DNA of 25,649 nt, taken from IMG/VR virus record IMGVR_UViG_3300042318_000011, positions 1 through 25,649 of that record. One strand, given 5' to 3'. Source of the DNA: a virus. Taxonomy: Duplodnaviria > Caudoviricetes. The stretch's first letter is position 1; each line of letters starts with the position of its first letter. A program made the position numbers and the translations under genes. Below are positions 1 to 25,649 of the stretch, piece after piece. The notes beneath the pieces were generated by a model. It worked only from the letters and a program-made list of their open reading frames with translations, made no database searches and was not told the DNA's origin.

Positions 1-68
1 AACAGAATGGAAAGTACAACCCCTATCAGGGCGTAACGGCTACGCCTTTTTGCCGAAGGCTGCTGCAA
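1..68 (-). CDS. Possible 5' end of the next gene (signal-peptide/TM-like N-terminus), truncated by the window edge
   Basis: TTG at 68 after AAAGAAGAAG opens MQQPSAKRRSRYALIGVVLSIL (basic then hydrophobic), overlapping the holin end. Only 22 codons are visible. Confidence 0.3.
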   Translation of the reverse strand, partial: MQQPSAKRRSRYALIGVVLSIL

Positions 69-267
69 CTTCTTCTTTAGTAAGGGTCCCGTCTTCAGAC
101 CATGAACGAAGCAACGCTTCAGTTACTTTACCTGCGGCTACAACACCTGCGATGGCTGCTGATTTCCAGAGTTCAACTCCGAAGATTGCGCCACCTGCTA
201 CGGCTGCGAGTGCGGATGAGCCGAATACCCCAAAGATTCGGAGGATGAGTGTTTGTACTTTAATCAT
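40..267 (-). CDS. Holin-like small membrane protein
   Basis: 75 aa with two hydrophobic segments and a charged C-terminus (SEDGTLTKEEVAAAFGKKA). Follows the tail fibre with a TAATG overlap. Confidence 0.6.
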   Translation of the reverse strand: MIKVQTLILRIFGVFGSSALAAVAGGAIFGVELWKSAAIAGVVAAGKVTEALLRSWSEDGTLTKEEVAAAFGKKA

Positions 268-1604
268 TATTGGTTTTCCAGTTGGGTGATTCGGGCTTCT
301 AAAGTATTGACTTTAGCAGACAATTCTTGTATGGCTTTAATTAGGGGTGCAATAAACTCACCGTAGTTCAGGGCTTGGTCAGATTCTGGGTCGGTCACAT
401 CCCCTAAAGACCAGCCAGCAAAATCTTCTACACCACTGCCAACTACGGCTTCTTTTACTTCTTGCGCAATTAAACCGTAATGTGTTCTTGCGCCTTCTTT
501 ACGAATAAGATTATTTTTATCTGTTGTTTTTTCCCAATCAACACCACCATCAATCCATTTGTAGGAAACAGGGCGCAACGATTCAACAAATTCAAGACCT
601 AGTGCCGAATTTTCAATGTTCTTTTTTAGACGACCATCTGAAGTTTGAATTGTTCCATTGTTTGCATATACGGCGGTCCATCTATTTACTGAACCACCAA
701 GTTGCCAAGCACCATCAGTGTGTGGCACCAAAGTGGCGAAAGACCTGTTTGTTGTGGTGCCAGGACTGGCAAGATACATCATGTCGGACCCTTGCCCGAC
801 CAGGGTTAATGCGGTGTTAGAAGAACCGATAGGGCTGTTATTTGCAGCATAAGATGGACCTGCGGGACCTACGCTTCCTTGTGGACCAGTAGGACCTTGT
901 GGACCCGCAACCGTAGAAGCCGCACCTGTCGGACCAGTAGGACCTTGTGGACCCGCAACCGTAGAAGCCGCACCCGTGGGACCAGTAGGTCCAGTCACGG
1001 TTGAAGCAGCCCCAGTTGAACCTGTCGGACCCGTTACACCTTGGGGACCAGTAGGACCTGTAGGACCAGTAGGACCTGTCGGACCAACCAAACCAATATC
1101 AACAGCGTTACGCCACTGAGGAGCAGTAGCACCAGTATTAACAGCCAACACCTGAGCAGCGGTACCAATAGCCAACTCAGTAAAAGTACCTGGCGTACCA
1201 GAACCCTGATACACAACAGAACCAGCATTAGCATACTTAGACACCAACTCGTTAGCCTGATTCGCTTCTAACGCTGTGAACACAGGATAAATAACAGCAC
1301 CCTGCTCATGCTGGCGGTCAGTAGTATCATCAGCACCACGACCATTAGCAGACGCACCCCATACAGAAGTAACAGCAGGGTCAACAACAGTCAAGGTTGT
1401 AGCACTGCTGTACTTGACACAAATCTTTTCTTCCTTAGCGGTACCAGGGTCAACAACAACAAAGAACGGAACACCATCTGTAGACCAGCCAGACATAGCA
1501 ACAGCCAAAGTAATGTTAGTTGCCGCTTCAGAAAGGGTCACACCAAGCGTGTTAGATACAGGCGCACCCTTGTATGACCTTCTACTTTTACCGTTAACTG
1601 GCAT
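267..1604 (-). CDS. Tail fibre with collagen-like GPT repeats and C-terminal intramolecular chaperone (peptidase S74)
   Basis: AGGAG RBS, N-terminal beta-rich domain, (GPT)n repeats, [10 protein letters not shown] autocleavage motif (Ser codon 639-641), HYGLIAQEV, and [17 protein letters not shown] followed by a coiled coil. Confidence 0.9.
883..974. repeat. Tandem 44-bp perfect direct repeat (48-bp period) in the collagen region
   Basis: ggaccagtaggaccttgtggacccgcaaccgtagaagccgcacc occurs at 883-926 and 931-974. Confidence 0.9.
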
Positions 1605-1614
1605 ATAACAACTC

Positions 1615-3510
1615 CTAGTTTTCCACCGAACGCAATGTTACTACAAGCGTCCCCTCAAATGCCCAACTGTTACCCACAGAATCGGCAGGTTCCCAGACAA
1701 TATCCTCAAGAATCACATTATGGGTGAAAGACCCTATCTGCAAGGCGATGATGCGGGGGGATTCAATTAGCCCATCAAAGAAGGTTTGCTGTTCATCAAC
1801 ATCGTAATAGTATTCCTTACCCCTTACGGTTACTGACTTATGCAAGATAATGGGGATAGAGAAAACTTGTGAACGGAACGGGGCGGCATAGGCTCTAGCC
1901 ATCCAACGGGTAAAGGTTGGTCCAGTAGTGGCAGTGCCACGCTCTAGAACAAACTTAAAGTCTGCTTCAATCGCTTTAGATTCTGACCCGTCAAACGAGT
2001 TCTCTGTGTCATCAGCAACAGACCATCTGCCTACAGATTCATATTCACCATCATCAATTTTCAGGTATGAAGTGATAGCCCCAACGAGGGGGGTGGAGCG
2101 TGTGTCTATTTTGGCTACGAACTTGCGGTCTGGGATACCCCATCGCCAGGTGCCTGTTTCTATTTCTCCTGAAGCAACAAGGTTGTCAGCGTCTTCAGCG
2201 ATAATACCAATACCTGATATGGCAAAAAGTTTTTTCGTGGCGAATGGTGTTACTGGGTCGTCAAAAACAACAACGCTATTGACAGTAGCGGGGGTGGCAG
2301 CAACTGCGGGGGTATACATCAGGTCGGTGGCGAACGCTGGTGTGTTGGGTGAGGTGAACACGGACAGGTCTAACGCTCCTAACCCGCTTGATACCCCGTC
2401 GTAGTTTGTCCATGTGAAGTAGGCGAACCTTTCGTTTGATGCAAACTTTTGTACTGCGCCTGATGTTGGGATTAATTTTCCTGCGATTAGGTTTGCATCT
2501 GCATCTGTTGAACAGTAACGGACCCCTTTGTTTGTACCAATAAGAATGAACCCAAGGTACCCACTGATAGATGTGACTACTTCCCCTGTTGGTAGTTCAA
2601 GAGCAACAACACCTTTGTCTAATACGCCTAATGCGGTAATGGTTATTTTATAGATGAGAGATTTTTTGCCTGAGAACCCTGCTGCGTACACAGCGTTTTG
2701 TCCTGTGGCTACACCAACAAAACGAAATGCCGTATCGTCAGGTTCAATCACCAAAGATTTTGTACCAGTAGCACTAATCAAGTGAAGGTCGTGGTCGTGC
2801 GCACCAAACATGTAGTTCTTAGCGAACCCAAGCATGGTGAAAGATTCAGAACCAGTAACAAATTTAGTATTTGAAATAAGAGCAGGGTCAACAGAAGGAA
2901 TTACCTGTCTTATGCCATCAGCAGGGTAAGCAAGATAAACATTGTTACCATCGGTAGCCATTGCAGCAACGGTGCCTGTAGGTGCTGCAGTACCACCAGC
3001 AGTGTCAACAACAGCAGTCCATGTAGGGCTAGACGCATACGGGTTGGTAGTGAACTTAACATCACCGTTCAATGCAACATACACACGAGTACCACAAACA
3101 ACCATGTGTTGTGTAGCAGAAGCATTAGACAACGAAATTTTTGTATCGTTAAGAAGACTTAACTGTCCCTTGCCCCAAGGGTTCACACCTTTAGATTTGT
3201 AAAACCTAAACGGGGTGGAATCATTCATGTCTGCATACTCTTGCCCCGCACCAGCATGCCAAGAGTCCTGACCTCTGCGCCACAAACCACCAGGGTTGAT
3301 AGCACCCTCACCAGGGGTGGTTGAATCATCCGTAGAATCACGGACACGCTGTTCATAACCTCGTTGAAACTTGCCTGACTTTTGGTCAACCATGAAAGGG
3401 CGACCATCAATAGCAACAGGGAAAATAGCAGGAACCAATGCTGATACTGCAGTACCAGAATAATACGGGGGTGTCCCGAAATACGGCAGGGTGAAAGTTG
3501 GCACCGCCAT
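1615..3510 (-). CDS. Putative tail nozzle / stabilisation protein (beta-propeller-like, functionally like P22 gp10 or T7 gp12)
   Basis: 631 aa, beta-rich, with [14 protein letters not shown] near the N-terminus. Lies between the adaptor and tail fibre genes. Confidence 0.6.
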
Positions 3511-3513
3511 TAG

Positions 3514-4401
3514 TTAGACCCTGCTAAGGAAAGTGGGGTATTGCCTTGCAAGTCGTGCCGCTTCAGCAGTGATACGGTCACGGCGCATACGAATAATGTT
3601 GTTAATAGAACTAGACACTGAACCTGTAGGTACTTCTTCTGAACGGCGAGTGTCACCCTGTGACTCAGTAAAGTTGCGCTTCACTTCACGAGGGGAAACC
3701 AAACGAATCTGTGCACCCATCATTAGGATGTCTTCAGCAGTTGTAGGAAAGCCAGCAATGTTCTGAAGGTTCTGAGCCTCAGTAGTTACATTGGTGAACG
3801 GTGCTTTATACACGACAATCATGCGTCCAGCACGGACTTGCTCATCAAAACGAATAGCATAGCCAGCACTGAAATCATCGTTCGGTAGGTCACGGATGAG
3901 ACGACAACGAGTAATCTTTGGGTAGTCAGTAGCGATATACCGCACTGTCACAGAAACAAGGTCAATGATTTTGTCTGTAGTTGGCAAGTTAATCATGTTC
4001 CAAGTACCGTTGTAATTCAACTCAAGGCTTTTGATTTGATACAACCCATTCATCGGGCTAGACAAGTCATCTATCTCGGCGTTGATTGCCTCAAGCACCT
4101 GTGCCCTAGGAAACCTAGGGTCAACAATAGCCACCGCACCAGAAGCATGGGCAGCAGCGGTCGTGCCATTCCATGCCCGTTCAACTGTCACAGTTTTGGA
4201 ACCAGAAAAAACTTCCCAGACATACATCAGTTCGTTATCTATTTGTATAACACCACCAGCACGCATCCCGTTAAGGTCATACTGGAAAACAACGGTTGTG
4301 GATGTAGCAGTCAAGGCACCAACTGTTTTGTTGCGTTCCTCTACCGTGCCAGACATTAACTGGCGCAAGGTGCGGTCTACTACGGTTCCAACTGTGGACA
4401 T
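3514..4401 (-). CDS. Putative head-tail adaptor protein with an inserted beta domain
   Basis: 295 aa, AAGGAG RBS, helical N- and C-termini (RAQVLEAINAEIDDL), directly upstream of the nozzle gene. Confidence 0.6.
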   Translation of the reverse strand: MSTVGTVVDRTLRQLMSGTVEERNKTVGALTATSTTVVFQYDLNGMRAGGVIQIDNELMYVWEVFSGSKTVTVERAWNGTTAAAHASGAVAIVDPRFPRAQVLEAINAEIDDLSSPMNGLYQIKSLELNYNGTWNMINLPTTDKIIDLVSVTVRYIATDYPKITRCRLIRDLPNDDFSAGYAIRFDEQVRAGRMIVVYKAPFTNVTTEAQNLQNIAGFPTTAEDILMMGAQIRLVSPREVKRNFTESQGDTRRSEEVPTGSVSSSINNIIRMRRDRITAEAARLARQYPTFLSRV

Positions 4402-4428
4402 GCAAACTCCTTGTGTTCAGCCAAGGCA

Positions 4429-4437
4429 ATCATAGCC
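4429..4437 (-). promoter_or_regulatory. Candidate -10 element upstream of the adaptor gene
   Basis: GGC-TATGAT overlaps the GT2 stop codon and is followed by an AAGGAG RBS. Confidence 0.35.
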
Positions 4438-5467
4438 GATAATGAGACAGGTTTGTCTTAAGTCTTTCATCTGTTGGGTTTAACGCCACCGCTTCAGACC
4501 CGTGGAACCATGCTTCATCCATGTCTCCAAGGTGGTAGCAGGCAACAGCCATGAGGTCGTGTGGTAGCCAACCCCAAGCATCTGCTTCACAAAGATAATC
4601 CAATGGTTTCTCGGTGATTGCTAAAGCCATTGAGACTGTGTTTCTTACTGCGAGCCAGTTGCGTTTCTCGTGGTAATACATCGCTAGAGCAACCCATGAT
4701 TCACGGCGGGTTGGGTCTTCCGCTATGGCACGGTACAGGTGGTAGTCGGCTACAAGAGGCACCATCTTGGCTAGGTACCTGTGGGATGCGGCTCGTTCTG
4801 GGTTCCATGTGGATATGTCTAGGTGTCGTGCAAAATGATACTGACTTAAGGCATAGTCACCGTGGAAGAATAATTCACGGGCTAGGTAGAACTGGTTGCG
4901 GTCATCCCTTGGGTCTTCTTCTACAGCGAGTTTGAGTAGGGGCAGGTATTGACTGCGGGACTTTGAAGCGTCTGGGTGGTGGTGGATTTGTAGGCCGTCT
5001 ACCCAGTGTTGGGTTTCACCGTCGGTGGGTTTGAGGACTTCATGGACTGGGTGTTGCCATGTGTATCCGTGCCTGGCGTGGATTTTGTCGCCACCATAGA
5101 CAAGCCCTTCGGACCCGTCGGGGTTCCATGACCAGATGTATTTGTAGCGGGGTCGGGTCGTGCCTTCAGGGATGGCTTCTAGTGCTTCACGCCAGCCTGG
5201 TTGGAGTTGCTCATCCATGTCTAAAGCGATGCACAGGTCTATGTCTTGGGGGAGCATGGAGAGTGCCATGTTGCGGGCTGTGTCAAAACGCCACGGACTG
5301 ATAACACGAGTAACGGTGTGGATGCCGAGTTGGTGGGCGAGGGTTGTCGTTTGGTCTGTTGAGCCTGTGTCTAGGATGAGGCGATAGTCAGCATCGGTGC
5401 AGGAGTCTGCCCATTGCTGGACATGTTGTTCCTCGTTGAGAGCGATTGTGTATACAGCAATACGCAT
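4430..5467 (-). CDS. Glycosyltransferase family 2 (GT-A fold) with C-terminal TPR repeats
   Basis: MRIAVYTIALNEE, LDTGSTD, FDTARNMAL, DxD motif (LDMDE), W-x2-PVHEVL and helical TPR-like repeats. Start reassigned to ATG 5467, which has GAAGGGA upstream; the ORF track start was 5509. Confidence 0.9.
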   Translation of the reverse strand: MRIAVYTIALNEEQHVQQWADSCTDADYRLILDTGSTDQTTTLAHQLGIHTVTRVISPWRFDTARNMALSMLPQDIDLCIALDMDEQLQPGWREALEAIPEGTTRPRYKYIWSWNPDGSEGLVYGGDKIHARHGYTWQHPVHEVLKPTDGETQHWVDGLQIHHHPDASKSRSQYLPLLKLAVEEDPRDDRNQFYLARELFFHGDYALSQYHFARHLDISTWNPERAASHRYLAKMVPLVADYHLYRAIAEDPTRRESWVALAMYYHEKRNWLAVRNTVSMALAITEKPLDYLCEADAWGWLPHDLMAVACYHLGDMDEAWFHGSEAVALNPTDERLKTNLSHYRL

Positions 5468-5492
5468 ATTGGTTCCCTTCTGTTGGGGTCGT

Positions 5493-6041
5493 TTACGGCA
5501 AGCCAACAACAGTTAAAAAATGACTAGCGATACGAGCAGTACCAGAAGAAGTTTTAACTTTCAAAGTAAAAGTGTTATTGCCAGCAGTTAAACCAGTAAT
5601 TTTGTGTTGCATAGAACACATCCAAATATCGTTAGTGTTGGCACTGCTCCAACGCAAGCATTGACCAACTGATGTTGTGTACCCAGTGACATCCACATCA
5701 ACATTTATTTCACCAGTACCAGACTGTGTTTGAAGGTTGCCACCAAAAGTAACCAATGCTGTTGTTCCTGTGGCGATTGTGATGGGTGCCAAATATCCTT
5801 GGTTTCCTGCTGTGCCGATAGCAACATACGAGGTGCTTGTGAAATCCAGATAGGATGCAGTCCCTGATACAACAGCAAAGTTTGATTGTGGTGTTATGCA
5901 AACCCAAGCAGAACCGTTGTATACCAAAGAGTTATTGGTGTCAGTCTCGTAAATCATCTGACCTTCATACGGGGCGGTAGGGCGTGTTGATGATGTGCAC
6001 ACGCCAGGTCGTAACCCAGTTGAATTATTACTAATAGCCAT
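5493..6041 (-). CDS. Putative fibre/receptor-binding head protein (Mtd-N-like N-terminal motif)
   Basis: TRPTAPYEGQMIYETDTNNSLVYNGSAW followed by a beta-sandwich-like C-terminus (GLTAGNNTFTLKVK). Confidence 0.65.
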   Translation of the reverse strand: MAISNNSTGLRPGVCTSSTRPTAPYEGQMIYETDTNNSLVYNGSAWVCITPQSNFAVVSGTASYLDFTSTSYVAIGTAGNQGYLAPITIATGTTALVTFGGNLQTQSGTGEINVDVDVTGYTTSVGQCLRWSSANTNDIWMCSMQHKITGLTAGNNTFTLKVKTSSGTARIASHFLTVVGLP

Positions 6042-6604
6042 TATGCAGGTCCTATATCTTCAACTAAAATAAATGTTACGGAATCAGAACCACGAGAACA
6101 AATACCTGAACCACCACCACTTGCTTCAAGAGTTCCACAAACAGTTACAGAACCAGATAAAGATGTTGTTATAGAAAAGTTGGTTGTATTATTTCTTTGA
6201 TTGATAATTGCATTTTCTGAAAAATTCAAAATTGTTCCAGAAATGTTTGTCAACCTTATCCGTGACCTAACAAAGTTAACTGTTCCGCTAAGTGTTGAAA
6301 CACCAGATTCAAAGTATGTGATTTTGTATCTGCGACCAGTAACAGCAGTAAATGAACTTGTTGTCAACATCACTGTTTCACTAGAAAAACCAGCCGAGTT
6401 AGATGTTGCTGATTGGTAGGTGATTGTTCCCCATGCTGTATTCCAGTTTGGGTACCACGCTGTACCATTCCAAACCAACACAGCATCGGTATCTTTTTGG
6501 TAGATGACTTGACCTTCAAACGGTGATGCAGGTCGTGCGGCTGTGTTGTCTATAACGCCTGGTTTGATTAGTGAACTAGCACCCGTGTTTTGTGTGATAC
6601 CCAT
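6041..6604 (-). CDS. Putative fibre/receptor-binding head protein, paralog of 5493..6041
   Basis: ARPASPFEGQVIYQKDTDAVLVWNGTAW, then a Ser/Thr-rich beta C-terminus ending ILVEDIGPA. Confidence 0.65.
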   Translation of the reverse strand: MGITQNTGASSLIKPGVIDNTAARPASPFEGQVIYQKDTDAVLVWNGTAWYPNWNTAWGTITYQSATSNSAGFSSETVMLTTSSFTAVTGRRYKITYFESGVSTLSGTVNFVRSRIRLTNISGTILNFSENAIINQRNNTTNFSITTSLSGSVTVCGTLEASGGGSGICSRGSDSVTFILVEDIGPA

Positions 6605-6765
6605 TAGTTACCTGTCCATTCTTCAGCGGTGTTACCTTCAGCAACCCACGCAAGATACGCCTGATAATCACGATTGTCCTCTGATAACGAAATAAATGCC
6701 GTATCGCTCAAACGAACGATGGCAGGTTCTCCCCGTTCAGGATTCCATGTTGCATACATAATCAT
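6604..6765 (-). CDS. Small tail fibre assembly/chaperone-like protein
   Basis: NRDYQAYLAWVAEGNT motif, typical of small proteins that follow phage fibre genes. Start at the ATGA overlap at 6765 (alternatively 6759). Confidence 0.65.
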   Translation of the reverse strand: MIMYATWNPERGEPAIVRLSDTAFISLSEDNRDYQAYLAWVAEGNTAEEWTGN

Positions 6766-7793
6766 AACTCCGCATCTAATATCCAAGACTGAAGGTCTGT
6801 GCCAAGTGATGAAGAACCAGTTGCCCTTGAAAATCCCACACCACTCAATGACTTTTTATATACGCTTGCAGCACCTGCTGCTGTTTGTCCGCTTGCTGTA
6901 TATGTATTTGTTCTCATGTAAACAGGAAATTGAATCGCAACATATCTACCAGTACCAGGGCTTCCTGCTTGGTCTACAAGCATAACAATTGCAGCGTCGT
7001 TTTCTCTTTGGTAATACCGTTGGCATAGGGCTAGTTCCACACCGATAGGTCGTTGTTCAAACGGGGTTGGCTGGTAGTTCTGTTCCAACTGCACACCCGT
7101 AATCTGAAAGTTGTTGCTGGTTGATGAAGCCAAGTTGGTTTGACCAACAGCACGATTAGCATTTGTGAGTGTTCCCCATGTTGTTTGCAGTGTGCCTGAT
7201 GAATAAGTGGAACCTGCACCAAGCCACCAAATAACACTTAATGAACTGTTGTTGTCATTGTCAAATGCACCTGTTACATCAGCAGGAAATATAAGTGTTT
7301 TATATTCCCAAGTGTTTGAAACATCAATTGTGTAAGACTTGCTAATTGACCTTGAATTATCACTATCAACAAATTCAATAATAAAAGTACCAGTTTGGAA
7401 AGACTTTACCCAAAAAGAAAGAGTAAAAGGTTTTGCACTAGAAGTTCCTTTAGCAAATTGCTGAAGATTTTGTCCTTCAATTGCTTGCAATAAAAACAAA
7501 ACATCACCAGCAGCAGGTGAAGCATCAGCAGTTGTGCAAGCCATTTTTAGACTGTTGCGAAACCCTGAACCTGTTGGTGCATCAGCAACAGTAGTTTGAC
7601 TCCATGTGCCAAGTGTGGCAAGACCTGTGTAGAAACGGTCTGCTGTGTAATAAGCACTACCAGTGATGCCTGTAACGGCTGTGCCTACTGCTGAACGCTG
7701 GCTAACTTGCATCGCACCGTTAATGATTACATTACGAAACCCCAGCCCTGCTGGTAGCAATGCAGAAGAACCAAGCGCAGAAGAAATAGCCAT
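6762..7793 (-). CDS. Fibre/receptor-binding protein with a carbohydrate-binding-like jelly-roll domain
   Basis: RNVIINGAMQVSQR ... TLSFWVKS ... ITGVQLE ... TPFEQRPIGVELALCQRYY, a pattern common in aquatic phage fibres. Start reassigned to ATG 7793 (TGATG overlap). Confidence 0.75.
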   Translation of the reverse strand: MAISSALGSSALLPAGLGFRNVIINGAMQVSQRSAVGTAVTGITGSAYYTADRFYTGLATLGTWSQTTVADAPTGSGFRNSLKMACTTADASPAAGDVLFLLQAIEGQNLQQFAKGTSSAKPFTLSFWVKSFQTGTFIIEFVDSDNSRSISKSYTIDVSNTWEYKTLIFPADVTGAFDNDNNSSLSVIWWLGAGSTYSSGTLQTTWGTLTNANRAVGQTNLASSTSNNFQITGVQLEQNYQPTPFEQRPIGVELALCQRYYQRENDAAIVMLVDQAGSPGTGRYVAIQFPVYMRTNTYTASGQTAAGAASVYKKSLSGVGFSRATGSSSLGTDLQSWILDAEL

Positions 7794-8131
7794 CAGATTT
7801 CTCGGTCCCAACCCGTGATAGTCACAGTCACCTTGCTTGCCGTGTCGCTACAACCCTGCAATGTTTCAGTCGCTTCCAACACAAGTCCTGTGTCCAAAAC
7901 AATCGTGTCGTAACCAGCAATCGGAAGTAGAAAAACAGAAGACAAAGCAGCCGTCACACCACCAATACCAATCGTAATCGTGCGGTCAACACCATCCGTG
8001 TTGCAAATAACAATCTGCTTAATTGTGTATTGGCGACCAGATGGCACCGTAAACAAAGTTGTTGGGGTACCAGACACGCTGACCTGTGTAGGTCCACCAA
8101 GTCTTTTTGGGAATACATCACCACTAGCCAT
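7793..8131 (-). CDS. Small beta-sandwich virion protein (putative fibre connector)
   Basis: 112 aa with TLFTVPSGRQYTIKQIVICN ... LVLEATETLQG ... VTITGWD. Translationally coupled to both neighbours. Confidence 0.55.
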   Translation of the reverse strand: MASGDVFPKRLGGPTQVSVSGTPTTLFTVPSGRQYTIKQIVICNTDGVDRTITIGIGGVTAALSSVFLLPIAGYDTIVLDTGLVLEATETLQGCSDTASKVTVTITGWDREI

Positions 8132-8829
8132 TAGAACTCCATGTTCATCATTGTGTAAGTCATTAGATTACTTGTTGTTTGTGTCGGTGCAGACGGTCCA
8201 GTCGCACCTGTTGGTCCTGTTGGTCCTGTAGGTCCTGTCACTGTGGATGCTGCACCTGTAGGACCAGTTGGACCCGTAACGCCTTGTGCGCCTGTCGGAC
8301 CTGTAGGACCTGTGGCTCCATCAACCCCGATGATGCCGTTTGTTCCAGCGGGACCTGTCGGACCTGTCGGTCCTGTCACCGTGCTGGCTGCGCCTGTAGC
8401 CCCTGTAGGTCCAGTAGGACCTGTAGGTCCTGTAACGAACGAGTCGGCACCTGTCGGTCCTGTAGGTCCAGTGACAGTACTTGCAGCACCTGTGGCTCCA
8501 GTCGGTCCCGTAGGACCTGTAACGGTAGAAGCAGCCCCTGTTGCACCAGTGGGACCAGTGACTCCTTGCGCACCCGTAGGTCCAGTTACCAACGAATCAG
8601 CACCAGTAGGACCAGTCGGTCCAGTCGGTCCAGTTACTGTGGAGTTAGCACCAGTGGCTCCAGTAGGTCCTGTAACCGTTGATGCGGCTCCTGTGGGACC
8701 AGTAGGTCCTGTCGGTCCAGTCGCACCCTGAGGACCAGACTGTGAAGTAGAAACAACCGTGACAGTTCCCGAAGTAATCAACCCTACGGTTTCAGTTGCC
8801 CTTGTAACAATGATGTTAGTTGTAGCCAT
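8131..8829 (-). CDS. Collagen-like fibre protein (GPT/GAT repeats)
   Basis: About 180 aa of Gly-X-Thr triplets interrupted by ASTVT/DSLVT-type spacers, with short non-collagen ends. GAGG RBS. Confidence 0.9.
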
Positions 8830-8831
8830 TG

Positions 8832-9170
8832 CTACCTCGTCACATCAGCAAGAACCGTGACTGTGCCCGCTAAGATAGTGGAGATAACACTTGAAGCATT
8901 TTCCTGTAAATCCCAGAAGTAAAGCCCAGCCGACAAAGCAGCCGAAGAAGTGGAAGACAATACACAGGTAACTTTACCGTTTTCACCATCGGTTACAGTG
9001 CAAGTGAATGATGCCTTGATGGTGGTGGAGTCCTGCTGGGTACGAATCTGAGATGTGTAGGTGCGTCCTGTAATGGGAACAGGCGTAGACCCATCTTCCG
9101 TGATAGTCACGACGAGGGTCTCTGTATCACCACGAGTGATAATTAGGTCTTGGTCAGCGGGTTGAGCCAT
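8832..9170 (-). CDS. Ig-like / BppU-N-like fibre anchor protein
   Basis: DLIITRGDT ... [12 protein letters not shown] ... GKVTCVLS ... GLYFWDLQ ... [15 protein letters not shown], a pattern seen in BppU-N/LtfC-like beta-sandwich domains. Confidence 0.6.
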
Positions 9171-9179
9171 ACAGCAAAG

Positions 9180-9188
9180 ATTGTAGCA
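9180..9188 (-). promoter_or_regulatory. Extended -10 promoter candidate (near-leaderless)
   Basis: TGC-TACAAT lies 9 nt before ATG 9170, with no SD. Confidence 0.5.
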
Positions 9189-10271
9189 TTAAACAACATA
9201 TCCCGCATCCTTCAATACATCATGGACATTCTCAGAAACAACATAGATTTGCCCTGGTTGTAGACTGTAGGACTCGGTGCCGATGTCTGCTTTGACTTTG
9301 CGGTTCACTTGGATTTCAACAGTAACTTTGGGGGGTTCCCACTCTGGGTTGTCTAGCAGGGTGCCTTCAGGGATGAGTGACAATAGTTTGCGGGTGGCGT
9401 TAGACCATGAGAATGTTTTGGTTTCGGGGATGCGAGAAATAGCAACCTGCTTAATGGAGCCACGGTTGGTGTATGCCTCCATCATCAGTTCTTCCAGTAT
9501 CTTCTGGTTGGGTTCATCCCACTGCCCTGTTGTCTCCGCTTTGGATTTACCGCATGGAACTACCCCGAAGGCAAGATGAGCGAACTGGGCTTGTCCTGTG
9601 CTGTCTGACACGATTGTAGGGATACCGCTGGCAATAGCCTGCAACGGCATAAGTCCGAAACCTTCGCCACGAGCGGGAGCCACAAAACAATCTGCTTTGT
9701 TATACCAAGACCGTTGTTCTTCGGGGGTCATCCATGTTCTGTTGAGAAACACTTTGTCGCCAAGGTTGTGGCTGGGGACATCTTGTGCATGGGGGGCTGC
9801 TTTGATGTGTAGTTCAGCGTCGGGAAGGTTCAAAGCGTTGAAGGCTTTGACAAGGATGTCCATTCCTTTGCGTTTCCATAACGACCCGCCACCTTGGAAA
9901 CGAAACACCCCATCAGGTTTAGGCATTGGTTTCCAAAATTTATGGTCCACCCCCAATGGGCAGTAGGAAACATCGTTATGAAACTGACTGAACAGTTCTA
10001 CATTATGTTCGCAGGGAACAACCACCTGGTCAAACTGGCTTAACCAATTACAAAAATTATCAGGCAACTCATCGGTTTCCCACATAGAAAACAACACCCG
10101 ATGCTGACCCGTGAACCAACCCTTACACGCATACGGGACCTGCATGTGAACACTTACAGAAGCATGGTCATCCAATGTTACAGACTTAGGAAGCGAATCC
10201 TTAAAACCTTGAAGCATGGAACCATACCCCAACTTAGGGTCATTAAACCCCACCCATGATTGATAGTTCAC
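9189..10271 (-). CDS. Glycosyltransferase family 4 (GT-B fold) with an extra C-terminal small domain
   Basis: MWET, VVVPCEHN, PLGVD, RKGMDILVKAF and ADCFVAPARGEGFGLMPLQAIASGIPTIVS. GTG start in a GTGA overlap. Confidence 0.9.
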   Translation of the reverse strand: MNYQSWVGFNDPKLGYGSMLQGFKDSLPKSVTLDDHASVSVHMQVPYACKGWFTGQHRVLFSMWETDELPDNFCNWLSQFDQVVVPCEHNVELFSQFHNDVSYCPLGVDHKFWKPMPKPDGVFRFQGGGSLWKRKGMDILVKAFNALNLPDAELHIKAAPHAQDVPSHNLGDKVFLNRTWMTPEEQRSWYNKADCFVAPARGEGFGLMPLQAIASGIPTIVSDSTGQAQFAHLAFGVVPCGKSKAETTGQWDEPNQKILEELMMEAYTNRGSIKQVAISRIPETKTFSWSNATRKLLSLIPEGTLLDNPEWEPPKVTVEIQVNRKVKADIGTESYSLQPGQIYVVSENVHDVLKDAGYVV

Positions 10272-10540
10272 AACGGGGCGGGAGTGCCTTCAATTTGGTG
10301 GCGAGAAGTAGCCAACTGCTCAACAGCATGACAGCCGTCAATTGTTTTAGGTTGCAGCCCTTCTTTGCGGAGACGCTTATAAGCAGGCATATCTTTAGAC
10401 CAGTTCTTTTCACGCTGGTTAATATGAGACACCGCTTCGCCTTTGGTGGTGGTGGAGTTAGACCCCATCTGAACCCCCGCTACTCGGCATCCGAAACAAC
10501 CCTCAACATCCAAACCTGGATGTGTTTCCCTATGCTTCAA
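10268..10540 (-). CDS. Hypothetical protein with an H-x3-H-x7-CxxC motif
   Basis: Start reassigned to TTG 10540 (GGAG 6 nt upstream, short overlap with the previous gene), giving 90 aa MKHRETHPGLDVEGCFGC... Confidence 0.65.
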   Translation of the reverse strand: MKHRETHPGLDVEGCFGCRVAGVQMGSNSTTTKGEAVSHINQREKNWSKDMPAYKRLRKEGLQPKTIDGCHAVEQLATSRHQIEGTPAPL

Positions 10541-10787
10541 TGTAGTCTCCGTATCCCGCAGCCCGCAGGTCTGCTTCTTCTTGTGCTGTGATTGGGTGGA
10601 TGTGACCACCGTGGTAGGTAATAGCAACATCTTCTTGTTCTGATGGCTGGAACTCAGTGAAGGAACCGTCGTTCATTTTGAACACATTGCGTCCACGCCG
10701 TCCAGGTCTTAAGACAGCAAGGATGCCACGCTCTCCTGGTAATGCCCAGTTCACATAGTTATCTGTGGGCGGTTTGAAGGTAGTCAT
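10530..10787 (-). CDS. Small hypothetical protein after the major capsid gene (possibly head-associated)
   Basis: 85 aa ending YHGGHIHPITAQEEADLRAAGYGDYIEA. Preceded by a leaderless-type promoter. Confidence 0.7.
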   Translation of the reverse strand: MTTFKPPTDNYVNWALPGERGILAVLRPGRRGRNVFKMNDGSFTEFQPSEQEDVAITYHGGHIHPITAQEEADLRAAGYGDYIEA

Positions 10788-10793
10788 GTCTTA

Positions 10794-10802
10794 AGAATAG
10801 CA
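10794..10802 (-). promoter_or_regulatory. Extended -10 promoter candidate (leaderless)
   Basis: TGC-TATTCT lies 6 nt before ATG 10787, with no SD. It abuts the terminator U-tract. Confidence 0.5.
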
Positions 10803-10829
10803 AAAGCCCCCACCTTTCGGCAGGGGCTT
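10802..10829 (-). terminator. Rho-independent terminator after the major capsid gene
   Basis: AAGCCCCUGCC-GAAA-GGUGGGGGCUUUU: GC-rich stem, GNRA loop, short U tract. Confidence 0.8.
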
Positions 10830-10854
10830 CCGCTTAATTCCTTGTCGGAAATTA

Positions 10855-11835
10855 TTAGGCGTTCGTACCAATGCTGGACGAAGACTCAATACGACGAAGG
10901 GCTTCCTGACGGAATACTGCGTAACCAACGAAGTGCTTCCAACCGACTGGGCGGAAACGCTGGAGCAAGTCTGTGACTGTTCCGTAAACGATGGTTGGCT
11001 GTGCGCCATACTCGCCACCCATAGATACAGCCTTGGCAAGAGCCTGCTGTCCCATGATGAGAGTTCCGTATGCGTCAATGGTTCCTGATGCACCAGAGTT
11101 GTTTGATGCGTCTGCGAACAGAGGGGCACGAGCCGACTCCATGAAGCGTACGCCTTCAAACATACCAATTTCACCGTTGTAAAGAGGCATTGCGTTGGTG
11201 TACTTGTATGAGTCACGCCAACCTGATGCGTCTGTAATACCACGAAGGTCATACGAAACATCTGGGTGGATGAAACCGACATAGTTGCCACCAATTGTTG
11301 GAACATTCGCTCCACGCAATTGAGCCACTGCACGACGGATGTCTTTAGCGGTAAGGGTGTCATCGGTGTTGATTGTTGTACGGCTAGATGGGGCTACTGC
11401 ACCACCTGTTGCGTAAATAACATTTGTTCCAGCCTGGACAGCGTTACGAGCGATGGTGTCAATTGACAAACCAGCGTTGTAACCAACAGCGTTAGCGGCT
11501 ACTGGGTCCACAGGAAGGAAAGACGAAGCACGAAGTTTCGCCGTGGTAACAGTTGCGTTACCGTATTCTTCCAATGTCACAGTAACTTGAGCATCGCTCA
11601 TGGCGACTGGAGTTACATCTTCTGCTTCACCAAGAGCAGTGGTTGCTGCTGCAAGGTCTGCGAAGACTGTGAACTTAACGGATGCACCTGGGTTAGTTGC
11701 GTTTGTTGCTTGAACATCTGCGAACTGGTCAAAGTACATTTCTGGACGAAGGGCAAAGTATGCCAACTTCTCAAAGGCAACCTGGTCAACATTGAGGTTG
11801 GAGGTGCCTGTTTCTGCTGCGTAATAATCAGCCAT
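10855..11835 (-). CDS. Major capsid protein (HK97 fold, N4-gp56-like family)
   Basis: 326 aa with VTVTLEEYGN, YVGFIHPDVSYDLR, GEIGMFEGVRFMES and DLLQRFRPVGWK. Follows the scaffold and precedes a terminator. Confidence 0.92.
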   Translation of the reverse strand: MADYYAAETGTSNLNVDQVAFEKLAYFALRPEMYFDQFADVQATNATNPGASVKFTVFADLAAATTALGEAEDVTPVAMSDAQVTVTLEEYGNATVTTAKLRASSFLPVDPVAANAVGYNAGLSIDTIARNAVQAGTNVIYATGGAVAPSSRTTINTDDTLTAKDIRRAVAQLRGANVPTIGGNYVGFIHPDVSYDLRGITDASGWRDSYKYTNAMPLYNGEIGMFEGVRFMESARAPLFADASNNSGASGTIDAYGTLIMGQQALAKAVSMGGEYGAQPTIVYGTVTDLLQRFRPVGWKHFVGYAVFRQEALRRIESSSSIGTNA

Positions 11836-11870
11836 TTGGGTTTTTCCTTAAATTTTAGAGGGGGGTTTGG

Positions 11871-12329
11871 TTAACCAAGGTTGATACCTTGGGCTTGTGC
11901 CTCTGCAAAAATGTTAGAAATTTCTTCTGCTGACTCAGCGTCCCTGATTCGTTTAACCCAAGATGGTCCTTCAGATGCAGTCTCGGCTCCAGCGGCAATC
12001 CTGTTGGACTGCTGCCATGCTGCCTTGTCTGGGTCTACCTGGACAGGTTGGGGTGTAATCAGTTGTGCTTCTTCTGCGGCTGCCCTGATTGCTTCTGGGG
12101 TTAAGTCACCGTCGTATCCTTTAACGAAATACTTGGCTTGTGGTGAAGCGGGGTCTATCCCTGCTTTTGCAAAAGCCAACTCTCGTTGGGTTACTGCGAA
12201 CTCTGCAACTTGTTTGCGTAGTTCTTTGGCTTCCTTTTCCAGTTGCTTCATCCTTGCACGAACTGGGTTCGTTTCAGATGCTGGCTGGTCGTAGTCGTCT
12301 TCGTTGAAATCTTCTTCAAAATTTGACAT
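11871..12329 (-). CDS. Capsid scaffolding protein
   Basis: Acidic N-terminus, coiled coil (RMKQLEKEAKELRKQ), strong AAGGAG RBS, immediately upstream of the MCP. Confidence 0.75.
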   Translation of the reverse strand: MSNFEEDFNEDDYDQPASETNPVRARMKQLEKEAKELRKQVAEFAVTQRELAFAKAGIDPASPQAKYFVKGYDGDLTPEAIRAAAEEAQLITPQPVQVDPDKAAWQQSNRIAAGAETASEGPSWVKRIRDAESAEEISNIFAEAQAQGINLG

Positions 12330-12454
12330 ATGGCACTCTCCTTAAGTCCACATCACAACGGAGGGCTGTGATGGCTACATATTTACACCCCGTTTTACAA
12401 TCGCTAACTAGGGGGGCTGTTAGCAATGTCTCCCCATCGGGGTCAAGACTTAAG
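12330..12454 (-). promoter_or_regulatory. Structured 5' leader of the scaffold/capsid mRNA (candidate cis-regulatory RNA)
   Basis: Two 9-bp hairpins with G-U pairs that favour the minus strand and C-rich loops, an ACCCCG/CGGGGU helix, and a flanking 8-bp inverted repeat. Confidence 0.6.
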
Positions 12455-12460
12455 TTAGCA
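12452..12460 (-). promoter_or_regulatory. Extended -10 promoter candidate for scaffold/MCP
   Basis: TGC-TAACTT at the start of the largest internal intergenic gap. Confidence 0.5.
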
Positions 12461-12477
12461 CAATGTTTTGTACTGTG

Positions 12478-13350
12478 CTACTGCCCTACTGCGCCTAAAC
12501 CGATGTTGCCTGCTTGACTAGCGAGAAGGCTTCCACCTGCTTGGAACTCTGCTGTGCGTTTCCGTTTACGGGCTTCAATTTTTTGGCGGGCTTCAGCGTT
12601 GGTTCCAAAGACACCAGCAATTTGTTCTTGCTGGGTGATGGCTTGTTCGCCTGATGCTGCTTCTGCTGTGGTTGTACCAAATAGTTGTTGCTGGTTTTGG
12701 ATGTCCATGAATCCAGCCTGCGCTTGTTCTTGGCTTGTCACGCCTGCTCGTACTAGTTCTTCAGACTGTGCTGCCGTCAGTGCGATGTTGGCTTGCTGTT
12801 GTGCTTGGCTTGCTACGACGGCTGCACGGGCTTGACGCTGGGCTTCGTACCTATCAAAAGTTGGCTTTGCTCGCTCTGGGTCAATGAAGTAGGCTGCGAG
12901 GTCGCCTTTCCCAACTCCATACAAACGCTCAAATTGGGATACGACTTCAGGGCTGGCGTTATTTACTGCTTGGTAACCTTGTTCAATGCGACCTTGAATT
13001 TCAAGTGGGGAGGTGTTGTTCGCTATCCAGTTTTGAAAATCTTTCGGGTCATCATAGAAACCTGGGGGCATACCAGAAGAAGAAAGTATGTTTTTAAAAT
13101 CTGCTTCTAGGCGTAAATACTCTGATACGGACTTTTGTCCTTTGCCTGAATCTTTTAGAATTTTGTTAGCAGGGAAGCGTTCGGCAAATGCAGGGCTGTT
13201 CTGCATGGCAACACCAATATCATCAATGGTGGATTTGTCGGAAATTACTTTTCCTGTAAAAAGTGTTTCTACTTCTCCAAGAAACTTTGCATCACTTAAA
13301 CCGTAATACTGTAAAGTTTTTTTAATAATGTCAAATGCTGTGTCAGCCAT
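12478..13350 (-). CDS. Putative internal virion protein
   Basis: 290 aa, helical, with a Gln/Ala-rich C-terminus. Coupled (TAATG) to the upstream gene within the structural operon. Confidence 0.5.
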   Translation of the reverse strand: MADTAFDIIKKTLQYYGLSDAKFLGEVETLFTGKVISDKSTIDDIGVAMQNSPAFAERFPANKILKDSGKGQKSVSEYLRLEADFKNILSSSGMPPGFYDDPKDFQNWIANNTSPLEIQGRIEQGYQAVNNASPEVVSQFERLYGVGKGDLAAYFIDPERAKPTFDRYEAQRQARAAVVASQAQQQANIALTAAQSEELVRAGVTSQEQAQAGFMDIQNQQQLFGTTTAEAASGEQAITQQEQIAGVFGTNAEARQKIEARKRKRTAEFQAGGSLLASQAGNIGLGAVGQ

Positions 13351-15122
13351 TAGATGACCTTTCCAAATGCTTGAGAAATACTAGCCGAAAGACGACGAGC
13401 CTCATCCTTGGCATTCTCTGTAGAACCCCAGTTGTAGCGTGGGTCAGAGCGTAGTTTAATTTCCCACTCACCTGTAGACATCATGCGCTTCTTTCCCTCT
13501 TCACCAAAGTTAAACGCCTGCTCATAGTCAGCCTGACTCATGTCAATAGAGTTCGGGTCTTTCTCTAGGATTCGTGCTGTCTGGTCCCTAAAGGAAGACG
13601 ACAGTTGTTGCATCGTAAAACCTTGTTCTAACAGGTTAGATAGGTGGCTGTATTTTGTTTTGGCTAGTTCACGCTGTTGACGCTCAATGTCTTGTTGAGC
13701 CAGACCACCAGTAAGGACGCTCTGAATTGTCTCGTCTGCAACCGTACTAAAATATGATGTTCCAATTTTAGCGACAGTAAGGTAATCGTTTGAAACCTTG
13801 GCACGGTTAATAGCCGTAGGGTTTACATAAGCACCAGTGTCATCTTTACGGAACGCTTCTTTATAAACCTCTTGCTTGAGCGTTGTGTCTTTCCAACCCA
13901 TGTTCATGGCTTTAGTAAGAAAACTGTTCATTGGTGTTGAGTCAAAAATATCGCCAACCAATGATTTAACTTGACGCACCATATCGGTGGACGCAAGTTC
14001 TTTAACAAACGAGGTGCCTTCAAGTTGCGCTTTGAAACGGGCTAGACCTTCTGGGGTTTTGTAAACTTCACCGTCTATAGATTTTTGAAACAATGTAAAT
14101 ACATCGGCGTATTTAGTGCGGTCAAGGTCAAGCATCCATGATTCGCTTGGGAACATTTCACGGAACTTGGCTTCCCAGTCAACTTTAACTTTAGGAGTTG
14201 CACCGCCACCGCCTGCAGTACCACCAGTACCACCAGTACCACCACTAGGTCTAGTAACTTTTTTAGGGTTGGCTTTATTGTAAGCAGCCATTGACTGTTC
14301 TTCAAACTGGCGAACACCCATAGTGCTAGGTTCAGAAACCGTTTGACCAGCAGAACCAACAGGGGTAGTTACCGCTGGCGTGACACCAATGGTTTTTGTT
14401 TTACTTGGTTGTTTACGAGCAATGTTTTTAACAGAAGTTGGAACAGCCTGACGATTTTTAATAGCATCAACTTCTGCTTGTCGTGCAGTTAAAACAGGTT
14501 CATCAAGAATATCTGTTTTGTTTGTGTAAGCAGCATTAGCAGCACCAGGCTCACCGTATGTTTGGACACGGGTTGTTTCAACAACGCCTTTTTCTATGTA
14601 ACTTTCAGCAAGAGATACCGCTTCAGAAACGGCTTGACCATGAGCATCTGCACCAATTTTGATAAGTGCTGGGATTGCACGGCGGACACTTCTACCTCGT
14701 TCGTTGTTTACAATCGCATCAACATTTTGGACGACACGAACATCATTGTTTTTAGAAAGAAAATCTTCTACCTTTTTCCATGCTTCAAGACTGTCAACAG
14801 AAGATTGGTAATCTTTAACTTCTATATTTTCTGCAACATCTAAAAGTTTTTGGTATGCAACACCTTGTGCGTTTGGTTTAGCGTTCTTACTGTAAGTAGG
14901 ACCGTACTTGCCTTCTCTTTTTTCTTCTTCTTTAATGGCAGCAATCTTTGGGGCTACAGCACTCACCGCTGCATCAAGTTGTGCTTGTGTATAGAACTTC
15001 CCATCAACCGTGTAGCCACGCTTGCTTGTATCGTAAGAAGCACCTTCAAGTTTCTTCTTAAACTTCTCTTGTTCTTTTACTTGGTTCTTGTAAAAGTTGG
15101 GGTTTGGAATATAATCAGCCAT
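13350..15122 (-). CDS. Putative internal virion/ejection protein
   Basis: 590 aa: Lys-rich N-region, Gly-rich linker (GGTGGTGGTAGGGG), and helical C-domain ending LRSDPRYNWGSTENAKDEA. Confidence 0.5.
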   Translation of the reverse strand: MADYIPNPNFYKNQVKEQEKFKKKLEGASYDTSKRGYTVDGKFYTQAQLDAAVSAVAPKIAAIKEEEKREGKYGPTYSKNAKPNAQGVAYQKLLDVAENIEVKDYQSSVDSLEAWKKVEDFLSKNNDVRVVQNVDAIVNNERGRSVRRAIPALIKIGADAHGQAVSEAVSLAESYIEKGVVETTRVQTYGEPGAANAAYTNKTDILDEPVLTARQAEVDAIKNRQAVPTSVKNIARKQPSKTKTIGVTPAVTTPVGSAGQTVSEPSTMGVRQFEEQSMAAYNKANPKKVTRPSGGTGGTGGTAGGGGATPKVKVDWEAKFREMFPSESWMLDLDRTKYADVFTLFQKSIDGEVYKTPEGLARFKAQLEGTSFVKELASTDMVRQVKSLVGDIFDSTPMNSFLTKAMNMGWKDTTLKQEVYKEAFRKDDTGAYVNPTAINRAKVSNDYLTVAKIGTSYFSTVADETIQSVLTGGLAQQDIERQQRELAKTKYSHLSNLLEQGFTMQQLSSSFRDQTARILEKDPNSIDMSQADYEQAFNFGEEGKKRMMSTGEWEIKLRSDPRYNWGSTENAKDEARRLSASISQAFGKVI

Positions 15123-15871
15123 TAGCCAAGTCCTTTAATTACGCTGTCAAAAATGTTTGTCAGGCTCAAAGCACCCATTGCTTGCGCTTCGGCGGGGGCA
15201 GCACCCATGACAGCCTGTTCAGCAGCAACAGAAGCAGTAGGTGCAAATGCTCCACCGCCTGCTTCGTTGGTTTCTTTTTGGTTGTAAGACTTAACAAACT
15301 TTTCAATCTCTTTATCAGACAACTGACGACCTAGAATAGAACCAGCAGCGTTTTTAAACACAGCCCGTAAATCTTCTTTGGGTGTAGTGCGGATACGGTT
15401 GCCACCGTTTGCTACCTTTGGTAGTTCTGTAGCCATTAGGGTTGCAGCAACATCAATTGTGTAGCCACGCCAGTTAGCCCAATTCAAAGCATCCTGCATG
15501 GCTCCAAGGTCTCGGCTTTCAAACCCAGTTTGAGATGGTTTACTGTTGCCGTATAGACCTACTTGGCGTAAACGCTCAAGAAAGTTTTGTCGTTCCTTAA
15601 CTGATTTAAATTCTGCAAGTTGGGCATAGGCTTCGTTGCCGTACTGTGCACGGGAAATGGTGCCAGTTTTATCTACAAGGTTTTGACCTACATACCCTTG
15701 TGGGGTATAGTCCTCTTTTGCTACAACGATTCCTTCAGCAACATTGGTGGCTTGGCGTGGGTTAAGTTTTTGGGTTGGCAGTAAACTGTTGCCCCCGCCA
15801 CTACTCATGACTGCCATCGGTGCAGTCAAGGATGGTTTTTGTGCGTTTGGGTCTGTTGTGTTCTCTGCCAT
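15122..15871 (-). CDS. Putative internal virion protein
   Basis: 249 aa helical ORF coupled between larger structural genes. Confidence 0.5.
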   Translation of the reverse strand: MAENTTDPNAQKPSLTAPMAVMSSGGGNSLLPTQKLNPRQATNVAEGIVVAKEDYTPQGYVGQNLVDKTGTISRAQYGNEAYAQLAEFKSVKERQNFLERLRQVGLYGNSKPSQTGFESRDLGAMQDALNWANWRGYTIDVAATLMATELPKVANGGNRIRTTPKEDLRAVFKNAAGSILGRQLSDKEIEKFVKSYNQKETNEAGGGAFAPTASVAAEQAVMGAAPAEAQAMGALSLTNIFDSVIKGLG

Positions 15872-15872
15872 A

Positions 15873-18800
15873 TTATTGCTCTACCTCGTAAGAAAGAAGT
15901 CTGTCATAGATTCTAGCGAACTCTGGGGTTTCATTAACAAGACTTCTACCCCATTGTGCCAACCATTCACGAAGAGGAGCAGCAGCGTTGGCTGTAGCAA
16001 AGCCACCTTCGGCACCACCAGCCAGAACATACTGGTCTACTGCGTCTTTACGGCGTTCAAGGTATGTCCTGGTTGAATCAGCAATGTCGTTATCTTTCAA
16101 GGATGGTGATTCAAGCATCTTGTTAAGTTTGTCAATTTTGTCTGGGAACTCTCCAGGGTTGAACTGTGCCACAACAGGGAAACCAGGATATTCCTTGTTG
16201 AGTTCAATACGCCATGACCGCAACCAAGCAGACTGCTGGGATGAAGGGTTGGCTGGAAGTTGTTTGCGTAGTTCACGGTACTGGGCAGAACCAGCCTTGT
16301 ATTGGGCAGCGTCAATCATCTCACGGTCTGTAAGTCGTTTTCTTTTGCCTTGGCGTAACTGGCGTGACCATACTTCAAAGGAGAAATCATCTCCGCCTTC
16401 AGCCATGAATCCAGCGACATCGGGGAAGGCTTCCATGATGTCTTTGCCGTCGGTTCGTTCCCAGTCACCGAACTGTTCGCTGGCTTCTAAACCACCAGAT
16501 ACTGACTCGGTTTTGTTGGACAGGTAAAGCAGTGCGTCGTTGCCGTGGATTTCAAGGAATCTTTTAACGGCTGTGTCGTAGTTCTCTGATTGTAGTTTTT
16601 GAAACTCTTTAATTAGTTGGGTGGCGTAAAAGTCGCCAGCCTTAGTTTCAACACCAAACTCTGCTGACGGGCTTGTCGGTCCAATGAATTGTCCCAAGGC
16701 TCTTAAAGCCGTAATGATGCGAGCCTTACTTTTAGCATCAGCCATTAATTTGTTTTTTTCTGATTCGTCGTTTAAATCATATTCACCAGATGAAGACAAC
16801 ACACGAAGCGTTTCCATATATGTATTACCGTATACAGTTTCAAGATTCATTGTGTCGCTACGAACAATTTGGTCTAGTTGGGTCAAAATTCTAGGCATCA
16901 ACTGAACGCCTTTTGTTCTGCCGTAAGGCAGGAGTATGCTTACTATCCAGTCGGTCTTTGGTGTGTCTGGGATTATTCGTGAGGCTAGGTCTTGGAATAC
17001 TGGACCTACGCCTGGGTTGAAGTTGAATCCAAGTGATAAACCTGTCACCTTTGCCTGTAGTGGCGCATCAATACCAGTAGCAAGTTTCATTAAAGAACCT
17101 GAACCTGGGAAGTTAAAACTGTATTTGCCTGTGGTTGCGTCTTGATAGAAAAAACCTTGTCCTTCTTGACCGCCAACAATTCCCATGTCTGCTTTGCGTC
17201 CGCCTTCAAATATGAGTTGGGCACGACGGATACGGGTAGGGTCTTCAACAGCGATGCGGGCGTATGAACCAAGAACTTCTGTCCATGCTGTACCGAATGG
17301 GACAACAATGCGCAGAACATCTTGAAGGTTGTTTCTCGTTGTTGCGTCAAACAAAGCCTCTTTAGAAGACCGCAATGCTACAGCCTTGGCGTAGTTGTCT
17401 AGTTCTTCAAGTGTGCCAGTTGCGTCAGAAGACGATGCTGCTATTTCTTTAAGTTTCTTTAAAGTCTTTTTATCGCCAACATAGTTTTCAGCCTTGATGC
17501 CAAGTTCTTCAACCATGTCATCAATACGATTAAGAAGTTTTTGTGCTTCTTCAGGGGCAAGAAGTTCAGCGCTGTTGGCTACTTCACGATAGTAAAACTG
17601 GCGGAACACTGGGGAGCGTTCAAGTTTCTGTGTGATAGTACCGAACAGGTCTTTAAAGATTTTATCTGTGAAATGGTTTTTAACATCCATTGCTTTTTGA
17701 CCAGCAGATGATGGACCTTCAGATATGCCACGCTCTGCTCGCTTAACTGTTTCAGCAAGTTTTCCTTCAAGACCTTTTTGGTCAATCAATGTACGCAAGT
17801 ATGACGAACCTAAACCGCTTTCAGCAAATGCCGAACCAGGATGTACTTCTTGTACTTTAAGTTCTGTCCCTGTCTTGCTTAAGACAACACCTTCGTTGCC
17901 GTTATCAAGTTTAATAATGGAACCAATGTCGCCTTCGCCTGAAACAAAATCTCTTGGGCGTAGGTCACGGGTGTCTAGAATCTCTGGGCGTACAGCAGTA
18001 AAGGTTCCGTCCATATCTGCGATGGTTACTGGCACTCTGTTGTGTGCAGCGATGATTGTTAGTTCATTATCTCCACGAGCAATTGTGTTTACTTTTGTGG
18101 AGGAAAGTTTATGTACCCATTCAGATAATGTTTCGTCTGATATTTCACCTGGGAATCTTATGTAGCCATAATCGTTGGGGCTACTAGGGTCTACTACTTT
18201 TACCCCTTGCTTTAAATACTCAATAAGTTTTTTTCGTTGTGGAGTGGCAGCAGGGGACTTAAGCCAATCCGCAACTTTAGTTAGTGCTTCTGCTTCTGTG
18301 TCACCAGCAGCCATGAACTTAGCAATTTGCCCATTGATAGGGTCAAAGTTAAGTAGGCGCAAGTTATCTACATAACCAGTTGTGTGCGCTTTAGCATCGG
18401 TAGTGCGGTTAACAGGACTCCAGTTGCCAGTAAGAAGGTTTCTTTCTTGGGCAGCAACAGTGTCTTTATAGTGTTGATTGATGCCGTATGTCATGGCATC
18501 TACATATTCTGGTTGTTCCTTAGCCCATGCACCAGCAAGTTCGTCGGCGGATGCGGTAAAATCATCACCCATCACATCGGCAAATCCTTTACCACGCTTG
18601 ATTGACCAACGAATGTAATCAATAGGGTGGTTGAATATACCATCAAGACCAGTCATGGCAATACGCACTTGCGAGTCAGCCAAGTTACGCATGAGGTACC
18701 CACCAGTTGCAAGCGTTAGTGGTTTCCAAACTTCGTTCTGAACAAACTCTGCAAGGGTCAAAAGACCACGCTGGTCACCAGCCTTATTGGTTGTAGCAAA

Positions 18801-20549
18801 CTTCATTGAACCAGCAAGACGGCGAACTTGACGGTAGTCGGGTAAAATAAACATTTCATCTGCTAGTTCACCTAAAGAACCTGGACCTTGGAATACCAAA
18901 TTGTCCCATTGGTCAGGACGGAACTGCCCAAGAATTTCATCGGGGATATCTGCCCGCATTGCTTGGAATGCACCACCGTCAGTAACAATGCCTGCTTCAT
19001 CAATAGTGTATGTGCGAACTCTTGTTAGTTCTTCTCGTGATGCTTCAATGACTCTTGCAAGGACAGTGTTAGCATCTTCTGTTCTACCGAACTCTTTAAA
19101 GACGGTAGTGAAAGCACCATTGAACGCTTCTTGTACTGCGTCACGGGCTACAGCAGGGTCGGTCAGACTGTAAGCCCTAACGATTTCGTCCATAACTGTC
19201 GTGTATTTTTCGCTACCTTTTTTAATTCCAGCACCAATTAGATAGTTGGAATATGTACGGACTGCTTTGGTTCGGTCCATCCCTGAACCGCCAATGATTA
19301 CACTGCCTGCTGGCATTTCTGTAAACCATTTACTGTTGCGAATGTTGCGGAACAAAGGGATGCGTTCTGTTGTGTCATCTAAAGCCGTGCCAAATTTTCC
19401 TTTAGCCATGCTGAAGTCACGGATATCAGTGGTTAGTCTGACCTCGTTAGGGTCTTTACCTAGGCGTGCCGAGGCTTCACCAAGTAATCCTTTAACTTTA
19501 TCTATGTCGTCTGCTTCGGCAAAGTTCTTTGCTATCTCAGGACTAATAGTGTCTTTGAATTCTTCAAGGATGTCTAAAGTTTTTTGTTCAATACTTTTAG
19601 TTGTGTCTGCACCTACAGCAGCAAGTCTTTCTGTGAGGCGTACTGCTCGTGGGTCTTGAGTAATGAACTGACCAAATTTAGAAGCATCAAACGCTGCGGT
19701 TTCTGCTGCTGTCAAACCAGCCGCACCTTTGTAAGCCATCTTTGTTGCAGCAGACATTGCTTCTTCGCCCACAAGTGCGGGGATGATAGCGCCTTTTGCT
19801 TTTGCTGTTTTAAGGGCTGGACCTAAATATGTTGTTGGGTCTGTAGCGATGTTAAATGCTGCGTCAACAAACCCTGATAGTAAACTGTATGGTTTAGAAC
19901 CTGGTTTAAATGCCATCTGTGCAGCACCACGACCTACTGTCCATGCGTGACCATTTATTTCTCCACGAAATTCACGGGCTTTTTGAGCCTGGTTTTTTAA
20001 TGCTTCTTGACCAATAAGGAAACCTTCACCCACATCAATTGGTTTTTTAGTAATGGTTCCGTCGGCGTTCTTTACATCCATTGTTGCACCTTGTTGTGCA
20101 GCAAGCATTGTCCCTAATTGTGTGGACCTGAAGAACCCATCCATACCAGCAGGGTCGTTAGGTGAGAACGCTTCTGCAGCAAGGTTCTGTGCCATGTCTG
20201 GTACAGCCTGCAACGCAGCAAATGACCATCGTGAAACTGTTTTAAAGTTGTCTGTCACATTGGATTGAAACCAAGATTTGTTTTTCTTTTTATTAGGGTC
20301 ATTTGATTCAAGAGATTGTTTTGCAGCAGCGGGAGATATGGCATTAACAGCGTCGTCTGATATGCCTTGTTTAGCCATAGCAAGAATAATGTTTGCTGGT
20401 ATATACGGAGACTTTTTATATATCTCTGCAATGCGTTTAGCAACTACAGGGTCAGCAGATTTAGCGGTGCTTGATACTTGGTCCCTGTTATATACTGCGT
20501 TTGCTATTGATTGGTTTTCGTTAACTGGGTCAAAAGGCGACAAAGCCAT
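15873..20549 (-). CDS. Large putative internal virion/DNA ejection protein
   Basis: 1558 aa, mostly helical and Ala-rich, without tape-measure periodicity. Size and context fit a podovirus core protein. No catalytic motif recognised. Confidence 0.55.
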   Translation of the reverse strand: MALSPFDPVNENQSIANAVYNRDQVSSTAKSADPVVAKRIAEIYKKSPYIPANIILAMAKQGISDDAVNAISPAAAKQSLESNDPNKKKNKSWFQSNVTDNFKTVSRWSFAALQAVPDMAQNLAAEAFSPNDPAGMDGFFRSTQLGTMLAAQQGATMDVKNADGTITKKPIDVGEGFLIGQEALKNQAQKAREFRGEINGHAWTVGRGAAQMAFKPGSKPYSLLSGFVDAAFNIATDPTTYLGPALKTAKAKGAIIPALVGEEAMSAATKMAYKGAAGLTAAETAAFDASKFGQFITQDPRAVRLTERLAAVGADTTKSIEQKTLDILEEFKDTISPEIAKNFAEADDIDKVKGLLGEASARLGKDPNEVRLTTDIRDFSMAKGKFGTALDDTTERIPLFRNIRNSKWFTEMPAGSVIIGGSGMDRTKAVRTYSNYLIGAGIKKGSEKYTTVMDEIVRAYSLTDPAVARDAVQEAFNGAFTTVFKEFGRTEDANTVLARVIEASREELTRVRTYTIDEAGIVTDGGAFQAMRADIPDEILGQFRPDQWDNLVFQGPGSLGELADEMFILPDYRQVRRLAGSMKFATTNKAGDQRGLLTLAEFVQNEVWKPLTLATGGYLMRNLADSQVRIAMTGLDGIFNHPIDYIRWSIKRGKGFADVMGDDFTASADELAGAWAKEQPEYVDAMTYGINQHYKDTVAAQERNLLTGNWSPVNRTTDAKAHTTGYVDNLRLLNFDPINGQIAKFMAAGDTEAEALTKVADWLKSPAATPQRKKLIEYLKQGVKVVDPSSPNDYGYIRFPGEISDETLSEWVHKLSSTKVNTIARGDNELTIIAAHNRVPVTIADMDGTFTAVRPEILDTRDLRPRDFVSGEGDIGSIIKLDNGNEGVVLSKTGTELKVQEVHPGSAFAESGLGSSYLRTLIDQKGLEGKLAETVKRAERGISEGPSSAGQKAMDVKNHFTDKIFKDLFGTITQKLERSPVFRQFYYREVANSAELLAPEEAQKLLNRIDDMVEELGIKAENYVGDKKTLKKLKEIAASSSDATGTLEELDNYAKAVALRSSKEALFDATTRNNLQDVLRIVVPFGTAWTEVLGSYARIAVEDPTRIRRAQLIFEGGRKADMGIVGGQEGQGFFYQDATTGKYSFNFPGSGSLMKLATGIDAPLQAKVTGLSLGFNFNPGVGPVFQDLASRIIPDTPKTDWIVSILLPYGRTKGVQLMPRILTQLDQIVRSDTMNLETVYGNTYMETLRVLSSSGEYDLNDESEKNKLMADAKSKARIITALRALGQFIGPTSPSAEFGVETKAGDFYATQLIKEFQKLQSENYDTAVKRFLEIHGNDALLYLSNKTESVSGGLEASEQFGDWERTDGKDIMEAFPDVAGFMAEGGDDFSFEVWSRQLRQGKRKRLTDREMIDAAQYKAGSAQYRELRKQLPANPSSQQSAWLRSWRIELNKEYPGFPVVAQFNPGEFPDKIDKLNKMLESPSLKDNDIADSTRTYLERRKDAVDQYVLAGGAEGGFATANAAAPLREWLAQWGRSLVNETPEFARIYDRLLSYEVEQ

Positions 20550-20551
20550 AT

Positions 20552-20950
20552 TTAATATCCCTCTCGCACATACGAGTCAAGCATGTCTGCGAGTTCAGGT
20601 ATAGGAAAAGCCTGGTACAAACCACGCAGTTCATTCAACACAGCGTCGCCAGCAACAGGAACAACAAACTCTCTGCCAGGTGTAGGACCTGGACCGAAAG
20701 ATGCACCCGCAGTTACAGGTTCGTCAGGTCGTTCTGTTGGGCGGCTAAACGCACCTAAGCCACCTGGTTGTATAGGTGGCGCTGACGGTGCCGATGGCAC
20801 TACTGCTGACGGGGATGGAGCCATAGGGACTGCTGATTGTGATGCCATTTGTGCACCTGCTTGCCCGTATGGTTGTCCTTTTGCTGCGGTCTTAGCAATT
20901 TTCTTTGCTGGATTACGCAGGTCTGACCTGTTCGGATATTCATTTGCCAT
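20552..20950 (-). CDS. Pro/Gly-rich hypothetical protein downstream of the portal
   Basis: 132 aa, GGAGG RBS, PTERPDEPVTAGASFGPG motif. Confidence 0.7.
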   Translation of the reverse strand: MANEYPNRSDLRNPAKKIAKTAAKGQPYGQAGAQMASQSAVPMAPSPSAVVPSAPSAPPIQPGGLGAFSRPTERPDEPVTAGASFGPGPTPGREFVVPVAGDAVLNELRGLYQAFPIPELADMLDSYVREGY

Positions 20951-20956
20951 AGTTGG

Positions 20957-22783
20957 TTACCCTCCTAAACTATTTGCGAGACTTAATACACCGCCAGGGC
21001 TTGATGGTTGTGCTGATGCTGCTGCACCGCCACCTCCAAGTTGTGCAAGCATTGCGTCCATGCCTTCTGGTGGTGGACCCATTGGCTGTTGTTCCATACC
21101 CATGCCTGGTGCTGATAAACCTGGCATTGTTTCTGGTGCACCAACTGGTGCTTGTGCAGCCTGTCGTTCTTGTGCTCGTTTTTGTGCAGCCATGATTGCT
21201 TGCGAAAGGCTCATCTTGTTTGATTGTACCTGTGTAGCAATGTATGCAAGGTCATCTGGTTGGTATGGACCGTTCGGGTCTGCTGCTTGTGTCTGAATAG
21301 AAGACAACAAAGCGGCTTCAATACCTTCAGCAACGAGACGGTCCTTCTCTAGTTCTGGGTCTGAGATGAGAGGGTCTGCTTCACGGGCTGATTCTTTAGA
21401 CATAAGTCCTGTACCGAGACGCTGACCAAGACCAACAATAAGGTTGTTGACATCTGAACCAGCGGCAGAGTACGCAACATAGTGGAAGTCTGTTTCCCAT
21501 AGTTTGTTTGGTGTGTAATCTTTGATTCCACCGCCCATACCTGGCATAAAGAATGATTTAGCGTTGGCACCCCAATAGGCTTTTTCAATAGCGATAGCAA
21601 TTTTATCTTCTTCAATCATGGATGATGCAAAGATTTCTTGGGCTTCTTGAACACGGAAGTCCACGGTTGCTGCCAATACGCTGTCACCACGGCGACCTGT
21701 GCGGATGTTGGTTCCTGATTCTCCACCGAACTCTGCGGGGATTGCACCTTCAAGGCGCTCTTGACGCTCTAAACGGTCTAGTGCTGAGTCTGTTTTGTAC
21801 CCAGGATTGGACTGTTGTATTTGAATATCTCCACCCTTGACAACACCAAGTTGCCCTGTTTTACCGTCAGCGATTTGAATAATCTCTGGGTTTTCTCCTG
21901 GTCGTGCAACAAGGTATTCATCTGGGAAGATGCCACGCTCAATAGCGATTTCAGTGAGGGCTTGCAAACGGGCACGGGTGTAGTACATACCAAGTAGACC
22001 ATCAAATTGTCCGTGTGGTTTGTCAAGAGTAATTCGTTGAGGAACAATAACAAGTGGCATACCTGTACGGTTGCTGACACGGGATAGTTCTACCGACGGG
22101 GAACCAAAGTAGGCACTACCGCTGATAGGGTCACGCTCTTTTTCATAGCCCATAACAAGGGTAACTACTTCAGTTTCACATACATATTCCAATACGGTGA
22201 ACATGTCATCTGGTTGTGGTTGTCCTACACGCAGTGTGCCGTTAATCATTGGACCAAAGTTTTGGGTTAACCATGCGTATGTGCGGCTATAAGAAAAAAT
22301 ACAATCCATTGGGACTGGGTTGTCAATGTCTGCAACGGGCGCAGGGAAGGTATCAAGCGGGTTGCGTAACTGCCACTCTGGGATTCGCTTATCAAAGTTA
22401 GGTTTGATGTAGATAGGTGAGTTGCTGTATGCAAGTAAGTGGCGGGCACGGCGACGCATCTTCATGTTCATGCGGTTCTGGTCCCAGATAGAAAGCATTG
22501 CACGCTTACGGTCACGGGCTAACTGCATTGAACGGTCTGAACCTTCACGCAAAGCAGGGAAATAAGGCACTGGCATGGTGCTTGATACACGCATAGACAT
22601 CTGGTCAAGACCCTGTACCAGTAGGTTTGCAACGGAAGATTTAGTGTTGCGGTCTAATTCGTTTAGTGGAACAACCACATCACCGTTAGCGAGTTGGCGT
22701 ACCTGACGCATTTGGCTGAGAACAGGACCTTGGGCAGTAACACGCTGGCGGTAGAGGTCAACTATTTCTTCAACTGATTTCAT
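20957..22783 (-). CDS. Portal protein
   Basis: 608 aa directly after the terminase, with a helical portal-like body and a low-complexity Pro/Gly/Met/Gln C-tail. Confidence 0.8.
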   Translation of the reverse strand: MKSVEEIVDLYRQRVTAQGPVLSQMRQVRQLANGDVVVPLNELDRNTKSSVANLLVQGLDQMSMRVSSTMPVPYFPALREGSDRSMQLARDRKRAMLSIWDQNRMNMKMRRRARHLLAYSNSPIYIKPNFDKRIPEWQLRNPLDTFPAPVADIDNPVPMDCIFSYSRTYAWLTQNFGPMINGTLRVGQPQPDDMFTVLEYVCETEVVTLVMGYEKERDPISGSAYFGSPSVELSRVSNRTGMPLVIVPQRITLDKPHGQFDGLLGMYYTRARLQALTEIAIERGIFPDEYLVARPGENPEIIQIADGKTGQLGVVKGGDIQIQQSNPGYKTDSALDRLERQERLEGAIPAEFGGESGTNIRTGRRGDSVLAATVDFRVQEAQEIFASSMIEEDKIAIAIEKAYWGANAKSFFMPGMGGGIKDYTPNKLWETDFHYVAYSAAGSDVNNLIVGLGQRLGTGLMSKESAREADPLISDPELEKDRLVAEGIEAALLSSIQTQAADPNGPYQPDDLAYIATQVQSNKMSLSQAIMAAQKRAQERQAAQAPVGAPETMPGLSAPGMGMEQQPMGPPPEGMDAMLAQLGGGGAAASAQPSSPGGVLSLANSLGG

Positions 22784-22814
22784 GCGTGACCTTTAGTGTG
22801 ACTCAAACAATGCA

Positions 22815-22823
22815 ACGATAACA
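22815..22823 (-). promoter_or_regulatory. Extended -10 promoter candidate upstream of the portal
   Basis: TGT-TATCGT in the terminase-portal gap. Confidence 0.4.
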
Positions 22824-22831
22824 TATTAGCC

Positions 22832-24805
22832 TTACTTAAGCCAGGATGGTCGCCATTGGCGGGGTGGTGGTTTGGATTCTGTGAGGTTCGGCAAGTTGAG
22901 TAGTGCCATCCATAGTGCCATAACAATGTCGGTGCCGTGTTTCTTGTCTCGTGACCATTTAGTTAACTCGTCTGTGGCTGCAAGGGTCTTCCAGTTGCCC
23001 TTCATAGACGGTAGGCGTAGTGCGCCTGACCTGATAACTGCTGGCAGTAGTGCTTCCACACCTAGGGATTCGTCTAGTTTGTTTCGGCTTGTGGTGTGTG
23101 GTATCACATTGACTCGGTGTAGGGCTTGCCATTTGCGTACAAAGTCGTGAGCCAGAAGGAAACGCTGGGCTGCGTTAATCTCTACAACCCAATGCGAGAT
23201 TGGGTAGCCCATTTGGTATGAGCGTTCCTGCATCCTGTCCATCAGCCCTGAGTATTCACCAGTCATGGTGTCATAACCAAGCACTTCTTCAGCGGATAGT
23301 TTGACTCGTTCAATGTCTACAACATGGTAAAGGTTCGTGTTCGGCTGGTAAATAATCCACACAAACGCCCAAAACATTGTAGGTGAGGGGTCTACAGCGA
23401 CGATAGATACCCACGGGTGGGCTAAACCTTCAGGGATATACCCTGGTTGGCGGTCACCATCTACACATCCTGGGTAGTCCACCCCATCTAGCCCCATGCC
23501 ACCAGTAATCCATGTGCGTTGTACCAGTTTAGAATCCAAGTCCAAGTCTTCTTGTTGATATACAACTTTGAATACATCTGGTTTGTTGTATTTAATGAAA
23601 GATAGGTCTTTCCACGGTAGACGCTTGGGGTCTAGTAGCGGTCCGTCTGGATACGGTAAAGATTTGAAAGAACGAGATTCTTTACCCGTGTCAAGTTCTT
23701 CATAATACGCTTGATAGACAATATGCCTGTACTTTTTTTGCCGTACTGGTACACCTTCAGATACATCTTCAGGGGTATGGACATCTGACCCATCGTAATT
23801 GATATCTTCTTCAATGTCGTATGTTTCTTTGGCGAGACAATGAGCGTAAAGGTCCCCCGAACCGAGTCTCTGCCCGACAACAGCCAACAACCCGCCTGGG
23901 TCGCAACGGGCTTCTGCCACTCCGTCCCATCTTTCCAAAAGTTTGTCCCTAGCCACGCTTTCTCTCGCATTGTCAGGTGAGGCAACATCGTCAAAGAGGC
24001 ATAGGTCGGCTCGGTGCCCAATGAACTCTGCTTCAATTCCGTATGCACGGACAGTTGGCTCTTTGTTGTCCAAACCATTTCCGTCAAGTTGCTCCACGAC
24101 GAACTCATCGGCACGCCAAAGCGCACCTTTGTCCACTGGTTTGAATCTTCCGTAGTCAATTGTTAAACATCCTTCTGCATCTATTGCTAATCCCTTTTGA
24201 ACCATGCCTGGGTCTGGGAGAATTGGTGATACTCGTTCTAGAGTTTCACGGATACGACGGGAATACATCTTCGCCATGTTCTGAGACACAGACCCAATCA
24301 TGACTCGTACCCGTCGGTTGCGTACTATCGCCCACACAGCCACATCATGAAACAAGGTGGACTTACCTGCTCCTGGTGGGACATTAATTACTACAAATTC
24401 TTTTTCTTCGGACTCCAACAGTTTTACAAGAGTCACAGCGGCTTCAACCTGCCACGGACTTGGCACTCGCCCTAGATAACGGCGACGGAAGTAATCAAAA
24501 TCTTCCAACCCTCGTAAGGCTTCCTCGGAAAGCATGTCATGAGGGATAGCGGATGGCATATCAATGGCATCCATGAAGTTCATGTGTTGCAGTTCTTGGC
24601 GACCACCAGACCCAGCACCAGTAGCGGCTTTATGAACAGCAGACTTATGCCCTGCTTCTAGTTCTTTAGCCTTCTTAACCCATCTACTACCTGTGTTGTA
24701 GTGGATACCCGCCTCAGCGCAAGCGTCTTTAATGTTTCGTCCAGCGGAAATGAGAGCAAAGAACTTAACTTTGTCTTGTACTGGAACAATTCGTTTTGTT
24801 CCCAT
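22832..24805 (-). CDS. terL: Terminase large subunit with an N-terminal HTH
   Basis: SPWQ adenine-binding motif, Walker A VPPGAGKST, Walker B LCLFDD, VVGQR, nuclease VAVDP, WVVEINAAQ and TDIVMALW. Confidence 0.93.
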   Translation of the reverse strand: MGTKRIVPVQDKVKFFALISAGRNIKDACAEAGIHYNTGSRWVKKAKELEAGHKSAVHKAATGAGSGGRQELQHMNFMDAIDMPSAIPHDMLSEEALRGLEDFDYFRRRYLGRVPSPWQVEAAVTLVKLLESEEKEFVVINVPPGAGKSTLFHDVAVWAIVRNRRVRVMIGSVSQNMAKMYSRRIRETLERVSPILPDPGMVQKGLAIDAEGCLTIDYGRFKPVDKGALWRADEFVVEQLDGNGLDNKEPTVRAYGIEAEFIGHRADLCLFDDVASPDNARESVARDKLLERWDGVAEARCDPGGLLAVVGQRLGSGDLYAHCLAKETYDIEEDINYDGSDVHTPEDVSEGVPVRQKKYRHIVYQAYYEELDTGKESRSFKSLPYPDGPLLDPKRLPWKDLSFIKYNKPDVFKVVYQQEDLDLDSKLVQRTWITGGMGLDGVDYPGCVDGDRQPGYIPEGLAHPWVSIVAVDPSPTMFWAFVWIIYQPNTNLYHVVDIERVKLSAEEVLGYDTMTGEYSGLMDRMQERSYQMGYPISHWVVEINAAQRFLLAHDFVRKWQALHRVNVIPHTTSRNKLDESLGVEALLPAVIRSGALRLPSMKGNWKTLAATDELTKWSRDKKHGTDIVMALWMALLNLPNLTESKPPPRQWRPSWLK

Positions 24806-24814
24806 GTAGGTTTT

Positions 24815-24823
24815 ATTCTACCA
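24815..24823 (-). promoter_or_regulatory. Extended -10 promoter candidate (near-leaderless) for the terminase
   Basis: TGG-TAGAAT lies 9 nt before ATG 24805, with no SD. Confidence 0.5.
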
Positions 24824-25084
24824 CTTAACTTTGTCAGCCCAATACGCAGCAGACATTTTTCCTTTAGCAATGTTAGAAGCATGACGGTCTTTGAACGCTT
24901 TGTTGCGTGCAGACCCGTCAGGGGAACCTGACACACCTTGTTGTCCGAAGCGGATTAGTTTCACTTCGCTACCGACTTTGGCTACAACAACATGAGATTT
25001 AGTTGGATGCTTAGGAGTTGCTTTAGGTTTATTAAACCCAGACACCCCAGCCCGTTCCAGTCGTGGGTCCTTCTTTGCTGCCAT
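24818..25084 (-). CDS. Small basic phage protein
   Basis: 88 aa with KLIRFGQQG ... FKDRH ... SAAYWADKVKW, a motif pattern I recall from uncultured aquatic phages. Confidence 0.8.
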   Translation of the reverse strand: MAAKKDPRLERAGVSGFNKPKATPKHPTKSHVVVAKVGSEVKLIRFGQQGVSGSPDGSARNKAFKDRHASNIAKGKMSAAYWADKVKW

Positions 25085-25200
25085 TACTTTTTCTTTTTAG
25101 GAGCCATCACCATTTTTTTGCCAGACTTTTTAGCCGCTGCTTTAGCGTCTTTCATTCCAGCGTCTGTGTATGGGAACTTCTTTTTTCCTACCTGTGGCAT
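25084..25200 (-). CDS. 38-aa Lys-rich peptide (absent from the ORF track)
   Basis: MPQVGKKKFPYTDAGMKDAKAAAKKSGKKMVMAPKKKK. AAGGA upstream. It fills the gap exactly and has a TAATG overlap with the next gene. Confidence 0.8.
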   Translation of the reverse strand: MPQVGKKKFPYTDAGMKDAKAAAKKSGKKMVMAPKKKK

Positions 25201-25201
25201 G

Positions 25202-25366
25202 TTACTTTCCTTTTTTGTTTCGGGATGCAGCCATGTTATCAACAAGATTCGGGTACGGACGACCCGCCTTCTTAGCCCGTGCTTTCGCTGCTGTCTTTTG
25301 AGCAGGAGAGAGAGGAGTAGATTTCTTTTTAGGGTTTGGTTTTTCCCAAACAGGTTTTGATTTCAT
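25202..25366 (-). CDS. 54-aa Lys-rich protein
   Basis: MKSKPVWEKPNPKKKSTPLSPAQKTAAKARAKKAGRPYPNLVDNMAASRNKKGK. Start reassigned to ATG 25366, 7 nt after an extended -10. Confidence 0.75.
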   Translation of the reverse strand: MKSKPVWEKPNPKKKSTPLSPAQKTAAKARAKKAGRPYPNLVDNMAASRNKKGK

Positions 25367-25373
25367 GTTGGAA

Positions 25374-25382
25374 ACAATAACA
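25374..25382 (-). promoter_or_regulatory. Extended -10 leaderless promoter candidate opening the late operon
   Basis: TGT-TATTGT followed by 7 nt and then ATG. Confidence 0.55.
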
Positions 25383-25387
25383 CCACC

Positions 25388-25396
25388 TGCTATGCT
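25388..25396 (+). promoter_or_regulatory. Divergent extended -10 promoter candidate
   Basis: TGC-TATGCT, back-to-back with the minus-strand promoter and just upstream of the structured region. Confidence 0.5.
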
Positions 25397-25402
25397 TCGT
25401 CG

Positions 25403-25649
25403 CACAAGTTCATTTCTCGCATGGCTGTATACCGTTTGCATGGTACGGGGCATTTCACACCAGGTAACTGGGGTAGATGAATCCTGCAATCAAGAACATC
25501 TGAAACAGATGGTTGTTCCCCTATTGTGTAAGAGATTCAAGCAGCGTGAACAACGACATATGTTCAACCTTTCAGGTGTCGGCTAAAAGAATTTGGCTAC
25601 GGCGACCTTGGTATCAGTTTGGTATCTAAACCGTGGGGGAGGCTAAGAC
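25403..25649 (+). ncRNA. Candidate structured non-coding RNA (runs off the window end)
   Basis: Consecutive helices including CCAG-GUAA-CUGG, a long nested hairpin at 25478-25539 and a possible pseudoknot at 25547-25581. No convincing ORF. Confidence 0.55.

Follow-up and report, generated by a model that had tools for sequence, protein, structure and literature searches.

ColE1 RNA II is about 550 nt long and carries a G-rich stretch near its 3′ end. The preprimer RNAs of ColE1 and of the MRB plasmids are unrelated to each other, as far as the available text of the source describes them (PMC6380287), and serve as a precedent here. Among phages, Fremin et al. 2023 presented candidate viral RNAs from the same source database as the DNA treated in this study; in the available part of that paper, 14 of them lie upstream of terminase genes (PMC10690425). 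The window analysed here is the complete record IMGVR_UViG_3300042318_000011 with its 25,649 nt. A stretch of about 240 letters on its + strand (25402..25642) is, with hardly any doubt on our side, a real structured non-coding RNA (ncRNA) gene; as delimited by conservation edges and by the covariance model (CM), it is a type I long form that extends from a 5′ single-stranded leader to a 3′ G-run. The original prediction, a structured phage ncRNA that is read from the + strand and diverges from the late operon, is supported by covariation, by a promoter pattern, by its orientation and by the lack of an Rfam match, and the letters and helices that it named stand at the positions given, apart from the exceptions discussed below.

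The phage late operon is located on the - strand of the window and encodes the terminase large subunit, portal, major head protein and tail fibres; the ncRNA stretch lies upstream of it on the opposite strand. The terminase large subunit with an N-terminal HTH is encoded at 22832..24805 (-) and was assigned by PHROG 38, a weak match to PHROG 4102 and a weak HTH match. Three small basic-protein genes head the operon (24818..25366, -; PHROG 7595 and 34011) and are patchy among relatives. These tiny Lys/Arg-rich genes, the first of which is probably leaderless, are common in RNA runs from lakes. The ORF matching PHROG 34011 begins at the ATG at 25366, and a putative -10 box of the divergent operon is found 7 nt before this ATG (25374..25379, -). 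Judged from this sequence, the late-operon mRNA is likely leaderless and the promoters of the late operon and the ncRNA likely stand back-to-back. Two glycosyltransferase genes are located amid the tail genes (4430-5509 and 9189-10271, -). High contig depth was seen in three RNA runs for L005:6265-6525, corresponding to about window 20130-20390 within a 1558-aa ORF; some unrelated, abundant RNA that matches briefly at this place may be the cause.

It is the homologues, not the fold of the single sequence, that raise the case for an ncRNA far above chance. The proposed folding check was unremarkable: compared with shuffles, the ncRNA stretch gave a z-score of -0.46 on the + strand and +0.09 on the - strand, i.e. 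no stability above chance, and single-sequence folding was rejected as a test of this ncRNA, being non-significant for the stretch. For 25 of 75 aligned members, the mean folding z was -1.07 on the + and -0.14 on the - strand. Eighty IMG/VR loci were selected for the similarity of their terminase; 62 of these match the ncRNA stretch, and wherever the upstream flank measured 2.1 kb or more, the stretch was present (40 of 40 loci). When motifs were scanned for without regard to the terminase, the viral collection was estimated to hold ~300 and ~430 such stretches and metagenomes ~450, where 77 of 80 tested loci gave a CM match; altogether, 245 distinct type I/II sequences were collected. Relatives show sharp similarity edges at ~25419 and ~25646, with varying flanks and terminase distance, and covariance model R1 matches 25413-25646 in the window. 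Conservation stops at the G-run (~25640), so that the window holds essentially the whole core. The idea of a fragment of a much larger RNA was not upheld, the conserved core measuring ~240 nt and short members only ~140-180 nt.

Structural analysis was based on alignment A1, which contains 75 type I sequences (80 representatives minus 5 that were misparsed or type II) with a mean identity of 0.65. In A1, 94.2% of cells are paired, compared with 75.5% in shuffles and 33-46% in slid controls. The demanded search for covariation in homologues was positive: 34 of 55 proposed pairs had changed on both sides, and the covariation score was reached by none of 500 shuffles. We also applied a G-test of our own making, which takes the tree into account, uses 60 null alignments and differs from R-scape. 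It identified 17 column pairs at E<0.05 in the 75 type I sequences, of which 13 are in register within P1b, P2, P3 and P7, one extends P7 and three are non-base-pairs.

The first helix, P1 (25424..25451, +), is composed of P1a (25424-26/25449-51), a purine-rich internal loop which is a possible GNRA receptor, P1b (25430-33/25442-45) and loop L1. P1b, predicted as UACC/GGUA, is paired in 100% of A1 with double changes in 4 of 4 pairs. Loop L1 contains the 5′ strand of a pseudoknot (UUGC, 25436..25439, +), whose 3′ strand GCAG is located at 25541..25544 (+); its four pairs are formed in 75 of 75 sequences, with UA exchanged for CG in five and CG for AU or UA in two. These A1 column counts are used as support for the type I pseudoknot in place of automatic loop picking, which is crude for type I and, applied family-wide as a partial method, gave 19 of 34 fully paired with shuffles reaching up to 17. 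In type II the partner is located inside P3 and the equivalent pairing covaries: in 21 sequences, and with crude loop picking, a loop and its own partner form 5.1 Watson-Crick pairs compared with 3.7 for swapped partners (0 of 10,000 permutations).

Hairpin P2 (25457..25474, +) is capped by a GNRA tetraloop. Its CCAG-GNRA-CUGG core was predicted correctly; the two inner pairs covary (E<0.02; both sides changed in 38 and 43 of 75) and the loop is constantly GNRA. P3 (25478-83/25534-39 within 25478..25539, +), established by covariation, encloses an optional P4 arm (25485-25528) which is missing in short members. The predicted UGAAUC/GAUUCA helix of P3 is 97% paired with double changes in 6 of 6 pairs; inside it, UGCAAU/AUUGUG is 97.5% paired where present and GAAC/GUUC 80%, whereas CAUCUG/CAGAUG turned out to be a variable peripheral stem lost from short members. 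P5 (25547..25566, +) is an optional hairpin with a conserved AACG loop and is lost in type III. P6 (25575..25607, +) is a near-invariant bulged hairpin, an invariance that partly reflects how the search patterns were built; the sequence of its stem varies freely in types III and IV. The predicted GGCUAAA/UUUGGCU in this region agrees with the alignment but hardly varies. The bulged G25604 pairs with C25631, a base that lies after P7, and this lone tertiary pair is GC in 62, CG in 11 and other in 2 of 75 sequences. P7 (25610..25626, +) is a variable hairpin with four pairs at E<0.02, in which the predicted GGUA/UAUC is 92% paired with double changes in 4 of 4 pairs. The proposed helix UACGG/CCGUG enclosing it had to be rejected for lack of covariation: it shows no double change, 13 of 75 sequences cannot form its last pair and it competes with GUCG/CGGC. 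On the other hand, P1a, the pseudoknot 25436-25439/25541-25544, P5, P6 and the lone pair 25604:25631 were absent from the earlier fold. Its choice of the + strand was correct, as shown by the G-U pairs and by the loop that is always GNRA.

A conserved protein-coding signal, named beforehand as a sign against an ncRNA, is absent. The P2-P6 spacing splits 26/23/26 over the three frames and only 9 of 75 members possess an open frame on the + strand; ORF 25365-25586 gave no PHROG match. Coding is excluded by this frame-random spacing and by the stops, and a small protein gene was dismissed, as there is no conserved reading frame.

At 25388..25396 (+) we found an extended -10 promoter box of the ncRNA (TGN-TAnnnT), a pattern conserved in members: it occurs 14-95 nt upstream of L1 in 85 of 110 members, compared with 29 of 110 on the reverse strand and 1 of 79 further upstream. 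A sigma-70 promoter scan found none, because the promoter is of the extended -10 type. Position 25388, taken before as the start of the element, therefore belongs to the promoter, and the RNA would start at about 25402-25420. We infer both transcript start and end, the former at ~25402-25404. In many members (e.g. L013, L052, L064) an optional 5′ hairpin, always with a GGGA cap, is present upstream of P1, which accounts for three promoter-to-P1 distances; the copy in the window is without it. The 3′ G-run of 5-7 G (25633..25642, +) has a length of 5, 6 and 7 in 34, 54 and 10 of 98 members, respectively. It is rarely followed by a U-tract terminator, a U4 tract within 60 nt being found in only 6 of 93 members.

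Expression of the ncRNA is weakly hinted at by RNA runs. Eight of 15 runs were compared, and in 3 of these 8, short contigs lying wholly inside the RNA with nothing downstream were detected (218 nt, corresponding to window 25418-25636; 183 nt; 196 of 236 nt), contigs which carry neither strand nor transcript ends. Among the remaining runs, X3, X4, X7 and X10 had no coverage of the ncRNA and X6 covers the whole region. With the unremarkable single-sequence z, the weak expression, the four of eight runs without coverage and the one covering everything, one could argue that the stretch is no RNA and is instead an artefact, a small ORF or a site conserved as DNA. This we regard as very improbable in view of the double-sided changes in 34 of 55 pairs, the G-U pairs and GNRA loop on one strand only, the covariation of the pseudoknot, and the frame-random P2-P6 spacing with just 9 of 75 members open on the + strand.

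The ncRNA of the window belongs to a wider family of four RNA types of 140 to 250 nt with one common core, and this ncRNA is common to several unrelated lake phages. Type II is found by the type I model at E-values from 1e-7 to 1e-22. Type III is shorter and retains P1, the pseudoknot, P2 and P3; its 3′ module is simpler and consists of GG, a helix, a GGC-containing loop, a helix and the G-run. We collected 43 distinct flank-bearing type III copies. In some genomes type III is a second copy: on one side it faces the exonuclease/SSAP operon head-to-head, and on the other it converges with a lysis-type gene that ends ~20-30 nt past the G-run; G001, G003 and G004 have a single copy only. Carriers are 40-kb podo-like phages, 14-16-kb phages with an HNH-terminase fusion, and larger phages in which the RNA lies by replication-initiation genes. 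The 14-16-kb phages form a large group in which HNH is fused to the terminase large subunit (L346 in G008, L339, L573-L652); no separate small terminase subunit was seen in it. Their RNA variants, connected to types I and III by model R2, are located directly upstream of the fusion gene in 23 of 23 flank-bearing loci, co-directional and at a distance of 95-150 nt (80 loci were fetched, the others being without flank or identical to the query).

This co-directional placement, together with the position upstream of replication genes in large phages, is what a cis-acting leader, riboswitch or put-like antiterminator of the downstream operon would predict. A structured leader had also been considered in the original prediction. 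However, the window's clade has neither a conserved downstream ORF nor a conserved distance, and the second copies, which are of type III, converge on their neighbour and meet the lysis-type gene head-on at its end, so that such a role seems distinctly improbable. The riboswitch or 5′ leader class was likewise discarded for want of a fixed position upstream of a consistent gene.

Placement beside the packaging genes, as originally described, applies to the window's clade and not to the family as a whole. Within that clade the ncRNA has the likely genome end on one side and, on the other, a terminase without a separate small subunit; in the mini-phages it lies directly upstream of the HNH-terminase fusion. 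A packaging RNA, be it similar to the phi29 pRNA or a terminase recruiter replacing the small subunit, would suit these sites; it might assemble into a ring by loop-loop pairing in trans, given that the loop pairing and GNRA contacts could also form between molecules. We nevertheless consider this function unlikely. One and the same RNA type occurs alongside four unrelated terminases, some carriers having a separate small subunit. Type II arises by two changes on a 39-row terminase tree, both times beside type I carriers with 94-95% identical terminases (94.7% for L023); in G023 the portal gene is ~58 kb off on the contig, and type III copies are distant from the packaging genes. With subtypes swapped in this way among near-identical terminases, a phage protein that co-evolves with the RNA becomes less plausible, and a host partner, the template DNA or intrinsic chemistry more so; the same core in company with unrelated terminases makes a host component or the DNA itself the likely partner.

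Hosts are likely Actinobacteria, as indicated by WhiB genes in G004 and G007; a weak CM match in L699 was set aside as chance, since it lies inside a WhiB-like ORF. Neither model matched any of 151 sampled Actinomycetota genomes, from which the true host group may be missing. A pattern search in bacterial genomes resulted in 12 matches, of which 11 are chance (GC-rich coding DNA without a CM match). The one real match, with two copies in a Crocinitomicaceae MAG, was discarded as probably derived from misbinned phage contigs; in this MAG (G012: L324, L350, L351) the contigs are short and one copy lies beside ORFs of terminase and portal size.

A host partner could mean that the ncRNA is a free, trans-acting molecule which binds a conserved host factor and takes over the cell right after injection. 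The factor could be an RNA polymerase cofactor or a C-rich host sRNA, the ribosome, contacted through the SD-like G-run, or else a protein or signal that belongs to defence. The RNA has its own promoter and no linked ORF, its second copies are independent of position, its subtypes swap freely, it adjoins the genome end at which entry or reading probably begins, and it appears as stand-alone contigs in 3 of 8 RNA runs, all of which such a free RNA would explain. Accessory anti-host genes are usually patchy, however, unlike the retention observed here (40/40 and 23/23); moreover, no antisense match above shuffles was found within the own genome in five carriers, and no chromosomal homologue in the 151 Actinomycetota genomes sampled. 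We therefore take a host-factor RNA to be possible but rather doubtful.

The universal retention in 40 of 40 and 23 of 23 loci speaks for a role of the RNA in a core step. Our tentative preference, held with clearly less than even confidence, is that the ncRNA is a transcript of the host polymerase that primes or opens a replication origin in a manner analogous to ColE1 RNA II. Host RNA polymerase would transcribe the ncRNA from its own predicted promoter; with the 5′ domain folded, the 3′ G-run would stay accessible and could hold the RNA on the DNA in a persistent hybrid, presumably an R-loop; from this hybrid, host enzymes, presumably RNase H and Pol I together with the primosome of the host, would start phage DNA replication. 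In five complete carrier genomes, DnaB_C, Prim-Pol and Toprim_2 were each found in 0 of 5, and the early ORFs scanned include SSB, SSAP, YqaJ exonuclease and RusA and no polymerase or initiator; unrecognised initiators could be present among the many unannotated ORFs of the carriers. Streptomyces phage WRightOn, with a similar layout and a 27% identical terminase, has an annotated primase and DnaB and no match to either RNA model, an outgroup contrast made up of one phage. The stand-alone RNA contigs are no less compatible with a free RNA than with a primer.

In two large-phage lineages with 43% protein identity, the RNA is found directly upstream of a gene for the C-terminal half of an O-like protein and a weakly G39P-like gene. 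These genes (L349:10772-11185 and L354:1182-1553) encode stand-alone proteins of 120-137 aa that match only the C-terminal half of the O-like initiator, and the weakly G39P-like gene comes after them. Among loci with O-like genes, the ncRNA was present in only 2 of 80 (one phage) plus L354; the link is therefore not obligatory. At 45 of 70 other O-like loci this position is occupied by a different noncoding element of large phages, which is preceded by a promoter and ends in a double C-run (e.g. L656, L662, L673, L678, L701, L722 and L728), possibly a separate origin or ncRNA family. Counting against an origin, no origin-like sequence was seen behind the type III copy. The GC skew of five genomes has its extremes near the RNA in some and elsewhere in others. 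In 44 of 61 members, as against 13 and 7 of 59 in the controls, a conserved DNA motif (CCTCGGCANACCCCCAGT-like) follows 130-430 nt after the G-run; it is more likely a packaging end than an origin, because a near match lies within the 264-bp terminal repeat of WRightOn. At L005:870-620 (minus), past the window end, this motif has AC-rich DNA before and GT-rich DNA after it. A second small conserved hairpin element with the core GCTNCGC (L005:985-940, minus) was detected in 61 of 195 type I/II copies, mostly 25-70 nt after the G-run; it can be read as GNA-triloop DNA hairpins on the terminase strand and is absent from the 43 type III copies.

Well-supported new structured RNA classes of such size are rare, and retention by every examined member of two abundant unrelated phage groups, even with genomes of 14-16 kb, argues for a core job. 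Priming, if true, would explain DNA copying in lake phages lacking primase and helicase, and could provide a short Rep-free origin for Actinobacteria; packaging, if true, would extend pRNA-like biology beyond phi29. On a broader level, and with a chance we put not far below even, the family would be an exchangeable phage origin-RNA class that replaces primase, helicase and initiator in unrelated actinobacterial phages by a compact pseudoknotted RNA providing its own primer, the first RNA-primed module across tailed-phage lineages, or else an RNA scaffold for several terminase families. The natural size series of 140 to 250 nt, with four types and one core, makes structure and function amenable in vitro.

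Rfam 15, which covers riboswitches, ribozymes, tmRNA, RNase P, SRP, 6S/Ms1, GOLLD, raiA and pRNA, had no match at gathering in the window and three chance matches at E 4-8 within 24800-25649; in 20 other member loci there was none at E<=1, and 10 more gave three weak matches off the RNA. With respect to Rfam the expected novelty thus stands, and the statement that the element is no tRNA, tmRNA or known ribozyme agrees with the Rfam result and with ARAGORN, which found 0 tRNA/tmRNA genes in the window. Resemblances to SAM-I, THF, ZTP, SRP, RNase P, twister and hatchet motifs had no Rfam support. The compact knotted fold and its invariant residues could suggest a self-cleaving or self-processing ribozyme with a core of P6, the lone tertiary pair and the G-run, the more so as no promoter box is evident by eye in mini-phages, where release from a longer transcript may be needed. 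Yet the P6 stem is free to change in types III and IV, which leaves few family-wide invariant residues, and no Rfam ribozyme matched at E up to 1-10; we judge a ribozyme quite improbable. Group II intron domain V has an invariant AGC/CGC triad. This candidate was rejected, as the P6 stem varies across types III and IV and no intron RT was seen in the ORFs scanned.

The cultured-phage collection contained no real match for three RNA types, and no description of the ncRNA was found in the literature searched. The models of Fremin et al. 2023 (PMC10690425) differ in being, in the available part of that source, fragments of 29-151 nt, among which a piece of the ncRNA may be listed anonymously; a motif scan of four of its files gave no match. 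The Evo-PIN database of a 2026 preprint could, by its available description, hold an anonymous fragment as well. As a full family, the ncRNA is quite probably undescribed.

Several known systems can be compared. The C4/CI antisense RNAs of P1 and P4 are likewise structured phage regulatory RNAs with exposed loops, but for the ncRNA no complementary target above shuffle level exists in five carrier genomes. GOLLD, ROOL, OLE and raiA share with it, in the available texts, a pseudoknotted structure, environmental origin and modular optional domains (PMC12286853, PMC12990946); the ncRNA is smaller, has no tRNA neighbours in the window and does not match their Rfam models. Similar to the phi29 prohead RNA, as described in the available parts of the sources (PMC4201828, PMC5066667), it is phage-encoded and structured, shows loop pairing and has its gene near a genome end. 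The loop pairing is seen by covariation, which would fit cis and trans alike. In contrast to phi29, the carriers possess terminase-type motors of several families and a portal, and no phi29 ATPase; the ncRNA shows neither co-variation with the terminase nor an Rfam match to pRNA. With ColE1 RNA II, the ncRNA has in common a G-rich stretch near the 3′ end; it is unrelated in sequence and fold and has 140-240 nt compared with ~550 nt. An equivalent of the antisense RNA I was not found, the window giving no RNAI-type match in Rfam. Like ColE1 RNA II and the MRB preprimers, as far as the available text describes them (PMC6380287), it would be a promoter-driven folded RNA of a replicon without detectable initiator or primase: neither was detected among the annotated ORFs of five carriers, and the own promoter pattern is present in 85 of 110 members. 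This likeness to ColE1 is meant as an analogy in the way of working and not as homology. The RNA class appears to be undescribed; its job is likely of a known kind.
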